Origin: Vicinamibacterales bacterium | GTDB taxonomy: Bacteria > Acidobacteriota > Vicinamibacteria > Vicinamibacterales > JAMQPK01 | DNA length: 64,000 nucleotides | Assembly (NCBI GenBank): GCA_963761975.1 | Contig: CAVXIR010000004.1 | Coordinates: 2,001,877 to 2,065,876, forward strand | Reading direction: 5' to 3' | Position numbers and translations under genes: made by a program | Notes under the pieces: model-generated | Databases searched by the model: none | Told to the model about the DNA's origin: nothing | The model's input: only the letters and a program-made list of their open reading frames with translations | Part shown: piece by piece, positions 1 to 64,000 of the stretch | Numbering within the stretch: the stretch's first letter is position 1 | Layout of the letters: the number at the start of each line of letters is the position of its first letter

Positions 1-126
1 GCCATGGAAGCGTCCGAGCCGCTCAACGACAAACGCGCTCTGCTGCGGCACGACGATCGCCGTCTTCGCAACGACGATGAGCACGAGAAACGTGAGGACG
101 AGCAACGCGAGGACACCACCGGTCAT
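1..126 (-). CDS. SPFH/band 7 (paraslipin-like) protein, 5' part only (runs off window)
   Basis: Manual translation MTGGVLALLVLTFLVLIVVAKTAIVVPQQSAFVVERLGRFHG; ATGA overlap with upstream NfeD stop; classic NfeD-SPFH pair. Confidence 0.8.
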   Translation of the reverse strand, partial: MTGGVLALLVLTFLVLIVVAKTAIVVPQQSAFVVERLGRFHG

Positions 127-566
127 GGGCGCTCACTTTCTGGCTTGAGAAAAATCATGAGACGGTCCACATCGACGACTTTGCATCGCTGCCCGCGCGC
201 AATCGTGGCGGCCGCCTGATTGCGTGCCGACCAGACCGTGCCGCGCAGCTCGGCCTTGCCGACCGCGCCCGACGGAATATCTTCCATCGGGACGGCGATA
301 TCACCCACGAGTGAGTCAACGTCCCTGCCAGGTTGGTCGAGCTTCATCCACTTCAGTAGCGGGCCGCGAAAGAACAACAGGGAGCCAACCGACATCGCTG
401 AGAACAGCACCAGCTGCACCCAGACCGGACCGGCGAGATCGAGGACGTGCAGACCGGCGATCGCGAGAGCCGCGATGCCGAAGAAAATGACGTAGAACCC
501 GCCCGACGCCGCCATCTCGAGGGCGACCAGGATGAGGCCGATGACCAGCCAGTGCCACCAAAGCAT
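123..566 (-). CDS. NfeD family membrane protein (short form)
   Basis: WWHWLVIGLILVALE N-terminal TMs; C-terminal OB-fold GKAELRGTVWSA. Confidence 0.88.
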   Translation of the reverse strand: MLWWHWLVIGLILVALEMAASGGFYVIFFGIAALAIAGLHVLDLAGPVWVQLVLFSAMSVGSLLFFRGPLLKWMKLDQPGRDVDSLVGDIAVPMEDIPSGAVGKAELRGTVWSARNQAAATIARGQRCKVVDVDRLMIFLKPESERP

Positions 567-592
567 TTCGGAGCCGCCTCATTGTAACCGGT

Positions 593-643
593 GACAGTCG
601 ACAGTCGGCAGTCGGCAGTCGGCAGTCTCAGTCGGCAGTCGGC
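593..643. repeat. 7-nt-period tandem array (CAGTCGG) overlapping GNAT stop codon
   Basis: gacagtc gacagtc ggcagtc ggcagtc ggcagtc tcagtc ggcagtc. Confidence 0.9.
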
Positions 644-1140
644 TGTAGCAGCTTCTCGATCACGATTTCGTCGATATAGCGGCCGTCAATCTTCGCGTGA
701 CGTCCGGCCGTGCCGACGACGCGGAAGCCCTGGGCGAGGTAGGTCTGGAGGGCAGGCTCGTTATCGGCCCGTACGTACGTGAAGAATTTCTCGTAGCCCT
801 TCCTCCGGGCCACCTTGAATGTCGCGGCAAACAGTTGCGTCGCGATCCCCTCGCGGCGGCGATTCAAGTTGATGAACGTGCCGATGACACCGACGTGATC
901 GAAGGCGTGCGTAAAGTCGCCGAACGGCGACACGTCCTGAAGGCCGACAACTCGCCCGGATGTGGAATCGACCGCGACGTGGAAAATGCCGCGCGGTGGA
1001 AAAGTGGAGATGAAGGTTCGCTGTTCTTCAACCGAGAAGGTCGTATCCAGCGCCGTGTAAATGCGCGCCGCGATAATCGGGTTGAGGATGCCCACCATGT
1101 CTTCGGCATCCTCAACCCTAGCATCCCGTATCTCGATCAT
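628..1140 (-). CDS. GNAT family N-acetyltransferase
   Basis: RRREGIATQL acetyl-CoA motif; NEPALQTYLAQGF. Confidence 0.9.
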   Translation of the reverse strand: MIEIRDARVEDAEDMVGILNPIIAARIYTALDTTFSVEEQRTFISTFPPRGIFHVAVDSTSGRVVGLQDVSPFGDFTHAFDHVGVIGTFINLNRRREGIATQLFAATFKVARRKGYEKFFTYVRADNEPALQTYLAQGFRVVGTAGRHAKIDGRYIDEIVIEKLLQPTAD

Positions 1141-1149
1141 CGACTTTCA

Positions 1150-1229
1150 CAGGAGACTACTAGGAGATTAAGAGGGCCAGGAGAATTTTTCTTCGAAAAG
1201 AATTCTCCTGATTCTCCTGATCTCCTGTT
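1150..1229. repeat. Inverted 8-9-nt-period array (CAGGAGA.. / ..TCTCCTG), no cargo
   Basis: acaggagac..taggagatt..ccaggagaatt vs aattctcctg attctcctg atctcctgt. Confidence 0.8.
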
Positions 1230-1248
1230 CAAGTGCGGCCGTGTCAAA

Positions 1249-3418
1249 TCACTTCGCGAGCGGATCGGGTCGCACCTGGAACTGCATCACCTTGCTCGTC
1301 GTGCCCTTGCCCGTCTCCATGTGGAACGGCGCGCGCGTGCTGATGGTCGCCCACAGCCCTCTGCCCTTCCAACCGGCTTTCTCGTCGTCGATGCGTCCGT
1401 CCATCCACTTCGTGTAGAACCCCAGCGGATACGGCACGCGCATCACAACCCAGTTGTTGTTGCTGAAGGCCAGCAACGCTTCTGAGGCATTGCCGGTGTT
1501 GATCGGTGTGTTGGCGCCGAGCCCGGACGTGTTGAACTGATCAACCCAGGTGTAGTAGCTGCCTTCTGTGCTGCCATTGTCGGTGACGCCCCTGAACTGC
1601 GGCAGCGGCTCGACATGGAACGTCCAGCCTTCGCGACAGTGCTGGCCGGTCGCCTTCGGGCCGTTCAGCGGTCCCTTGCACTTGCGACGATCGAAGCTGG
1701 CAAGATGCCCGCTCGACAATGCGGACCAGAACACGCCGTTGCGATCGACATCGCCGCCCCGTGGCGAGAAGCCGAGCACGTCGGCCTTCGGATCGGTCAC
1801 GGCCGGCAACTCGTAGATTTCAGTGAGTGCCGTTTCAGACGGATTCGGTCCGGGAATGACGCGCATAATCGCGCCGGGGAAACTGAGCGACGTTCCCCAG
1901 ATCGAGCCGTCCGGTGCCGGCGAGACGGCATAAAACGGCGAGCTGATGCGGCGGTCCTTCGTGGGATCGGCCGGCTGATCGGGCTCGGTCCAGGCGTCGC
2001 GGCGGCCGTTGCCGTTCGTATCGACGATGAGCGGCGTCCACCCTTGCGACGCCACTTCATCGCCGGTCTCGTCGAACATCTTCGTGTTGAGCCAGCCGAG
2101 GACCTGACCGCCGCCGCTCGTCCACAAGGTGCGATTGGCGTCTTCCGCCGAACATCAGATGATGCGTGGCGTAGCAGGTTCTGATATGCGTGAGCTTCTT
2201 GGTCTGCGGGTCGTACATCTGTAAATGGCGGCTGGCGTTATTGACAGGAAATACCTTGGCCGACGGGTGTGTCGATCCGGCCTTGCAGAAATCCGGATTG
2301 TCGAACGGCGACACGGCCGAGGTGAGCCACAGCCGGTTTCGCTCGTCCAGCATCGGGTTGTGCACGTTGTTCTTGCTCGTCCAGATGACCTCGTCACCCC
2401 AATACGGCGAAGATGCCGGCATCTTGGGGTTGGTGGCCGGCGTATTCGGATCGCGCACGGTCAGCGGAATCCGGCTGACGGTGTGCGTCTTTGGATCCAG
2501 CACCGGCACGTAGTCTGAGCTCAGCTCGAGCGCGCCATAGAGTGGTCCGTACGGATTCAGCCGTGGATTTCGGCGATCGGTCGAGACCGAATCGTGCAGG
2601 TACGATTTCGGATCGGCCCAGTCCCACTGAGTGATGACGATATTGCGCTCCACACCGCGGGGGCGAGGCGGCGCGGCAGGTACTTCGCCGGCGGCGATGC
2701 GATCGGTCCAGTCGGCAAACATCTCCAGCACGCGACGGCGGCCGAAGTTGTTGAGGCCATTGCTCATCCCCAGACCGGCCTGACCCGATTGCACGCGACG
2801 ATCCCATGCCGCGGTCGTCGAGGCGAACGTGCCGAGCTCTTTGGGAATCTCCCGCATCGCCCTGTTGCCGATGGCGTGGCACGCGGTGCAGCCGCCAGAC
2901 TTCAGGCCGCGCAGCCACATCGCCTGATTCTGCATGTTGGGCGAGATACCGTTGCCCATGTCGCCGGTGCCTGGAAACTCGCTTTTATCGGGCACTTTCA
3001 TCAACGAGAGCCAGTAGCCCGCAGGATAGTAGTGGGCGGCCGCGCGGGGATTCGGCGCAACAACCGCTTTCAGGTCGAGGACCTTCCCCGGCACAGACTG
3101 AATTTTCGGCGAATCGACGAGTCCGTATCCTCGTACCCACACGCTGTAGTTCGCCTTCGGCAAATCCGGAAGGAGATACCGGCCGCGATCGTCCGTGACG
3201 ACGATCTTCGCGAACTTCGTCGGCAGATCGCCTGTCTCGGCGATGACCCAGACGCCGGCTTCGGGACCTTTCGGTCCTGTCACTGTGCCGCCGAGGTCAT
3301 CGTTGTCAACTGGGATGGCACCCCCGGCCTGCCAGGCGCTCATCGGGCTGCGCGAGGCCATGAACAGCACGATTCCGAAGATGGCAACGACGACCCACGC
3401 CAGATGTAGCCTTCTCAT
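1249..3418 (-). CDS. Secreted carboxypeptidase-regulatory-like domain + c-type heme motif + beta-propeller protein (frameshift at ~2148)
   Basis: Signal peptide; GTVTGPKGPEAGVWVIA; CTACH. Removing one G joins ORFs 2057..3418 and 1249..2127 as HHLMFAEDANRTLWTSGGG. Confidence 0.75.
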
Positions 3419-3443
3419 ATGCCCTCCCTGAAATAAAACCTTA

Positions 3444-3475
3444 GCAGGAGATCAGGAGATGAGGAGCTCTCCTGT
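3444..3475. repeat. Short CAGGAGAT-type array
   Basis: gcaggagatcaggagatgaggagctctcctgt; same unit as 1150-1229. Confidence 0.7.
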
Positions 3476-5055
3476 TAGTTCCTGCGAACGACCCGTCCTG
3501 AGCGCGCTGAGGTCATGGCTTTTCCGTCGAACGCGACCTGTCCGTTGACGATCACCGACGAGAATCCTTCCGCATACTGATGGGGCTTTTCGAACGTCGC
3601 GGTATCGCGCACGCGCGCCGGATCGAAGACGACGATGTCGGCTTTCATGCCCGGCCGCAGAATGCCGCGGTCGTTCACCTTGATCCGCTGTGCGGGAAAC
3701 GACGTCATCTTTCTGATCGCATCTTCCAGCGCCAGCACGTTCTTCTCACGCACATACACGCCGAGCACCCGCGCGAACGTTCCATAACTTCTCGGGTGCG
3801 GCACGCCTTGGTTGAGAATCTGCACCCAGCCGTCTGACGCGATCATGGTTGCGGGATGCCGCATGATGCGCTCGAGATCCTGCTCGGCCATCGCGTGATA
3901 GACGCCCTGGCAATTCCCCTGCTCGACGATCCACAACGCCGCTTCAGCGCCGTTCTCGATGGTCGGCTCCATGCCCCGCATCTTCGCCACATCGGCGAGA
4001 TTCTTCCCCGCCATCGCCGCATCGAAATCGCAGTGCGCGAGGAAGACGTTCTTCGGATCGCCCCCGCCTCGTTCTTCACGAATGATGCGCACCGTCTCGG
4101 ATGCGATCTCCTTGCGCTGCGACGGATTCTTCAAGCGCGCGAGCATCTGTTCGCGCCCGCCTTCCTGCGCCCACTGCGGAACCATCGACGCCACGAACGC
4201 GTTGCTCGATGCCGTGTAAGGGTACTGATCGCTCGTCGCATCAACGCCGCGCACGCGCGCCGCTTCGAGCAGCTTCAAGGTCTCGACGCTCTTGCCGTAG
4301 TTGGCCGGGCCCACAATCTTGTGATGGGTCACCTGCGTCGGCAGCCCGCCTTCTTCGCCGATGCGGATGGTCTCTTTCACGCTGTCGATCACCCCGAACG
4401 CCTCGTCGCGCATGTGAGAGATATGAATCCCTCCGTATCTCGCCGCCACCTTCGCCAGCTCGATGACTTCCTCGATAGGGGTGAAGGCACCGGGAACGTA
4501 GAACAGGCCGGTACTCATGCCCAATGCGCCCGCCTTCATGGCTTCGTCGACGATGCCGCGCATCTTGTCGAGCTCGGCGGGCGTCGGACGCCGGTTCGCC
4601 CGGCCGAGCACCGCCTCGCGCACCGAGCCCTGCCCGACGAACGAACCGATGTTGATCGACTTCTGCAGCGCGTCGAGCTTCTCCAGGAAGGGACCGAGGG
4701 GGACAGCAGATCCGCCGTCCGGTCCTTCGATGATGGTGGTCACACCCTGCCTGATGTAGTTGTCTGCGGTCGGCAGCTCGAAGATGTTTTCGCGACCGTG
4801 ATTGTGAACGTCGATGAAGCCAGGCGATACGATCTGCCCGCCCGCATCGATGACTCGCGTCGCCTTTTCTGTGATCGATGGGGAAACGGCCGCGATGGTG
4901 TCGCCACGGACCCCGATGTCCGCGCGGTACCAGGGGCTGCCCGTCCCGTCGACGATGCGCCCGTTACGAATGACCAGATCGAACGGCGCCGTCTGGGCGT
5001 TGACCATCGCGAACGCCGCAATCGTGGCCACGCATACGAATGCAATGATTCTCAC
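3475..5055 (-). CDS. N-acyl-D-amino-acid deacylase (D-aminoacylase, amidohydrolase superfamily)
   Basis: PGFIDVHNH, QGVTT, SHMRDE, DQYPYTASS, HPRSYGTF, GMKADIVVFD; GTG start at 5055 precedes a signal peptide. Confidence 0.92.
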   Translation of the reverse strand: MRIIAFVCVATIAAFAMVNAQTAPFDLVIRNGRIVDGTGSPWYRADIGVRGDTIAAVSPSITEKATRVIDAGGQIVSPGFIDVHNHGRENIFELPTADNYIRQGVTTIIEGPDGGSAVPLGPFLEKLDALQKSINIGSFVGQGSVREAVLGRANRRPTPAELDKMRGIVDEAMKAGALGMSTGLFYVPGAFTPIEEVIELAKVAARYGGIHISHMRDEAFGVIDSVKETIRIGEEGGLPTQVTHHKIVGPANYGKSVETLKLLEAARVRGVDATSDQYPYTASSNAFVASMVPQWAQEGGREQMLARLKNPSQRKEIASETVRIIREERGGGDPKNVFLAHCDFDAAMAGKNLADVAKMRGMEPTIENGAEAALWIVEQGNCQGVYHAMAEQDLERIMRHPATMIASDGWVQILNQGVPHPRSYGTFARVLGVYVREKNVLALEDAIRKMTSFPAQRIKVNDRGILRPGMKADIVVFDPARVRDTATFEKPHQYAEGFSSVIVNGQVAFDGKAMTSARSGRVVRRN

Positions 5056-5067
5056 GAGCGATTCTCC

Positions 5068-5134
5068 GCCGGGTCTAAAGAGCAAGACCCGGCCTACGTG
5101 GTACGTAGGGCGGGTCCTGCTCTTCGGACCCGCC
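5068..5134. repeat. GTAG-type REP doublet (inverted pair)
   Basis: gccgggtc..gacccggcCTAC gtggtac GTAGggcgggtcc..ggacccgcc. Confidence 0.8.
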
Positions 5135-5139
5135 AACCT

Positions 5140-7341
5140 TCAGGACCCGCCAACACGTTCACGCATTTCCAGGCCGGCTTCAACCTCTTTTTTGTCGCGG
5201 CGCACGGGCAGCAGCCGCTTCTGCACCATCAGAGGCAGCTGGTCTTCCAGGTGCGGCGAGCCGGGCTGGGTGGCGTTGCCATAACCAAGCAGGCACTGTG
5301 CCCTCTGGGCCCGGGCAAACTCGATGGCACATACTATCGTTTCGCCGCTGGCCGCGTAGAACTTGTTGCCCTCCTGCCGCGTAAAGGCGATGGTCCGGAA
5401 CAACCCTGAGCCGCCCGGGCCGCCGTTGCCCGGCAAATCGGCGCGTCCGCTGGCGAATCGGAACACGTCGCCCCACTTCACATCAAGCGCGCCGTACTGC
5501 TTGCGGCACTCGTCGGCTGCCACAGACAAGGCGGCGGCCGCCGCCGCGGGATCGGCAAGCCCATACGCCGAGTCGAGTGGACGTGCCGGATCGTACGCGA
5601 CCCGGAGTTTGTTGGCCATCCCGCCATTGGCCCCTGAAAAGTAGCGATCGACGAACATTTGAAAGAGGACCGCGCCCTGACTGTCGACGTCGGTGAGCCG
5701 GTCCCACTTTGCGAGCACGCGCGCCGCTTCGGTCCCGGCGGCCGCCTGCAGGAGGTCGGGAAGGACCTTATCGGCGAGCTCCATGCGCGTGGAGTGCTTC
5801 TTCGCGATCAGTTGTTCGTACGTGATTTTGGGCCCCTCGGTAATCATCCGCAACGACCGCAGCGTCCGCATCTGTGGCAGCGCCTGACCCGTAGGGGCGA
5901 CGTAGGCTGGATACTTGGATCGATCCACCTGTGGAAGCGTCATCAGCCAGGGAGGCTCGTTGGCGTTCTGATGCCAGCCGCTGGCTGGGTCGATCGATTT
6001 CGGGAGATCTTCGAATGACAGATAGTCGGTCCAGAGCGTCTCGGATGTATCGCCCGGAACCACTCCCGACCAGTACTGAAAGTCGTGCAACCGCCGTCTG
6101 GGCACAAGCCCGTCGAAGACGAACATGATATGTCCGCGATCGTCGGCGTAGTTGGCGTGCCACATCGGCACCGACATCATGCGAAGAGCCGACTGAAACT
6201 CCTCGAGGGTGCGGGCTTCACCCATCCTGAACCACTGCTCGAGCATCTTCGGACGATCGAGGCCGGCCACGCGCATGGCGATGGTGATGCCGTTCTGATC
6301 GTAGACGACAGGACCATGGACGCTGCGCCGAATGTCGAGCCGCTCTTCGCGCACTGACCCATCGGCCTGCTTCACCTTGATGGTGCGCGACTCGCGTTCG
6401 AACGGACGTGCGGCGCCATCGAAGAGGTACTGCCCGTCCTTGACGGTCAGTCTGAAAAAGTCGACAGTGTCGATCGTGTTCACCGTGCGGCCCCAGCCGG
6501 TATGGCGATTGAACCCGACGACGGCAACGGGAAACCCGACCTGAGGCGCGCCGACCTGGTCATAGTCGGGTCCCACCAGGTGGACCTGCATGTACCTATA
6601 GAAGGTGTTTCCCCACGAGAGGTGGGGATTGATGATGAGCATCGCGCTTCCGCTTGCCGATCGCGAAGGTCCGACGGCCCAGGTATTTGATCCCGCTGAG
6701 AGCTCGTTGTCAGGGCAGATGGCTGATGGCTGATGGCAGAGATTACCGTCGGCCGTCTGCCATGTGCCATCTGCCATGACTGACGGCATGCCGGCGGCCC
6801 TGACGGACCGCAGCATGGCGTTCACCTCGTTCGTCATGCGCGCGCGCGATCCCATGTAGCCATAGTGAACGGCGCGAAGAGGATGCTGCACGACGTCGAC
6901 TCCCGACACGGGCAGCACGACGCGGTACTCCGGGCTGACACCGGCCGGATGCTTCGACGCAAAGTCGTTGATACCACGCGCGAACGCGTCAAGGTAACGG
7001 CGGAACTGCGGGTCCTGAGCGTCGTACCACTGTCGTGCGCGTTCGGGCACGCCATTCAGCTGCACCCATCGATCGAGTTCGAGGTTCGCCTCGCCGCCCC
7101 AATATTCGGCCGCACGCCCGCGCGATTCGCCGTACAAGCGCAGGAGCAGGTCGGCGTGATTCCGCATCTGCGCCCACCCGTGTGCATAAAACATCGATTC
7201 GCGATCGGCCGCGTAAATATGCGGCACGCCATAACGATCCCAGAGAATTTCCGCGTTTTCGGCAGCGAATGGTTTCGCGATCGAAAGGGACACCACAAGT
7301 CCAAGACATGTGACGCCGGCGCAGCGCATCAGACGCATCAT
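5140..7341 (-). CDS. Penicillin acylase family (Ntn hydrolase, peptidase S45)
   Basis: ILWDRYGVPHIYA; catalytic GSNTWAVG; NPHLSW; HQNANE. Confidence 0.92.
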   Translation of the reverse strand: MMRLMRCAGVTCLGLVVSLSIAKPFAAENAEILWDRYGVPHIYAADRESMFYAHGWAQMRNHADLLLRLYGESRGRAAEYWGGEANLELDRWVQLNGVPERARQWYDAQDPQFRRYLDAFARGINDFASKHPAGVSPEYRVVLPVSGVDVVQHPLRAVHYGYMGSRARMTNEVNAMLRSVRAAGMPSVMADGTWQTADGNLCHQPSAICPDNELSAGSNTWAVGPSRSASGSAMLIINPHLSWGNTFYRYMQVHLVGPDYDQVGAPQVGFPVAVVGFNRHTGWGRTVNTIDTVDFFRLTVKDGQYLFDGAARPFERESRTIKVKQADGSVREERLDIRRSVHGPVVYDQNGITIAMRVAGLDRPKMLEQWFRMGEARTLEEFQSALRMMSVPMWHANYADDRGHIMFVFDGLVPRRRLHDFQYWSGVVPGDTSETLWTDYLSFEDLPKSIDPASGWHQNANEPPWLMTLPQVDRSKYPAYVAPTGQALPQMRTLRSLRMITEGPKITYEQLIAKKHSTRMELADKVLPDLLQAAAGTEAARVLAKWDRLTDVDSQGAVLFQMFVDRYFSGANGGMANKLRVAYDPARPLDSAYGLADPAAAAAALSVAADECRKQYGALDVKWGDVFRFASGRADLPGNGGPGGSGLFRTIAFTRQEGNKFYAASGETIVCAIEFARAQRAQCLLGYGNATQPGSPHLEDQLPLMVQKRLLPVRRDKKEVEAGLEMRERVGGS
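6711..6780. repeat. Inverted 7-nt-period array (GATGGCT / GCCATCT) in frame inside the acylase
   Basis: cagggca gatggct gatggct gatggca ... ccgtcgg ccgtctg ccatgtg ccatctg ccatga. Confidence 0.8.
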
Positions 7342-8168
7342 TGGGCCTCCGTGGTTACAATGCACGTGACAGTACCGACTGCTGTATCCCCCCACAACTG
7401 GCGCAGGATCGGCCCGACGTCGCCGGGCTGCCCGGTCGTCCAGAACCGCTCTCCGCCAGCCTCGTCCGAGCCGTTCAGCAACCCGCTCGTCTCGAGCCGC
7501 CGGCGCAACTCGCGGGCAACAGCGGCGGCGGGATCGATCACATCGACGCCAGGCCCCGCGACCTGTTCGATGAGGGGCCGCAGAAAAGGATAGTGCGTAC
7601 ATCCGAGGACGAGGATATCAGCACCCTTGTCGACGATGGGCTGCACGTACCGCTTCACGAGCGCGCGTGTATCGTCCGACGTGAGCCTCCCCTTCTCGAC
7701 CTGATCGGCGAGGCCCGGACAGGGCTGAATGACGAACTCGACGTCCGACCCGTAATTGGCGAGCAACTTGCTCATATTCGGGCTCGAAAGCGTGCCCGTT
7801 GTCGCCAGCACTCCGACGATGCGCGACCGCGTTTGCAGGGCGGCCGGCTTGACGGCCGGCTCGATCGCCACGATGGGCATCGTGAAGCGGGCACGAAGTG
7901 CCTCGACGGCCGCGCCGGTTGCTGTATTGCAGGCAACCACGACAGCCTTCGCACCCTGCTGAACCAGGAAATCCGTAATAGTGATAGCACGCCCGGCGAC
8001 GAAGGCCGCTGGTCGCTCGCCGTACGGCGCATATGCAGAATCGGCGACGTACAAGAAATGTGCACGTGGGAGTTCCTGCCGCATGGCCCGAAGTACCGAC
8101 AAGCCGCCTACGCCCGAATCGAATACACCCACCGCTGCAACCATTCTGGCGTCCACGTCGTCTTGCAT
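7338..8168 (-). CDS. murI: Glutamate racemase
   Basis: VFDSGVGGLSV, VVACNTA, VLGCTHYP motifs. Confidence 0.96.
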   Translation of the reverse strand: MQDDVDARMVAAVGVFDSGVGGLSVLRAMRQELPRAHFLYVADSAYAPYGERPAAFVAGRAITITDFLVQQGAKAVVVACNTATGAAVEALRARFTMPIVAIEPAVKPAALQTRSRIVGVLATTGTLSSPNMSKLLANYGSDVEFVIQPCPGLADQVEKGRLTSDDTRALVKRYVQPIVDKGADILVLGCTHYPFLRPLIEQVAGPGVDVIDPAAAVARELRRRLETSGLLNGSDEAGGERFWTTGQPGDVGPILRQLWGDTAVGTVTCIVTTEAQ

Positions 8169-8294
8169 GCGTGTGCCTGCATTCTACGTCGATTAAACCC
8201 GAACGTCATTCGAACCGGGTCGATTGTGCGTTACTCAATTGACGCACGGATTAACCATCGATGCCGTCCGGGCGTAGTTACGGATGAATGCGCC

Positions 8295-8336
8295 CGTTCG
8301 ACATGCTCAGGGCGTCCCGAGCTTGTCGAGGGACGG
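8295..8336. repeat. Palindromic dispersed repeat (TTCGACAxGCTCAGG..CCGAGCTTGTCGA type)
   Basis: ttcgacatgctcaggg cgt cccgagcttgtcga hairpin. Confidence 0.65.
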
Positions 8337-8383
8337 GGCAACTAAGACGACAGGAGCACCGTCTAACGCCTGTGAGAAACAAC

Positions 8384-8959
8384 ATGCGGCAATTTGCGAT
8401 GGTGGCATTGACATTCTGCGCGTGGTTGCTGCTGCCGCGTCCCACAATCGCACAATCAAATTCCGGATTCGAACTCGCGCGCACGTCGTTCACGTCGGTA
8501 CGTGAATATGTCGCCGCCGAAGCCATTCCGACACAACTATCACCGCCACCTAACGTTGTCGTGTCGGATGCGTATCGTGGGCTTCTCGATTCGATGCTGC
8601 GCGACTCTCCGACCTTCCGTCGGCAGTGCCTGCGGATTGGCGCAGAGGCCACGCTTACTGTGTATCTCAAGATCGAGCCACTCCGTGTGCGATCCGATTT
8701 TCGAGCCACGACCAACGTGAGGCGCCAGCCGAACGGCCGTCTCGTAGCGGACATCGCCATTTCTCCGCTCACTGACGTCGTCGAGTTGATCGCACACGAG
8801 TTCGAACACGTCATCGAACAGCTCGACGGCGTTGATCTAGCCGCGCTTGCCGCCCTGCCTCGTACCGGCGTCCACGAAGACGGGGGCTTTCCTGAAACCT
8901 TCGAGACTGTGCGCGCGACACGCATCGGACGAAAGGTCACCGCGGAAGTACGGCGGTAA
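8384..8959 (+). CDS. Secreted hypothetical protein with HExxH motif (possible zinc metalloprotease)
   Basis: Signal peptide MRQFAMVALTFCAWLLL..AQ; AHEFEHV. Confidence 0.6.
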   Translation: MRQFAMVALTFCAWLLLPRPTIAQSNSGFELARTSFTSVREYVAAEAIPTQLSPPPNVVVSDAYRGLLDSMLRDSPTFRRQCLRIGAEATLTVYLKIEPLRVRSDFRATTNVRRQPNGRLVADIAISPLTDVVELIAHEFEHVIEQLDGVDLAALAALPRTGVHEDGGFPETFETVRATRIGRKVTAEVRR

Positions 8960-8961
8960 TC

Positions 8962-10083
8962 ATGAAAGCCATGGCCATCGGGCTCGTGATGAGCGCGATG
9001 CTGACCGTCGATCAACGCGATATGCACCGGTCCGGACTCGACGGCCCTTCGTCCGCCGTCAGCGTTGATGGCCGCTATATCGCGTTCATCACGTATGCGC
9101 AGCTTGCCGGCGCCGACACCGATAATGCGAGTGATGTGTACGTCCTGGATCGGATTCGACAGGAGGTCACATTCGAAAGCCCAGACGTCACGGGCGCGAT
9201 CGATTGTTTCCACGCCGGCATCAGTGGCGACGGCCGCTACCTGGTTTACGAGATGGATGGGTCGATCGTGTGGCGCGACCGAAGCAGGAATGTCACTCGC
9301 ATCGCGGCCGAAGGCCGGCAGCCGTCCATCTCCCACGATGGCCACATCATCGTGTTTGCATCCGGCCGTGACATCTATTCGGTCGACCCGCACAGTGGCA
9401 AAACCAGGCGCATCAGCATCGAGCTGCCAGGTGTCGACGCAGCTCACGCCGGGAGCGTCAAACCCGAGGTCAGCGCCGACGGCAGATACGTGGCTTTCTC
9501 GACGAGGCTGGCGTTCGCAGGTCCTCGTTCACCGGACTCGAGGGTCTTTGTGCGCGACACCGCGCTGAACGTCACCAGGCTTGTCGGAACCGGATGGGCG
9601 CCGTCGATAAGCGGCGATGGCCGGTATGTCGCGTTCGTCGGCCCGGCGGGCAACGTCAGCCACGTCTTCCTGGCCGATCTTCAAACCGGCACGACACGAG
9701 TCATCACGAAGAGCGTGAGGCGCGGGCGGGCCAATGGTTCGAGCGCCAACCCTGGTCTCTCCTCCGACGGCCGCTTCGTCGTGTTTCAATCACAGGCGAA
9801 CGATCTGGTTCGAGAGGAAGACGTCAATCTGTTGTGGGACGTGTTTCTCTACGATCGTACACGCGATACGATTGCGCGGGTCAGCGGCGATTCTGATGAT
9901 GTCTGGATGGAGCCCAGTATCGGGCCTTCCATCGACGGAACGGGTTCGGTGATCGCATTCTCGTCACGCCATCCGACCGGTTTGGCTGACAAGCGCAACG
10001 ATTTCGATCTGTACGTCGCAACGACTCACAGCCCCCGTACTAACGCAGCCTTCTTAACAGAAGACCAGAAGGTCAGAAGATAA
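8962..10083 (+). CDS. TolB/PD40-repeat beta-propeller protein
   Basis: Repeated PSISGDGRYVAF motifs; DTDNASDVYV. Confidence 0.85.
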   Translation: MKAMAIGLVMSAMLTVDQRDMHRSGLDGPSSAVSVDGRYIAFITYAQLAGADTDNASDVYVLDRIRQEVTFESPDVTGAIDCFHAGISGDGRYLVYEMDGSIVWRDRSRNVTRIAAEGRQPSISHDGHIIVFASGRDIYSVDPHSGKTRRISIELPGVDAAHAGSVKPEVSADGRYVAFSTRLAFAGPRSPDSRVFVRDTALNVTRLVGTGWAPSISGDGRYVAFVGPAGNVSHVFLADLQTGTTRVITKSVRRGRANGSSANPGLSSDGRFVVFQSQANDLVREEDVNLLWDVFLYDRTRDTIARVSGDSDDVWMEPSIGPSIDGTGSVIAFSSRHPTGLADKRNDFDLYVATTHSPRTNAAFLTEDQKVRR

Positions 10084-10216
10084 GTACTTGTGATCTGTCC
10101 GTCGCAACGATTCACACACCAATTACTGACGCAGATTCTTGTAACAAAAGATCAGAGTAGAAGGTTAGAGCGTTTTCCGATTGTGCGTAGTTTGCCGGCA
10201 AGGTCTTTTTTTGTCT

Positions 10217-10650
10217 CGACGCCGAGACGCCGAGGCGCAGAGCTGCCGGCGGAAACAGCGAAGCGCTCCCCGTTTTCCTCCGATGATGATCAGCTCGACG
10301 AACAACGCGACGACACGACGAGCGCGACGTCGGAGCACAGCGTGATGGCCTCTGTGGGGTGCGTGAGCGGCCTCTACCGGGCATCGACTTCGTGAGCCGC
10401 GGATGCGGCTCACACAAGAACAAGAGGCGCCACGAATACAGAGCAGCTGGACCGACTGGGCTCTTGTTATTCGTGGCGCTTCTTGTTCTTGTGCGCCAGG
10501 GGCGCGAAGTCGATGCCGTGCTCCCAATCTCCGTGATGTGATGGCCTCGAGTACGTTGGCAGCCGCGCGATCGAGCTCAAAGCAGCGCGCGGCCGGATTC
10601 GTAATCTCTTGAGCTGCGTGTTTTCTCGGCGCCTCTGCGCCTTTGCGTCG
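10217..10650. mobile_element. Putative non-autonomous element: inverted 8-nt-period arrays enclosing structured element copy A
   Basis: Left arm cgacgccgagacgccgaggcgcagag (10217-10242) vs right arm ctcggcgcctctgcgcctttgcgtcg (10625-10650), 21/26 complementary. Confidence 0.5.
10259..10535 (+). ncRNA. Candidate structured RNA (perfect four-way junction), copy A
   Basis: P1 10381-92/10505-16; P2 10393-10412; P3 10413-10493; P4 10494-10504. Covaries with copy B; G.U pair on this strand. Confidence 0.65.
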
Positions 10651-10757
10651 TACTACGCCGATCAGAAAACCGCAATAGAAGGCCACGCAATCGACTGTCG
10701 GTGTGCAGAAAATTCTGCCTCCTCGACTATTCCCGTGCGCAACGATGCAGCTTCATA

Positions 10758-12002
10758 TTAGTAATCGAGCAGGCCGGTGAAACGCGCCAGGCTGACGATT
10801 TCGTCGAACTGAGGGGCCAGCAGGTGCATGGCGCCGGTGACCGTGCCCACCAGCATCGCGAAACACGAGACCATCAGAAGCAACGGTCGCTCGCGCTCGA
10901 CGAGCACCTCGAGCACGATCACATACAGGGCGGTTACGGCAGGAGCGATGTGACGCATCTGAAACCCATAACCGTTGAGGCCGAGCATCGTGAGGGTGAC
11001 CATCACGATAAAGAACCATAGGGCGGCAACTTGAACGGTGCGATTGACCCGGATCGCTCGTTCTCGAACGATGACCCACAACGCTACGAGCGCCAGAGGC
11101 ATGATGAGAGCCAACTTGACCGCGTAATAGTACCCAGGACGCTCGACGGCGATGCGAACGAACGGATAGAGCTCCATCAATCTCGCGTCCGGCTTTACCC
11201 ATGAAGGAACAACAACGCCGTTCTTCAGATAGAAGGCAATCAACCAGGGAACGACGAACAACGCTACAGGAAGAAGCACTGTCATCATGGACACCGCGCG
11301 CTGTTTCCACGGTTCCTCATGGCGAACGCATACAAACAGAAACACTGGCACGAGAATCAACGCGGTCAGTTTCGCAAGGGCCGCCAGCCCGAGAAGACTG
11401 CCTGCCACCGCAAGAGTCAGGCGACGCCGCTGTCCGGAGGCGGCCAGCAGCAGCGCTACGGATAGAGCGGTGAGGCCTGAGAGGAGGCTGTCGATCCAAA
11501 GCCGCCGAGAGACAAACATGAGAAGCGGATCGGCAGCCACGCCCAGCACAGGAAGCCAGAACGCCGGAAGGGTAATGGACGGGTCAGCGGCATCACGCAT
11601 CAGGGCGCGTCGACTCATTATGGCAACCGCGATGACGGCGAGCGCATGACCCAGCCACGATACCAACACTGCCGCGTTCTCCATGTCTGCAATCGCAAAT
11701 AGTGCCAGGAGAGCTGAAAACAGAGGTGGATGATGGAAAAGTGGCCGATCGTAAATGTGCGGTGAAAGCTCCTTCAGCACCTCGCTGCCACGCAGCGAGT
11801 AGTCACCCGTGCGAGCGAGATTCTCAGCGAGTTGCCAGTAAATGCGCTCATCTCCCTCGACGCGAGGATACAGCAAGCTCGGAAGCTTGAAGAGCAGGCA
11901 CAGAACTACGACGGCCCAGCAAAACAGAACGAAGTTACGTGTTGAAGCAACCGCACGGGATGGTGCTTTCGTGGCCCGAACGGCGTTCTGTCGCTTGCTC
12001 AT
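10758..12002 (-). CDS. ArnT/PMT-like (GT-C fold) membrane glycosyltransferase
   Basis: GDERIY, HHPPLF, LAALAKLTA; about 10 TM segments. Confidence 0.8.
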   Translation of the reverse strand: MSKRQNAVRATKAPSRAVASTRNFVLFCWAVVVLCLLFKLPSLLYPRVEGDERIYWQLAENLARTGDYSLRGSEVLKELSPHIYDRPLFHHPPLFSALLALFAIADMENAAVLVSWLGHALAVIAVAIMSRRALMRDAADPSITLPAFWLPVLGVAADPLLMFVSRRLWIDSLLSGLTALSVALLLAASGQRRRLTLAVAGSLLGLAALAKLTALILVPVFLFVCVRHEEPWKQRAVSMMTVLLPVALFVVPWLIAFYLKNGVVVPSWVKPDARLMELYPFVRIAVERPGYYYAVKLALIMPLALVALWVIVRERAIRVNRTVQVAALWFFIVMVTLTMLGLNGYGFQMRHIAPAVTALYVIVLEVLVERERPLLLMVSCFAMLVGTVTGAMHLLAPQFDEIVSLARFTGLLDY

Positions 12003-13853
12003 CGAGCACGTCCAGGATGGGGCATGGCATTGCTATCGTTTCGCAGCTTCTCCAACAACTCGCGCACGGGCAGGTCGGGCTTTCCCGCCAGGGCAACTTC
12101 GAGGTGCGCGATCGCCTCGGGCCGGCGGGCCGGGACGTCAGCCAGCGCAACGCCGAGATTCACATGGGCTTCGAGGCTGTCCGGCTGAACCTTCGCGGCC
12201 CTTTCGAGATGCGTGATCGCCTCGGCATGCCGGCCGGGCACGTCCATCAGCAGCGTGCCCAGGTTGTAGTGGGCGCGAAAATGATCGGGCTCGAGTCGAA
12301 GCACTGCCTCGTATTGCGCAATCGCCGCATGCGATCGATCGCGCTTGTCGGCCAGGGCATCCCCGAGCCGCATACGCGCGAGCACCAGGTTGTCCTTTGC
12401 GCCGGCGTAGCCGGGTCTGGCCCGCAGTGCGCCTTGGTACGCGTCAACCGCCTCGGACAGGCGGTTCTGTGCGGCCAGCTCTGTGCCGAGATTCTGGTAC
12501 GCCATCCACGCGTGCGGGTTCCGCGCGATCGTATCGCCAAACAGCTTTTCGGTATTCTGATAGACACCGCTGCGGTTCCAGGTGAGCACGCCGAGGATCG
12601 CGACGATTGCCGCGCTGGCGATCGTCAACACACGCCGTTGCCGCGGCTCCAAATGAGCCGCAGCACTCGTCAGCGCGCTGGCCGCGGGCACGATGATGCC
12701 GAGGCTCGCCAGGTATTGGAAGTGGTCCGCCACATACGAGAACAGGAACGGATATACGTTGACGAACCCGAGCACCGGAACGAGCGTTCCGCAGAAGAAC
12801 AGGTAGCCGGCAAGCGGCCCACGCCTGCCCACCGAAGCGGTCTGCTTGCCTACCGTAGCGACCTGCCCAGTGTGCGCGAAGGTGGGCCGCGCAACCATGC
12901 CGAGCGCAATCGCTATCGCGACTGCGCCCGACGGATAGAGGGTACTGCCACAAGCTCGACGCGTCGATCGTCCAGCGCGGATAAACAAAGATGAGATTGA
13001 CGGGCCAGAACAACTTGGTCAGATAGAAACAGATGACACGACCGGCGAGAAGCATGCGCTCGACGGCAGTCAGCGCGAAGTCCTCTCCCTGTGCGCCGAT
13101 GATCTGATGTTCGAACCAGGCGGTAAGCAGGCCGGCAGCAACGGCGACGACGAGCCACGGCGCCATGGGCACCACATCTCGCCATTCGATACGGCCGCGC
13201 TGCCACCACATCACGAGAAGCAAGGCAGCAGGTAATGTCGCGGTGACCGTCTTCGTGAGGAGTGCGCAGCCAAACAGCGCGAAGGCCAGCCAGTACCAGG
13301 CAGCCCTAAAGGGCTGCGCTACCGAATCGGCCCGCGTAGTGCTGGCCTTGAGTCCAGCCAGATACACATATGCCGATGCGAGATAGAACACGGCCGAAAG
13401 CGTGTTCTTCTGTTCCGAGATCCAGGCAACGGATTCGACGCAGACAGGATGGAGCGCGAAGATCAGGCCGGCCAGAAATGCGCCGGGTAGTGAAAGCTGC
13501 CGCAGCACGAGAACGACGAGAACAGCGGCTGTGGAGTGAAGGGCAACGTTGGCCAGGTGGTAACCGAGCATCGAATCGCCCCAGAGGCGATGCTCGAGCC
13601 AGAACGCTGAATGGAGAAGTGGATAGGACTGCTGGGTAGCGCCGAGCTCTGTCCAGATGCGCCACAGCCCTCCGAACGATCGCAGCTCGGGCACGGTAAT
13701 GTGACTGAGATCGTCCCACAGCACGCGGCCGTTCAGCGCCGGCGAGTACGCGATGAACACCGCGCCGAAGATGAGCAGCCAGAAATATTCGCCGTATGCT
13801 GATGGGCGCACCTCCGGGCGCGTCGTGGGCCGCGCGACTCGCTTGCGCTTCAC
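11999..13853 (-). CDS. TMTC-like GT-C membrane protein with C-terminal TPR repeats (frameshift at ~12940)
   Basis: LWDD, YHLANVALH, HPVCVESVAWISEQK, ADHFQY, AHYNLG TPRs; removing one C gives WQYLYP. Confidence 0.8.
12823..12887. repeat. Palindromic repeat (CCCACCTTCGC..GCTACGGTGGGCAAG type) in frame inside the TPR gene
   Basis: cctgcccaccgaagc / cttgcctaccgtagc direct units plus gcgaaggtggg; encodes PTFAHTGQVATVGKQTASVG. Confidence 0.6.
13300..13358. repeat. GTAG-type REP doublet in frame inside the TPR gene
   Basis: gcagccctaaagggctgcgCTAC..GTAGtgctggccttgagtccagc; encodes AGLKASTTRADSVAQPFRAA. Confidence 0.8.
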
Positions 13854-13883
13854 GTTGAGTACATACCACGACGCTCGGCAGAG

Positions 13884-13918
13884 AAAAAAAGGGCGACGGC
13901 CCATTCAGACCGTCGCCC
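13884..13918 (-). terminator. Rho-independent terminator after the TonB receptor
   Basis: gggcgacgg/ccgtcgccc stem followed by T7 on the minus strand. Confidence 0.8.
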
Positions 13919-13986
13919 ACGAACCTAACAAACCTACGAACCTACGAACCCCACGAACTCTCCGAACCCTACGAACCCACGAACCT
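13919..13986. repeat. 8-9-nt-period array (ACGAACCT/C)
   Basis: cgaacctaac aaaccta cgaaccta cgaacccca cgaactctc cgaacccta cgaaccca cgaacct. Confidence 0.85.
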
Positions 13987-13991
13987 CAGCG

Positions 13992-16900
13992 TCAGAAAAT
14001 GTAACGAATCGACATCTGCATGCGCCGCTCGTTACGAGACGACGTCACCTTGCCGAAGTTCGTATCGGTCTGCACGCCCGTATTCGGGTCGAACACCGGC
14101 GTGTTGTCGATGTCCTGGAACGACACCTGGTTGAACAGGTTGTAAATCTCCAGGCGGTACTGCAACTGCTGAGAGCCCTTGAGCCTGATGTCCTTGAAGA
14201 ACGAGAGGTCGTGGTTGTGCCAGCCCGGCTGCGTGAATTTCCACGAACGGCAGTCGTTGCCCCTCTGACCGGCACCGGTCAGCGGCTTCACTGCGGCCGT
14301 ATTGAACCACTTGTCAACGCTATGCTCACCTCTCGGCAGATCGAGTTCGCCGTCGATGTTGTAGAGAGCGCATTGCTCGCCGCCGCCGGTGAAGTCGAAA
14401 CTCGGGCTGTAGGTGACCACGCCCTGCGGCCGACCGGTATTGGTGCCGATGTTGCCGCGTCCCCCGCTGCCGAATGTGCTGATTCCGGAGACACGCCAGT
14501 TGTCGAGTGCCCACCGCACGGCCTTGTTTCCGCCGAAGAACCGGCTCACACCAGGCAACTCGACCTGGTAGGACGAGACGAGCACGTGTTCCTGAATATC
14601 TCTCCGCTGATCGATGTTCGGCAACGTCGACCACACGTCATTGTTCCCGCTCCCGCCATACGTGTCTTCGTACCCGCGTGCGAACGTGTAACTGCCTGCC
14701 ATTTCGAAGCGTCCGGTGAACCGGCGCGTCACCTGCAACTGCAGCGAGTCGTAGGACTGCCATCCACTGGGGCTCCCGATCTCGATGTCGTTGAACCCGA
14801 GGATCGGCCTCAGGAACACGTCGGGCAGCGCGCCCGGGTTTGAAGCCGACGCAGCGATCGTCGTGTCACGACTTGTCGGTAGGAACCGCACGCCCGCTGG
14901 CAACTCGTTGATGTTCACCTCGCGTACCACGTGTTTCGTCCGTGAGGCAACCCAAGCCGCGTCGACAACGATGTTCCGGCCGATCTCTCGCTGAATGGCC
15001 GCGGTGTAGCGGATGTTGTTCGGACGTGCGTTCTCGGTCCGGATCGGACCGCTGGTATTCGGCACCACTGCGGTTGCCGAAGCGCCGGTCAGATACGAAT
15101 CGAGGTCCGTGAACAGAACTTCCCTGTTGTAGCGGAAGGCCGCGTTGCCTCCGCCCTGCTGATAGCTGTTGCCGGCATAGCTGTCATGGAAAGAGCCCAC
15201 AGCCGCACGAACGACGGTCCGCGGATTGAGCGACCACGCCATGCCGATCCGCGGATCGAATTGTATGCCCGGATAGTCGATGAACCCGCTACTGCCACTA
15301 TCCAGATAGTTGCCGTCTTCCTGCGTGACGAATCCGTTTATCTTGCAAGGGTTGGCACCATCCGGGATCACGCCGCAGGTGTAACCCGTTCCCGGCACAA
15401 TCTGGCCGACGAAGGTTTGCGGCAGGATTTGACCCGTGCGAGGGTTCTGCGCACGCCGGCCTTGAGGCGTGGTGATGGGCCGGAAGAACACGGGCGGGTT
15501 GCCGCCCCATGCCGGATCGAAGCGCTCCTGACTGAACGCCGACGCCTCGTTGGCCTGCGTCAGGGGAACAGCCCATTTATACATGCGGACGCCGACGTCG
15601 AGTGTGACCTTCTGATTCACCTTCCACGTATCCTGGACGAACCACGCCCACGCTCTCTGACGCCGGTCGTCCGGCACACGGCCCATCGATTCGGTGTAGC
15701 GGAAGACGTGGCCGAGCACGGCGTTCGCGTACGCATACTGTGTGCTGAGCGGATCGTTCGCGTCGTGCGCGAAGTTGAACTCGCCGCCGAATACGCCTGA
15801 ACGCGCCTGCCCGAAGAACTCGTCTTCGCGCATGATGCCCATCTTGTAGGTATGCGCGCCGCGGGTGTGCGTCAGGTTGAGGGCGACGTTGGCGTTGATG
15901 TCATCGCCCGTGATGGGCCAGCGGCCGTCGTAGAAGATGTCGGAGCACGGGGTCACCTGGTTGCCGCCGCAATCGGTCGTGCCGGAGCCGCTCGGCAGCG
16001 CGCCAAACCGCACCACCGGAATCAGGCCGAGCGGGTTGTGCTGTCCGGCGAATTGAGGAAGTCTCGCGATCTGCGGATAGGTCGACCGCTGAATCCCGCG
16101 CAGTGCTTCGTCGCTTCCCGGCGGCCCGTCTTCGACCTGGTCTGAGAAACCGGCGTTGAACTCCAGCACGGTCGACGTGTTGAGCACGCGCGTGTAGTCC
16201 GCCTTGACGGCGTTGACGAAGAAGTCGTATCGCTGGCTGACGAGACCCCACCGTGATGACGCACCGGCGACGTTATAGCCGACGCTCTTCGTGAACCAGT
16301 TTGAGTACTTGACGGAGATCGAGTCGCGGTCAGTGGGCCGATAGTCGACTCGCGCGAGTTGCTGCCGCCGTGGATGGTCGATGCTCGGCTCCTGATACTG
16401 GAAGTTGGCTCCCGGATCGCCAGTGACATTCGGCGGCGGCAGCAAATTCAGCAGCGCCTGGCCACGGGGATCGATCCGGTTCGCAGGAATGACGTTGTTC
16501 GGGAACTGCACACCCGTCGTCGGATCGATAATCTGGATGAGCGTGCCGTTCGGTCGCCGCGTCTGCGAGAAATCGCCGTTCCGCTCGAGAGCCGTCGGCA
16601 TCGTGTAACGCCGCAAGATGTTCACGTCTTTCAGCCGCGTGTCGTCAACCGAATAGAAGAAGAAGAGCTTGTTCGTGGCGATCTTCGGAACGGGACCACC
16701 CAGCGTGCCGCCCAACGTCGAATACCGGTAGAACGGCTTTGGAGTGCCCGTCCGATTATTGAAGAAGTTGGTCGCGTTCCACATCTCGTGGCGCTTGTAC
16801 CAGTAACCGGTGCCGTGGTATTCCGCACCACCGCGCTTGGTGATGATGTTGACCTGGGCGCCGCCTTTCAACCCGTACTCGGCCGTGTAGTTGCTCATCT

Positions 16901-17567
16901 GCACGTTGATTTCGGCGATGGCGTCCACGTTGGTCGCATTGCTGAAGCTGCCGCCTCCGCCGCCGTCACCACCGTTGATGCCGTCGACGTAGATGGTCTG
17001 CCCGGTGCCGCCCTGAATGTTCGGCACGGGTGTCGAGAAGCTGCCGCCAAAGGTCTCCTGGTCGTTGGCCAGCAGGCCAACGCCGGGGAGAATCTTCAGG
17101 AACGAGATTGGATCGCGCCCGCGAATCGAGAGGTTCTCCACCTGCTTCAAATCGAGGAGCGCCATCTGCGACGTTTGCGACATCGCCACCACTTCGCCAA
17201 TGGCACTGACCGTGACCGCCTCGGCGAGCGTGCCGACTTCCAACTTCACAGGCGGCAGCTGCAGGCGGTTGTTCGACACCACCATGTTGCTGCGCCGCTC
17301 GAACGGCCTGAACCCCGTGAGCTCGACGCGGACCGTGTAAGGACCGGGCTGCAAAGCAGGAAACGTGAAGAGGCCAACCTCATTCGTGACGGTGCGGCGG
17401 ACCTCCTGAGTTTGTTCGCTGGTGAGGATCACATCGGCGCCGGGAACGACTTGATCCTGCGCATCGACGACGGTCCCCAACACGGAACCGGTTGTGGTCT
17501 GCGCTGATGCATCGATCGCAACCATCATCAGCAGGACCAAAGCGACCATTGCCCTGAAGTACCTCAT
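13992..17567 (-). CDS. TonB-dependent receptor, Oar-like, with N-terminal carboxypeptidase-regulatory domain
   Basis: GTVVDAQDQVVPGADV, NYTAEYG, FVQDTWKVN, PRIGMAW; C-terminal RRMQMSIRYIF. Confidence 0.93.
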   Translation of the reverse strand: MRYFRAMVALVLLMMVAIDASAQTTTGSVLGTVVDAQDQVVPGADVILTSEQTQEVRRTVTNEVGLFTFPALQPGPYTVRVELTGFRPFERRSNMVVSNNRLQLPPVKLEVGTLAEAVTVSAIGEVVAMSQTSQMALLDLKQVENLSIRGRDPISFLKILPGVGLLANDQETFGGSFSTPVPNIQGGTGQTIYVDGINGGDGGGGGSFSNATNVDAIAEINVQMSNYTAEYGLKGGAQVNIITKRGGAEYHGTGYWYKRHEMWNATNFFNNRTGTPKPFYRYSTLGGTLGGPVPKIATNKLFFFYSVDDTRLKDVNILRRYTMPTALERNGDFSQTRRPNGTLIQIIDPTTGVQFPNNVIPANRIDPRGQALLNLLPPPNVTGDPGANFQYQEPSIDHPRRQQLARVDYRPTDRDSISVKYSNWFTKSVGYNVAGASSRWGLVSQRYDFFVNAVKADYTRVLNTSTVLEFNAGFSDQVEDGPPGSDEALRGIQRSTYPQIARLPQFAGQHNPLGLIPVVRFGALPSGSGTTDCGGNQVTPCSDIFYDGRWPITGDDINANVALNLTHTRGAHTYKMGIMREDEFFGQARSGVFGGEFNFAHDANDPLSTQYAYANAVLGHVFRYTESMGRVPDDRRQRAWAWFVQDTWKVNQKVTLDVGVRMYKWAVPLTQANEASAFSQERFDPAWGGNPPVFFRPITTPQGRRAQNPRTGQILPQTFVGQIVPGTGYTCGVIPDGANPCKINGFVTQEDGNYLDSGSSGFIDYPGIQFDPRIGMAWSLNPRTVVRAAVGSFHDSYAGNSYQQGGGNAAFRYNREVLFTDLDSYLTGASATAVVPNTSGPIRTENARPNNIRYTAAIQREIGRNIVVDAAWVASRTKHVVREVNINELPAGVRFLPTSRDTTIAASASNPGALPDVFLRPILGFNDIEIGSPSGWQSYDSLQLQVTRRFTGRFEMAGSYTFARGYEDTYGGSGNNDVWSTLPNIDQRRDIQEHVLVSSYQVELPGVSRFFGGNKAVRWALDNWRVSGISTFGSGGRGNIGTNTGRPQGVVTYSPSFDFTGGGEQCALYNIDGELDLPRGEHSVDKWFNTAAVKPLTGAGQRGNDCRSWKFTQPGWHNHDLSFFKDIRLKGSQQLQYRLEIYNLFNQVSFQDIDNTPVFDPNTGVQTDTNFGKVTSSRNERRMQMSIRYIF

Positions 17568-17622
17568 ACCCTCCCCTTTCTTGGCGGTATGTGTGTTTGG
17601 CAGAGAGATATTGTGCGGGGGT

Positions 17623-17701
17623 AAGTTACCGAGGGCGGTGAAGGCTGTCAAGAAAAAACAGGCCACTTGACCGGTAAAGTTACGCTACTTTACCGATATA
17701 G
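17623..17701 (-). promoter_or_regulatory. Sigma70 promoter plus two operator-like palindromes upstream of the TonB receptor
   Basis: TTGACA (17651-17646), 17 nt, TAACTT (17628-17623); CTTGACCGGTAAAG 17666-79 and CTTTACCGATATAG 17688-701. Confidence 0.65.
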
Positions 17702-17708
17702 CTGCACG

Positions 17709-18875
17709 TTAGATCCAAAGCAACGGCTGCCGGACAACAAAATTCCGGATCACCTCGTCGACGGTCGGATCCGAGTCCAGTTTCAGCCACAAGTCCACAT
17801 ACTCTGGCCGAACGAGTGCTCGCCCCGCAAATAACAGACTCGGATGGCGAACCGGCCAGTTTTCGTGGTACTGGACGTCGGGTTTATGCGGCCAGCGCGA
17901 TTTATCGGCGATATACGGAAACATGAATTGCATCATCTTGCGCATGCCCCGCCCATCGGGCAATTCGAATCGCCAGAGGTCGTCGCGCGAATCGGATAAC
18001 GTCTGGCAAACGATCGTAAAAGCGTCGAGGTTGAACAGCGAGTAACCGTACGGCTTGGTCCGCGCAATCTCGAGCGGGAAACTGCCGTCCGCCGCCACCT
18101 GTGTCGGAACCAGCACGGTCTTGTAACGGGTGCGACAGAACGTCATGAGCTCTCGATCGCCGGTGTAGCGCGAAAACTCGCCGACCTGCGCGACCCAGCA
18201 CGTGCCGTGGTTGTTCTCTGCGTTGCGCTCATCAATCCCGTACTGATGAGTCGTCATCCAGGTGAGATAGCGCGTGAACCACTCGCGAACACCTGTGCGA
18301 TCGTTCGACGACATCGCGCCCGATCCGTCGAGCACGCTTGCCGCGCGGGCAACCTCCACCAGATGCAGCGTGTCGATGATGCCGATGCCGCGGCCGGTGA
18401 AGTGCCCTTTGATGGCCTGCCCGTAAAGCAGGTGCGGGTTCATCAGCGTGTCGCCGTCGACGAACCAGGCGCGCAGGTGACGCACCGCGTGATCGGCGTA
18501 ACGGCGCTCGCCCGTGACCTTCCACGCTGCCGCAAGTGCAGGCACCTGCAGGCTCAGGCGCACCATCGCCTGCCGATGGCCGACGAAGTTATCCGGATTG
18601 GTCTCGCCGTCACGCCGGATGTACGGGCCGTCGGGATTCTTCGGGTCGGGCCACCAGTAATCACCCTCGGAAAAGAAGTCGTGTTTCCCTCCGGCGCTGC
18701 GCGGACTGCTCGTCGCCGTAATCGTGATTGGGTTTTCGCCGAGGTATTTGTTCGCCGCGCGCAGCACGCGCTCGCGCTCGATGGTGGCGAGGTCGAAAGT
18801 GCGCGCTTGTGCGAGGGCAAGTGTGCCGAGGGACACAACCCCAAAGGGAAGACCGAGAAACGTACGCCTATCCAT
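17709..18875 (-). CDS. Alginate lyase family polysaccharide lyase (Tat-exported)
   Basis: MDRRTFLG Tat signal; SEGDYWWPDP, NNHGTCW, RTKPYGYSLFNL. Confidence 0.9.
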   Translation of the reverse strand: MDRRTFLGLPFGVVSLGTLALAQARTFDLATIERERVLRAANKYLGENPITITATSSPRSAGGKHDFFSEGDYWWPDPKNPDGPYIRRDGETNPDNFVGHRQAMVRLSLQVPALAAAWKVTGERRYADHAVRHLRAWFVDGDTLMNPHLLYGQAIKGHFTGRGIGIIDTLHLVEVARAASVLDGSGAMSSNDRTGVREWFTRYLTWMTTHQYGIDERNAENNHGTCWVAQVGEFSRYTGDRELMTFCRTRYKTVLVPTQVAADGSFPLEIARTKPYGYSLFNLDAFTIVCQTLSDSRDDLWRFELPDGRGMRKMMQFMFPYIADKSRWPHKPDVQYHENWPVRHPSLLFAGRALVRPEYVDLWLKLDSDPTVDEVIRNFVVRQPLLWI

Positions 18876-18913
18876 GGCCGCCCATCTTATCGTGCGAGGC
18901 ACGGCGATTGTGC

Positions 18914-19394
18914 GAGGGCACGGAGGCATATCCCAACACGGAAGGCACGGGGTCACGGAGACGCACGGTGAAGAATTGGCCTATCAAGAGAAATTCTCTG
19001 CCGGTCATTCCTACACGCGCCTGAGAGGGACTGTTCTCAACATGGAGATTGGAAGCCTCGCATCGACGTCGCGCCTCGGGCGCACCCGAACGAGACGACG
19101 CCCGAATATCAAGAGCCAGGAAATCAGTCGCTCTTGTATTCGAGCGTCGTCTCGTTCGGGTGTGGGCCGCAGACGCGGCCCACGACGTCGATGCACCCAC
19201 ACCGAGGGACCTGAGGCCGCCCAGGAAGTCCGTCACGAAGCACGTCGTGCCGTCGTGTCGCCCTGTCCTTCCTCGCTCCAACATTGCTCAAGGAAACGTC
19301 GAGCGCTTCGTCGTGGGTTGCGGCCTCCATCCAGCGCGGAGTAGCTCAGTGCCCCCGTGACTCCGTGTTTAGACACGCAACCCTCCGTGCTCTC
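18914..19394. mobile_element. Putative non-autonomous element: inverted CACGGAG-type arrays enclosing structured element copy B
   Basis: aacacggaaggcacggggtcacggag (18935-60) vs gtgcccccgtgactccgtgtt (19349-69); outer gagggcacggagg / cctccgtgctctc. Confidence 0.5.
19041..19310 (-). ncRNA. Candidate structured RNA (perfect four-way junction), copy B
   Basis: P1 19060-71/19183-94; P4 19072-82; P3 19083-19162; P2 19163-82; reverse-complement homolog of 10259-10535. Confidence 0.65.
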
Positions 19395-19399
19395 CTAAC

Positions 19400-19436
19400 T
19401 TGACGACGACATCAAAATGATATCATAATGATGTCG
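19400..19436 (+). promoter_or_regulatory. Promoter with overlapping 30-bp palindromic operator (probable RHH autoregulation)
   Basis: TTGACG, 18 nt, CATAAT; cgacatcaaaatgat|atcataatgatgtcg. Confidence 0.7.
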
Positions 19437-19447
19437 AGGTCACAGCG

Positions 19448-20326
19448 ATGGCACATGAAAAGGAAGTCGGCGGCCTGTCGGGTTGGCTTATGGTGTTCGT
19501 CATTCTGCTCGTGGGCGTGATCACCGTCTGGATAATGGCCACGTCCGAGACGACGTCACGCGGCCTCGACTGGATCATGGCCGCGGGGGTCGTCATCCTC
19601 GTGCTCGACGGCGTGTGTATCGCCGGTTTCACCGTGGTCAATCCGAATGAAGCGTCGGTCGTCACGCTCTTCGGCGTCTACAAGGGCACCATCAAGCGCG
19701 CCGGGTTCTGGTGGGTCAATCCGCTGACGACGCGACGCAAGCTGTCGTTGCGTGTGCGCAACTTCGAAAGCGCCAAGCTGAAGGTCAACGAGCGCGATGG
19801 CAACCCCATCGAAATCGCGACAGTGGTCGTCTGGCGCATCGTTGAAACCTTCGAAGCGGTCTTCAACGTGGACGACTACGACAACTTCGTGCACGTGCAG
19901 AGCGAGGCGGCCGTGCGAAATCTCGCAACGACCTATCCTTACGATTCGCACGAGGACGCGAAGGTGTCGCTTCGGCTGTCCACCGGCGGCGAGGTCGCCG
20001 ATCGGATGCGCCACGAAATCCAGGAGAGACTCTCGAAAGCCGGCATCGAGGTCATCGAGGCACGCATCAGCCATCTCGCGTACGCCCCGGAAATCGCGGG
20101 CGCGATGCTGAGGAGGCAACAGGCCGCCGCCGTCATTGCCGCGCGGCAGTTGATTGTGGAAGGCGCCGTCGGCATGGTGGAGATGGCGCTCAACGAGCTG
20201 AGCCGCAAGAACGTCGTGGCGCTCGACGAAGAGCGCAAGGCGGCGATGGTGAGCAACCTGCTCGTCGTGTTGTGCAGCGAAAAGGGCGTCGAGCCGGTCG
20301 TCAATACCGGGACGCTGTACCAGTAG
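19448..20326 (+). CDS. SPFH domain membrane protein
   Basis: [43 protein letters not shown]. Confidence 0.93.
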
Positions 20327-20412
20327 TTGCACTGAAGCCGATCGTCGTCGCAACCAAAGCCGAGGCGGCGAAGGCACAGGCCGTGGGGGTGGGGCCCCGC
20401 GACAACTGACAA

Positions 20413-20616
20413 ATGGATAAAAAAGGATTTCCCCTTCGGCTCGATCCGGAGATCTACGACGCTCTACAGCGGTGGGCCGCTGCCGAGCTGCGCAGCGTCA
20501 ACGGGCAAATCGAGTATCTGCTCCGTTCTGCGTTGCGGGACGCGGGACGGCTGCCAGGCGGCGATCCAGCGCAGAATTCGGATGGCGACATTGCAAAACC
20601 AAAGCGCGCGAAATAG
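20413..20616 (+). CDS. Arc/ribbon-helix-helix DNA-binding protein
   Basis: [35 protein letters not shown]. Confidence 0.88.
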
Positions 20617-21346
20617 CCCGGCGCTGCCGGCAGCACTGTTGCGGCCGACACCGCGCCACGTCCGGCTGAACGCGTCGGGTGCGATGGTCGTGGCTGTCGC
20701 GGTTCTGCTGCTCGCGGGGGGAGTGTTCGCCGAGGTTCATCTCTATCGGCGCGCGAAGATCTCAGAATCGCGCGTGGTGCGTTTCGAGTCGGAGCGGGTC
20801 GTCACTGGTGCGCAAGTCACCGGTGTGCAAAGCCGTAACGGCGAGAACGGGCGGCGCATCACGATGACCTACCAGTACGCCGTCAATGGACGGGAGTACA
20901 CGGGCTCGACGACCGTGCGCGTCTCTGAGCATGATCCTTCCAGCGTAGGCTCGCCGGTCGCCGTGTGGTATCTGCCCTCTGAACCCGATGCGAGCTGGAT
21001 GGACGGCGACGCGCCACGCGTTCAGCCGACGTGGCCGGCGCTCGCCCTGTTCGCAGCATGCGGCTTCACCGCCCTTTGGCTGATTGTGGTCATACGGAGG
21101 CAGTCGAATCTGCTCACCTATGGCCGGCCAGCGCTGGCGGTCATTCGGAAGGTTGAAAAGAAGAGATCAGACGAAGGCTGGCGCGTGCACTATGAGTGGA
21201 CGCTCCTGAGCGGAGCCACGCGGACGGGACGGTACAGCCAGGGAAAGAACCCGCCGGTCGTCGGCACGACGATTCCAATTCTGTACGATCGCGATGAACC
21301 CTCGCGCAACAGCAGGTACCCGCTGTCACTTGTCAGGGTCGTTTGA
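20582..21346 (+). CDS. DUF3592-like membrane protein
   Basis: Two TM segments; [25 protein letters not shown]. Confidence 0.65.
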
Positions 21347-22706
21347 GCGGGTCGACGAGCACCTTCCCTTCGATCACGCGCACATTCTGGACTCCGGCAA
21401 ATCCCGCCGGAATCTCCTGCAGAAAGATCGTGAACGTTGTTGAAAGCCGCTGCCGTGCGGCGATGAACTTGTACGTGGGTGCGCCGAGCATCTGGGCCCG
21501 CTCGACACTCTTGCGCAAGCCTTCGTCGAACGGCGATGTGCCGAACTCGATGCCCCGAGCCGTTCCGGCTGGCGCATCCGCGCGGGGCTGATTCTGCCAG
21601 TCGATTATCCACGGATGGTCGTCGGTCGGAAACACATAGCCGACCAGCAGCGGATAGTCCTGGTTGTAGAGCGTGAACCAGCTCTGCGCATTCGATCGAT
21701 CGGTCAGGACGGGCGTATAGACCTGCCCGCCGGGAATCGCGTGGAAATCGCGCAACGACAGCGCGACGCCATTCGCCAACAGCGGCGCCTCCGGCCATTG
21801 GAACAGCTGGCCCCCCGCCCACTTGGCGCCCGCGGTTCGGACGGGATCGGTCATCCCACGGGTGCCCGACATGTCGAGCACGTTTCGGCCTGGCGCGACA
21901 AACGGCGCGCCGAACGTCGCGTGTTGATCGCGGTTATAGGGCCGATCGTACGGGGCCAGATTCTCGATCCACTCTTCAACGCTGACGGATGCGTCACCCG
22001 CCCTCACCGTCACCGCACGCTCAATCTTGTAATGTGTCTTCGGTAGATCGGCGCCGTAGAAGAACGTGACGCCTTTTCCATCGATCTGCGGCGCGCGCGT
22101 TTGCTGCCAGTCGACCGACCCGGCTTCGCCGTGGCCGCGCAGCCCCTGCGCCCGTTCCTCGGCTGAGGCAGGTCCGAAGTACGGGAAGCAGACGAGATGG
22201 CCCATGTAGCCTTCGCCCGCAGGAATGAACATCGGGTTGATCGACAACCGCGTGTTGGTCGAGATGAACCGCACTTCGGCGATGTGTCCCCCGCCGCGCA
22301 GCAGCGCGACGCGGATCTTGCCGTTCTCGAGCACCCATCCGGGACGGCCGTAGACTTGCGCTTCTTCCCGCACGGTGGGCGATTGCGCGATCACGCTCAG
22401 GGGAATGAGTGCTGTGACAGCAAACAAAATGACGCTGGAGATCAGGTAGAGGCGGATGGGCGGAACCCACTGCGCACGATGGCCGGCGAGGTACTGAAGC
22501 GTGAGGAATCCCGGCGAGAGCAGGAGACGACGGACGGATTGGAAGATGCGTCCGTGTACATTCAGCGTTTCGTCAACGAAATCGTGAAAGAAATCGCGCA
22601 GCGTGACGGTCAGCGGTAGCGCTTTCTGGCCACACGCCGAACCGAACCGCCCATTCAGTCGGATGCCGCAATTGTGACAGAACTCCGAGTCACTGGGCGC
22701 GTGCAA
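21333..22706 (-). CDS. DUF3667-like N-terminus fused to a galactose-mutarotase-like domain
   Basis: CHNCG..CGQ..PGFLTLQYLAG..PPIRLYL, then VLENGKIRVALLRGGGHIAE, HGEAG, HATFG. Confidence 0.55.
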   Translation of the reverse strand: MHAPSDSEFCHNCGIRLNGRFGSACGQKALPLTVTLRDFFHDFVDETLNVHGRIFQSVRRLLLSPGFLTLQYLAGHRAQWVPPIRLYLISSVILFAVTALIPLSVIAQSPTVREEAQVYGRPGWVLENGKIRVALLRGGGHIAEVRFISTNTRLSINPMFIPAGEGYMGHLVCFPYFGPASAEERAQGLRGHGEAGSVDWQQTRAPQIDGKGVTFFYGADLPKTHYKIERAVTVRAGDASVSVEEWIENLAPYDRPYNRDQHATFGAPFVAPGRNVLDMSGTRGMTDPVRTAGAKWAGGQLFQWPEAPLLANGVALSLRDFHAIPGGQVYTPVLTDRSNAQSWFTLYNQDYPLLVGYVFPTDDHPWIIDWQNQPRADAPAGTARGIEFGTSPFDEGLRKSVERAQMLGAPTYKFIAARQRLSTTFTIFLQEIPAGFAGVQNVRVIEGKVLVDPLKRP

Positions 22707-24102
22707 GATCTCGTACCACCTCGTAGTGGAAGCGTACGAATTTGTGCAGCTCGCTTTCGAGGATCCGTTCCTGATCGCTGTGCGCGCCGAAGCCCTTCGG
22801 GCCGTCTTCGGCGTCGAGCGCTGGACCGACGCCGTAACACTGAATCCCCTTCTCGCGAAGATACGCCATGTCCGTGGCGCCCGTACTCATCGTTGGCAGT
22901 ACTGCGGTGTCGTACAGGCGCGCGAACGCCGACTCCAGCACCTTGAACACTTCCGAATCGAGCCGCGCGCTCGGCGTGCCCGGCCGCACATCGCGCGGAA
23001 TCCACTCGGCCCGAACGGCCGGATCGTTGATGACTTTTCGCAGCTCGCTGATGAACACCTCTGGATCCTGGCCCGACATCAGACGCACGTCGAGCGTGGC
23101 CTTCGCTTCCGATGGAATCACGTTGACGCGATACCCACCCTGGATGATGTTGGGCGAAATAGACGCGCGTAACGAGGAGGCGAGGCGCGGCTCGCTCTTG
23201 GCGAAGTGGTCCACCGCGTCTTGTGCCGCCTTGGGGTCGTTGCCGATGACGGCGCGATAGCGCGCCGCCTCTGCGGGAGGCGAAATCGCCGCCAGCCGCG
23301 CGAAGTAGGTGCGCGTGGTGTCGTTCAGCTGAATGGGCGGCCGCCAGGTCGACACCGCCGTGATGGCCTGTGCCAGCTTGAGCACGGAGTTCGTCTGGAG
23401 CGGAACTGACCCATGGCCCGCCACACCGGTCGAGGTCAGTTGAATCGCGCGCGGGATCTTTTCGGCCGTCTGCACCGATGCATAGCGGATGCGGCCTTCG
23501 CTGCGAAGCACGCTGCCGCCCTCGGCGAGACAATACTCCGCGTCGATCTCGGAAAAGTGCTGCTGCACCATGAACTGGATGCCCACGCGTGTCGTGCCCT
23601 CTTCCCCGGCTTCCGCAAGAAAGATCACGTCACGCGCGAGCGGCACGTTCGAACGCTTCAACAGCAGCATCGTCATGAGCGCTGCCGCAACGTTGTCTTT
23701 GTCATCGACCGTGCCACGGCCGTAGACGTATCCGCCGTCGCGTGTGGCGCTGAATGGCGGGAACGTCCACTTCGCCGGATCGACGTTCACTGTATCAGTG
23801 TGTCCCATGATCAAGAGGGGACGCTTCGATCCGTTGCCTTTCAGCCGAGCGACGATGTTCGGGCGATTGGGCTCGAGCTCGAAGACTTTGGTCGCGATGC
23901 CTTCGCTCTCGAGCACCTTCTTGAGATACTCGGCAGCGGGCCGCTCTCCTCCCGGAGGATCGCTCGTGTCAAACCTGACGACCGCTTGAAAGTGCTGCAG
24001 CGTCTCTGCCTCGACCTTGGACCAGTCGATAGCTGCGGGCGTTTGCGCGAGAAGCCCTGCCGTCGCGGCAGTCAGAAATCCAGCGGCGAATAGCTTTTTC
24101 AT
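22690..24102 (-). CDS. M20/M25/M40 metallopeptidase, secreted
   Basis: GHTDTV, GRGTVDDK, EAGEE, GHGS, AHSDQE. Confidence 0.92.
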   Translation of the reverse strand: MKKLFAAGFLTAATAGLLAQTPAAIDWSKVEAETLQHFQAVVRFDTSDPPGGERPAAEYLKKVLESEGIATKVFELEPNRPNIVARLKGNGSKRPLLIMGHTDTVNVDPAKWTFPPFSATRDGGYVYGRGTVDDKDNVAAALMTMLLLKRSNVPLARDVIFLAEAGEEGTTRVGIQFMVQQHFSEIDAEYCLAEGGSVLRSEGRIRYASVQTAEKIPRAIQLTSTGVAGHGSVPLQTNSVLKLAQAITAVSTWRPPIQLNDTTRTYFARLAAISPPAEAARYRAVIGNDPKAAQDAVDHFAKSEPRLASSLRASISPNIIQGGYRVNVIPSEAKATLDVRLMSGQDPEVFISELRKVINDPAVRAEWIPRDVRPGTPSARLDSEVFKVLESAFARLYDTAVLPTMSTGATDMAYLREKGIQCYGVGPALDAEDGPKGFGAHSDQERILESELHKFVRFHYEVVRDLARAQ

Positions 24103-24110
24103 GATTTGTA

Positions 24111-25686
24111 CTATTTGGCAGCACAGGCAAAGTTCTCGGCGTCGGCTAAGCTTCCCGCGCCTTTATAGCGCGCAATCTGCGGATACGGACACAGCGGCCG
24201 CGTACGGTCGACCTTGCCCTCGGTCGCGTGCGACGCGATGATGTGCGCCGGCGCTCTGCCCTTCGAAACCCACTCCTCCATCGCCTCAACCTTGTTAAAC
24301 GTGTCGGTGCCGACACCGCCCTGGCAGTGATCCATACCGGGAACCATATAGAGCTGAATGGATCGCCCCGCGACGTCGCGTCCCGTCGTCTGGAGCACGC
24401 GCTCGAAGAAAGTCACGCTGCTCATCGCCGGTACCTGCCGATCGTTCCAGCCGTGATACATGAGGAGCTTGCCGCCGCGTTTGAAGAATGGTCGCAGATC
24501 GGGTGTGACCGTGTTCAACACCTTCGCTTCGTTCTCCATCAGCTCGAAATCTGTTGCCATGTCGAAGCGATCGGGCGTCCATCCCGGATCTTTGTGCACC
24601 AGCCTGTAGGCGTCGACCGCGTTCGCGAACGGCTGTGGCCCGGCGAGCGTTCCCCACGCCAGCTCAGATCCCGGTTGCAGCAAGGCTGGATACAGCTTCG
24701 TTTCCGTTTTCGGAAACTTCACGTCCGAATAGAGAAGCTTTGCGGTCTCGACCTGCGGTGGCGTGAGGCACGATGGTCCATCCGCGCCTTTGCACTCCAG
24801 GACCTTCGGATCGAATTTGCAGGCGCGCGGGTTCTCGAGCACGCCGTCCTTCGCACCGTCGAGTGTGTCGCACGCGTTGAGCGCGGCTTCGTGAATCGCC
24901 GGATACTTCTCGGGAGGGATATAGCTGTCGGCGCTCCGGTGCACGAGCCGGTTTATCAACAGGCGCACGCTCATGAGACGCGCGCGTGGATCGGGCGGCG
25001 CGCCGGCAACGATGGCGTCGAAGTCGGCGGGGTACTTTGATGCGATGGTGAGCCCCTGATTGCCGCCAGTCGAGCAACCATTCCACAGAGCCACTTTCGG
25101 CGCGGTGTCGTAATGCGCATTGACGACAGCTTTCGCACTCACCGCCAGTTCGTGCAGCGAGCGATGCGCGTAATCGATCAGTTTCTCGGGATGGCTGATG
25201 GCAAACGTACTGCCGGGTGTTGAATGCCCCGTGTCTGTGGCTGTCGCGGCATACCCGCTGGTCACTGCGGCCGCGAGCGCCGTATACGAGATCGAGCCCG
25301 CCCATCCGCCATTGCCAACGGCTTGGAGCTTTCCATTCCATCCGTCCTTCGGCAGCCAGACCTCGACCTTGATGTCGGAATCGCTCGTCGGCGTCAGAGT
25401 GGCCGTGACGCGGCAGAACGCCGGCGTGGCAGCATATGTGCGCGCGGCAGCAGGAGCGATCGTGGCGGGCGTCGGCGGTTTGAAAGTTACCCTGCGCCAC
25501 TTCGACCGCGCCCGTGATCTTGCCGTTGGGCAGCTGGAGCGACACGAGACTTTCGCACGGGGCGGGAGCCGCTCGCATCAGCGCCGGTCCAGGCGCCAGG
25601 AGCGCGAGCAGGAGAGCGACAGAGAACTTACGTGGGGCAGAGGCCCCCGGATCAAAGGACGAAGGGCGGCAATGATTCGTTGTCAT
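24111..25686 (-). CDS. Tannase/feruloyl esterase family hydrolase (frameshift at ~25485)
   Basis: GNGGWAG, TDTGH, GCSTGG, YHGWND, PGMDHC, RTRPLCPYP; removing one T joins the signal-peptide frame. Confidence 0.85.
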
Positions 25687-25712
25687 TGCCGCCCTTTTTA
25701 CCACGGTCCGGA

Positions 25713-25741
25713 CTTAGCCGGTAGCCGGTAGCCATTAGCGG
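25713..25741. repeat. 7-nt-period array (TAGCCGG)
   Basis: tagccgg tagccgg tagccat tagcgg. Confidence 0.75.
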
Positions 25742-25744
25742 TCG

Positions 25745-27574
25745 TCATTTCAGCGGATTCGGCGTGGCATTCGCGTCCACATCACCAAGGATGTATTGCA
25801 TCCCGACCAGGAAGTGGCCGACGATCTCCGGCCGCATGAAGGTTTCCGTCATGTGGCCCATCGAGTTGTAGAAGACGCGCCCCTTGCCGTATTCACGAAT
25901 CCAGGCCACCGGATACACCTTGTCGGGCCGGCGATAGCCCTGCCACGGCTTGTCGCTCGAGTTCGGCACCTTCTCGTCGAGGTCAACGATCAGCAACACG
26001 CGCACCTTGTCCCAGCGCAACCGGCCGTTGCCCTGGTCTTCGAAGCGGTAGTACTCCTCGCGAAACGGCAGGTCTTCGTAGTTGAAGGGACGTACGATCG
26101 GGTTGTCCTTGTCGTACACCTTCAGGATGCCGTTCTCGATACGATGCGGCGCACTTTGCGAGCCGATCATCTCGGCGAACTCGTCCCAATTGCGCGACGC
26201 CCAAGGCGTACCGTGAATACCGCCAATGCCGCCGCCTTCATTGACGTAGCGGACCAGATCGGCCCGCATCGCCGGGTCGGGCAGGAACTCGCCGACGATG
26301 CTGTTCAGGAAGATCGCGTCGTATTCTTTGACCTTCGGGTACCGCAGGTTGCTGAGGTCATTGCTGAACACCGTCGTCCATGCGCCGGTCTTTTCGCCCA
26401 TCCGCTGAATCATGACGTTGGTAAGCGGGATGGTGTTGTGCGACATGCCCTCGAGGCTCTCGATGACGAGAAGCTTGCGCGGCTTCTTCGACGCCGCAAA
26501 CGGCTTGTTTGGAATCGCCGCATCGATTTTCGCGCGAGTCTCTGCCGCTCGACGCTCGATCTCGGCGGGCGCCAGCGTCTCGCCGCGCGAAGGCGTCACG
26601 ACGTCGAATCGGATCGGGCGTGTGCGCGAGAACTCGTTGAAATTCGCCGCGTAGGCAGACTGCACGACATCCTCGAACGCCGCGACCGCGGTAAACAGAT
26701 CCGCGGGCACCTTTACCAGCCCCGTCGTGTCGAGCGTCATGGCAATGGGCACTCTCGTGGTCACGATGGGGCTACCGTCGCCGCCAAGACGAATGGAAAT
26801 CTGGCGATCGTCCTGCCGCTCGAGCTCGGCGAAAAACTCGCGGAGATTCGCCACACCTTTGCCGGGCGGCACGTTCTGCGCGTTCGCGCCTCGCGCCGCG
26901 CGGTCGCGCACCAGCACGTAGAGCAGCCGATCCCTCACGCGGGCAACGCCCTCGCGCACGTTGGTGCCCTCCTGTGCCCACTGTCCCGTGTCGACGCCCA
27001 CACCGAGCCGGCGGCTCCGGCCCTCCATTGCTTTCACGGTTTCCGCCGAGCTGTTCAACACCGCTACTGTGACGCGGAATTCCTCGGCGAGGGTGTCGAG
27101 ACCGGCGAAGTCCGCGTTACCCGGAACGACAATCGTCGTCGCGCCGAGATGCTGAGCGAACTCGAAAACCCTGCGGCGGGTTGCGGCGTCGGCAGGCAGG
27201 TTGTCGACGCGATACGCGCCGACGCGCACGTTCTGTCCCGTTCCCCCTCTCACCGCTGCAACTTCCGCGGCGGTCAGGTTGTAATCGAGGTTCTTCTGAA
27301 CCTGCTGACTGACACGCTGCGTGCTGGAGGCTTCGACGAACGGCACGAGCGCCGCATCGGCACGCACGACCGATTCGAGGAACGTCAGACCCATGCCGGG
27401 GACGGCGAGGTCCCAGTTGGTGAGCCGATCGTTGGCCACCAGCGTGCGCGTGCGCCACGTGACGCGCTCGAGCGCGTCTGACGCGCGCGGGAACTCTGGC
27501 GTCTGGCTCTGCTGGGCCACCAGCGTCGCCATGCATATGGCAAAAAGTGCGGCGATCGTGATTCGTGTTTTCAT
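25745..27574 (-). CDS. Secreted TIM-barrel (sugar-phosphate isomerase-like) + ThuA-like domain protein
   Basis: GVGVDTGQW; GGGIGGIHG; PVAWIREYGKGRVFYNSMGH. Confidence 0.8.
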   Translation of the reverse strand: MKTRITIAALFAICMATLVAQQSQTPEFPRASDALERVTWRTRTLVANDRLTNWDLAVPGMGLTFLESVVRADAALVPFVEASSTQRVSQQVQKNLDYNLTAAEVAAVRGGTGQNVRVGAYRVDNLPADAATRRRVFEFAQHLGATTIVVPGNADFAGLDTLAEEFRVTVAVLNSSAETVKAMEGRSRRLGVGVDTGQWAQEGTNVREGVARVRDRLLYVLVRDRAARGANAQNVPPGKGVANLREFFAELERQDDRQISIRLGGDGSPIVTTRVPIAMTLDTTGLVKVPADLFTAVAAFEDVVQSAYAANFNEFSRTRPIRFDVVTPSRGETLAPAEIERRAAETRAKIDAAIPNKPFAASKKPRKLLVIESLEGMSHNTIPLTNVMIQRMGEKTGAWTTVFSNDLSNLRYPKVKEYDAIFLNSIVGEFLPDPAMRADLVRYVNEGGGIGGIHGTPWASRNWDEFAEMIGSQSAPHRIENGILKVYDKDNPIVRPFNYEDLPFREEYYRFEDQGNGRLRWDKVRVLLIVDLDEKVPNSSDKPWQGYRRPDKVYPVAWIREYGKGRVFYNSMGHMTETFMRPEIVGHFLVGMQYILGDVDANATPNPLK

Positions 27575-27593
27575 AATCGTCCTCATGCGATGT

Positions 27594-27617
27594 GGCGCAA
27601 CTAAAGTTGCGCCCTAC
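27594..27617. repeat. GTAG-type REP
   Basis: Reverse complement GTAGggcgcaactttagttgcgcc. Confidence 0.75.
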
Positions 27618-27626
27618 CGATCAGCC

Positions 27627-29855
27627 CTACCGCTTGTCGGGAAGCGCGAAGACATGATAGCCCTGCGCTTCGATTTTCCCTTGTTTGCGGTGCAGCGGAT
27701 TCTTCCACACAGGGTCTCCGCCAGTTCCCCATGATGCGCCAACGGCGAATGCGATGTACTGCCGACCGTTCACCTGATAGACGGCGGGAATGCCTTCGGG
27801 ATTGGCTTCGAGCTCGTGCTCCCAGATGAGCTGCCCCGTCTCCTTGTCGAACGCGCGCAGGAACCGATCCTGCGAGTTGGCGAGAAACACGAGACCGCCG
27901 GCCGTTACAACCGGGCCATTGCGCGGCCGCACGGTGCCCGTCGTGGTTTTCAGTCCCTTGTCCGCAAGCCCCGGCGCGGTGCCGTCAGCCACGCGCCACT
28001 TGACGGTGCCCTCATTCAGGTCGTAGGCGACGAGTTGCGACCACGGCGGTCCGCTTACCGGGTACCCATTGCTCGTATACCAGCCTGCCGAAAACGATCC
28101 TCCATAACGTGTGGGCGGACCCTGATAGCGATTCGGACTCTGTGGAAGCCGGATTTCGGATGGGTTGCCCGCCTGCTCGTCGCTCGTCGCAAGAGACATC
28201 AGGTACGCCTCGAGGGCGTCGAGCGCGTCGTTCGAAATATTTGATGCGTTGAACCCCGGCATCGAGTTGATGCCCTGCCTCACGATCGAGCGGAATCCCT
28301 GCGAGCCGATCACCTGCAAACTCCGCATCGGCATCTGGCCGGGTCCGTGACAGGAGGCACAGCGTTGCATGTACACGCTCTGACCTTCCTGCTCGCGAGG
28401 CCCGAGCGGCGCACCCTGTCCTCGCCCACCGCCACCACCGCCACCGCTGCCAGGCGTCGCGAGCGACATCTTGCGGTAGCTGATCATCTCGAGGCTGCGT
28501 ACGTAAACCATGCCGGTCTGCGGGTCGCCTGCCGTGCTGCCCCAGTTGGCTCCGCCCCATGCACCGGGGAACTGAATGTGCGGACGCAAGTGGCTCGACG
28601 GAGTGAAGACGCCTTCGTTGGCCGCTTCCCGCACGAGCTGCTTCAGCTTTTCCTGCTCTTCGGGACTGACGAACGGATTCACCTCTTCGGGCGTCATCGA
28701 CTGACGTGCGAACGGCGGCGGCTTGGTTGGAAACGGCTGCGTCGGTGACGAGAACTCGCCCGGCACCTCGCTCTTGGGAACCGGGCGCTCTTCGATGGGC
28801 CACAGCGGTGTGCCCGTCTTGCGTTCGAAAACGTAGAGGAAGCCGGTCTTGCCGGCCTGCGCCACGATGTCGATTGGCTTGCCGTTGTGATTCACGGTCA
28901 GCAGCTTCGGCGCAGCGGCGTTGTCGTAATCCCACAAATCGTGATGAACGATCTGGAAATGCCAGAGCCGTTTGCCGCTGCGCGCGTCGAGCGCCAGCAG
29001 GCAGTTGCCGAACAGATTGTTGCCCTGACGATCGCCGCCATACAGATCGTGCGTCGGCGATCCAGTCGGCAGAAAGACGATGCCGTTCCTTTCGTCGAGC
29101 GTGAGATCGCCCCACGTATTAGCGCCCCCCGCATATCTGAACGCGTCCTCCGGCCACGTCTCGTAACCGTAGTCGCCCGGCCGCGGAATCGTGTGGAACG
29201 TCCACACGAGTTTGCCGGTGATGACGTCGTAGGCGCGGATATCTCCCGGAGGCGAACCGTAGCCTTCCCCGACGTTGGACCCGACGATGATGAGGTTTTC
29301 GAAGACGCGGCCCGGGCTGCTGTTCGGCCCGCCGTTGCGGCGGGGGGATCCGACACGCATGTCCACAAACCCCTTCGTGCCGAAGGTGAGGATTTGCTGC
29401 CCGGTCCGCGCGTCGACCTCGCGAATGCCGTTGCTGGCCGTCAGAATGAGGCGGCGATCTGAACGGTCTTTGCTTTCCCAGTATGCGAGCCCGCGGTCCG
29501 GCGTCTGCAGCGTCGACATCCACAGCTCTTTTCCCGTGGTCGCGTCGAGCGCGACGAGCACACCGCGCACGCCGGAGACATACATCACGTTGTCGACGAC
29601 GAGCGGGTTGAACACGAGCCGTTCAGTCTCTCCGTGCACCGCGTAAAACCAGGCGGGTTGGAGCTGCTTGACGTTGCTCTTGTTGATCTGCGCGAGCGCG
29701 GAGTACTGCATCGAATCGGATGACCCGCCGTATTGATCCCATTTCGAGTAGGGCTGCGGTTGCTGAGCGTACGGCGTCCGCTGCATGGTGGCGGCAAGCC
29801 CAAACAGAGCGATGCCGGCAAGCAGCACCCGGAGGGCTCGGGCGGTCGAGGTCAT
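27627..29855 (-). CDS. PQQ-dependent (glucose/quinate-type) dehydrogenase with inserted cytochrome c domain
   Basis: WHFQIVHHDLWDYD, ERPVPKS..SPTQPFP, GGANWG, CASCH, NGRQYIA. Confidence 0.9.
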   Translation of the reverse strand: MTSTARALRVLLAGIALFGLAATMQRTPYAQQPQPYSKWDQYGGSSDSMQYSALAQINKSNVKQLQPAWFYAVHGETERLVFNPLVVDNVMYVSGVRGVLVALDATTGKELWMSTLQTPDRGLAYWESKDRSDRRLILTASNGIREVDARTGQQILTFGTKGFVDMRVGSPRRNGGPNSSPGRVFENLIIVGSNVGEGYGSPPGDIRAYDVITGKLVWTFHTIPRPGDYGYETWPEDAFRYAGGANTWGDLTLDERNGIVFLPTGSPTHDLYGGDRQGNNLFGNCLLALDARSGKRLWHFQIVHHDLWDYDNAAAPKLLTVNHNGKPIDIVAQAGKTGFLYVFERKTGTPLWPIEERPVPKSEVPGEFSSPTQPFPTKPPPFARQSMTPEEVNPFVSPEEQEKLKQLVREAANEGVFTPSSHLRPHIQFPGAWGGANWGSTAGDPQTGMVYVRSLEMISYRKMSLATPGSGGGGGGGRGQGAPLGPREQEGQSVYMQRCASCHGPGQMPMRSLQVIGSQGFRSIVRQGINSMPGFNASNISNDALDALEAYLMSLATSDEQAGNPSEIRLPQSPNRYQGPPTRYGGSFSAGWYTSNGYPVSGPPWSQLVAYDLNEGTVKWRVADGTAPGLADKGLKTTTGTVRPRNGPVVTAGGLVFLANSQDRFLRAFDKETGQLIWEHELEANPEGIPAVYQVNGRQYIAFAVGASWGTGGDPVWKNPLHRKQGKIEAQGYHVFALPDKR

Positions 29856-29876
29856 TGTGGGCTCCTGATGGGGTTA

Positions 29877-29890
29877 CTTTACCGGTAAAG
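29877..29890. promoter_or_regulatory. Perfect 14-bp operator palindrome CTTTACCGGTAAAG
   Basis: About 22 nt upstream of the PQQ dehydrogenase ATG; near-identical copies at 17666 and 17688. Confidence 0.7.
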
Positions 29891-29902
29891 ACTGGGGTTT
29901 GA

Positions 29903-30018
29903 AAAGGGCTGAGGGCTAAGGGCTGAGGGCTCGCAAAGAGTCGCAAGTCTCAGGTCGAAAGTCGTAAGGCACAAGTCAGTCGGAAGTCGCAAGTTGCAGT
30001 TGAGTCGGAAGTCGCAAG
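29903..30018. repeat. Two abutting 7-nt arrays (AGGGCTG; AGTCGCA)
   Basis: aagggct gagggct aagggct gagggct; agtcgca agtctca ggtcgaa agtcgta ... agtcgga agtcgca. Confidence 0.85.
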
Positions 30019-30041
30019 GCTCGTCCTTCACGCCGTCGCAG

Positions 30042-30064
30042 GTGGCACAGGGCTTTAGCCCTGT
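30042..30064. repeat. REP (GTGG variant)
   Basis: gtggcacagggctttagccctgt; same layout as the 13300 REP. Confidence 0.7.
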
Positions 30065-31059
30065 CATGGTGGCGGCTCGCTTTGTCGTGCGACATACCCA
30101 CTCCTGGCTCGCACTTTCAATCGGTTGTCTTTGAGCTTGATCGATATGGGATGGAACTTGCCGTCGGCCGACACCGCTTCGAAGGCGAGGAGATATTGCG
30201 ATTGGAGATCGTCGCAGATGCGCGCAATCGCCGCGGAGATTGCTGATGGTTCGCGGAGTGGCTCGACGTAGCCGCCCGAGTCGAGCGTCAGCCGTTCGAG
30301 CGTCGCAACATCGACCGGCACGCCTTTGCGAGTGCCAATGCCGATGGCATACAGCGCGGCTTCGGATTCGCGTATCGCGCTTCTTGCGGCGACGATCGCC
30401 GCCTCTCGCTGCGGATTGACTGCGATGGACGAACCGAGGTTGCCGAACGTCTCCGATTTGGTCGGTGGCCGTGCAATCGCTAAACTGCTGACGCTGGTGT
30501 CCTGACCATCCGAAATCAGCAGCAGCACCTTCGGCGGATAGCGCGCCAACTGAAACGCAGGTGCGATCAATCGCAGGGCGTTGAAGAGCGCTGTCCGCCC
30601 GCCAGGCCGCAGGGCGTCAAATGCGCGTACGATTCGGCTGTGCTCCGACGTCCACGGCAAGGCGACTCCGACCTTCTCGGCGAACGCGCCGAAAAAAACA
30701 TCGTCGCGGGCATCGAGTTTGGTGACAAGCAATTCGAGCGCTCGGCGCGTGTCCGCCCACCGCGCGTCGTCTGCGGCTCGTGCGTTCGGATCCTGCGTCA
30801 TGCTGCCGCTGATGTCGAGCAGGATGCCGAGGCTGACGGGAACGCGGGCGGCGCTGAACTGCACGATGGCGCGGCGCGACCCGCGGTCTGAAACTTCGAA
30901 CTGGTCTGCCGTAAGGCCGCGAACGAATCGACCGGAGCGATCGGTCACCGTCACGGGCACGACGACGACGTCTGTGTTTGCGCGAAACACCGGCAGGTCT
31001 TGCGCCGCGATGGGCACAACCCAGGTCAGCAGGAATGCAGTCGCCAATCGAGTCCGCAC
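30064..31059 (-). CDS. VWA domain protein (Acidobacteria VWFA type)
   Basis: VPVTVTDRSGRFVRGL, MIDAS DISGS, GRTALFNA, ISDGQD, QYLLAF, ARSGY. Confidence 0.9.
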   Translation of the reverse strand: MRTRLATAFLLTWVVPIAAQDLPVFRANTDVVVVPVTVTDRSGRFVRGLTADQFEVSDRGSRRAIVQFSAARVPVSLGILLDISGSMTQDPNARAADDARWADTRRALELLVTKLDARDDVFFGAFAEKVGVALPWTSEHSRIVRAFDALRPGGRTALFNALRLIAPAFQLARYPPKVLLLISDGQDTSVSSLAIARPPTKSETFGNLGSSIAVNPQREAAIVAARSAIRESEAALYAIGIGTRKGVPVDVATLERLTLDSGGYVEPLREPSAISAAIARICDDLQSQYLLAFEAVSADGKFHPISIKLKDNRLKVRARSGYVARQSEPPP

Positions 31060-31072
31060 TTTTGTCCTGTTG

Positions 31073-32722
31073 CTACGGCTTCGGCAACTTGTCCAGTGGA
31101 AAGTCAAGCGAGCCGAGCTTGTCAGACGATCTGTCACGGACGATGACGCGCACGGACGTCGTTTGCGGGTTCAACGCGAATGTGACCGAGAGCGGTGCAC
31201 CCGGTGGCGCGACACCAGTTGGCAAGTGCGCCGAGGCTGATTGCACGCGGACGTTTGTCGGCCCTGCTGCGGTTTTCTCTACGAGAGCAATCTCGAGGTC
31301 TGCCGTGCGTCCGTCATCGGCCGGCCGGAACTGCAAATCGTCGGTGGCCACATCGAGGACGAGCTTCAGAGTACCGGACTCCAGCGTCGGTCGTGCGTCG
31401 ATGCGCACCGCCGTAGAAATCAGCGGACGATACGCGATCTCGTTCCAACGCTCCTCGGACCAGACCGGCGTTTGATTCACAGCGGTCGACGCCGCCAGAT
31501 AGCCCTGACGGTGGCGAACGGTCACGCCAGGACGAGACACTCTCACAGCCAAGCGGTGCCAGCGATTGTCAGAGCTGCCGGTTGCATAGAAGCCAAGCGA
31601 ATAGGTGCCGCGCAGATCGTCCGCAGCCGATGTGATGCCTGCGGTCGAATCGTTGCTGTTTCTCGACACACGCCCGCCCGTAATTGAGGCCATCACCTCG
31701 TTCGTCCCCTGTGTTCGCCCGCGTGCCTGCGCAGACCCGAGATTTCCGAATGTCGTTGCCGAGCTGCTCTGGCCCGACCTCTGGCCTCTGGTCGCACCAA
31801 AGCTCTGATCGTCGAGTCCCAGGCTGGTGCCGCCAACGCCGCCGGCTTCTACCGGATAAACTGCGACGTTCTGCGTCGCAAGCTGCTGCGATGTGCCGCT
31901 CACCTGCTCAGTGTATGTGCCGTACGTATCCGTCAGCGCAAATCCATGCGAGACCCAGACGATGCTCTTGCGGCCAGGAATGCCGGCGAGATGCTGACCA
32001 ACCGCCTCGAGCGCCTGAAGCGTGAGACGCCGGCGCGTCTTCATGATCTGCTGATTGAGGTCGCCTTCCGCACGCGCCCGTGCCTGTGCCAAGCCGGCCA
32101 GCGACTCGGCATGCTCCGCGCTTGCCGCTTTCAGCATTCCCTGTATGTCGCGTGCAGATGTCGCAAGGGTCGTCTGGACCGCAGTGGCGCCCTTCTCGAG
32201 CCGAGCGCGCAGCGATTCTGTGTCCTGGGTGAAATCGTGAATCGCCAGCGCCTGCTCACTGATGACATAGAGACCGACGTGTGCGTCCGGAGGCAGTTGT
32301 TTCAGGTTGTGGAGTAGATGAGTTTGCAGCTCCGCCTGCTGCTGAATAGAGGTGTTGATGAGATCGAGCACGACCGCAACGAGGTTTCGCGGCGCTCGCG
32401 GCGCATATTCAGTGCGGTTGGTGAAGGTTCCTGCCGGGAGTGGGATAGGTTGACCAGTCGTATGACCGCCGGTAGACAGCGTGGCGGAGCCTTCGAATTG
32501 GAAGAAGGCTATATCTCGATCCTGATCGTCCTCGAGAATCGCAATCTCGTCTCGACGCAGGTCGGTGACAGGGTTGCCTCTGCGATCGACCGCGACGATG
32601 GTGAAGTCGACAAGCGTCGTGCCCGCACGGAACGTCGCGGTCGTTTGACTCGATTGTTGAGCGTTCCCGACCGTCGCGCTAGCAAAGAGCACCCCGACGA
32701 TGGCGATGGCGACACAGCGCAT
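31073..32722 (-). CDS. VWA domain protein (Acidobacteria VWFA type, long)
   Basis: FRAGTTLVDF, PGRKSIVWVSHGF, TGGR, YSLGFY, RHRQGY. Confidence 0.88.
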   Translation of the reverse strand: MRCVAIAIVGVLFASATVGNAQQSSQTTATFRAGTTLVDFTIVAVDRRGNPVTDLRRDEIAILEDDQDRDIAFFQFEGSATLSTGGHTTGQPIPLPAGTFTNRTEYAPRAPRNLVAVVLDLINTSIQQQAELQTHLLHNLKQLPPDAHVGLYVISEQALAIHDFTQDTESLRARLEKGATAVQTTLATSARDIQGMLKAASAEHAESLAGLAQARARAEGDLNQQIMKTRRRLTLQALEAVGQHLAGIPGRKSIVWVSHGFALTDTYGTYTEQVSGTSQQLATQNVAVYPVEAGGVGGTSLGLDDQSFGATRGQRSGQSSSATTFGNLGSAQARGRTQGTNEVMASITGGRVSRNSNDSTAGITSAADDLRGTYSLGFYATGSSDNRWHRLAVRVSRPGVTVRHRQGYLAASTAVNQTPVWSEERWNEIAYRPLISTAVRIDARPTLESGTLKLVLDVATDDLQFRPADDGRTADLEIALVEKTAAGPTNVRVQSASAHLPTGVAPPGAPLSVTFALNPQTTSVRVIVRDRSSDKLGSLDFPLDKLPKP

Positions 32723-32842
32723 TGAACGCTCTGGGACAGTTGTGGCGTTGGCGCTCTACAGGATAGCACCGCGATGCGCCAAAGTTGTATGTCTTCCGGC
32801 GACCTGCGCGTGGCGCGGTGCGAGATCGGCAATCCGCGGTGC

Positions 32843-32863
32843 GACTCGCTCCAGGAACGAGTC
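32843..32863. repeat. Palindrome at the 3' end of the HNH gene
   Basis: gactcgctcc a ggaacgagtc, one mismatch. Confidence 0.75.
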
Positions 32864-32868
32864 ATCAA

Positions 32869-33918
32869 TCACCCGGCAAACAGTGAGCGACTTTCTCGCG
32901 CTGTGGGCGGCCGCACAACGCCGGACCACTGCTCCGCCTCGTGCTGGTTGTGACTGCGGCACCGTAGTTCGAGATTGTTCGCGGTCGTTGCGCCGCCATC
33001 CGCGTAAGGCACGATGTGATGGAACTCCAGAAACCCCGTTTCGGCACACCTTCCTCGTTCTCCCTGAAACGCACACCGACCGCCGTCGCGCCGCCACACT
33101 TCACGCTTGACCGCAGCACCAATATGCCGCGATGCGGGATTTGTGGTGCGCGGACTTCGTGGACGGCTCGTCATACACAACTTGGTTCGCTCGAGATTGG
33201 CCACCCATAGATCGAGTGCCCGTTCCAAAATTGTCGCGGGATCGCCATTCGGCACGACGTGCCGCAGCAGATCCTGGGCTCGCCGGAGCTTGTCATATGT
33301 GTCCTGACTTACCGTGATCTGGATTTTGTATCGTTGGGGTGCCAGGGGTTTTACCTCCGCCCGCGGAGGAGCCGCCGGTGAAGGTGACGAACGCTCGATC
33401 GGTAACCCCTCGTCAGTATTCGGATGCTGTTGCGGCGTTGACGATACGCGCTGTGCCGACACTGCTGTTGTCGGCAGCTTGCGCACGACTGACGGCGCGT
33501 CCGCAGCCGGCGTGAGCGTCGCGATAAGGACCTCCACCTCGCGTTTGCTCTTGTAATCCGCGCGCTCGAGCAGCTCACGATGATTGGCGTCGGTCAGATG
33601 CGGCGCAAGCAGGCGAACAGCGGTGAGCGTAGCCGCACCCGACTCGACCAGATCGAGGATTGCCGGGAATCGACGCACGGCACGTGCCGTTTCAATGCGG
33701 TTGTATGCCGCGTGCTCGGACAGGTGCAGCGCCTGCGTGCAGTACGTGAAGAGCGATGAGAAGCCTTCACCGAGATACAGTCGCCGTGTATCGAGCTCCA
33801 CCAATAGCGCGATCAGGTTTGCCGTTGCGTGCCGTTCCGCCTGAACGGCGCAGTGAACACGTGCCAAGATGTCGTGATCCGACAGTTGGCTGACGGCAGA
33901 GGAAATATTTATCGCCAT
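32869..33918 (-). CDS. HNH endonuclease with DUF222-like N-terminal helical region
   Basis: RDGGRCAF..RC..LEFHHIVPYADGG..NNLELRCRSHNQHEA; N-terminal YLGEGFSSLFTYC..AYNRI. Confidence 0.9.
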   Translation of the reverse strand: MAINISSAVSQLSDHDILARVHCAVQAERHATANLIALLVELDTRRLYLGEGFSSLFTYCTQALHLSEHAAYNRIETARAVRRFPAILDLVESGAATLTAVRLLAPHLTDANHRELLERADYKSKREVEVLIATLTPAADAPSVVRKLPTTAVSAQRVSSTPQQHPNTDEGLPIERSSPSPAAPPRAEVKPLAPQRYKIQITVSQDTYDKLRRAQDLLRHVVPNGDPATILERALDLWVANLERTKLCMTSRPRSPRTTNPASRHIGAAVKREVWRRDGGRCAFQGERGRCAETGFLEFHHIVPYADGGATTANNLELRCRSHNQHEAEQWSGVVRPPTARESRSLFAG

Positions 33919-34135
33919 GCTCTCTGTATAACATCGTCATTTCTCGACGTCAGAGTTGACTTGCGCGAGGCGATCGCGACCGCGTGATGGTGAATCGACG
34001 TGCCCGTGACGATCGCATCGCTGAGAGGCCGGTAACACGTCCGCGCTGCCCTTTAACACGCGAGCAGCGCATGCGACTGGGTGTTACTGAAAAGTACTGT
34101 CAAGAGTTTTTTGAAAAATCGCGTGTGCAGACGAA

Positions 34136-34151
34136 CTCGTTCCAGAACGAG
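34136..34151. repeat. Palindrome upstream of the HNH gene, matching 32843
   Basis: ctcgttc ca gaacgag. Confidence 0.75.
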
Positions 34152-34212
34152 CGCGACCAACGCCGGGCGGCGCTCAATGAGCGGACCCGAACGTACGGAC
34201 GACCCGAAGAGA

Positions 34213-36636
34213 CTATTTCCTCGAAACCATGTGCTGATACGACTCGGGCATCTTCCCGGCGCGAATGTTGGCGGCCTCCTTCAACAGGCGCTCGCGCTCG
34301 GCTGGACGAAGCGCGGCCGAGCGCTCGAGGAACTCAACGACGGTCTCGCGCTCACCGGCCTTAAGCAGGCCGTTGACGAGACGCCCATCGAGGCCGAATG
34401 AATAGCCCTCGAGGCCTCGCGACGGGGGAACCTTGACAGCGTCGAGCATGTAGCTGACGGCAACTGTTCGGTCGCCTTCGCGAAGCGCATGCGTTGCAAG
34501 AGCGACCCTCGCGTGATACATGGCCCATCCGTAGTCGGGATCGCCGTGAAACTTCGGCGCAAGGTCGAGCGCGTCCTGCGCATATTTCTTCGAGCGCGTG
34601 AACAACACTTCCCCTGACGGCCGATCCTTGTTCCAGTAGAGCGATTCGCCACGCATGTAAGCCATCTCGGCGAGCTCCGGCAGCAGGATGAACCGCTCAG
34701 TCTCGCTCAGCTCAGAGACCGCCCGCGGCTCGGCGTCTCGCAGCTTGGCGCTCTCCTCCTCCGACAGCCGTTCCTGCGCGATTATTTTTGCGGTGATCGC
34801 CCCTCCCGCCAGCGTCGCTGCGCGGCGCCGCAACTTCTCAGTCAACCAGCGGCTCCGCTCCTGATTGTCCATGGTGACGAGCGATGTGCGGGCGTTTGGA
34901 TGCTGCGGATCCAATTGATTCGCACGCTCGAGCAGTTGCTTTCCAAGCCGGCGCCGATCCTCGTCGCGATAGGTGAGCGCCAGCCGTCGACCAGCAGCGG
35001 CCAGCAGCACCGCATCGTCCGATTCTGCAAGTCGGCGGCGAACGTCGCGACTGTAGGGATCGGAACCCATGCGACTCAACGGCGAGCCGTCTCGTGGATC
35101 AGTCGGACCCAGGATGACATGGGCGTAAAACCATCCGAGCTGCGACGCCAGCGCACGCTGGCGCGCAGGTGCTGTGGCCATGGCCTTCGCACGAAGCAGC
35201 ATCTGCTCCGCCAACGGCTGATCGCTTCGCTCAAAGAAGTACGCCGCATTCAGCAAAGCGCGTTCATTGACGTCCGGCTTCGCGACCTGGATAAGCCAGC
35301 GCTGCTTCGCCTGCGCATAGGTGACGGGATCCGCGTCCGCAGATACCTGCCACATCGCGAGGTTGTGTTCGGGATGATGCTCGATCACCCATAACAGATG
35401 CGGCCGCCGCCGCGCGATCATCTCGTTCCAACCCAATACTTTCTGTCCGCTCCACTGATAGAAGATCTGTAACTTCCTCAGCGCGTCGAAATCCTCAGGT
35501 GTACGTTTGAGCGACGCTTCAAGCGCGTCCACCTCGGCGGCGCTCAGATTCTTCGCATTCTCATAGAAGGCCTGGCCCACTTTCTGTCTCTCGAGCTCGG
35601 CAGCCACTTCGGCGTCGGGTTGTAGTAGAGGCACCGTGCGCTGCTGACGGCAGGCGACCACGATCACAATCGCGGCAGCGCACGACGCAAACAGCACGGC
35701 CTTGCGCGCGCGCGAAATATCTCCGCCACCGTCTCCTTGCAGAACCCGATCGATGCGTCGGCCGATGAGCCCTGTGCCGCGCGCCCCAACGCCTTGCCAG
35801 GTCACGCGCCCGCCGTGGAGCCGCACCGCGTCGGCGATGTCGAGCAGCACTTCCGCGTAACGTGGGCGATCACCAATTGCCCGGACTGCGGCTTCGTCGG
35901 CCGCTTCCTCGGCCGAAGCGGCAAGCGTCCGTTCGAGCCACCACGCCAGCGGGTGAAACCAGAACACACAACAATTCAAATGCGCGACGAATGCGACAAA
36001 GGGATCGCGCCTGCGAATGTGCGCCAGCTCGTGCGCAAGGCAGGCACGAAACTTCTCTGCCGGCCACGCCCGAGAGCCCAGCGGCAGGATGATCATCGGT
36101 GCGAGCACGCCAACGGTCAGCGGCGTTGCGAGCAACGAGGACTCCCGCACCGGCGTCTCGCAGTCGCACGCAACAGGAGAGGCTCTGCGGACGAGCCGTG
36201 CAGCCGCGTACCAGCCAGCGAAGAATCGCAGCAGCAGCAAAACTGCCCCGGCTGCATAGGCTGCACGGGCGAACGCTCCGATCGACCAGGACGCCGGCAC
36301 CCGTGAGACAGGTCGACGAGAGTCGGAAGCCTCAACTGTTGCGTCGATCACCCTTACCAAAGCCGGATTGTGAGTCATTGCCACGGTTGCATTGCGATGG
36401 GGCGGCAACTGCGGCAAGGCGGATGTGGACCTCAAGACACTCACGGCTTGGTCCGGCACTCGCAGGTAAAAGGACGGCACGATCGACGGGAGGACCGGCA
36501 TGAGGAGCATTGCCGCGAGGACGAGCGTCCACGCCGCATGACGTGCGCCGCTCGCGCGAACCTGCAGGATGGCGAGGATGAGCGCGACAATCGCCGCGAC
36601 GACCGTTATCCGTAGGGAAGCCTCGAGCAGAATCAT
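34213..36636 (-). CDS. M56 (BlaR1-type) peptidase with helical-repeat C-terminus
   Basis: LAHELAHIRRRD, FWFHPLAWW, EEAADEAA. Confidence 0.9.
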   Translation of the reverse strand: MILLEASLRITVVAAIVALILAILQVRASGARHAAWTLVLAAMLLMPVLPSIVPSFYLRVPDQAVSVLRSTSALPQLPPHRNATVAMTHNPALVRVIDATVEASDSRRPVSRVPASWSIGAFARAAYAAGAVLLLLRFFAGWYAAARLVRRASPVACDCETPVRESSLLATPLTVGVLAPMIILPLGSRAWPAEKFRACLAHELAHIRRRDPFVAFVAHLNCCVFWFHPLAWWLERTLAASAEEAADEAAVRAIGDRPRYAEVLLDIADAVRLHGGRVTWQGVGARGTGLIGRRIDRVLQGDGGGDISRARKAVLFASCAAAIVIVVACRQQRTVPLLQPDAEVAAELERQKVGQAFYENAKNLSAAEVDALEASLKRTPEDFDALRKLQIFYQWSGQKVLGWNEMIARRRPHLLWVIEHHPEHNLAMWQVSADADPVTYAQAKQRWLIQVAKPDVNERALLNAAYFFERSDQPLAEQMLLRAKAMATAPARQRALASQLGWFYAHVILGPTDPRDGSPLSRMGSDPYSRDVRRRLAESDDAVLLAAAGRRLALTYRDEDRRRLGKQLLERANQLDPQHPNARTSLVTMDNQERSRWLTEKLRRRAATLAGGAITAKIIAQERLSEEESAKLRDAEPRAVSELSETERFILLPELAEMAYMRGESLYWNKDRPSGEVLFTRSKKYAQDALDLAPKFHGDPDYGWAMYHARVALATHALREGDRTVAVSYMLDAVKVPPSRGLEGYSFGLDGRLVNGLLKAGERETVVEFLERSAALRPAERERLLKEAANIRAGKMPESYQHMVSRK

Positions 36637-37013
36637 GACTTCCTCACTTTCTTCGCAAGCCGTTCGATCGCGTCGGCGCTGAGCACCTTTTCATCGACCA
36701 TCCCGGCGAGGAATTGTTCGGCCGAGCCCGACCAGAACCGATCGATGATGTGGCGCACCGCCCTGGCGGCCACACTCGTGCGCCTTGCGGTCGTCCTGTA
36801 GACGAACACCTTGCCCTCGGTGCCGTGCGTCACGTAACCACGCTCTTCGAGACGTCGCAGCAACGTCCGCACGCTCGAGTCTTTCAGGGTGTGCCGAGGC
36901 GGAAGTCCCTGGCGCACCTGTTCCGACGTGGACGGTCCGTTGGACCAGAGGAAGTCGAGGATGGCCTGTTGCAACTCGGTCAGCGATCCTCGATGAATGT
37001 TACGCTTTGTCAC
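36633..37013 (-). CDS. BlaI/MecI/CopY family repressor
   Basis: LTELQQAILDFLW, SSVRTLLRRLEERGYV; ATGA coupling to the M56 gene. Confidence 0.92.
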   Translation of the reverse strand: MTKRNIHRGSLTELQQAILDFLWSNGPSTSEQVRQGLPPRHTLKDSSVRTLLRRLEERGYVTHGTEGKVFVYRTTARRTSVAARAVRHIIDRFWSGSAEQFLAGMVDEKVLSADAIERLAKKVRKS

Positions 37014-37030
37014 GTTACGATATGTAACAT
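36997..37030. promoter_or_regulatory. BlaI-type operator palindromes
   Basis: gttacgctttgtcac and gttacgatatgtaac (TAC-N5-GTA type) at the repressor start. Confidence 0.6.
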
Positions 37031-37138
37031 TTAGGGCCGCGAATTGCAACGCCTTTTCAAAGTTTTTCGGTTATGCCAGCAACGATTACAGACGTGACGC
37101 AGCTCGCCCTGGGCGGATACTATCCGGGGAGGTTGCTC

Positions 37139-38002
37139 GTGGCGAGATGGCACTCCGTGGCCGTGTGTGTCGTGTTCATTGCGCTCGTACCGGCATCCGT
37201 CACACTCCCGGCGCAGGTGGCGCAGCCAGGCGTCTGCCCTGTCACAGAACCTGTCAGGGCCGACGCGCCTCGTGATCCAAACGCGGATCCCGTGTCCGGT
37301 TACTGGCATATCAGCCCGGATCAATTGCTATGGGCGCCGGCATCGCCGCCGGGAAGGGCGCAGACCGGGGTCGGCCGTTACTGGGTCCGTCCACAAGGCA
37401 CACAACTCACATTCGTCGCGCGACGGCTGGACGTGACTGGATCCGAGGTCGTCTCGACAGAGCGCACCGGGTATCCGACTGGTTTTTACTTTGGGACCGT
37501 CGACATTCCAACCGACGGATGCTGGGAAATTACGGCCAGAGCCGGCCCGAGCCAGGTGACGTTCGTCGCCGAGATTCGATACCCGATCGAGAGGTTCGCC
37601 AGACAGCCGGCGACCCGCCTGGTCTGGTCAAAAGAGATCGGCCGAATCGAGGAAGGCGACATGCGGCTCGCGGTGATGGTGGTGGATATCGAGGATCCCG
37701 CGAGCGTGACTCGTCGAGCGCGCGGCATTCGAATCGATCTCACCAACGGACTGGTAAGCGATCAGCTGTGGGAAGAGGGTGCACGCCTTTCGGGCACACG
37801 CGGCGTCATCGAGAGCTGGGCAGCGGGGCGGCTGCCGATGGTCTACGGGCTCGGCCGTACACATAACGCCGTAGGCGATGCATCCGGTTTGACCCTGGTC
37901 GGCAAAGATCATCGGTACTCATTTCCCGGCAGCCATCGGCCGGCCGAGCTCGCGCGTCTCTTTCTTCAGGCGCTGGAAGAATTGAACGCGCAAGCGCCCT
38001 AG
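37139..38002 (+). CDS. Secreted hypothetical protein
   Basis: GGGAGG RBS then GTG; signal peptide; PTDGCWEITA. Confidence 0.6.
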   Translation: MARWHSVAVCVVFIALVPASVTLPAQVAQPGVCPVTEPVRADAPRDPNADPVSGYWHISPDQLLWAPASPPGRAQTGVGRYWVRPQGTQLTFVARRLDVTGSEVVSTERTGYPTGFYFGTVDIPTDGCWEITARAGPSQVTFVAEIRYPIERFARQPATRLVWSKEIGRIEEGDMRLAVMVVDIEDPASVTRRARGIRIDLTNGLVSDQLWEEGARLSGTRGVIESWAAGRLPMVYGLGRTHNAVGDASGLTLVGKDHRYSFPGSHRPAELARLFLQALEELNAQAP

Positions 38003-38110
38003 TCGGTTCCGGTTCCTGTTCCTGGTTCCGAGTTCGGGTGGGCGGCGGATCCAGTACGCCATCTTTTTTTGAAATGCGCGGCCCAATCGCGGTCCGGCTG
38101 AAGCTACGTT

Positions 38111-38155
38111 CTATCGGCGAACGTCTTTCAGCGGCATGTCGAGCACGCCGAAGCG
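38111..38155 (-). other. Displaced duplicate of the 3' end of VWA gene 41307..43010
   Basis: Encodes RFGVLDMPLKDVRR* vs RFGVLDMPLKDIRR*; 40/45 nt identical to 41307-41351. Confidence 0.85.
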
Positions 38156-38380
38156 GCGTCGTGCTGCGAAAATTCAGCGCCTGCGCAGTGCCGTTGCGTT
38201 ATTGCGCAAGTGTGTGAAGTTCCCGCCTGGCACTCCGACGACACAATCCGCCTACATTGTCATCACCGAAGGCAGGCGGTATAAAGTCGGCATCTGATCA
38301 CACAACTCCACCACGCGCCGTCTGCCCGTGACTGGCCGCGGCTTGCCGCAATCGGTCTCGGAGTCGCCATCGCCTACATC

Positions 38381-41284
38381 GTGTCGGCGCGTATCGGGTT
38401 TCGTCTGGCATTCGTCGCCGAACAGGTGACGACCGTCTGGCCGCCGACCGGCATCGCACAGGCCGCCCTGCTGCTATGGGGACTTCGTCTGTGGCCGGCA
38501 ATTTGGTGTGCTGCGTTTATCGTCAACGCAACCATCGAGGGCCCGCTCTGGTCTGCCGCCAGCATTGCAACCGGCAACACGCTCGAGGCGGTGGCGGCCG
38601 CGTGGGCGCTCAACCGCTGGGGATTCAATCCTGCGCTCGATCGCACTCGGGACACGCTTACGTTCATCACCATCGGCGTGGTTGCCACGACAGCGATAAG
38701 CGCCACGATCGGTACGACCAGCCTCTGTGCCAGCGATCTCGAGTCGTGGGATCGCTTCTGGATGATCTGGAGAGAATGGTGGCTCGGTGATGCGCTTGGA
38801 TCCCTCGTCGTCGCGCCAGTGCTGCTCACAATGCTTCGGTCCGGCGTGCGCCTCACGCACAGACAGACGCTGGAGACCGGCGCGTGGGTGGCGGCTGCCG
38901 TGGCGGGTACTGCGCTCGTGTTCGGCCGCACATTCAGCACGATGTCCGGCCATTTCCCATTGGCATTCACGATCTTTCCGTTCGTCATTGCGGCCGCGGT
39001 TCGACTGGGCCACCCGGCGACCGCGCTGGTGACCCTCGCCACGATCGCCGTGACGCTCTCGAATACTGTGCGCGGCATCGGCCCGTTCACGACTGGCGCG
39101 GTTCATGACGCGCTGGTTCAGGCGCAGGTGTTCACGGGTGTCTTGGCCGGCAGCGGTCTTCTCCTCGCAGCTGCCATCATGGAGCGCCGTGTCATCGAAC
39201 AGCGGCGGGCGGCAGCGTACGGCGTCGGAGAAGTGTTGGCGGCATCCCAGGATCTGACCGAAGCGGCACCGCGTATTCTTGCCGTGATCGGTACGAACCT
39301 TGACTGGCAGGTAGGCGCGTTGTGGACGGTCGACAGCAGCGCCGGACAGATCGGCTGCATAAGCGTCTGGTACCCCACCGATACATCGGCCCCCAAATTC
39401 GTTCAGTTGACGAGGGAGATGCGATTCGCATCCGGCGTTGGGTTGCCGGGGCGTGTCTGGGCGACTGGTCGGCCCGCATGGATTCGCGACGTGGTGGAAG
39501 ATCGCAATTTTCCGCGCTCGCCGGTCGCACGGCGGGAAGGACTGCACGGTGCATTTGGTTTTCCGATTTTGATCGGGGACAAGGTCCTGGGCGTTGTCGA
39601 GTTCTTCAACCGCACCGTGGAGGCGCCCGACGCCGATCTGTTAGCCACCATGGCGGCGATAGGCGGAGAAATCGGTCAGTTCATCAGCCGCAAACACACG
39701 GAAGCTATGGCGGCCGAGAGCCAAATCCGAACGCATGCAATCCTAGAAACTGCGATGGATGCCATTCTCACGATGGACCAGCGCGGCGTGATCACCGAAT
39801 TCAACCCGGCAGCCGAACGGATGTTCGGCCATTGCCGCGACGAGGCCCTAGGCCGGGAACTTGCTGCGCTCATCATTCCTGCGTCGCTGCAGGAACGTCA
39901 TCGCAAGGGTTTGCGGACGTACCTGGAGACAGGTAAGGGTCCGTTTATCGATCGCCGGATCGACACCACCGCGGTCCGGGCCGACGGCCTGGAGTTTCCG
40001 GTAGAGGTCTCGATCACGAAAGTGGCGACCGACCCACCAATGTTCACCGGTTTCGTTCGCGACGTCACCGATCGAAAGGCTGCCGAGCGCGAGCGCGGGC
40101 AGCTACTCGAGCGGGAGCTGTCGGCCCGCCGCCAAGCCGAAGCCGCCAACCGCGCGAAGGACATCTTTCTCGCAACGCTATCCCACGAATTGCGAACTCC
40201 GCTCAACGCAATCGTCGGATGGACGCGCATGCTCGTCGACGGCACGCTGGACCAACCCACCGCGACGCGGGCGCTGCAGATCATCGATCGAAACGCTCAC
40301 GCGCAGTTGCAGCTCGTGGAAGACATCCTTGACGTATCGCGGATTGTCACCGGCAAGCTGAGCCTCGACCTTCAGCCGGTCGACCTGGGTACCGTTATCG
40401 GTGCGGTACTCGAAAGCTTCCGGCCGGCCGCCGAAGCCAAACAAATCCGGGTTCGCTCTACCCTCTCCGCAGCCGCTCGGCTGACGGCCGGCGATCCGAA
40501 ACGGCTTCAGCAGGTCGTCTGGAACCTTGTGTCGAATGCGTTGAAATTCACCACGCACAGTGGGCATATCAGCATCGAGGTCCTGGAATGCGGCGCTTCT
40601 TCCGTGTGCGTCAAAGTGACAGATGACGGCGTGGGTATCGCGCCCGAGTTTTTGCCTCGCCTGTTCGAGCGGTTTACCCAGGCCGACAGCTCGACGACGC
40701 GTCAACACGGAGGCCTGGGTCTTGGTCTCGCAATCACACGCCATCTCGTTGAATTGCACGGCGGGACAGTTCGGGCGGAGAGCAAGGGCCCCGGCACAGG
40801 ATCGACATTTACGGTGGAATTGCCGAAGCTTGCCGTCGAACCGCCCATCGATGTACCCGCTCCGGTGACAGACGGCGCGAACCGACAAACGCCGCTCGTG
40901 GGGTGCCGCGTCCTGGTGGTCGAAGACGAAGCCGACGCCCGCGATCTGCTCGCGACCATTCTCTCGAACGCCGGCGCGGTCGTCGAGCTTGCAACGTCGG
41001 TGGAGGAGGCATTGGCTGCGGTCGATCGAACTCCGCCCGACGTGCTCTTATCGGACATCGGGCTCGTCGGGCAAGACGGGTACGAACTGATCCAACAGGT
41101 GCGTGCGCGGGACGCCGTTCGGCGAATGCATGTGCCTGCGGCGGCGATCACGGCGTACGCACGTGAAGAAGATCGACGACGCGCGCTCGCCGTCGGTTTT
41201 GACCGCTATGTGGCAAAGCCCATTGACAGTGCGGTCGTCGAGGTCGTGCGACGCCTATGGAAAGACCGCGTGAGCACCACTTAA
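38381..41284 (+). CDS. Hybrid sensor histidine kinase (MASE1-GAF-PAS-HisKA-HATPase-REC)
   Basis: VWPPTG, WWLGDALG, LSHELRTPL, NALKFT, GGLGLGL, LSDIG; true start may lie up to ~90 nt upstream. Confidence 0.93.
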   Translation: MSARIGFRLAFVAEQVTTVWPPTGIAQAALLLWGLRLWPAIWCAAFIVNATIEGPLWSAASIATGNTLEAVAAAWALNRWGFNPALDRTRDTLTFITIGVVATTAISATIGTTSLCASDLESWDRFWMIWREWWLGDALGSLVVAPVLLTMLRSGVRLTHRQTLETGAWVAAAVAGTALVFGRTFSTMSGHFPLAFTIFPFVIAAAVRLGHPATALVTLATIAVTLSNTVRGIGPFTTGAVHDALVQAQVFTGVLAGSGLLLAAAIMERRVIEQRRAAAYGVGEVLAASQDLTEAAPRILAVIGTNLDWQVGALWTVDSSAGQIGCISVWYPTDTSAPKFVQLTREMRFASGVGLPGRVWATGRPAWIRDVVEDRNFPRSPVARREGLHGAFGFPILIGDKVLGVVEFFNRTVEAPDADLLATMAAIGGEIGQFISRKHTEAMAAESQIRTHAILETAMDAILTMDQRGVITEFNPAAERMFGHCRDEALGRELAALIIPASLQERHRKGLRTYLETGKGPFIDRRIDTTAVRADGLEFPVEVSITKVATDPPMFTGFVRDVTDRKAAERERGQLLERELSARRQAEAANRAKDIFLATLSHELRTPLNAIVGWTRMLVDGTLDQPTATRALQIIDRNAHAQLQLVEDILDVSRIVTGKLSLDLQPVDLGTVIGAVLESFRPAAEAKQIRVRSTLSAAARLTAGDPKRLQQVVWNLVSNALKFTTHSGHISIEVLECGASSVCVKVTDDGVGIAPEFLPRLFERFTQADSSTTRQHGGLGLGLAITRHLVELHGGTVRAESKGPGTGSTFTVELPKLAVEPPIDVPAPVTDGANRQTPLVGCRVLVVEDEADARDLLATILSNAGAVVELATSVEEALAAVDRTPPDVLLSDIGLVGQDGYELIQQVRARDAVRRMHVPAAAITAYAREEDRRRALAVGFDRYVAKPIDSAVVEVVRRLWKDRVSTT

Positions 41285-41306
41285 CGCAGTCGGCCTTGCT
41301 GGTGAA

Positions 41307-43010
41307 CTATCGACGTATATCTTTGAGCGGCATGTCGAGCACGCCGAAGCGAGCGGTCATGCGGTCGCGCACGATCAGACGCACATGCGACGTCTCAGGC
41401 TCTATCGTCCAGACTTTGGCAAAACGTACGATCGACGGCTGAACGGCCGCCTGCGGATTCTCCTTGACAGTAATGATTGCCCCGTCGCGCCGGACGCGCG
41501 TCCACTGCTTGGTGTTCCGCTCGCCGAATCCAATCTCCAGATCGGCTACCGGCTGGCCGTTGACGCGCTTGTAGTAGAGATCGTCGGCCGCAATCTGAAT
41601 CAGCACGTTCAGACCGTAGGGAACGGCGTCGGCGCGCGCGTCGAGCCGAATGGCGGTTGATCCCAGGGGATTCTGCAGCGCAGCCTGCCAATCCGGCTCG
41701 GCCCAGTTCACCGGTTGCTTGACCGGCGCAAGCGCCATATAGCCTTTGCGATGCAACACGCCCACGCCGGGACGGGTCACGCGCACGTCGAAATCGTGCC
41801 ACCGGTTGTCGGTGTTGTCGGCAACGTAGAAACCCACCGAATACGACCCGCGCATGTCATTGGCGGCCGCGCTCACACCAGCCGTGAGATCGTTCGTGTT
41901 CCTGAACGCGCGACCGCCGGTGACGTCGGCCAGCATGTCCATCGTGCCCCAGATGCGGAGATCGTTTTCCCGCGTCATCGGACGCAGCTGCATTTTTTCT
42001 TCCTGGCCTTTGCTCGAACCTGGTGCCGTCGTGCTCGTTCCGAGAAACCCGATTTGGAGCCCGGTGGCTTGTGTCGGATAGACCGTGATGCCTTGTGTGG
42101 CAAGACGCTGCCCAAGCCCGCGGACCTGCGAAGCGTAACTGGTGACCCAGCGATCGTGCGCGCCCTGCGTCAGGACAGGAATGCCGCCGCTGATCCACAC
42201 CAGATTCTTGCGACCCGGGATACCGGAGAGGTGATTCCCCAAGGCCTCGAGCGACGCGACCGTCTGATTCATGCGCCGCATGTGCATCTGCTCTTGAAAG
42301 TACTCCTCGGCCCTCGCCATCTGTGCGCGGGCTTTATCCCACTCAGCCTGTCGTTCGGCGTCGGCCTGTGCCTCCTGGTCGCCGCCGCCGCCGGAGCCGC
42401 TGTTGCCGACGGTATCGTTGTAGTGCTCGGCTTCCATCAACTGCCGGCGGACCAGCTCGTCAGCCGAGACAGGCTGAATGTTGTATTCGATATTGTGCTT
42501 GGAAAGCCGCGCGCGGAGCGCTTCGAGATCCGCGGTGAAATCGTGAACGATTCGCAGGTTCGAGCCCAGCGCGTAGACCGCCACGCGCGTGTTGGGTGCA
42601 AGGGCGCGAAGGTACTGCATCACCTGCGCCTTCACCGCAACCTGATCCTCAGGCAGCGTATTCAGCGAGTCCATGACGATCGCCGTCACATTCCTCGCAG
42701 GACCCGGCGAATATTCCGTTCGATTCGTAAAAATTCCGGGCGCAATCGGTTCGCGCGGAGGTTCGACTGCGCCGGGCACGAATGCCGAACCTTCGAATCT
42801 GAAGAACGCGACCGGCTGCGGCTTGCCGTTTTGCAGAATTGTGATCTCGTCCTGCTTCAGATCGGTGACGGGCCGGCCGCTCCCGTCGGTGGCCACTATC
42901 GTGAACTCAACGAGTGTGGTTCCGGCGCGGAAGATCGGCGTGGGTTGCTGCGCATATATGTGCACGACCGCCGCGCCAAGTACGAGCGCGGCGATTACAA
43001 TTTTTTGCAT
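41307..43010 (-). CDS. VWA domain protein (Acidobacteria VWFA type, long)
   Basis: FRAGTTLVEF, PGRKNLVWISGG, TGGRAF, YSVGFY; paralog of 31073..32722. Confidence 0.88.
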   Translation of the reverse strand: MQKIVIAALVLGAAVVHIYAQQPTPIFRAGTTLVEFTIVATDGSGRPVTDLKQDEITILQNGKPQPVAFFRFEGSAFVPGAVEPPREPIAPGIFTNRTEYSPGPARNVTAIVMDSLNTLPEDQVAVKAQVMQYLRALAPNTRVAVYALGSNLRIVHDFTADLEALRARLSKHNIEYNIQPVSADELVRRQLMEAEHYNDTVGNSGSGGGGDQEAQADAERQAEWDKARAQMARAEEYFQEQMHMRRMNQTVASLEALGNHLSGIPGRKNLVWISGGIPVLTQGAHDRWVTSYASQVRGLGQRLATQGITVYPTQATGLQIGFLGTSTTAPGSSKGQEEKMQLRPMTRENDLRIWGTMDMLADVTGGRAFRNTNDLTAGVSAAANDMRGSYSVGFYVADNTDNRWHDFDVRVTRPGVGVLHRKGYMALAPVKQPVNWAEPDWQAALQNPLGSTAIRLDARADAVPYGLNVLIQIAADDLYYKRVNGQPVADLEIGFGERNTKQWTRVRRDGAIITVKENPQAAVQPSIVRFAKVWTIEPETSHVRLIVRDRMTARFGVLDMPLKDIRR

Positions 43011-43259
43011 GGTTTAACGGTAAAGCACCGCTTACAACGGTGCAACAGTCTTGTTCAACCTTGTTCAACGACGGGACACGAGCTGCCACTGCAGGACTGT
43101 GCAAGTCAGAAACTGCCCGAATTTAAAGGGAATTGAGCCGTCCGCCTTTCTGGTATCGAAGTTGTTATCACACCACCCCAGCGCCGCGTGCGGCGAGGGT
43201 AATGGGGCCCTCACCAGCGAGCGGCATGGAGCGGGACAAAGGACTCCCGCAAAGAACAA

Positions 43260-43667
43260 ATGACACTCTTCACTAAACCACGGTTGCGCCGCACGGTCCT
43301 GGTGGTCGAGGATGCGTTGACGACGCGCTGCATTCTCGAGCAGTTTTTTGCGCGCGCGGGCTGCGATGTGCTGCAGGCCGGCGATGCGGATACGGCGCTC
43401 GTTCGGCTGAAGTCCACCGACGTCGATGCCGTGATTCTGGACCTCCGCCTCGCCGATGATCGATCGGGCCTCGAGGTACTCGAACAGATGCGGCTCGACG
43501 CGCGCTTCGACGATGTGCCCGTTGTGGTGCTGACCGGTGTGACGGAAGTGGAACCCGCCGAGGCAGAAGTCATCGAGCGCCATGGCGCGCATCTTTTGTA
43601 CAAGCGGTTCGGGTACAAAGAGGTCGTGCAGCGGCTCGAGAGGATTCTCACCGCAAAGGCAGCGTAG
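43260..43667 (+). CDS. Single-domain response regulator
   Basis: VLVVED, ILDLRL..SGLEVL, VVLTG. Confidence 0.85.
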   Translation: MTLFTKPRLRRTVLVVEDALTTRCILEQFFARAGCDVLQAGDADTALVRLKSTDVDAVILDLRLADDRSGLEVLEQMRLDARFDDVPVVVLTGVTEVEPAEAEVIERHGAHLLYKRFGYKEVVQRLERILTAKAA

Positions 43668-44715
43668 GCTCGTACGTCTTGCTGAAGTGGTTTCGGCTGT
43701 TGTTGACCGTGAACGTCCCGTCGGTCTCGGCCGAGACCTTAATCCAGTTCGTCGCGCCGTGCTGCGGATCTGCCTCGACATTGGCCACGAACACGCGCGG
43801 CACGTCGTACTCAGGCCCGCTGAGCTCGGCGACGTGAAGCTGCCATAAGTCTTCCAGTCCCGGGCTCGAATACAGCACCCGCATCGTCTCGGGCTGTCCG
43901 CCTTTGCGGATGCCGTTGTTGATGACGCCCACACGCGGCCGCAGTGCATGCACCAGCGCTTCGGAATTGGAGCTGTGCTGACCGTGGCGCGAGACGAGCA
44001 GGAATTCCACCGTTCCCAGGCGGTTGGCCGGACACATCATCTCGAACTCTTTGTTCCATGGAAAGTCGGCGAGATACAGCGCGCGGAACTTGCCGAACGT
44101 CACATGCGAGCCAACTGAGTGCTCATCCTCCGTGTTGCCGACTGGCTGGCCAGACACTGGATTCACCGTGTGCGGCTTGAACCCTGCGCAGTGCCGATTG
44201 GGGCGTCCCGCACCGGGGAGGGGATTCTTGATACTCTCGCGCGCCGAAGTGACGAAGCGCCATTCGACGCCTTTCAACGGGAGGGTATCTCCGACCTTCA
44301 CGATCGTGTGTTTCGATTTGGCGACGAGACCGGGGTAGGTTTTCTGCAAAAACTCGTCGACCACGGCGTTCGGCTGCACATTGCCGCCGTGATCGAGGTA
44401 ATGGCGAATCGGAATACGGCCCGCCAGTTCGGCCATCGCGCCCATGTGATCGCCGTGCCAGTGCGAGGTGACGAGTGCGTCGATCTGCGTGACCCCGGCC
44501 GCTGTCACGGCGGCCATGATGCGGTCGGCGTCTCTGACCGCGGCCGGTCCGCCGTTGCCGGTGTCGATGAGAACGGCCTCACGCGAGGGCGTGACGAAGA
44601 GCGTCGCATTTCCGCCCTCAACATCCACGACATAGATGTCGAGGGTTCTCGACTGCGCCTGCAGAATGACGACACACATCGCAAGGGCAGCGGCAACGGA
44701 CAAGGCGCACTTCAT
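43648..44715 (-). CDS. MBL-fold hydrolase (ComEC/Rec2-like), secreted
   Basis: DVEGGNATL, IDTG, SHWHGDHMG, RHG. Confidence 0.85.
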   Translation of the reverse strand: MKCALSVAAALAMCVVILQAQSRTLDIYVVDVEGGNATLFVTPSREAVLIDTGNGGPAAVRDADRIMAAVTAAGVTQIDALVTSHWHGDHMGAMAELAGRIPIRHYLDHGGNVQPNAVVDEFLQKTYPGLVAKSKHTIVKVGDTLPLKGVEWRFVTSARESIKNPLPGAGRPNRHCAGFKPHTVNPVSGQPVGNTEDEHSVGSHVTFGKFRALYLADFPWNKEFEMMCPANRLGTVEFLLVSRHGQHSSNSEALVHALRPRVGVINNGIRKGGQPETMRVLYSSPGLEDLWQLHVAELSGPEYDVPRVFVANVEADPQHGATNWIKVSAETDGTFTVNNSRNHFSKTYEPTLPLR

Positions 44716-44727
44716 AAGTGCCTCCAC

Positions 44728-44785
44728 TTAGCTGGTAGCTGGTAGCTCGTGGCCGTAGTACGTAGTATCCGGCTTCAGCCGGACC
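44728..44785. repeat. TAGCTGG 7-nt array plus GTAG-type REP
   Basis: tagctgg tagctgg tagct; GTAGtatccggcttcagccggacc (44762-85). Confidence 0.75.
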
Positions 44786-44789
44786 GTGA

Positions 44790-45230
44790 TCACGACCAGA
44801 ACGACAAAATGAATCCAAACAGGAGCAACCGAACCAGATCGAAGCTCGCGTTGATCAGTACCAGACCCCAGCTCTTCATTTCCCACGCCACACGGTTCAT
44901 CTGAACCGGAAGAAAAAATCCGAGCCAGTTGAAAACGCCTGCATTCAGCGCGTAGATCCACGGCGCCGCGTCGGGCTCCAACCCCCAGGACGAGGCTTGC
45001 CACGCTTTGATGCTATGGAGGAGCACCCACGCAATGAGCAGATTGCTCACGAAAAAGATGCCCATCGCCTTGCCCATCGATCCGGAATCGGGCGGCTGCA
45101 TGTTGCCGAAGCCCATATGCCGTTGCCAGGACTTTCCGAAGAGCGGGCCGAACCACAGGAATCCAACTGGCATCGCAACCACCGCGCATGCGAGCACCGC
45201 GAGGTAGTTGATCGTGAAGGTCGGCATCAT
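44790..45230 (-). CDS. DUF1761 membrane protein
   Basis: INYLAVLAC..GFLWFGPLFGKSW; four TM segments. Confidence 0.85.
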   Translation of the reverse strand: MMPTFTINYLAVLACAVVAMPVGFLWFGPLFGKSWQRHMGFGNMQPPDSGSMGKAMGIFFVSNLLIAWVLLHSIKAWQASSWGLEPDAAPWIYALNAGVFNWLGFFLPVQMNRVAWEMKSWGLVLINASFDLVRLLLFGFILSFWS

Positions 45231-45240
45231 CGGCCACGCT

Positions 45241-45319
45241 CCATTTCATCGTCGATCGTCCATCGTCGATCGGCAATCGTCTAGACGATGGACGATGGAC
45301 GATCGACGATGGACAATCG
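45241..45319. repeat. Inverted 7-nt array (CATCGTC / GACGATG)
   Basis: catcgtc gatcgtc catcgtc gatcggc aatcgtc ta gacgatg gacgatg gacgatc gacgatg. Confidence 0.88.
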
Positions 45320-45958
45320 TTAAACTCGGGATACCCTACCACGCTCGAGTTCCTGTTTGAAGCGGTCGAAAAGCCTGGCCACGTCGAGGCCATCGACGAG
45401 TGCGTGATGCACTTCGACGGCAACGGGCATTTTCATCCGCCGCCCTTCGCGGACGGCTTGTCCGAAGACGAGGCGCGGAATTGAATCGCCGCGCGGAATC
45501 GCATTCGTGTACGCCGTAAAGCGGAACCACGGCAGCACCGAATGGTAGACGACATCGTCGACGAGCTTTTGCGGCTCCAGCCTCCCCCCTTTCATCGCTT
45601 TCGCGATGGCGGCATTGCCGTTCGTGACGAATTCGTCGAGGGTATCGGCGGGCTCGACCCGCGCGAATCCGAAGGTCTCGTCCGGCCGCCGAATCGTGGG
45701 CCCGACGCCGATGCGATCGTGACGCCACACGCCGCGCGGTCGCAGCCGCAGACGGAATGCTTCGACGTCGTTGACGGCTCTCAACATGAGAAACAGCGAG
45801 GTCAGAAAAAATGAGGGGATCCCCGGCTTGCGGCACTGGTTCCAGACTCGCGTGACGTCGGCATCGACCGTGACGCTGAAAAATGGCTGTTCGTACTTGC
45901 GGAACAACTCATAGTGCTCACGCCGCCTCCATGTCTTCAGATCAATCCAGACGCCCAC
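45320..45958 (-). CDS. CatA-like (chloramphenicol) O-acetyltransferase
   Basis: W-RREHYELF, SVLPWFRFT, VHHALVDGL catalytic motif. Confidence 0.85.
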   Translation of the reverse strand: MGVWIDLKTWRRREHYELFRKYEQPFFSVTVDADVTRVWNQCRKPGIPSFFLTSLFLMLRAVNDVEAFRLRLRPRGVWRHDRIGVGPTIRRPDETFGFARVEPADTLDEFVTNGNAAIAKAMKGGRLEPQKLVDDVVYHSVLPWFRFTAYTNAIPRGDSIPRLVFGQAVREGRRMKMPVAVEVHHALVDGLDVARLFDRFKQELERGRVSRV

Positions 45959-45960
45959 TA

Positions 45961-46470
45961 CTAGGTCCCCTTCACACCTTCGGACGCGTAAGCCTCGAGT
46001 GCGTCAGCGTTGAAGCACGCGAACACGACACGCGTGATGGAGGCGTGCTCGCGAACGAATGCCTGGACAGTTGTCACCGCAACCTGCGTGGCGGCGCGAA
46101 GGGGATAGCCAAAGATCCCCGTGCTGATGGCAGGAAACGCAATCGACGTCATCCCGTGCTCGCGCGCCAGCTCGAGTGATCGTCTGTAGGCAGATGCGAG
46201 CTGATCGGCTTCGCCCGAGTGTCCACCGTGCCAGACGGGTCCTACCGCGTGAATGACGAACCGCGCCGGCAGTTGAAAGCCCGGCGTCATGCGTGCGTCG
46301 CCGGTCGGGCACGGTCCAACCTTGGCGCAGGCCCTGGCCAGCTCTGGGCCTGCAGCACGATGAATGGCGCCGCACACGCCGCCGCCAGGTGCGAGACTGG
46401 TGTTGGCGGCGTTGACGATGGCATCGACGCTGAGCGTCGTGATATCGACGAGCTCGGCTGACAGGCGCAT
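45961..46470 (-). CDS. Macro domain protein (O-acetyl-ADP-ribose deacetylase type)
   Basis: DAIVNAAN, GGGVCGAIHRAAG, IHAVGP, FPAISTGIFGYP. Confidence 0.93.
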   Translation of the reverse strand: MRLSAELVDITTLSVDAIVNAANTSLAPGGGVCGAIHRAAGPELARACAKVGPCPTGDARMTPGFQLPARFVIHAVGPVWHGGHSGEADQLASAYRRSLELAREHGMTSIAFPAISTGIFGYPLRAATQVAVTTVQAFVREHASITRVVFACFNADALEAYASEGVKGT

Positions 46471-46512
46471 CGCGCGAAGTTTACTCGGGCCGGCCGGTCT
46501 CGATGAAACGTT

Positions 46513-47085
46513 TCAATTCTTGTCGCGGGGCCCCAACGCCCGCTCCGCCGCTCCGCTCGCGGGGACCCCTATGCTCCGCTCCGCTTCGCGGCTCTCCTGC
46601 AGCTGACCGGCGAGAACGGCGTCGACGGCCGGCGCAATCGCTGCGAGCCCTCCGGGCCGGTAGCCACCCACGGTGTACGTCCACTCGAATCGGGTGCCGT
46701 TACCCTCGTCGGCGAATCTCCAGATCTTGCTGCCCGACACCGCCATCTGCTGCAGCGGACCCAGCGAGCCTGCAAAACGTATTTCTTGTTGCGGCACAAC
46801 GTACACAACCGAGAGATGTATCGCTCCGCCATTGGCAAGCCGTTCGCACAAACATCCGCCGGGCCTCGGGTCGAGGGAAAGGTTAGTCGCCAGCCCGGAA
46901 ATGGTATGAGCCGGATCCCACCACCGGCTGAGGAGATCGACGGCGGCGCTGTACACACGCGACCGATGCGCCGACATCTGCGCGACGTTGCGGACCGTGA
47001 ATCCGTGTTCGCTGCTGTCGACGACCTCCGCAGCTGCGGTAGCCGCGAAACACATGATCAACGCCGTCACAATCAATTCGCGCAT
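46513..47085 (-). CDS. SRPBCC/START-like protein, secreted; C-terminus read from a repeat
   Basis: WWDPAHT..LSLDPRPGGCLCE, GSLGPLQ, VDAVLAGQL. Confidence 0.75.
   Translation of the reverse strand: MRELIVTALIMCFAATAAAEVVDSSEHGFTVRNVAQMSAHRSRVYSAAVDLLSRWWDPAHTISGLATNLSLDPRPGGCLCERLANGGAIHLSVVYVVPQQEIRFAGSLGPLQQMAVSGSKIWRFADEGNGTRFEWTYTVGGYRPGGLAAIAPAVDAVLAGQLQESREAERSIGVPASGAAERALGPRDKN
46520..46592. repeat. Dispersed CGCGGGGCCCC..CCGCTCCG repeat
   Basis: Related copies at 58247-58270 and, inverted, at 20384-20405. Confidence 0.65.
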
Positions 47086-47090
47086 AGCTC

Positions 47091-47127
47091 AAATAAAAAC
47101 GGGGCGACAGCTTGACACAGTCGCCCC
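47091..47127 (-). terminator. Rho-independent terminator
   Basis: ggggcgac/gtcgcccc stem followed by GTTTTTATTT on the minus strand. Confidence 0.7.
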
Positions 47128-47155
47128 TTTGAATCTTTCAGCGGGTAGCCGGTAG

Positions 47156-47956
47156 CTAGTAGCCCGTATACCCTTCCGTCATCTCAATGTAAACACCGGT
47201 CGGATCGTACAGATACGAAATGTTCAGCCCGATCGCCGGAACCTCGCGATAGGCCGTTTCCAACTTGATCCCCTTGGCTTCGAGCTTCTTCAGGAACTCG
47301 GCGAGGTTGCGAATTTCGAAGCCGATGTGATCCACGGTCGTGCCGCGCGTGTTGACAGCGGTCGGCGCGGTTTTCGACGGCGCGAAAATCAGCTTCATCC
47401 CCGGCGCATCGGCAATCTCGAAGTTGCCTGACGTGCTCGGCTTCAGGCCATAGGTGTCGACATACCAGTCACGCAGCTTCGCCGGCTCGGGCAGAGTGAA
47501 GTGCAGGTGATACGCCACGGCCGGAACCTTCAGCGTCGTGTCTTCCTGCAACTCGAACCGCAGGCCGTCCGGACCAATCAGGAACGCATTCGGGAACCCT
47601 TCGCTCCCTTTGAATTCGCGCTCGATGGTGTACCCGGCGTCCTTCCACTTCTTGAGGGCGTTCGCAAGGCTCGGCACTTTCAAACCGAAATGATTGAAGG
47701 CCGTGTTCTCGGTACCGCCTGTCGGCTTGGTGCCGCGAAACGCAATCATCATGTTGGGCAGCTTGACGATCGTGAAAGTGCCCTTGGTGGAGATGACGCC
47801 GCCGAACTGCTCGACCCACATCTGGTGATGCACTTTGGGATCGGCAACGCTCAGGTGCACGTGTCCAAACGTCACGCCCATCTCATTGTGCGGCGCGAGC
47901 TGCGCATAGGCGGGATGCGCGACGAGGAGCGCGAATGCTATCAATAACGGTCTCAT
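47156..47956 (-). CDS. VOC/glyoxalase two-domain protein, secreted
   Basis: GHVHLSV, NHFGLKV, DHIGFE, DPTGVYIE; GGAGG RBS. Confidence 0.85.
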   Translation of the reverse strand: MRPLLIAFALLVAHPAYAQLAPHNEMGVTFGHVHLSVADPKVHHQMWVEQFGGVISTKGTFTIVKLPNMMIAFRGTKPTGGTENTAFNHFGLKVPSLANALKKWKDAGYTIEREFKGSEGFPNAFLIGPDGLRFELQEDTTLKVPAVAYHLHFTLPEPAKLRDWYVDTYGLKPSTSGNFEIADAPGMKLIFAPSKTAPTAVNTRGTTVDHIGFEIRNLAEFLKKLEAKGIKLETAYREVPAIGLNISYLYDPTGVYIEMTEGYTGY

Positions 47957-47989
47957 GGCTGTCCTCCGTGGCGGAGAGTCTACACGAGC

Positions 47990-48668
47990 TAGCCGGTAGC
48001 TGGTAGCCGGTAGCTGGTAGCCTTTAGCGCGTAGCCAGTAGCTCGTAGCCAGTAGCCAGGTGCGTTGCAAAAACTGCCTAATCACGGAGTTCGCTGGATC
48101 GAACTTCTTGCCACCCAGGAATGGAAATCCGCGCAATTCCACCAGTTTCAGCTGAGCACAGGCGTTGCTCCCCGTACCGCATGCAGACAAATCATTCCTT
48201 TCGCAATCTCACTGTCTGGCAGCGTTCGATGACCCTAGTCGAGGAAATCTACCGAGTTACCAAGCGGTTCCCGCGTGAAGAGTTATTTGGTCTCACCGCC
48301 CAGATCAGAAAGGCAAGCGTTTCGATTCCTTCAAACATCGGGCAGGGAAAGCGTCGTAAACGGGAACGCGCGTTCCTTCATCACCTCGACATTGCGCTCG
48401 GGTCGCAGGGCGAGGTCGACGTTCAGCTGGAGATTGCGTTTCGTGTCGGATTTCTGCCGAAAAAGGAATACACGCAGATTCAGCTCATCGTCGAGGAAGT
48501 GGGGCGAATGCTGAACGGCCTGATAGCATCGATGCAACCAGCCGGTCCAGATCCATGTAGCGTCCTCGCAGTGCAGGTGCGACGAGCCTGGCTACTGGCC
48601 GACCAGCCCCTGGCTACCGGCTGCGGGCACTAGCTCGCTACCGGCCACTAGCTACCGGCTACTCGCTA
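47990..48668. mobile_element. Four-helix-bundle cassette bounded by inverted 7-nt arrays
   Basis: Ten TAGCNNN units at 47990-48059 and a degenerate CCGGCTA array at 48588-48668. Confidence 0.55.
48181..48633 (+). CDS. Four helix bundle protein (23S rRNA IVP / Avd-like family)
   Basis: FRNLTVWQRSM, FPREELFGLTAQIRKASVSIPSNI, IALGSQGEV. Confidence 0.93.
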   Translation: MQTNHSFRNLTVWQRSMTLVEEIYRVTKRFPREELFGLTAQIRKASVSIPSNIGQGKRRKRERAFLHHLDIALGSQGEVDVQLEIAFRVGFLPKKEYTQIQLIVEEVGRMLNGLIASMQPAGPDPCSVLAVQVRRAWLLADQPLATGCGH

Positions 48669-49470
48669 GCTCGTCGTACGTCTTCAAGGCCCGGATCCAG
48701 ATGTTTCGATAGCGCACGGGATTGCCATGATCCTGAAGCACGATCGGACCGCTCGCCATGTCCGGAGTGTAAGGCAGCACGCTCTTGTGCCGTGTCGGCC
48801 CCCAGTACGCTGTACCGTTGTGCACGACGACGCCGTTGTGCAACACCGTAACCGTCGCAGGTTTCTCGAGCGTCGAATCGGCAGCGAACCTCGGCGCAGT
48901 AAAGACGATGTCGTAGGTCTGCCACTCTCCCGGTGCACGTGCGACGTTGACGAGCGGCGGATACTGACCATACATCGCGGCGGCCTGTCCATCGGGGTAG
49001 GTGATGTTCCGATAGCTGTCGAGCACCTGAATTTCGAACTTGCCCAGAAGAAACACGCCGCTGTTGCCACGCCCCTGACTGTCACCTTTTACTTCAGAGG
49101 GCGTCGCGAACTCGACGTGCAGCTGAAGGTCGGTGAAGTGCTGCTTGGTCTGCAGCGTGCCCTTCCCCGTTTGCAGCACGCCATTCTTCATCGTCCAGGT
49201 TGCCGGCGATCCATCGGCCATCTGCCACGAGGTGAGGTCGCTTCGCGCACCGAGCAACACGATGGCATCGGACGGATGCCCGGCGGTGCCGTCCTTGAGC
49301 GGCCCGGGCATGACGACAGCCGGATACGGCCGCGTGCCGTCGTGCACGCGCCATTTGTTGTTCGGCTGCATCGGCGTGTCGTCGTATCCGATCGGCGCCT
49401 GCTGCGCGGATACGGCAACGTGCAGGGTCAATGCAGCGAGGATGACGAACTTATGGTGCAGCATCGCCAA
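48652..49470 (-). CDS. DUF1080 (3-keto-disaccharide hydrolase family) protein
   Basis: GQ-type SQGRGNSGVF, EIQVLDS, GEWQTYDI, LQDHGNPVRYRNIW. Confidence 0.9.
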   Translation of the reverse strand: MAMLHHKFVILAALTLHVAVSAQQAPIGYDDTPMQPNNKWRVHDGTRPYPAVVMPGPLKDGTAGHPSDAIVLLGARSDLTSWQMADGSPATWTMKNGVLQTGKGTLQTKQHFTDLQLHVEFATPSEVKGDSQGRGNSGVFLLGKFEIQVLDSYRNITYPDGQAAAMYGQYPPLVNVARAPGEWQTYDIVFTAPRFAADSTLEKPATVTVLHNGVVVHNGTAYWGPTRHKSVLPYTPDMASGPIVLQDHGNPVRYRNIWIRALKTYDELASSR

Positions 49471-50851
49471 ATGTCCTCATTAAATTCATCCAGAACTGAG
49501 TCGCTTTGTAGAACGACTCGACACCAACTCGCTCGTCCTTCCCATGCGCGCGCACGTCGTCGGGATCTTCGTTAATCGCCGATATCCCATAGGTGGGGAT
49601 GCCCGCGTTCCTTGTGTACATACCATCGGTCGCACCCGCAAGCATCGTCGGAATGACCGGCAGCTTCGGCCAATCCTGCGCCACCAATCGATCGAGCCGC
49701 TGCAGGAACGCCGGCGTGAGTGGCGACGGCGGGCTGGCGACAGGAGGCTCGAGCACCGTCAGCGTCACTTTGTCACCGGCGAGTTGCCGCAGAACCTTTT
49801 CGACCTCCGCACCCGGCAGCCCTGGAAGAATTCGACAGTTGACGACGGCCCGCGCGACCTGCGGCAGCGCGTTGTTGGCATGACCGGCATCGACGCGCGT
49901 CGCGACGCACGTCGTGCGCATCTGCGCATTGTATGACGGCGAGCGCGAGAGGCGGGCCGCCGCCGCCTGATTCGGCGGAGACGCCGCAACCGCGCGCATG
50001 TCGATGGCAGTCTGCCCAGTCTCTATGCGGGACGATCGCTCCAGGAATATTCGCGCCGCCTCAGTGATGTGCAGCGGAAACTGGTGCTCGCCGATTCTGG
50101 TGAGAGCCGCTGACAGAATGTAGATAGGGGTTGCCGGTCGGACGAGCGAACTGTGGCCACCCACGTCGGTCACTTCGAGCTGGTAATCGGCGTAAATCTT
50201 CTCGCTCGCCTGCACGTCGAAGAACAGAGGCGCGCCATCTCTCACCCGCACGCCGCCGCCATCGGTGTTCAACGCGAGGTCGGCATCGATCAGCCTCCGG
50301 TGCTCGGCGAGCATCCATTTGATGCCGTTCTGGCTCGTCTCTTCGTCGCCGGTCAGCAGCACCACCACGTCGCGCGCCGGCTGCCATCCCTCGCGCTTCA
50401 ATCGAATGAGATTGGCGACGAGCATCGCAGCGCCGGCCTTGTTGTCGCTGGTCCCGCGGCCGTAGAACCAACCGTCGCGCTCGAGAAACGCCCAGGGATC
50501 GACCGACCAGTCTTCGCGCCGTGCAGGCACGACGTCGATGTGCGCCATCAGCAGAAGTGGGCGTGCACCCGGACGGCGACCGCGGTAGCGCGCAACCAGG
50601 TTCTGAGTTTTCGCACTCGGTCCGAGGACTTGAACGTCCTCTTTGAGAAACCCCGCGGCGGTTAGCCGCCCGGCGAGCATCTGGGCCGCACGCGCCGTGC
50701 CTTCAATTTCTGTAGATGGAATTTCGACGAGCTCTTTGAAAATCTCACGCGGCAGGGCGCGATCTGCGGGGGGAAGCGTCGTCTGCGCCGCCACGCCCGC
50801 GCACAGCACCAGAACGGCTGCGATGACGTTCACCGCAGAGAACACACGCAT
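49451..50851 (-). CDS. M20/M25/M40 metallopeptidase, secreted
   Basis: AHIDVV, GRGTSDNK, GDEE, GGHSS, AHGKDE. Confidence 0.92.
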   Translation of the reverse strand: MRVFSAVNVIAAVLVLCAGVAAQTTLPPADRALPREIFKELVEIPSTEIEGTARAAQMLAGRLTAAGFLKEDVQVLGPSAKTQNLVARYRGRRPGARPLLLMAHIDVVPARREDWSVDPWAFLERDGWFYGRGTSDNKAGAAMLVANLIRLKREGWQPARDVVVLLTGDEETSQNGIKWMLAEHRRLIDADLALNTDGGGVRVRDGAPLFFDVQASEKIYADYQLEVTDVGGHSSLVRPATPIYILSAALTRIGEHQFPLHITEAARIFLERSSRIETGQTAIDMRAVAASPPNQAAAARLSRSPSYNAQMRTTCVATRVDAGHANNALPQVARAVVNCRILPGLPGAEVEKVLRQLAGDKVTLTVLEPPVASPPSPLTPAFLQRLDRLVAQDWPKLPVIPTMLAGATDGMYTRNAGIPTYGISAINEDPDDVRAHGKDERVGVESFYKATQFWMNLMRTFGDAAP

Positions 50852-51300
50852 CACGGGCCAGGCACCAATCCCAGTTGCCGCGCTTGCGCCAACGAGTCCA
50901 TGTTGACCCAGATTTCCTTGATTTTGCCGTCAGCGAACAGAAAAATGTCCATTCCGCTCACGTCCATTTTCCGAGCGCCCTGGGTGCCACGCATCACCCA
51001 TCGCGTTGCGACTTTGTTCTCTTCGCCAAACTCGTCCTCGAGCGTAAAGTGCAGATCCGGAAATGCAGCACGCAGGCTGGCAACGACCTTGCGGAATGCG
51101 TCGATGCCACGCACCACAGCGGGTGGATTGCGAAACACCACGTCGGGCGCCATGATCGCATCGAACGCATCGAGATCGCCCTTGTTGAGGATTTCGAAAT
51201 AGCGGCGCGCCATCGTCTTGTTGTCGCGAGCCGCTGACTGCGCGCCGACGTCTGGTGCAATCACGAACATCGTCAGAACCGACAGCAATGCGAGCCTCAT
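50851..51300 (-). CDS. SnoaL-like ester cyclase (NTF2 fold)
   Basis: AAFPDLHFTLED, KVATRW..GTQ, DGKIKE. Confidence 0.88.
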   Translation of the reverse strand: MRLALLSVLTMFVIAPDVGAQSAARDNKTMARRYFEILNKGDLDAFDAIMAPDVVFRNPPAVVRGIDAFRKVVASLRAAFPDLHFTLEDEFGEENKVATRWVMRGTQGARKMDVSGMDIFLFADGKIKEIWVNMDSLAQARQLGLVPGP

Positions 51301-51318
51301 CGTGCGTGCCTCCTCAAT

Positions 51319-51948
51319 TCACAAACGGCGGATCACCGATAGCCGTGCGCCACGATACGTTTCACGCCTGAAACTCTGCTCGATGAGCGTCGCCTTGAAG
51401 AACCATGGCCGATTGGTTGTCGTGGTGAAATGCAGCCCGATGTCGCGCGTCAGATACTGGGCACGTTCGGCCGGCCCGCCGCCGAATGCGTACGACTCTG
51501 CCACGAAACCGAACCCGACGAACGGCTGGACGGCGTACCGGCTGGTCAGCTCGAACTTCTTATAGACCGCCGTGCCGAGCTGAATGTACTTTCCCGAGTC
51601 GCCTTCGGTAGCATAGTCGTCCAAAAATATCTGGCCGCTGAAGCCCAGGGTGACCGGCGCGCCATCCTGTTCCTTCACGGCAAACAACCGCACGAACGGC
51701 GCGTACTCGTTGAACGTCGACTTCGATCCATCGTCGAACGTATACGTATAGCGCGCGATCATGAGGCCGACATCGAGACGGCTCGTGAGGGTGCCGCTGG
51801 CAAGAAATTCCACTCCCTTGGACGAGGGCCCCACCGACCAGGCCACGCTCCCTTCCACGGCGCGCTCACCGTCGTTCAGGTAGAGGCTCTGAGCGCAAAG
51901 CGGAACGGCGGCCGTCATCATGACAAGCAGAAGCCATGCACTTCGCAT
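51319..51948 (-). CDS. Secreted hypothetical protein, possible outer-membrane beta-barrel
   Basis: Signal peptide; alternating amphipathic strands (VQPFVGFGF). Confidence 0.55.
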   Translation of the reverse strand: MRSAWLLLVMMTAAVPLCAQSLYLNDGERAVEGSVAWSVGPSSKGVEFLASGTLTSRLDVGLMIARYTYTFDDGSKSTFNEYAPFVRLFAVKEQDGAPVTLGFSGQIFLDDYATEGDSGKYIQLGTAVYKKFELTSRYAVQPFVGFGFVAESYAFGGGPAERAQYLTRDIGLHFTTTTNRPWFFKATLIEQSFRRETYRGARLSVIRRL

Positions 51949-51962
51949 TCGTGCGCTCCTCG

Positions 51963-52595
51963 TTATCGGCTCACCGCGAGCCTAACTCCAAGACCGACAA
52001 ACAGCGCTCCGGTCGCGCGCTTCAAAAGCAGACCGGACGTCTGGCGGGTTCGAAGACGGCGGCTCATTGCTGCCGCCGACCAGACCAGAAACACGCACCA
52101 CAGCGTCCCGTTGAAAATGAAAACCCCGCCGAGAAAGAGCAGCGACACCATTCGAGATTCGGACTGAGGTGCGACGAACTGCGGGAGAAACGCTAGAAAG
52201 AACAGTGCCACCTTCGGGTTCAGCACGTTGGTCAGCAGCCCCGCCCGAAATACGGACCAGTCGCTCTCATGTGAAAACTCCTGTGCCACACCGCCACGGT
52301 CTGGTTTCGCAAACAGCATCTGTGCACCCAGGTATCCCAGATACACCGCCCCGGCAATTTTCACCACCGCGAACGCATGTGCCGATGTGGCGAGGATCGC
52401 GGACAAGCCGAACGCGGCCGCCAGCGTGTGCACGACGCTGCCGCAGACGATGCCCAGGACGGAGAGGAGGCCGGTTCGGCGTCCCTGTGACACGCTGCGA
52501 CCGACGATGTACAGCGTGTCTTGTCCGGGTGTGATGTTCAGCAGAATACCGCTGAGCACAAACAGCTCGAGATGCTGGGTTCCGAACAGAGTCAC
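51963..52595 (-). CDS. LysE/RhtB family translocator
   Basis: NITPGQD, GAVYLGYLG, TNVLNPKVALFFLAFLPQF. Confidence 0.93.
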   Translation of the reverse strand: MTLFGTQHLELFVLSGILLNITPGQDTLYIVGRSVSQGRRTGLLSVLGIVCGSVVHTLAAAFGLSAILATSAHAFAVVKIAGAVYLGYLGAQMLFAKPDRGGVAQEFSHESDWSVFRAGLLTNVLNPKVALFFLAFLPQFVAPQSESRMVSLLFLGGVFIFNGTLWCVFLVWSAAAMSRRLRTRQTSGLLLKRATGALFVGLGVRLAVSR

Positions 52596-53011
52596 CGCCC
52601 CCGCTTTCTCCCCCCCAGCCTCGCGGTTACATCTCCGAGCAGCGAGCTCACAGGATGGTTCTTCAATTTTGCAAACGCCTCATCGAGCGACATCCATCTG
52701 CGCTCGCGGAATTGGGACTCCTGCCACTTGTCTTCCTCGCCGTTGACCGCCATCAGAAACACGGCAACGGTCAGGTCGAGGTTCCACTTGGTGTACTTGT
52801 ACGATCCAATCGAATTTCCGACGAGGCGGCCCCGCAGCCCCGCTTCCTCCCACGCTTCCTTCAGCGCTGCCCGCTGAGCTGTTTCGCCGGGGTCGACGAA
52901 CCCCTTCGGAATTTTCCACCTCTTTCGCCCCATGTTTCGGATCAGGCAAATCTCGATGGAATCGCGTGTCCGACGAAACGGAATAACACCTGCCTGATCG
53001 CGCGCGCTCAT
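52592..53011 (-). CDS. NUDIX hydrolase
   Basis: PKGFVDPGETAQRAALKEAWEEAG Nudix box. Confidence 0.9.
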   Translation of the reverse strand: MSARDQAGVIPFRRTRDSIEICLIRNMGRKRWKIPKGFVDPGETAQRAALKEAWEEAGLRGRLVGNSIGSYKYTKWNLDLTVAVFLMAVNGEEDKWQESQFRERRWMSLDEAFAKLKNHPVSSLLGDVTARLGGRKRGR

Positions 53012-53054
53012 CGGTTGCGGTACTCTAACAGTTATGAATGTCGGCGGCCGCCAC

Positions 53055-53663
53055 ATGTCGATGCTGCGGTCCTACACTGCGGCAGACGCCCTCACGATCG
53101 GCAATGCCGCCTGCGGCACGATCGCCATCTTCCTGTGCCTGGATTACATCGCCGCCGACAACCGCCGGTTCCTCTGGACGGCGTTCCTCCTCCTGCCGCT
53201 CGCATTGGTGTGCGATGTCCTCGACGGCTACGTCGCGCGTCTCGATCGCAGACGCCAGTCCGTGCTCGGCGCCGATCTCGACTCGCTGGCTGACGTCATC
53301 TCGTTCGGCGTGGCGCCGGCGGTGCTCGGCTTTACGCTCGGCCTGCGCGGCGGTTGGGACATGGTCATCCTGACGTACTTCGTCATCTGCGGCGTGAGCC
53401 GTCTGGCGCGCTTCAACGTGACGGCTGCCGCGCTCGCCGACAAGGAGACCGGCAAGGTCAAATATTTCGAAGGCACACCGATCCCGACAAGCATTCTGAT
53501 CGTTCTGTTGCTCGGCGTGGCGTTGTTCCTTGGGCGCATCGACGATCGTCTCTGGTTCGGCACTATCCTGCTTGGCCCCGCCGAGCTTCACCCGCTGGCG
53601 CTCATCTACGGCATCAGCGGCAGCGCGATGATCAGCGCGACGCTCAGAATTCCCAAGCCGTAA
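53055..53663 (+). CDS. pssA: CDP-alcohol phosphatidyltransferase (phosphatidylserine synthase type)
   Basis: DVLDGYVAR..GADLDSLADVISFGVAP, RLARFN, FEGTPIP. Confidence 0.85.
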   Translation: MSMLRSYTAADALTIGNAACGTIAIFLCLDYIAADNRRFLWTAFLLLPLALVCDVLDGYVARLDRRRQSVLGADLDSLADVISFGVAPAVLGFTLGLRGGWDMVILTYFVICGVSRLARFNVTAAALADKETGKVKYFEGTPIPTSILIVLLLGVALFLGRIDDRLWFGTILLGPAELHPLALIYGISGSAMISATLRIPKP

Positions 53664-53669
53664 GGGACA

Positions 53670-53981
53670 GAGTCGTCGAGTCGAAAGAGTCAGGGAGTCC
53701 GAAGAGTCGTGGAGTCAAAAGAGTCTGGGAGTCAAGAGAGTCGCGCAGTCGAACGCGTCTGCGAGTCCAAAAGAGTCGGACAGCAGAATTCGGAAGTCGA
53801 ACTGGATTCGACCACCGACTCGCTCGATTCAAGAGATTCGCCTGACCCTCTGGCCGCCGGACTCCGTTAACTCCGAAGGCTCTATAGACTCCGTAGACTC
53901 CTGGACTCTTCAGACTCTTCAGACTCTTCGGACTCTTTGGACTCTTTGGACTCGAAGACTCCCCCAGACTCCGTCGACTCC
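53670..53981. repeat. Inverted 9-nt-period arrays (GAGTCnnnn / nnnnGACTC) between convergent genes
   Basis: gagtcgaaa gagtcagg gagtccgaa gagtcgtg ... gactcttca gactcttca gactcttcg gactctttg gactctttg. Confidence 0.88.
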
Positions 53982-53985
53982 TCAG

Positions 53986-54387
53986 TCACTTCTTGACGAA
54001 GATCTCAACGATGGTGACTGGGGATTTGCCCAGGTTTTTGAAGCCGTGGCGTGTGCCGCCCTTCACGAACTGCGCCTGCCACGCCGCCATCTGGGCGGGC
54101 TGCTCGCCGTCGAGTTCGAACTGCATCCCCGCCGAAGTCGGAATGAACAAGTGATATTGCATGTCATCATGCGTGTGGACGTTGCGCACGCCGTTGGGCG
54201 CAACGTCGACTCGCAGGACGCGAATCTCGTCGCGATTGATGAGCGCGGCGTTGCTGACGCCCGTGCCCGACGCTGCCGCGATGGGATTGAGCACCAGGGC
54301 GCCCGCCGTTCCCGGAGTCTGGGCAACGGCCGATCCGATCCAAAGCAAAGCCACGACCAGCGCCGATGCGAATTGCAGTCTGAGCAT
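53986..54387 (-). CDS. Cupin domain protein, secreted
   Basis: HTHDDMQYH, GGTRHGFKN. Confidence 0.8.
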   Translation of the reverse strand: MLRLQFASALVVALLWIGSAVAQTPGTAGALVLNPIAAASGTGVSNAALINRDEIRVLRVDVAPNGVRNVHTHDDMQYHLFIPTSAGMQFELDGEQPAQMAAWQAQFVKGGTRHGFKNLGKSPVTIVEIFVKK

Positions 54388-54416
54388 GGTGACACCTCCA
54401 GCTGTCTAACTCTACA

Positions 54417-54965
54417 CTAGCGGAGCAGATCGGCAATCTCGCGCAGGCCGGCCGTCTCGGCCATTTCGCGCGGCGTTTCGCAGTCGTCGATGCGCGTCGG
54501 CAGCGAGGCATCGGCGCCAGCGCTCAACAGCACGCTTATCGCATCGGCGTTCCGTTCGGCGACCGCCATATGTAAAGGCGTGTAGTCGTTGATACCGCGC
54601 TGATTCGGGTCCGCGCCGAACGACAGCAACAGCCGAACAATCTCGACGACGTCGGGACGGCCCGGCGACCCGGGTTGCGGCCGGCTGCACGACAGCGCGG
54701 CGATGAGCGGCGGAAAACCCGCATGGTCGGTTGGATTCGGATCGGCGCCAATTTCCAGCAGCGTGCGGATGAACGCGAGCGGGCTGTGATAGATGGCGTA
54801 CTCGAGGCACGGTCCGATTGTCAGCGGCATCGGGCCGTTCGGGACGTTGCCGGGATCCTCAACTGCCGCTCGGAGCGCCTCCAGGTTTCCCTCTCGAAAC
54901 GCCGCGTCGATTGTTCGAAATCGCTCGTGTTCCCTGCAGCGCTCGTCGTCCAGCATCCACGTCAC
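54417..54965 (-). CDS. Ankyrin repeat protein
   Basis: LLEIGADPN, LLSFGADPN, YTPLHMA. Confidence 0.9.
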   Translation of the reverse strand: MTWMLDDERCREHERFRTIDAAFREGNLEALRAAVEDPGNVPNGPMPLTIGPCLEYAIYHSPLAFIRTLLEIGADPNPTDHAGFPPLIAALSCSRPQPGSPGRPDVVEIVRLLLSFGADPNQRGINDYTPLHMAVAERNADAISVLLSAGADASLPTRIDDCETPREMAETAGLREIADLLR

Positions 54966-55010
54966 TTCTTACTTTTTACTTCTTACTTTTTACTTGTTAC
55001 TTCTTGCTTC
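54962..55010. repeat. 7-nt array (TACTTCT), AT-rich
   Basis: cacttct tactttt tacttct tactttt tacttgt tacttct tgcttcc. Confidence 0.88.
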
Positions 55011-56031
55011 CCCAGGCCGTCCTTTCCAGTCCCAACTGCGCAGCCCTGGCGCAACCTTGCAGCACCTGAAAGTACCGTTGCACGCCGTCGGCGCCCACAT
55101 CGTACGGATGCGGTCCATCGCCCCGTCCGGCGAGCATGCGGTTCTTGTTCACAGCGTTGTCGAACTCCGAGTGGTTCGAAAGGATCACGGTCGCACCGGT
55201 CTCGGCTGCCTTGGCAGCCATTTTCTTTTGCGAGTCGATGTAAGTCTGAAAATTCCTGATGCCGGGATCCGGCGTGTTGTTCACGAAGTTGAAAGCCGTT
55301 CCCCCCGAATACGCGATGTTCACCGGTTTGCCACGATCGAGCACGGTAAACGTGTACGAGAGCGTGCCTGGCGTGTGGCCGGGCGTCAGCCAGGTCGTCA
55401 CGGTCTGGCCGCCGAGCGTGATCTTCATCCCATCGGTCGCCACGATATTCCGCTTCGGCGCCATCGTCTTGTAGCGATTCGGGAACTTCTCCACGGAATC
55501 CCAGTCGGGCCCGCCCATTACCACTCGGGCACTGAATTGCGTCTGCAGTATCTCGGCGCCGCCGATGTGGTCGCCATGCGCGTGCGAGATGATGACGTAC
55601 TTGATGCTCGCCGGATCGAGCCCGAGCTTCTTCAGCCCACCGACAATCAATTCCCGTGAGTTGTACGGATAGATCGTGTCGATGAGAATGATGCCGTCGC
55701 TCGTCGTCAACGCCCACGCCGAGTGAACCTTGCCGCCGACGAAGTACAGATTGTCGAACACCTTCGCCGGATCGGCGTACCACGTCGCGCGTGCGGGGGC
55801 ACTCGCGGGCTTGGTCACAAATCCAGGCGCGGTATCGCTGGTATTCTCTCCACCGCTCTGGGGCAGCACGCACGTGCGCACGAGCGCTCCCGCGAAATCT
55901 TCTCCTGCCGCGGTCTTCGCGGATTGAATCGCGGCACGAATCTCGGCATCGAAATCACGTGACGGTGCCTGCTGCGCAACGGCGATGGCGCCGGCGCAGG
56001 AGATGGCCACGACGAGGAGGGTTGCCTTCAT
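54997..56031 (-). CDS. MBL-fold hydrolase, subclass B3-like, secreted
   Basis: KVFDNLYFVG, SHAHGDHIGG, TPGHTPG, LSNH. Confidence 0.85.
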   Translation of the reverse strand: MKATLLVVAISCAGAIAVAQQAPSRDFDAEIRAAIQSAKTAAGEDFAGALVRTCVLPQSGGENTSDTAPGFVTKPASAPARATWYADPAKVFDNLYFVGGKVHSAWALTTSDGIILIDTIYPYNSRELIVGGLKKLGLDPASIKYVIISHAHGDHIGGAEILQTQFSARVVMGGPDWDSVEKFPNRYKTMAPKRNIVATDGMKITLGGQTVTTWLTPGHTPGTLSYTFTVLDRGKPVNIAYSGGTAFNFVNNTPDPGIRNFQTYIDSQKKMAAKAAETGATVILSNHSEFDNAVNKNRMLAGRGDGPHPYDVGADGVQRYFQVLQGCARAAQLGLERTAWGSKK

Positions 56032-56522
56032 GTTGTGCTCCCTTCGCGAGGTCCGCGAGTCGCCTGATTGATCTGCCGGATGGCGCCGACGTGATAGGCA
56101 AGGTGCGCGATGCTGCCAATCATGCCGTTCAATGCGATTTCATCGACGTCTCGCGGCCGGCCAAGGGCATCGAGCCAACGCACGGCCTCATCTCGAAGAT
56201 CGGAGCGCAGCTGCCGCCATTCGCCCTCAGAGACCCGCGTCCTGCGCCAGCTCGCGGCCCAATCTGCACTTCCGAATGGATTCTCCCCCTGGCTCCAGCG
56301 GTTCATCAGCGATAGACCGTAGCGAAGATGATCGGCATGGGCGGCGATCGACGATCCTGTCGCAGTCAACGCCGACGCGTCTTCGGCTGACAGCTTCTCG
56401 AGCGACCGCAGCAGGCCTTCGTCGCCCCCATTGAGCATGTACCCGCTATCTTTCGCCGCGCCGTTCACCAGCTCTCCAAAAAGCGTCGAAAGTGTTCTGG
56501 CTATCTCGCTCGTGTTCATCAT
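56028..56522 (-). CDS. DinB-like protein
   Basis: SIAAHADHL, AHLAYHVGAIRQ; the upstream MDDGRWT extension is repeat-derived. Confidence 0.75.
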   Translation of the reverse strand: MMNTSEIARTLSTLFGELVNGAAKDSGYMLNGGDEGLLRSLEKLSAEDASALTATGSSIAAHADHLRYGLSLMNRWSQGENPFGSADWAASWRRTRVSEGEWRQLRSDLRDEAVRWLDALGRPRDVDEIALNGMIGSIAHLAYHVGAIRQINQATRGPREGSTT

Positions 56523-56641
56523 CGTCTCGTCCATCGTCCATCGTCCATCGTCCATCGTCCATCGTCCATCGTCTTACGACTCGACTTGCGCCTTACGACT
56601 CGACTTGCGCCTTACGACTTTCGACTTGCGACTTGCGACTT
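56520..56641. repeat. Two abutting 7-nt arrays (CCATCGT x6; CGACTTG)
   Basis: ccatcgt repeated; ttacgactcgacttgcgcc x2; cgacttt cgacttg cgacttg cgactta. Confidence 0.9.
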
Positions 56642-57572
56642 ATTTTTCCGGCGGCACACCCAGATGAAACCGCGAATCGGCTGCGAGCGGATTGTTTCTC
56701 GAAAACCCTGCGTTCGCATTGCCCCAGAACTTCCCGGCCAAATATGTGGCATTGCGGACTCTGGTCTGCAAATCGAGATAACCGGCGCTCGTCGGCGGGA
56801 ACCCCGAGAACGATTCGAAATCGGCGTTCCCGATGATGACGACGTCGACACCGGGTTGCGAGGCAATCTCGAGCGCATTTTTTACCGCTTCCTGCGTTTC
56901 GATCATCACGATGACGAGCATGTTGTCGTTGATCGTCGATCGGAAGGTCTTCGGCTTCTGGATGACGGGGCCCCAGATGCTGCCCGCCTGGCCGCCGCCC
57001 GTGCTGCGCCGCGCAATTGGCGGGAAGCGCGCGAACATCGCCACCGACCTCGCTTCGATCGCGTCGTCCACGGTCGGTACGATGATGCCGAGCACGCCGA
57101 CGTCCGCGGCGCGCTGCACATTCGTTTCGGTGGCATCTGGTATCCGAAGGATTGGCGTGGCTGCGGCGCGCGGACACGCCGCGATCATCTTCTCGACTTC
57201 ATCGAAACGGAGCGTGGCGTGTTGCATCTCGAATCGCGAGAAGTCGTACTTCGCAGCACCCTCACAATAGGCCTTGATATCGAACTGCGTAATGGTCTGG
57301 CTGAAGACCTGTTTGCCCTCGAGCATTTTCTGTTTCGTGATGTTGTAGAGAGGTTGCGTTGGATCGTCCATGAACGCCTTGACCGCCCAACCCCACGGGC
57401 GACCCGCATCGACGGGCGTCGGCGTCGCCTTGCCCGGCGCGCCGTTCGGTCCATGACCGGGCCCGGCCTGCCCATGGCCTCCAGCCTGCCCCTGTAGGGC
57501 CTGCGGCATTGCGAGCATCACTGCGACCAGCAAGCAGCCGGCCGCGATTAACCCTGCATGCGGTACCTTCAT
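56640..57572 (-). CDS. HpcH/HpaI aldolase family protein with signal peptide
   Basis: FEMQH, GIIVPTV, RFPPIARRS, VMIET, IGNAD; GGAGG RBS. Confidence 0.8.
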   Translation of the reverse strand: MKVPHAGLIAAGCLLVAVMLAMPQALQGQAGGHGQAGPGHGPNGAPGKATPTPVDAGRPWGWAVKAFMDDPTQPLYNITKQKMLEGKQVFSQTITQFDIKAYCEGAAKYDFSRFEMQHATLRFDEVEKMIAACPRAAATPILRIPDATETNVQRAADVGVLGIIVPTVDDAIEARSVAMFARFPPIARRSTGGGQAGSIWGPVIQKPKTFRSTINDNMLVIVMIETQEAVKNALEIASQPGVDVVIIGNADFESFSGFPPTSAGYLDLQTRVRNATYLAGKFWGNANAGFSRNNPLAADSRFHLGVPPEK

Positions 57573-57629
57573 CGCGCCTCCAAGTTTGCAGTCACGATCG
57601 ACGAGTAAAGGCGCGCAGTCTAGCACGCT

Positions 57630-57711
57630 CCGCCCTTCGCGCTGCTTCGCTGATCGCTTCGGCGTGACAGGCGCCTTCGCGCCGTTGGCAGATCGCTGAC
57701 GGACAAGCAGC
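57630..57711. repeat. CCTTCGC..GCTTCGG..GACAAG-type repeat
   Basis: Two units gccttcgcgc..gatcgct..gacag/gacaag; resembles 12823-12887. Confidence 0.5.
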
Positions 57712-57741
57712 CTGCGCGGCGCGTAACGACGGCAGGACACG

Positions 57742-58227
57742 CTACTGGTATCGCATTGCGGGCAAACCGCAATACTTCCTTAGAATCGACAACTGACCGA
57801 TGTGGTAGCTGTCGTGCTGCACGAGGAAGGTCAGCGTGGCGAGCAGCGTGCCGTTGGCGAGCGGAAAACGGACGTTCGAGGGGCCGTCCCAATCAGCAGC
57901 CGTCATCACCGCCAGGCGGTCTTTCAGGAGGTGCGCCGCCAGCGTCCAGGCTGCCTGAATTTCGCTCAGAGCCGGCAGCGTGTCGAGATCGTCGAGTCCT
58001 TTCTGGCCATCGAGATACGGCGCGAGCGGGTCTTGGTGATCAACACCGAGCACCTTCAGCAGATAGAAGCGCGAATTCGTGAGATGCGCCGCCACGAACG
58101 CCGCATTGTTGGTCCCGCTCGACGGCCTCAGCGCTGCCTGTTCATCGTTGAGGTTGTCGAGGCAATTGCGGAACAGCACGGTGTTCAGGCGGAGAATCTC
58201 GGCAAGCGACACGACTCTCGGATCCAT
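57742..58227 (-). CDS. DinB family protein
   Basis: AAHL, QHDSYHIGQL. Confidence 0.88.
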   Translation of the reverse strand: MDPRVVSLAEILRLNTVLFRNCLDNLNDEQAALRPSSGTNNAAFVAAHLTNSRFYLLKVLGVDHQDPLAPYLDGQKGLDDLDTLPALSEIQAAWTLAAHLLKDRLAVMTAADWDGPSNVRFPLANGTLLATLTFLVQHDSYHIGQLSILRKYCGLPAMRYQ

Positions 58228-58275
58228 TTGTTCACTCCTTCATTAGTCGCGGGGCCCCAACACCCGCTCCGTCAC

Positions 58276-58782
58276 TTACCACGAGCGAGCCATGAAGCGG
58301 CCTCCCTTTCCCGAGAGCACCTGCAGAGCACGGGCAACGTTGCGCTCGCGGGCGTCTGCCGACTTGAGCCATGAGAAGTAGCGGAGGATTTCCTTCTTGC
58401 GGCTCGGAATCAGCGCATGCCAGGCCTCCAAGGCTTTGGCGTTCCGCGAAAGCGGCACACGAAACCACTTGGGCATCGGATGCATCGGGCCATTGCGATA
58501 CGCGGCGTCGAATGCAACCTCGACGTTCACGAGATCGCCGACCTTCGTGTGCGATGCCCGGCGCACATCCCCATGAAGATAGAGGTAGAAGGCGCCGGTG
58601 CCCGCGGGCATCATGTTGATGCGCCACGGCTTTTTTTTCGGCTCGCCGTTCACCCTCACGAGCACCGGCAGCGGCCGGCGCCAGTCCGGTTTCAGCCGTC
58701 GCGCGCGGGCCGCGCCCACATCGACATACGGGTTGCCATCCCGTATCTTGATGCGCGCACGAAAGCGATGCGCATCGCTCAC
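58276..58782 (-). CDS. DUF1905 + YdeI/OmpD-associated domain protein
   Basis: NPYVDV, PVLVRVNG, LIPSRKKEILRY. Confidence 0.8.
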   Translation of the reverse strand: MSDAHRFRARIKIRDGNPYVDVGAARARRLKPDWRRPLPVLVRVNGEPKKKPWRINMMPAGTGAFYLYLHGDVRRASHTKVGDLVNVEVAFDAAYRNGPMHPMPKWFRVPLSRNAKALEAWHALIPSRKKEILRYFSWLKSADARERNVARALQVLSGKGGRFMARSW

Positions 58783-59726
58783 AGCGTCGATAGTCCGGAT
58801 TCGAGCGTCGGGTGAATCAGCTCCGGGACCAGTTCTTCTCGAGCCCGCCTCGTATCGCCCCAGTGCGGCACACGGCCCAACCGGACGAAGTCGCGCGTCA
58901 GTGGCGACGTGGTGTTAGCAACCATCGCAAAACCCTCGCAGAGGCATGCGGCCGCGTAGACGAGCGAATATGGAATCCGCGCCGGCTTTGCGCAACCCCA
59001 CGCCGTGCACGCGGCGTCGAGGAATTCCTGCAGCGAGACCGGACGGTCGTCGCCGACATGATAAATGCCATGGACGCCCGGCTTGAAGATCGCCGCCTCG
59101 CTCGCGCGCAGAAAATCCGGCGTCGACAAGAGCTGATACAACGTCGGCTCTTTCCATACACACAGCAGCCGGCGCCGTGCCAGCCAGCGGGCCGCCTCGA
59201 CCATCAGGATGCCGCGTCCGTAAATCGCGCCCAGCCGAAGCACCACCGGCGTGGTCGCGGAATGCTCTGTCCGCACGAAGAGAAACTGCTCCTCCTCTAA
59301 TCGCGTCCGGGCGTGGACAGAAACCGGTTGGCGATCGAGCCGGCCGGTTGCGGGGTGCGCGACGGACGTAGGCCCTTCGACGTGCGGAAACGACGCAAGA
59401 ATCACCCGGCGGACATTCGCGTTCACCGCGGCGTTGATCAGATTGGAGAACCAGCGAGTGTTGCTCTCGGGCAGGAATCTCTCGGGCCGCGGTGCGAAGA
59501 GCCGTCCGGCGAAATGCATGATGACGTCGACCCCGGCGACTGCCGGCTCGAGGGTTTCAGGATTGGCGAGATCGGCGCGAACAGGCCGGACGTTCGGCGC
59601 CGCCAACAGGTCGGCCGCAAGCAGAGTCCGATGAAACATCAACCGGAGCTCGTGCGCCCGCGGAAGAAGATGCCGCGCGAGAAGACCGCCGAGATTGCCG
59701 GCGGCGCCGGTGATCAGGATGGTCAT
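58779..59726 (-). CDS. NAD-dependent epimerase/dehydratase (extended SDR)
   Basis: MTILITGAAGNLG, LRLGAIYG. Confidence 0.88.
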   Translation of the reverse strand: MTILITGAAGNLGGLLARHLLPRAHELRLMFHRTLLAADLLAAPNVRPVRADLANPETLEPAVAGVDVIMHFAGRLFAPRPERFLPESNTRWFSNLINAAVNANVRRVILASFPHVEGPTSVAHPATGRLDRQPVSVHARTRLEEEQFLFVRTEHSATTPVVLRLGAIYGRGILMVEAARWLARRRLLCVWKEPTLYQLLSTPDFLRASEAAIFKPGVHGIYHVGDDRPVSLQEFLDAACTAWGCAKPARIPYSLVYAAACLCEGFAMVANTTSPLTRDFVRLGRVPHWGDTRRAREELVPELIHPTLESGLSTL

Positions 59727-60430
59727 TCGGGCCACACGCTCATCTTCGGCTTCTGCGGATCGAACTTGATACGAATCCGGTCGCCTCTCTTCCATGCATT
59801 CGCCTTGTCGGCAACCATGTATTCGCTGGTCCCGTCGTGCGTCTGTCCGGCATGGTCGCGGTATTGATAGCGTACGACCCACATCGGACGCCGATTGACA
59901 CTGACATTCGTTTCCTCAACGGCCGCGACCGTCGCGTCGGCCTGCGTACCCTGCGACCAGATTCGAGCCTTCCTCTTCGCTGTGTTTACCGATCGCACGA
60001 GCAGTACGGTCCCGATAAGCGCAACCGAAAGGCCGACGCCCGGGAAGACGTACTCGAGTGCATTAGACGACTCGCCGGCGATGCGGTTGGTCGACGGATT
60101 CGACGCCACGTATTGAATCGGCACCGGCTCCAGCTCGCGCAATCGCTCCCACGTCGAGACCGGCACGCGCTGACCGCCCTCGTACGACTGCCCGGCTGCG
60201 GTGAACCGATACGTCACTCTGTAGTTTGTTTTCGTCCGTCGCGTCGAGCCCCCACGTGTCGCACGCTCGATGGCCTTTGTGAGCACAATCCCTGTGGCGT
60301 GTTCGCCTTCGCGTTGATACTGCCCTGCCTCGCGAATCAAGGACCAGCCAATCGAGAGAAAAATTCCGCCGACCACCAGCAGGACCAGCCCTATCCAGAA
60401 GGTGACGGAACGCTTCGCGAACCTCAGCAT
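59723..60430 (-). CDS. DUF3592 domain protein (two copies)
   Basis: YRVTYRF, VRYQYRD..GDRIRIKFDP. Confidence 0.75.
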   Translation of the reverse strand: MLRFAKRSVTFWIGLVLLVVGGIFLSIGWSLIREAGQYQREGEHATGIVLTKAIERATRGGSTRRTKTNYRVTYRFTAAGQSYEGGQRVPVSTWERLRELEPVPIQYVASNPSTNRIAGESSNALEYVFPGVGLSVALIGTVLLVRSVNTAKRKARIWSQGTQADATVAAVEETNVSVNRRPMWVVRYQYRDHAGQTHDGTSEYMVADKANAWKRGDRIRIKFDPQKPKMSVWPE

Positions 60431-60437
60431 ATGGGCC

Positions 60438-61457
60438 TCACAACCATTCGAGCCACCGACCGTGTCCGTCCTTGTTGGCAAGTTGCCGCTCTTCTATGCG
60501 GCCATCCTTCAGCGTGCGCAGGACGACTTCATCGCGCTCGCAGTACAACCAATCGATCGGGCGACGCAACGAAAAGGCCGTGAGCACTGACGCCACGGCG
60601 TCCTCATCAACGGCTCCACCCTGGCACAGGGCAGCGCTGTTGTACACCACAAGAGATGTGTCTGTCGGAACTTCGTCCAGTTGCGCGCCCAGCACTACAG
60701 TCGCATCGCCTTTGACGATGCGGGGCGGATCGCGATGCAGTTCGCCGATAGCGGCGCTTGCCAGCTGCCTGCGCCGAACGTGCTCGGGCCAGATCAGCGA
60801 TTCGAACCAACGCCGCTCGATCGGGTCCGTGAGATCGACGGGATGCAGATCAATCCCCAGCCTGAACACGCACTCGGGAAACCGCTTGGGCAACGGCGGC
60901 GTCACATGGCCGCGGAGCTCACACATGATGTGCACAGACGCCGACGGATCGCCGACGGACACTGTGCCGTAGTCGTAGAAGTAGCGATCCCAAAGCAAGT
61001 GCAGACCTGCGCTGGATCCGACATCGACGAGGGCCAGCGGCCGGCCGCCTCGAGCGCGATACACGACCGCAAACGCCGGCAGCAGGTACGAGCAGCGGCT
61101 CACTTCGTTGGTCTGCGTGATGCGTGTTTCGAGCAGAGGAATCAACCGCCGCTTGTTCGCGAGCACGAAGTCGCGGAAATCCGGGTAGGCGCGCGCCGCG
61201 GGGAGCACATGCTCCGAAAGGCTGCCATAAAACCTGGCGAGCGGATGACTCGTGGTCTCCGCGAGCAGAAAGTGCACCGACGCAAACAGGACGTTTGGTA
61301 CCGGCGGTCGCCTCACGTGCCGGGCCAGCGCCAGCACTTCGCGGTCACGCGCGATTTCGCGCGACAACGCGGCGTACAGCGGCCCGGCGTAGGTACGAGC
61401 TTCATCGGCGAACCTGTCGAACCGCTCACTGAGCTGCGCGATGTCGCCGAAGCTCAC
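60438..61457 (-). CDS. DUF2332 domain protein
   Basis: TQTNEVSRC, DVGSSAGLHL, GIDLHP, LIWPEH, DGHGRWLEW. Confidence 0.88.
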   Translation of the reverse strand: MSFGDIAQLSERFDRFADEARTYAGPLYAALSREIARDREVLALARHVRRPPVPNVLFASVHFLLAETTSHPLARFYGSLSEHVLPAARAYPDFRDFVLANKRRLIPLLETRITQTNEVSRCSYLLPAFAVVYRARGGRPLALVDVGSSAGLHLLWDRYFYDYGTVSVGDPSASVHIMCELRGHVTPPLPKRFPECVFRLGIDLHPVDLTDPIERRWFESLIWPEHVRRRQLASAAIGELHRDPPRIVKGDATVVLGAQLDEVPTDTSLVVYNSAALCQGGAVDEDAVASVLTAFSLRRPIDWLYCERDEVVLRTLKDGRIEERQLANKDGHGRWLEWL

Positions 61458-61459
61458 GG

Positions 61460-61552
61460 CAGAATCGGAGTCGAAGGAGTCTCGGGCGTCGGAAGAGTCC
61501 ATGGAGTCGAACGAGTTCCATGAGTCGCAGGGTCCACGGAGTCCTGAGAGTA
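61460..61552. repeat. 9-nt-period GAGTC array
   Basis: gagtcgaag gagtctcgg gcgtcggaa gagtccatg gagtcgaac gagttccat gagtcgcag. Confidence 0.8.
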
Positions 61553-61562
61553 GGGGGTTCCG

Positions 61563-61829
61563 CTACGCAAACCGTACGCGCGCTCGTTCCTGTGCTTTTT
61601 TCGCCTCTTCTTCACGGTTGCGCGGCGGCGCGCTTGTGGTCAGCGAGCCGATGAGGCGCTCTGCCGCCGCCGTGACCTCTTCTATGGCGAGGTTGAACGC
61701 GGCTTCATTGGCGCGCGACGGCCGATTCGTTCCGCTCAACTTGCGCACGAACTGGAGGGCCGACGCGCGTATCTCGTTTTCCGACGCAGGTGGTTCGAAA
61801 TTCGCGAGGGTCTTGATGTTTCGACACAT
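61563..61829 (-). CDS. DUF2277 protein
   Basis: MCRNIKTLANFEPPA..ASALQFVRKLSG. Confidence 0.92.
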   Translation of the reverse strand: MCRNIKTLANFEPPASENEIRASALQFVRKLSGTNRPSRANEAAFNLAIEEVTAAAERLIGSLTTSAPPRNREEEAKKAQERARVRFA

Positions 61830-61849
61830 ATCTCCACATTAAAACGTCG

Positions 61850-61950
61850 ATGGCCCATGGTCAAGGGGCCCAGGGCGCGGGCCAGTTTAGAGATGTGTCA
61901 GGGCAGAGGGCTGAGGGCACAGGGCAGAGGGCAGAGGGCAAAGGGCAGAT
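61850..61950. repeat. 7-nt array (AGGGCAG)
   Basis: cagggca gagggct gagggca cagggca gagggca gagggca aagggca. Confidence 0.88.
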
Positions 61951-61958
61951 TCAGGAAC

Positions 61959-62465
61959 TCACCGGTCAGACCACGGTCTGAGACGAGGCCGCCATCGCCG
62001 GACATTCGCGCAGTACTCCTCGTAGGAGTGACTGAATCGTCCGCGGAGCGCACGCTCCTCGTACAACAGCACGAACAGATGGAACATCATCCAGAGAATC
62101 GCTGCATACCAGAGAAGCGTGGCGCTGCTCAGGATAAGCGCCTGCCCGAGCACGGTTGAGAGGACAGCCACGTACATCGGATTGCGGACGTAACGGTACA
62201 ACCCAGATACCACCAACTGCTCTGGTGGCACCACCGGCGCTGGCGTGCCTCGTCCTTCCAGCGCAAAGCGCAGAAAACTGTCGACCAGGACGGCCACACC
62301 ACCCAGCAGAAGCACCGCGCCCGCCCCTTGCAGCCACTTCTGGCCGAAGAAGGCCGGCTGAACGCGCCAGTTCGTCAAACGGTAAGGGATGTATCCCGCG
62401 AGGGTACCAGGAGCGAGCACCAAGAAGGTGAGCGAGCCGACGAGCGGCACGACTCGGCCTCGCAC
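61959..62465 (-). CDS. Isoprenylcysteine carboxylmethyltransferase / PEMT family protein
   Basis: GRGTPAP, GLYRYVRNPMY, YEERAL..YEEYC. Confidence 0.9.
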   Translation of the reverse strand: MRGRVVPLVGSLTFLVLAPGTLAGYIPYRLTNWRVQPAFFGQKWLQGAGAVLLLGGVAVLVDSFLRFALEGRGTPAPVVPPEQLVVSGLYRYVRNPMYVAVLSTVLGQALILSSATLLWYAAILWMMFHLFVLLYEERALRGRFSHSYEEYCANVRRWRPRLRPWSDR

Positions 62466-62467
62466 CG

Positions 62468-63040
62468 CTATTTGGCCTCGACGGGCTGTTTCTCACCGTT
62501 ACCCTTGAATTCGAGCTCGATCATCGCCTGCTGAACGTCCTTGACGAACTCTTTCACTCCCAGGCCGTCGACGACCTGCGTGTTGGCGATCCGATCTCCC
62601 AGCCGCTGACCTTGCGCATCCTGAAGTATGGCGACGGCTTCGAGTCCAATAGCGACGACATTCAACCCCGGGACCACGAAGATGACATTTCGCTTGGCCG
62701 ATTGCACGCGTCCGCACGGCTTGCCGGTGTCGAGATTGATGACGAGCAGACCGGCGACAAACTTACCGACGCTTTGACCCTGCACGAAGAGCGCATCGCG
62801 CAGCAGCAGATACATTGCACCCACCAGCAGAAAGAACGGCGAGCCTTGTATGCCGAAGCTGATGAGACAACTCACGACGAGGCCCGCATCGATGACCGCC
62901 GCCGCGATACGTCTTTTGATGTCGGCCTTCGCGTACGGCGAAACGAAGCCTCTCGCCAGCCTGTTGAGCACAGGAAAGTATCCGAGGCCGAACGCTGCCG
63001 AGAGCAAACCAAAGAACAGAAAGGTCGCTTCAGGCGTCAT
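62468..63040 (-). CDS. RDD family membrane protein
   Basis: RRIAAAVID, GQSVGK, GQRLGDRIANT. Confidence 0.85.
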   Translation of the reverse strand: MTPEATFLFFGLLSAAFGLGYFPVLNRLARGFVSPYAKADIKRRIAAAVIDAGLVVSCLISFGIQGSPFFLLVGAMYLLLRDALFVQGQSVGKFVAGLLVINLDTGKPCGRVQSAKRNVIFVVPGLNVVAIGLEAVAILQDAQGQRLGDRIANTQVVDGLGVKEFVKDVQQAMIELEFKGNGEKQPVEAK

Positions 63041-63050
63041 CGCCACGTGA

Positions 63051-64000
63051 CTACTGCGGCAACTGCTTCTTCGGAATCTTGAGCGCAACCGATCCAGCAA
63101 CCGTCACGATGTCGTAACGGCCCTGATAGCCGATGAGCAGATGTGCCGCCCATGGCTCCATCTTGTAGTCCGACGTCAGCCAGTTGACCATGTCGCTCGT
63201 CGCCAACTGCAATCCGCGATTGGTCGAGCTGGCGAACTCGGGCTGGCTGCCGATGCTGATGATGTGTTCGCTCGTTTCCGCGCGAGGTCCCGTGAGGCTC
63301 ACCTTCTTGCGCACGTCGACCGTGAAATCGACGTCCAGCGACGTCTCGACGCCGGTGCCGGTCGGTTCGCCGTCCCCCTGCAGGGCGTGTCCGTCGCCGA
63401 TAAACAGCAACGCCCCCGGGTGAAACACCGGAAGGATCACCGTCGTGCCCTCACCGATTTCGTTGTAGTCGAGATTGCCCCCATAGTTGCCCGACGGTGA
63501 GGAGGTCGGCGCGAAGTCGCCCGCGGGAGCTACGCCGACACAGCCGAGCATCGGCTTGGCGGCAAATTCCATTCGATGCGCGGTGCTGGCGGGCTCTCGC
63601 AGCCGGTACTGTCTGCCGTTTGAGATCGAGATCCCACGGCACGACGTTCACGCGCTCCTTGATGATCTCGTTCGGCCTGTAGCGATTCGGATAGATGCCC
63701 TCGATCGATTCCGGCATCAGCGAATACAAGCCGAGCCGATACGAGCTCCAGCCCCAGTCGCGGTTCATCCTGACTCTCGTGAACCGGACGACGAGCGCAT
63801 CGCCCGGCTCGGCGCCTTCCACGTAGAACGGGCCCGTCAGGGGATTCGACGGCCGCGCCCGAACCGTTCCCGTGTCGTCACGTCCGCTCGCATCGATCGT
63901 CTTCGTGCTCACGACCGCGCCGGGTTTTATGCGCGCGAGCACCGCGTGCGCACGAGAGAACGTGTTGTAGTAGGTCTCGGCGATGATTGGCTTCGACTGC
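63051..64000 (-). CDS. Acetamidase/formamidase family protein (5' end off window; frameshift at ~63605)
   Basis: LTGPFYVEGAEPGD, YGGNLD, GDGHALQGDGE; removing one C gives QTVRLREPASTAHRMEF. Confidence 0.88.

Follow-up and report, generated by a model that had tools for sequence, protein, structure and literature searches.

Organization of the two loci

The stretch of DNA analysed here (64,000 nucleotides of a Vicinamibacterales genome, referred to as the window) contains two copies, A and B, of a non-coding repeat of about 135 bp with the potential to fold into a cloverleaf. The core of copy A occupies positions 10381..10516 of the plus strand, which is the strand on which stem P2 comes first. 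Two genes flank this copy and converge on it, one encoding a PD40 beta-propeller protein (8962..10083, plus strand) and the other a GT87/PMT-like membrane glycosyltransferase (10758..12002, minus strand). The core of copy B is located at 19060..19194 on the minus strand, between an SPFH/Band 7 protein gene (19448..20326, plus strand), which is divergent from it, and an alginate lyase gene (17709..18956, minus strand). The ORF start assigned mechanically to the alginate lyase gene falls inside one of the word arrays described below, and the true start probably lies further downstream. In most relatives (L089, L091, L093 and L095) this gene is reduced to a 3' fragment or is absent, and for this reason the deletions seem to start at cassette site B.

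Each core is enclosed in a cassette. In cassette A, a left tandem array of 8-base words (10218..10242, plus strand) pairs with an opposed array on the right (10624..10649, minus strand). The variable 5' spacer (10259..10380, plus strand) contains degenerate array words and a small hairpin, and is common to copy B and to other copies, in agreement with the homology between A and B that had been noticed 5' of the core. The 3' tail (10517..10535, plus strand) had also been regarded as a shared feature. It is indeed common to A and B, where it represents the degenerate beginning of the reverse word array, but it holds no fixed motif, and in most copies this position is simply the beginning of the downstream array. 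The outer left arm of cassette A (10165..10191, plus strand) is almost the same sequence as the terminal inverted repeat of one IS630-family element in the same genome, and the outer right arm (10652..10673, minus strand) is a degenerate form of the same end, with a score of 11 (threshold, 14). Where the PD40 gene ends there is a further word array (10057..10079, plus strand), which marks the older cassette site, the one that bears a GxxExxY gene in four relatives. In cassette B, the left word arrays span 19345..19395 (minus strand) and the right opposed arrays 18914..18960 (plus strand). The inner unit of spacer, core and tail (19001..19324, minus strand) is 90% identical to an unrelated locus of the same genome (G000:C2:2073793-2074109).

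Folding and covariation of the core

The four-way junction predicted in the initial annotation was recovered at both positions with the same stems, and a covariance model scored 116 bits for core A and 132 bits for core B. In copy A, P1 is formed by 10381-10392 and 10505-10516, P2 by 10393-10412, P3 by 10413-10493 and P4 by 10494-10504; in copy B the equivalent positions are 19183-19194 and 19060-19071 (P1), 19163-19182 (P2), 19083-19162 (P3) and 19072-19082 (P4). The stems measure 12 bp (P1), 8 bp (P2), about 32 bp (P3) and 4 bp (P4) in both copies, with zero unpaired bases at the junction, which, as read off the sequences, is perfect and has one step of branch mobility. Folding z-scores were about -12 to -13 relative to 200 shuffles for both strands of both copies.

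About ten base pairs differ between A and B and remain paired, as originally observed, and the strong covariation held when the comparison was extended to 36 homologues. In the alignment of their stems, pairing was found in 97.4% of the cells, and 27 of the 57 pairs had changed on both sides, a number reached by none of 500 shuffles. Controls with a slid register were only 32–46% paired. Covariation alone does not prove selection at this element, because template switching between inverted repeats homogenises their arms and inverts their spacers, as described in PMC8604942.

No known family accounts for the fold, in line with the initial annotation. Using Rfam 15 at the gathering score, no matches were obtained in the 64-kb window or in 20 related loci, and by E-value only generic miRNA hairpins appeared, far under the threshold. 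The lack of a convincing ORF over the copies was also upheld: the six overlapping ORFs have no Pfam match, and tip inversions (see below) would shift any frame, so a coding role was rejected. Two other candidates were discarded, the end of a group II intron (the GTGCG-like word is not conserved across copies) and a guide-like variable arm (a consensus is common to the arms of different copies).

Copy number and distribution

The element had been described as present twice, which holds only within the window. In the whole genome there are 30 profile matches, 27 of them near full length, and truncated copies are common. BLAST located the element in 13 of the 24 genomes of the genus, with more than 20 matches in each of two. 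An exact pattern retrieved 57 GTDB loci, mostly titled Vicinamibacterales, and the core profile was matched by 30 of the 31 loci that a pattern restricted to the tip retrieved from metagenomes. The covariance model, a tool suggested from the outset, was built and used for genome searches. It matched at least 13 of 121 genomes of the order, 12 of them with clear cloverleafs, in five families, the count being a minimum since scoring was limited to 27 candidates in each genome. When 120 genomes were drawn from the whole phylum, also with 27 candidates scored per genome, the model gave no match beyond the own genome, a null result that is no proof of absence, since the model misses most of the order genomes known to hold diverged cloverleafs. 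Among viral contigs, the tip pattern had no matches, and 119 matches of a 16-base pattern yielded four partial ones only, all below 15 bits. Two soil DNA runs (share 0.06) provided short contigs and one weakly supported joint that skips 10408-10623, all of which were kept out of the evidence. No RNA run was listed as containing the element.

From 121 candidate loci, 87 unique cores were parsed. Truncation, excessive divergence or a false match explained the loss of the other 34. The copies are related to each other, and counts over cores therefore overstate their independence. Six typical copies (L005, L016, L020, L023, L044 and L045) come from an assembly titled "uncultured Bifidobacteriaceae". 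This label is probably wrong, judging from the genes that flank L005, which are 66–81% identical to Vicinamibacterales proteins.

Strand symmetry, inversion isomers and loop type

According to the initial annotation, a G.U pair in the long stem of each copy fixed the strand, and a structured RNA or ribozyme transcribed from that strand was one of its readings. The mismatches of the stems do not bear this out: over the 87 unique cores there are 56 G.T and 55 A.C. The two kinds of mismatch stayed balanced when the cores were split by tip isomer (20:20 and 14:22) or by flank orientation (19:21), and also on the sense strand of the GxxExxY gene in 30 gene-adjacent elements (22:19). Moreover, the single T.G pair of copy B is missing from a 98%-identical twin elsewhere in the genome, which means that the strand call rested on chance.

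Inversions were observed at two levels. The tip of P3 has a one-base asymmetry, located in the 3' arm in 34 cores, in the 5' arm in another 34 and in neither in 18 (86 cores), with the loops reverse-complemented. The two tip forms are inversion isomers, and the asymmetry itself is kept in 68 of the 86 cores. Their ratio was 13:3 in the own genome and 13:16 and 8:15 in the other two sets. The whole core can also be inverted: relative to the flank hairpin, 29 cores have one orientation and 5 the opposite, and between L005 and L038 the core is flipped with respect to orthologous flanking genes.

The commonest loop of P4 is AAC (20 of 87 cores). Stable sheared A:C pairs have reportedly been found in DNA hairpins. 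The tetraloops of P2 conform to GNAB in 32 of 50 cases and to GNRA or UUCG in none of the 50, and the small loops of elements from other genera are GNA or GNAB on one strand in 31 of 50. GNA triloops and cGNABg tetraloops are described as DNA-stable motifs (PMC3201870; PMC10085684).

A trans-acting structured RNA or ribozyme made from one strand would fit the strong covariation and the perfect 4H junction, as well as the P2 loops, which are polarised to the P2-first strand, and there is the precedent of the similar-sized bcr1 repeat, which is transcribed and covaries as an RNA (PMC3184786). This origin nevertheless seems very improbable to us. There is no G.U excess in any frame, both tip orientations are equally common, cores lie in both orientations behind GxxExxY stop codons, and the loops are of DNA type. 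Furthermore, a conserved unpaired core that could serve in catalysis or bind a ligand is lacking, and region A has no sigma-70-like promoter. What survives of the initial annotation is its other idea, that of a structured and constrained element, possibly single-stranded DNA and a junction-like nuclease substrate, which is supported as the best reading. The element is also a caution for comparative ncRNA discovery: it combines textbook covariation with signatures of DNA, namely equal G.T and A.C counts, flipped tips and GNA/GNAB loops.

Conserved boxes and fixed arm length

The distance from the junction to the conserved box at the tip of P3 is 26–27 bases in 80 of 86 cores. Within this arm the sequence is free: over the first 21 bases, identity is 57% between copies and 93% between the two arms of one copy. 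In order to avoid circularity, the conservation of each box was measured in copies retrieved by the other one. In 23 copies retrieved by the tip, P1, P2 and P4 are 70–100% conserved (a variable G/T position excepted), and in 42 copies retrieved by P1/P2 the tip box is 95–100% conserved. The fixed arm length and the conserved boxes make a better case for selection than the covariation does. Two fixed boxes separated by a fixed-length spacer of free sequence, together about three helical turns, suggest that a protein may read both.

Host enzymes such as RuvABC, RecG, SbcCD or gyrase could also be considered, with the element acting, independently of GxxExxY, as a junction decoy or landing site that creates recombination hot spots or buffers supercoiling. 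The perfect junction with its one step of branch mobility suits such enzymes, and the inversions and deletions centre on the junction. Host junction enzymes are largely structure-specific. We regard a role of this kind as unlikely, since it accounts neither for the conservation of the tip box and the constant length of the arm nor for the enrichment beside GxxExxY genes (see below).

Array cassettes, insertion sites and mobility

Opposed tandem arrays of 8-base words surround 77 of the 87 cores and only 4.3% of random positions. In the own genome, 5 of 21 array cassettes bear a core, under a definition of the array that is too strict for a full null. The neighbouring genes are unrelated to each other; at 85 loci, 36 pairs are convergent, 40 tandem and 9 divergent, a count obtained with a crude gene caller and with partial copies included. 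Neither a terminator-like site nor a sigma-70-like promoter was detected in region A. Locking to the direction of replication was rejected, as a hand count based on local GC skew gave 17 leading and 12 lagging copies, with one ambiguous.

Comparison of orthologous sites indicated that the content of the cassettes changes. The core is present at site B in 3 of 16 genomes that have the flanking SPFH gene; in L089 the site is an empty array hairpin, and several genomes have no arrays at all. The B core shares 98% identity with a paralogue from an unrelated locus, but only 76% and 69% with the copies that occupy its own site in L009 and L096, so the content of site B has recently been replaced or re-inserted. 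Cassette A (approximately 10165-10680) has three or four relatives at other, unrelated loci, with internal deletions that differ. No consistent target duplication or insertion boundary was found at the ends of the core; the unit that moves may end elsewhere. Other cargo also occurs between word arrays. In L094, at the position orthologous to site B, about 400 bp of unrelated cargo lie between opposed arrays of 7-base words, upstream of the SPFH gene, and in L116:1307-1463, an orthologue of site A, a different structured non-coding cargo lies between the arrays (weak model score, 19.5 bits).

The ends around cassette A (10165-10191 and 10652-10673) resemble the terminal repeat of an IS630 element present in three copies (L521, L522 and L523), whose transposase is split over two reading frames. 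The element might thus be internal cargo of miniature elements driven by an IS630-derived or other transposase, with the junction as a passenger or an aid to synapsis. The near match between the outer left arm of A and this terminal repeat, and the fact that the outer ends are common to A and its relatives, speak for such an origin. However, at the score threshold of 14 an IS630-like end is found on one side in only 6 of the 30 copies (A included) and on both sides in none, A being a partial exception to the absence of transposase-type repeats on both sides. An end of this kind is missing from the other 24 copies, among them B and its 98% twin, and no consistent target duplication was found at the ends of the core. 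We judge transport by a transposase to be improbable for the family.

Association with GxxExxY nuclease genes

GxxExxY (PF13366) is a widespread nuclease family listed as of unknown function in PMC3424549. Tabulation of the neighbouring genes had been proposed as a route to a cognate enzyme, and this family is the candidate; the dispersal of the repeat within word-array cassettes and their tie to GxxExxY genes had escaped the initial annotation. The adjacent nuclease belongs to PF13366/TIGR04256 and is of the PD-(D/E)XK type, not GIY-YIG. At site A, a GxxExxY gene takes the place of the core in L107, L108, L110 (inverted) and L115, and two of these four genes are broken. Among 48 distinct GxxExxY loci, a core lies downstream in 6 (one of them partial), in both orientations, and in L061, L296 and L075 it begins 3–5 bases past the GxxExxY stop codon. 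In the own genome, 2 of 5 GxxExxY genes adjoin a copy; the shared cassette alone could explain this proximity. Also in this genome, at G000:C4:1974963-1975302, a frameshifted GxxExxY gene lies upstream of a full cloverleaf copy, at a distance of about 120 bp.

With a sequence-blind fold detector, a cloverleaf of the same geometry was found within 420 bp of 26 of 184 GxxExxY genes (14%), and on both sides in 4 of them; the 184 loci include 80 further ones taken among the matches listed. Of the positive genes, 5 belong to the genus (62 loci) and 21 to other genera of the order (92 loci), and none was found among the 30 loci from beyond the order. As controls, 0 of 29 loci of a four-helix-bundle gene (many of them orthologues of each other), 2 of 274 distal windows (mostly coding DNA) and 1 of 400 random windows were positive. 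The contrast within the genus, 5 of 62 GxxExxY loci versus 0 of 29 four-helix-bundle loci, is weak. The 21 diverged loci adjacent to GxxExxY genes score 24–70 bits with the covariance model of the element; a loose tip-box pattern applied to the same loci was too permissive and was not counted. In L295 (1335-1481 and 1991-2127), and also in L406, L431 and L454, cloverleafs of other sequence stand on both sides of the GxxExxY gene, and the L295-type cloverleaf is found in its genome only around that gene.

At the level of genomes, GxxExxY occurs in all 12 with a clear covariance-model match, as against 128 of 301 in the order. The four-helix-bundle gene was rejected as a partner, since 0 of 16 matches in the own genome adjoin a copy and 0 of 29 genus loci carry a cloverleaf. 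One such gene (PF05635) lies in the window at about 48200-48520 (G000:C4 ~2050078-2050395), with no adjoining cloverleaf. As to the dependence between nuclease and element, 158 of the 184 GxxExxY loci have no cloverleaf, including all 30 outside the order, so the nuclease can do without it. Most copies of the element are in turn gene-less, with a GxxExxY gene within 1.5 kb in 0 of 26 model-derived loci. The link, read from gene neighbourhoods, is one of association by co-location only.

The predicted structure of the GxxExxY protein (pLDDT 95.6) has a generic PD-(D/E)XK core. Its structural matches include Cas4 (Z 8.1, rmsd 2.9, 99 aligned residues) and Hjc (Z 6.6, rmsd 3.3, 87 aligned residues), and Foldseek returned no match at E <= 0.001 with this model. 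The predicted fold thus appears to be generic, no closer to junction resolvases than to other PD-(D/E)XK proteins.

The co-location could also arise if the element were a hitch-hiking palindrome, whose stems are perfected and spacers flipped by template switching, which is spread with the cassettes by host recombination and is at most selected for some weak function at the 3' ends of genes, the same for either strand (pausing, protection of mRNA or an RNase III site), GxxExxY being only a co-tenant. Template switching does produce both arm homogenisation and spacer inversion (PMC8604942). The neighbour orientations (36 convergent, 40 tandem and 9 divergent of 85 loci), the frequent truncated copies and the absence of the cloverleaf from 86% of GxxExxY loci are likewise in its favour. 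Against it, the length of a low-complexity, purine-rich arm should wander under drift and homogenisation, yet it is 26–27 bases in 80 of 86 cores, and the one-base tip asymmetry persists in 68 of 86 despite homogenisation. In addition, the same geometry with strongly diverged sequence reappears beside the same gene in other families, sometimes on both sides, and region A has no terminator-like site. We consider this account rather doubtful.

Proposed role of the cloverleaf

The explanation that we prefer, to which we attach about an even chance, is that the element is a non-coding DNA cloverleaf that would serve a GxxExxY repeat-cassette system as its module for recognition or cleavage, the nuclease being encoded in cassettes of the same kind that bear the gene. 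A strand would fold once the replication fork or supercoiling exposes it, either as single-stranded DNA or as an extruded cruciform. A protein would then read the junction boxes (P1/P2/P4) together with the tip box, about three helical turns apart, and GxxExxY, acting in trans in the case of gene-less copies, would nick or cut the folded DNA. Repair templated by the arms may re-perfect the stems, flip the tip or the whole core, and delete arms, and it may sometimes insert the unit into a different array hairpin. Of this scheme, the folding potential, symmetry, constraint, mobility and association are observations, whereas binding, cutting and the copying route are inferred. Effects at the RNA level, at the 3' ends of genes, are possible as a secondary role.

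A bolder extension, which we put forward tentatively and consider possible rather than probable, is that an undescribed class of mobile DNA has the GxxExxY proteins as its nucleases, which read junctions. A PD-(D/E)XK enzyme of 128 residues would recognise the single-stranded DNA cloverleaf, measure the three-turn arm from junction to tip and cut, thereby driving inversion, arm-to-arm copying and cassette transposition without a classical transposase. If this were true, it would represent a mechanism of mobility with no known transposase and a very small DNA cutter specific for both structure and sequence. The element offers a precise candidate substrate for GxxExxY, of fixed geometry and with two boxes, whose diverged copies (about 90) are natural variants, and the function of this family becomes directly testable with oligonucleotides.

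Comparison with known systems

The element resembles the terminal hairpins of parvoviruses, which are branched, folded single-stranded DNA with flip/flop inversion isomers, and integron attC sites, which are folded single-stranded DNA with a conserved extrahelical base in a long hairpin. Unlike either, it is an internal chromosomal repeat, with no Rep or integrase gene beside the annotated loci and no copies in viral contigs. A link to retrons or other reverse transcriptases was rejected, as only one of 14 PF00078 matches in the genome lies near a copy (about 0.9 kb from 1 of the 30). A RAYT partner was also rejected: no Y1/HUH gene is next to any copy in the own genome, and the nearest of 4 PF01797 matches is about 46 kb from a copy.

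The NTS/SRM-Ssn system, as described in PMC11893778, is similar in that the gene of a small single-domain nuclease is flanked by an intergenic hairpin repeat that occurs in many copies, most of them gene-less. There are several differences (PMC11893778): the nuclease there is a GIY-YIG single-strand enzyme and the candidate here is PD-(D/E)XK (PF13366/TIGR04256); NTS is a 30-bp hairpin and the element a 135-bp four-way junction; SsnA cuts one strand only, whereas the two strands of the element look equivalent and their cleavage is putative; and the association amounts to 71% of loci there, as against 14% of the GxxExxY loci here. REPIN-RAYT, according to PMC3116915, shares with the element its extragenic, hairpin-forming, non-autonomous units bounded by inverted repeats and copied within genomes, as well as a cognate enzyme gene flanked by the same repeats. 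The arms of the element, however, are tandem 8-base words and not REP doublets, and its core is a branched junction, one arm of which has a fixed length of 32 bp and inverts. The bcr1 repeat of the Bacillus cereus group and similar MITEs resemble it in their size (about 135–155 bp), cruciform-like shape, compensatory changes and positions not conserved between relatives. In PMC3184786, bcr1 is interpreted as an RNA and is described with direct repeats of 5 bp, whereas the element shows neither a consistent target duplication at the core ends nor strand polarity, is nested in word arrays and is associated with a nuclease gene.

No description of the element was found in the literature consulted; outside it, large motif tables in subscription papers or bioRxiv supplements could hold one. 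We conclude that this is a real, undescribed sequence family of the nuclease-plus-structured-repeat type. It works like REPIN-RAYT or NTS-SsnA and is similar to bcr1 in its size and shape, yet it departs from each of the three in a defining feature and is a member of neither of the first two.

Follow-up and report, generated by a model that had tools for sequence, protein, structure and literature searches.

Copy B, the structured element at positions 19060-19194 of the 64,000-nucleotide stretch of DNA analysed here (the window), is on balance likely to form the core, 135 bp of nested palindromes, of an inverted-repeat cassette of 481 bp that has no gene and spreads by copying from one intergenic site to another. 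It probably works as a structure in DNA, part of a repeat system dispersed by the small, uncharacterised, nuclease-like GxxExxY protein. Our best reading is that the core is structured cargo, at the level of DNA, of a REP/REPIN-like, nuclease-linked repeat system, in which the nuclease is presumed to take part. The cassette, its core and its surroundings are as follows (window coordinates):

18914-19394, no strand: composite cassette of copy B, 481 bp, with 13-bp inverted ends (12/13 match)
18914-18975 (inner end approximate), + strand: left arm, an array of 8-9-nt CACGGAG-type units
19345-19394 (inner end approximate), - strand: right arm, an inverted CTCCGTG-type array
19196-19241, - strand: linker module of ~45 nt, which adjoins a P1 arm in 23 of 23 genome hits
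19060-19194, no strand: four-way-junction core (copy B), 135 nt, folding on both strands, with boundaries conserved across species
19060-71/19183-94: P1 of copy B, 11-12 bp
19072-82: P4 of copy B, 4-5 bp
19083-19162: P3 of copy B, ~33 bp with a 13-nt loop and one bulge
19163-82: P2 of copy B, 8-9 bp
10381-10516, inverted relative to copy B: core of copy A, 77% identical over the core
17709-18875, - strand: alginate lyase gene (PF05426), left neighbour outside the element, start codon taken from sequence
19448-20326, + strand: SPFH/Band 7 gene (PF01145), right neighbour outside the element
19400-19429, + strand: sigma-70-like promoter of the SPFH gene, just beyond the cassette and kept in core-free relatives

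The original prediction had placed four helices within an element spanning 19041-19310. The sequence bears out all four helices, and the four-way fold is predicted on both strands with z-scores of about -10; the span contains the core but matches neither the conserved core (19060-19194) nor the duplicated unit (18914-19394). Folding of the 270-nt stretch around copy B gave -146 kcal/mol on the + strand (z -10.35) and -157 kcal/mol on the - strand (z -9.28), with none of 200 shuffles as low in either case. Under DNA parameters the 135-nt core adopts an identical four-way fold for both strands, while in the RNA energy minimum the junction is displaced by one base pair. Copy A is, as had been proposed, an inverted relative of copy B (124 of 163 positions identical, 76%), and the placing of copy B between divergent alginate lyase (-) and SPFH (+) genes agrees with the PF05426 and PF01145 matches. 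A search of the whole window against Rfam returned nothing at gathering score, copy B giving just sub-threshold miRNA-type hairpin matches, and Pfam holds no family for the two open reading frames that overlap copy B or the one that overlaps copy A. The idea that P3 is a fossil 8-9-nt array was not supported, since the autocorrelation at lag 8 was weak (z 2.0) and that at lag 9 negative. Upstream of copy A, a 43-nt direct repeat (window 10006-10134) overlaps the 3' end of a PD40 gene.

Comparison of its copies shows the core to be conserved in shape more than in sequence. In an alignment of 24 copies, 28 of the 56 pairs change on both sides, with 144 two-sided cells against 21 one-sided. This covariation exceeds that of all 500 shuffles and all slid controls, which lean in the structure's favour since the structure was derived from the same sequences. 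Of 105 distinct full-length copies, 103 fold into a four-way junction and 78 leave no base unpaired at the junction; the three hairpins span 21-22, 77-79 and 13 nt (interquartile ranges, n=99). Copies from distant families keep the layout with changed stems, and a scan for geometry only recovered one copy (L190) that the covariance model had missed. Most of the perfect junctions (74/78) have room to migrate by one base pair or more, like a partly mobile Holliday junction, a property that may simply be inherited.

The expectation that many more copies would be found genome-wide held: a covariance model built on 24 copies counted 26 full-length cores in the source genome, together with one partial copy and four short hairpin-deleted forms, and an iterated profile search of the genome gave 28 hits. 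A motif scan showed, among the matches listed, derivatives that are split by an insertion sequence or lack entire hairpins (P3 alone or P2 with P3). BLAST matched 15 of 24 other genomes of the genus and none of 16 from other families, the best matches mostly covering positions 20-154 of the query, that is, the core. With the covariance model 16 of 25 genus genomes were matched (0 to 77 matches each, both strands counted), and among 151 genomes of the order matches occurred in six genomes from four other families. Most record titles of the pattern hits name Vicinamibacterales; eight of 55 loci are titled otherwise and are probably mislabelled or misbinned, since their cores and flanks resemble the rest. 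In a phylum-wide sample none of 150 other genomes was positive, with 22 candidates scored per genome under strict filters, and of five pattern matches in viral contigs none was confirmed by the covariance model. Of 91 copies, 63 have their nearest neighbour within their own genome, against 13.8 expected, in a sample that favours high-scoring copies. Copy B is an ordinary member of this family, with no sign of a gene-specific role.

The unit that is copied is larger than the core and runs from 18914 to 19394. The copy B cassette has a paralogue on another contig of the source genome (G000:C2:~2073650-2074175), in which the core is 97.8% identical and the whole unit 73%, with indels. Terminal inverted repeats match at 12 of 13 bp in copy B and at 23-25 of 26 bp in five gene-bearing units, and the 10 nt on either side of copy B, its C2 paralogue and those five units showed no target-site duplication. 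Among 102 copies, the inverted 8-9-nt array motif flanks the core on at least one side in 83 and on both sides in 51; with the same motif set, which the analyst selected from the flanks of cores and GxxExxY loci, 19 copies lack an arm motif, three carry it in the wrong orientation on at least one side, none does so on both, and none of 1,000 random positions has it on both sides. Five distinct copies, of which three belong to one subfamily, have the core turned round with respect to the linker. Convergent spacers hold 47 of the 102 copies against a background of 20/114 on contig C3 and are thus enriched, whereas divergent spacers, in which copy B lies, hold 10 of 102 against 39/114 and are depleted (genes taken from a simple purpose-made gene model, with three copies unscorable).

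Some cassettes, copy A's included, carry IS630-like outer ends, so other enzymes may move them; one end of the copy A cassette matches an IS630-like element, whereas neither end of the copy B cassette does. The copy A cassette occupies window positions 10166-10678, and the end in question matches the ends of ~1-kb elements that contain a DDE_3 gene. Several truncated cores also abut IS630-like ends. Two cores are adjoined by IS110-family transposase genes (L004:750-1880 and L026:2382-3342), the ends of which lie inside short repeat arms, as if an IS110-family element targeted the arrays. Another core has, ~170 nt away and behind an apparent IS end inserted in a repeat arm, a group II intron (L020:2260-4201) whose reading frame looks broken.

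At orthologous sites the presence of the core is patchy. At the SPFH promoter, 15 loci could be compared (one truncated locus and one split piece being omitted): the core is present in three, arms alone in one, a different repeat cassette in one and nothing in ten. The two other cores at this site are 65% and 73% identical to copy B. The junction between DedA and ABC-ATPase genes has a core in two of 22 loci, in opposite orientations; of the rest, one has the linker region without a core, one is masked, and the others have unrelated repeat arrays or nothing. At an enolase-like site, two of 19 loci have a core, with different arms. The core is thus gained, lost, flipped and trimmed by whole hairpins. 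The original prediction had looked to relatives for empty sites and target-site duplications: most sites are indeed core-free, but no duplication was seen. Contigs derived from four DNA runs scarcely covered the cassette and yielded no usable empty allele. Fixed presence at the same loci with no other copies would have argued against mobility; we found instead patchiness at orthologous sites and copies throughout the genome.

Loci L274-L295, from the DedA/ABC-ATPase site, show several unrelated families of 7-9-nt palindromic arrays, or nothing, from one genus member to another, which shows that replacement in this convergent spacer is very fast. Beside the SPFH promoter, six relatives (L161, L163, L165, L167, L170 and L171) retain just the C-terminal part of the alginate lyase, with break points that differ between residues 260 and 362; in G021 and G019 the breaks lie near a repeat cassette, which suggests deletions starting at the cassette site.

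The link to GxxExxY (PF13366) begins with the arms. CACGGAG-type arrays like the left arm of copy B are also found upstream of GxxExxY genes, and those of the source genome are enclosed by the same kinds of inverted arrays; most copies of the core lie between inverted 8-9-nt arrays, as GxxExxY genes do. Inverted flanks were present at 56 of 64 scorable metagenomic GxxExxY loci, some of which are near-duplicates, against none of 26 controls. A full core lies within ~400 nt of 12 of 153 GxxExxY loci and is missing from the other 141: two of six in the source genome, three of 19 in five other genomes (plus one truncated), three of 48 further genus loci (full-length rows, partial rows being omitted; plus one atypical core and one weak match) and four of 80 metagenomic loci. 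Eleven of the 12 gene-adjacent cores are downstream of GxxExxY, eight of these 11 in the orientation of the gene, with P4 first, and three reversed. Genome G019 has two units composed of arms, gene and core (L324 and L336; 680 and 675 bp) that are 86% identical, with 25 of 26 bp matching in their inverted ends, unrelated flanks and no target duplication; this paralogy at unrelated sites indicates joint copying of gene and core. Close paralogues of whole cassettes, both gene-bearing and gene-less, thus occupy unrelated sites, with no target duplication.

How tight the link between gene and core is can be gauged in several ways. Over 25 genus genomes, in which kin are not independent, the counts of GxxExxY and core matches correlate (rho 0.72), and the three genomes without GxxExxY also have no core; against a tight link, six genomes have GxxExxY matches but no core match. 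A tree of 102 proteins, made quickly and poorly resolved, has the loci with a core scattered over it, at a cost of eight changes for 13 labelled rows. In the source genome, 12 core copies were found in 66 motif-defined cassettes against two of six at GxxExxY loci, a share that is not clearly lower. With the core similarly common in cassettes generally, its association with the gene may be only that of a shared wrapper.

Residues D62, E72, K74, Q86 and Y90 are invariant in 17 GxxExxY sequences, and we take them to be a PD-(D/E)XK site with a Cas4/RecB-type QxxxY motif. The predicted structure (pLDDT 87.6) points to a PD-(D/E)XK fold; a search of solved structures gave no sequence match. Foldseek ranked Cas4 SSO0001 first, with no match at E<=0.001, and a structure search returned a restriction-like fold (Z 7.2, rmsd 3.4, 94 aligned), Cas4 SSO0001 (Z 6.9, rmsd 4.3, 96 aligned) and Hjc (Z 6.3, rmsd 3.4, 81 aligned), none of the matches reaching Z 8. 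On these tied scores Holliday-junction resolvases match the GxxExxY fold no better than PD-(D/E)XK enzymes of other kinds do, and a junction-resolving activity is possible, not indicated.

Two other candidate partners were rejected. Four Y1_Tnp loci, representing a RAYT partner, had neither the core nor CACGGAG-type arms by eye, and three of them carry GTAG-type repeats; Y1 transposase-like genes with GTAG-type palindromes of their own, unrelated to the core, lie at G000:C7:1577585, C6:423779 and C4:875133. A four-helix-bundle (PF05635) partner fared no better, none of 14 loci over the cut-off being within 28 kb of a core. One such gene in the window (48202-48519) is set between inverted heptamer arrays (~47990-48670), the genome has 14 of these genes over the cut-off, and PF05635 genes in arrays are a parallel system of small genes in arrays. 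Further intergenic heptamer tandem arrays and palindromes occur at 45247-45322, 56525-56640, 29897-29977 and 61885-61946.

We propose that, in single-stranded or supercoiled DNA, the arms would pair and the core would fold into a four-way junction, that a GxxExxY protein supplied in trans would cut one strand at the arms or at the junction, and that repair from another cassette would then copy whatever lies between the arms, be it a gene, the core or nothing. The core would accordingly be an optional module within the cassette, its shape probably kept because some protein recognises it. We also advance, as a doubtful extension, that cassettes with GxxExxY represent a kind of mobile element not yet described, in which a minimal Cas4-like nuclease would recognise a self-folding four-way DNA junction, a built-in mimic of a Holliday junction, and use it to set off recombinational copy-and-paste that leaves no target duplication; the 135-nt core would be its dedicated substrate and the gene-less cassettes its parasites.

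A minor though appreciable chance attaches to the core being a passive passenger, its pairing kept by template-switch repair of quasi-palindromes and its spread owed to host recombination or gene conversion between arrays, or to MITEs with IS630-like ends, with no role for GxxExxY. Template-switch repair gives two-sided changes without strand bias, which is what the core displays; exact deletions of hairpins are frequent, IS630-like ends surround some cassettes, and more than nine-tenths of GxxExxY loci (141/153) do without a full core. Repair accounts for the pairing, however, and not for arm lengths that stay constant across families with little sequence similarity, the copy B cassette has no IS630-like ends, and in 11 of 12 gene-adjacent cases the core sits downstream of GxxExxY.

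That same position, together with the gene's orientation in eight of 11 cases, the strong covariation and the fixed geometry, would suit a structured non-coding RNA such as a 3' RNA partner of GxxExxY, the gene-less copies then being stand-alone transcription units. We consider this quite improbable. When folding was restricted to Watson-Crick pairs, 62 G-T and 64 A-C mismatches remained (p 0.93), favouring neither strand; none of 75 tetraloops is of GNRA type on either strand and one is UUCG, P4 having loops of three bases in 73 of 102 copies; and most copies are without unpaired junction bases. The core is flipped relative to its flanks in some copies and reversed behind GxxExxY in three of 11, and in tandem gene contexts its orientation shows no bias to the host genes (26:19, p 0.37). 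At copy B we found no promoter or terminator of its own, the sole promoter-like site being that of the SPFH gene, and no Rfam family at gathering score. The suggestion in the original prediction that the unit is independently transcribed was thus not upheld.

Retron RNA has a closing stem that encloses short hairpins and one long hairpin. The core resembles this arrangement, and two reference titles in the part of PMC6868368 consulted name dispersed copies of such a kind for Nannocystis. An origin as retron msr-msd derivatives scattered by retrotransposition is nevertheless largely refuted: one of ten reverse-transcriptase loci lies within 20 kb of a core, and that locus has a group II intron maturase domain, while the core itself offers no unpaired segment for priming and no strand bias. 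It is equally hard to credit that copy B controls the alginate lyase or SPFH gene in cis, a role that the original prediction had also set aside, despite its place between both gene starts and beside the SPFH promoter: 12 of 15 orthologous SPFH loci keep the promoter without a core, other copies have unrelated neighbours, and divergent spacers are depleted.

The reading that we favour, structured DNA cargo in a nuclease-linked repeat system, has close counterparts. In REP/REPIN, RAYT and BIME systems, so far as the consulted parts of PMC3116915 and PMC3184786 describe them, extragenic palindromic repeats occur as inverted doublets with compensatory changes, also flank the gene of a small nucleic-acid enzyme, are inserted within or beside one another, lie preferentially in convergent spacers and are targeted by insertion sequences, all as seen here; the REPIN feature, a multi-copy extragenic inverted repeat doublet that forms a hairpin, is likewise present. 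Unlike RAYT, a HUH tyrosine transposase, the partner here is a PD-(D/E)XK protein; it is multi-copy and moves with the arms, which are arrays of 8-9-nt units rather than GTAG-headed REPs, and the cargo is a four-way junction of fixed geometry. A second counterpart is SsnA with its NTS/SRM repeats, in which, according to the sections of PMC11893778 available, a small single-domain nuclease gene lies between hairpin repeats that also occur scattered over the genome, and this GIY-YIG ssDNA nuclease is a tested precedent for cutting a cognate hairpin as ssDNA. The link is architectural only, the partner here being PF13366 with a PD-(D/E)XK fold, and whereas NTS is, in the same sections, one ~30-nt hairpin of conserved sequence, the core is 135 nt long with shape kept over sequence.

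The core is also like bcr1 of the Bacillus cereus group, which in the portion of PMC3184786 at hand is ~155 bp long, dispersed and cruciform-like, with compensatory changes and non-conserved positions; bcr1 has 5-bp direct repeats and is transcribed, whereas no duplication was seen here. The core moreover sits in repeat arrays, the hosts are unrelated, and the two are likened by description, not by sequence. With classical MITEs of DDE transposases the cassette shares terminal inverted repeats, but not the target-site duplication. PF13366 (GxxExxY, also PDDEXK_3) is given as of unknown function in the available part of PMC3424549, and the myRT preprint (10.1101/2021.01.26.428298), in the extract consulted, merely mentions the domain. 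In the literature searched, with most subscription papers and all supplements outside its scope, there was no description of the element and no link of GxxExxY to repeats or to a junction-forming element. It is apparently an unpublished variant of nuclease-linked palindromic repeats, set apart from REP/RAYT, SRM/Ssn and bcr1 by its partner enzyme or by target duplication.

GxxExxY is a widespread prokaryotic family, for which the cassette offers two candidate substrates, the inverted 8-9-nt arrays and the four-way junction of fixed geometry, and the duplicated arms-gene-core unit, with its defined ends, supplies an example cassette. Such concrete candidates make the activity of GxxExxY directly testable in vitro. 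If GxxExxY does cut structures of this kind, the system would add a third architecture that pairs a nuclease with repeats, after REP/RAYT and SRM/Ssn, and would help to account for how very rapidly intergenic DNA is replaced in these Acidobacteriota from soil.
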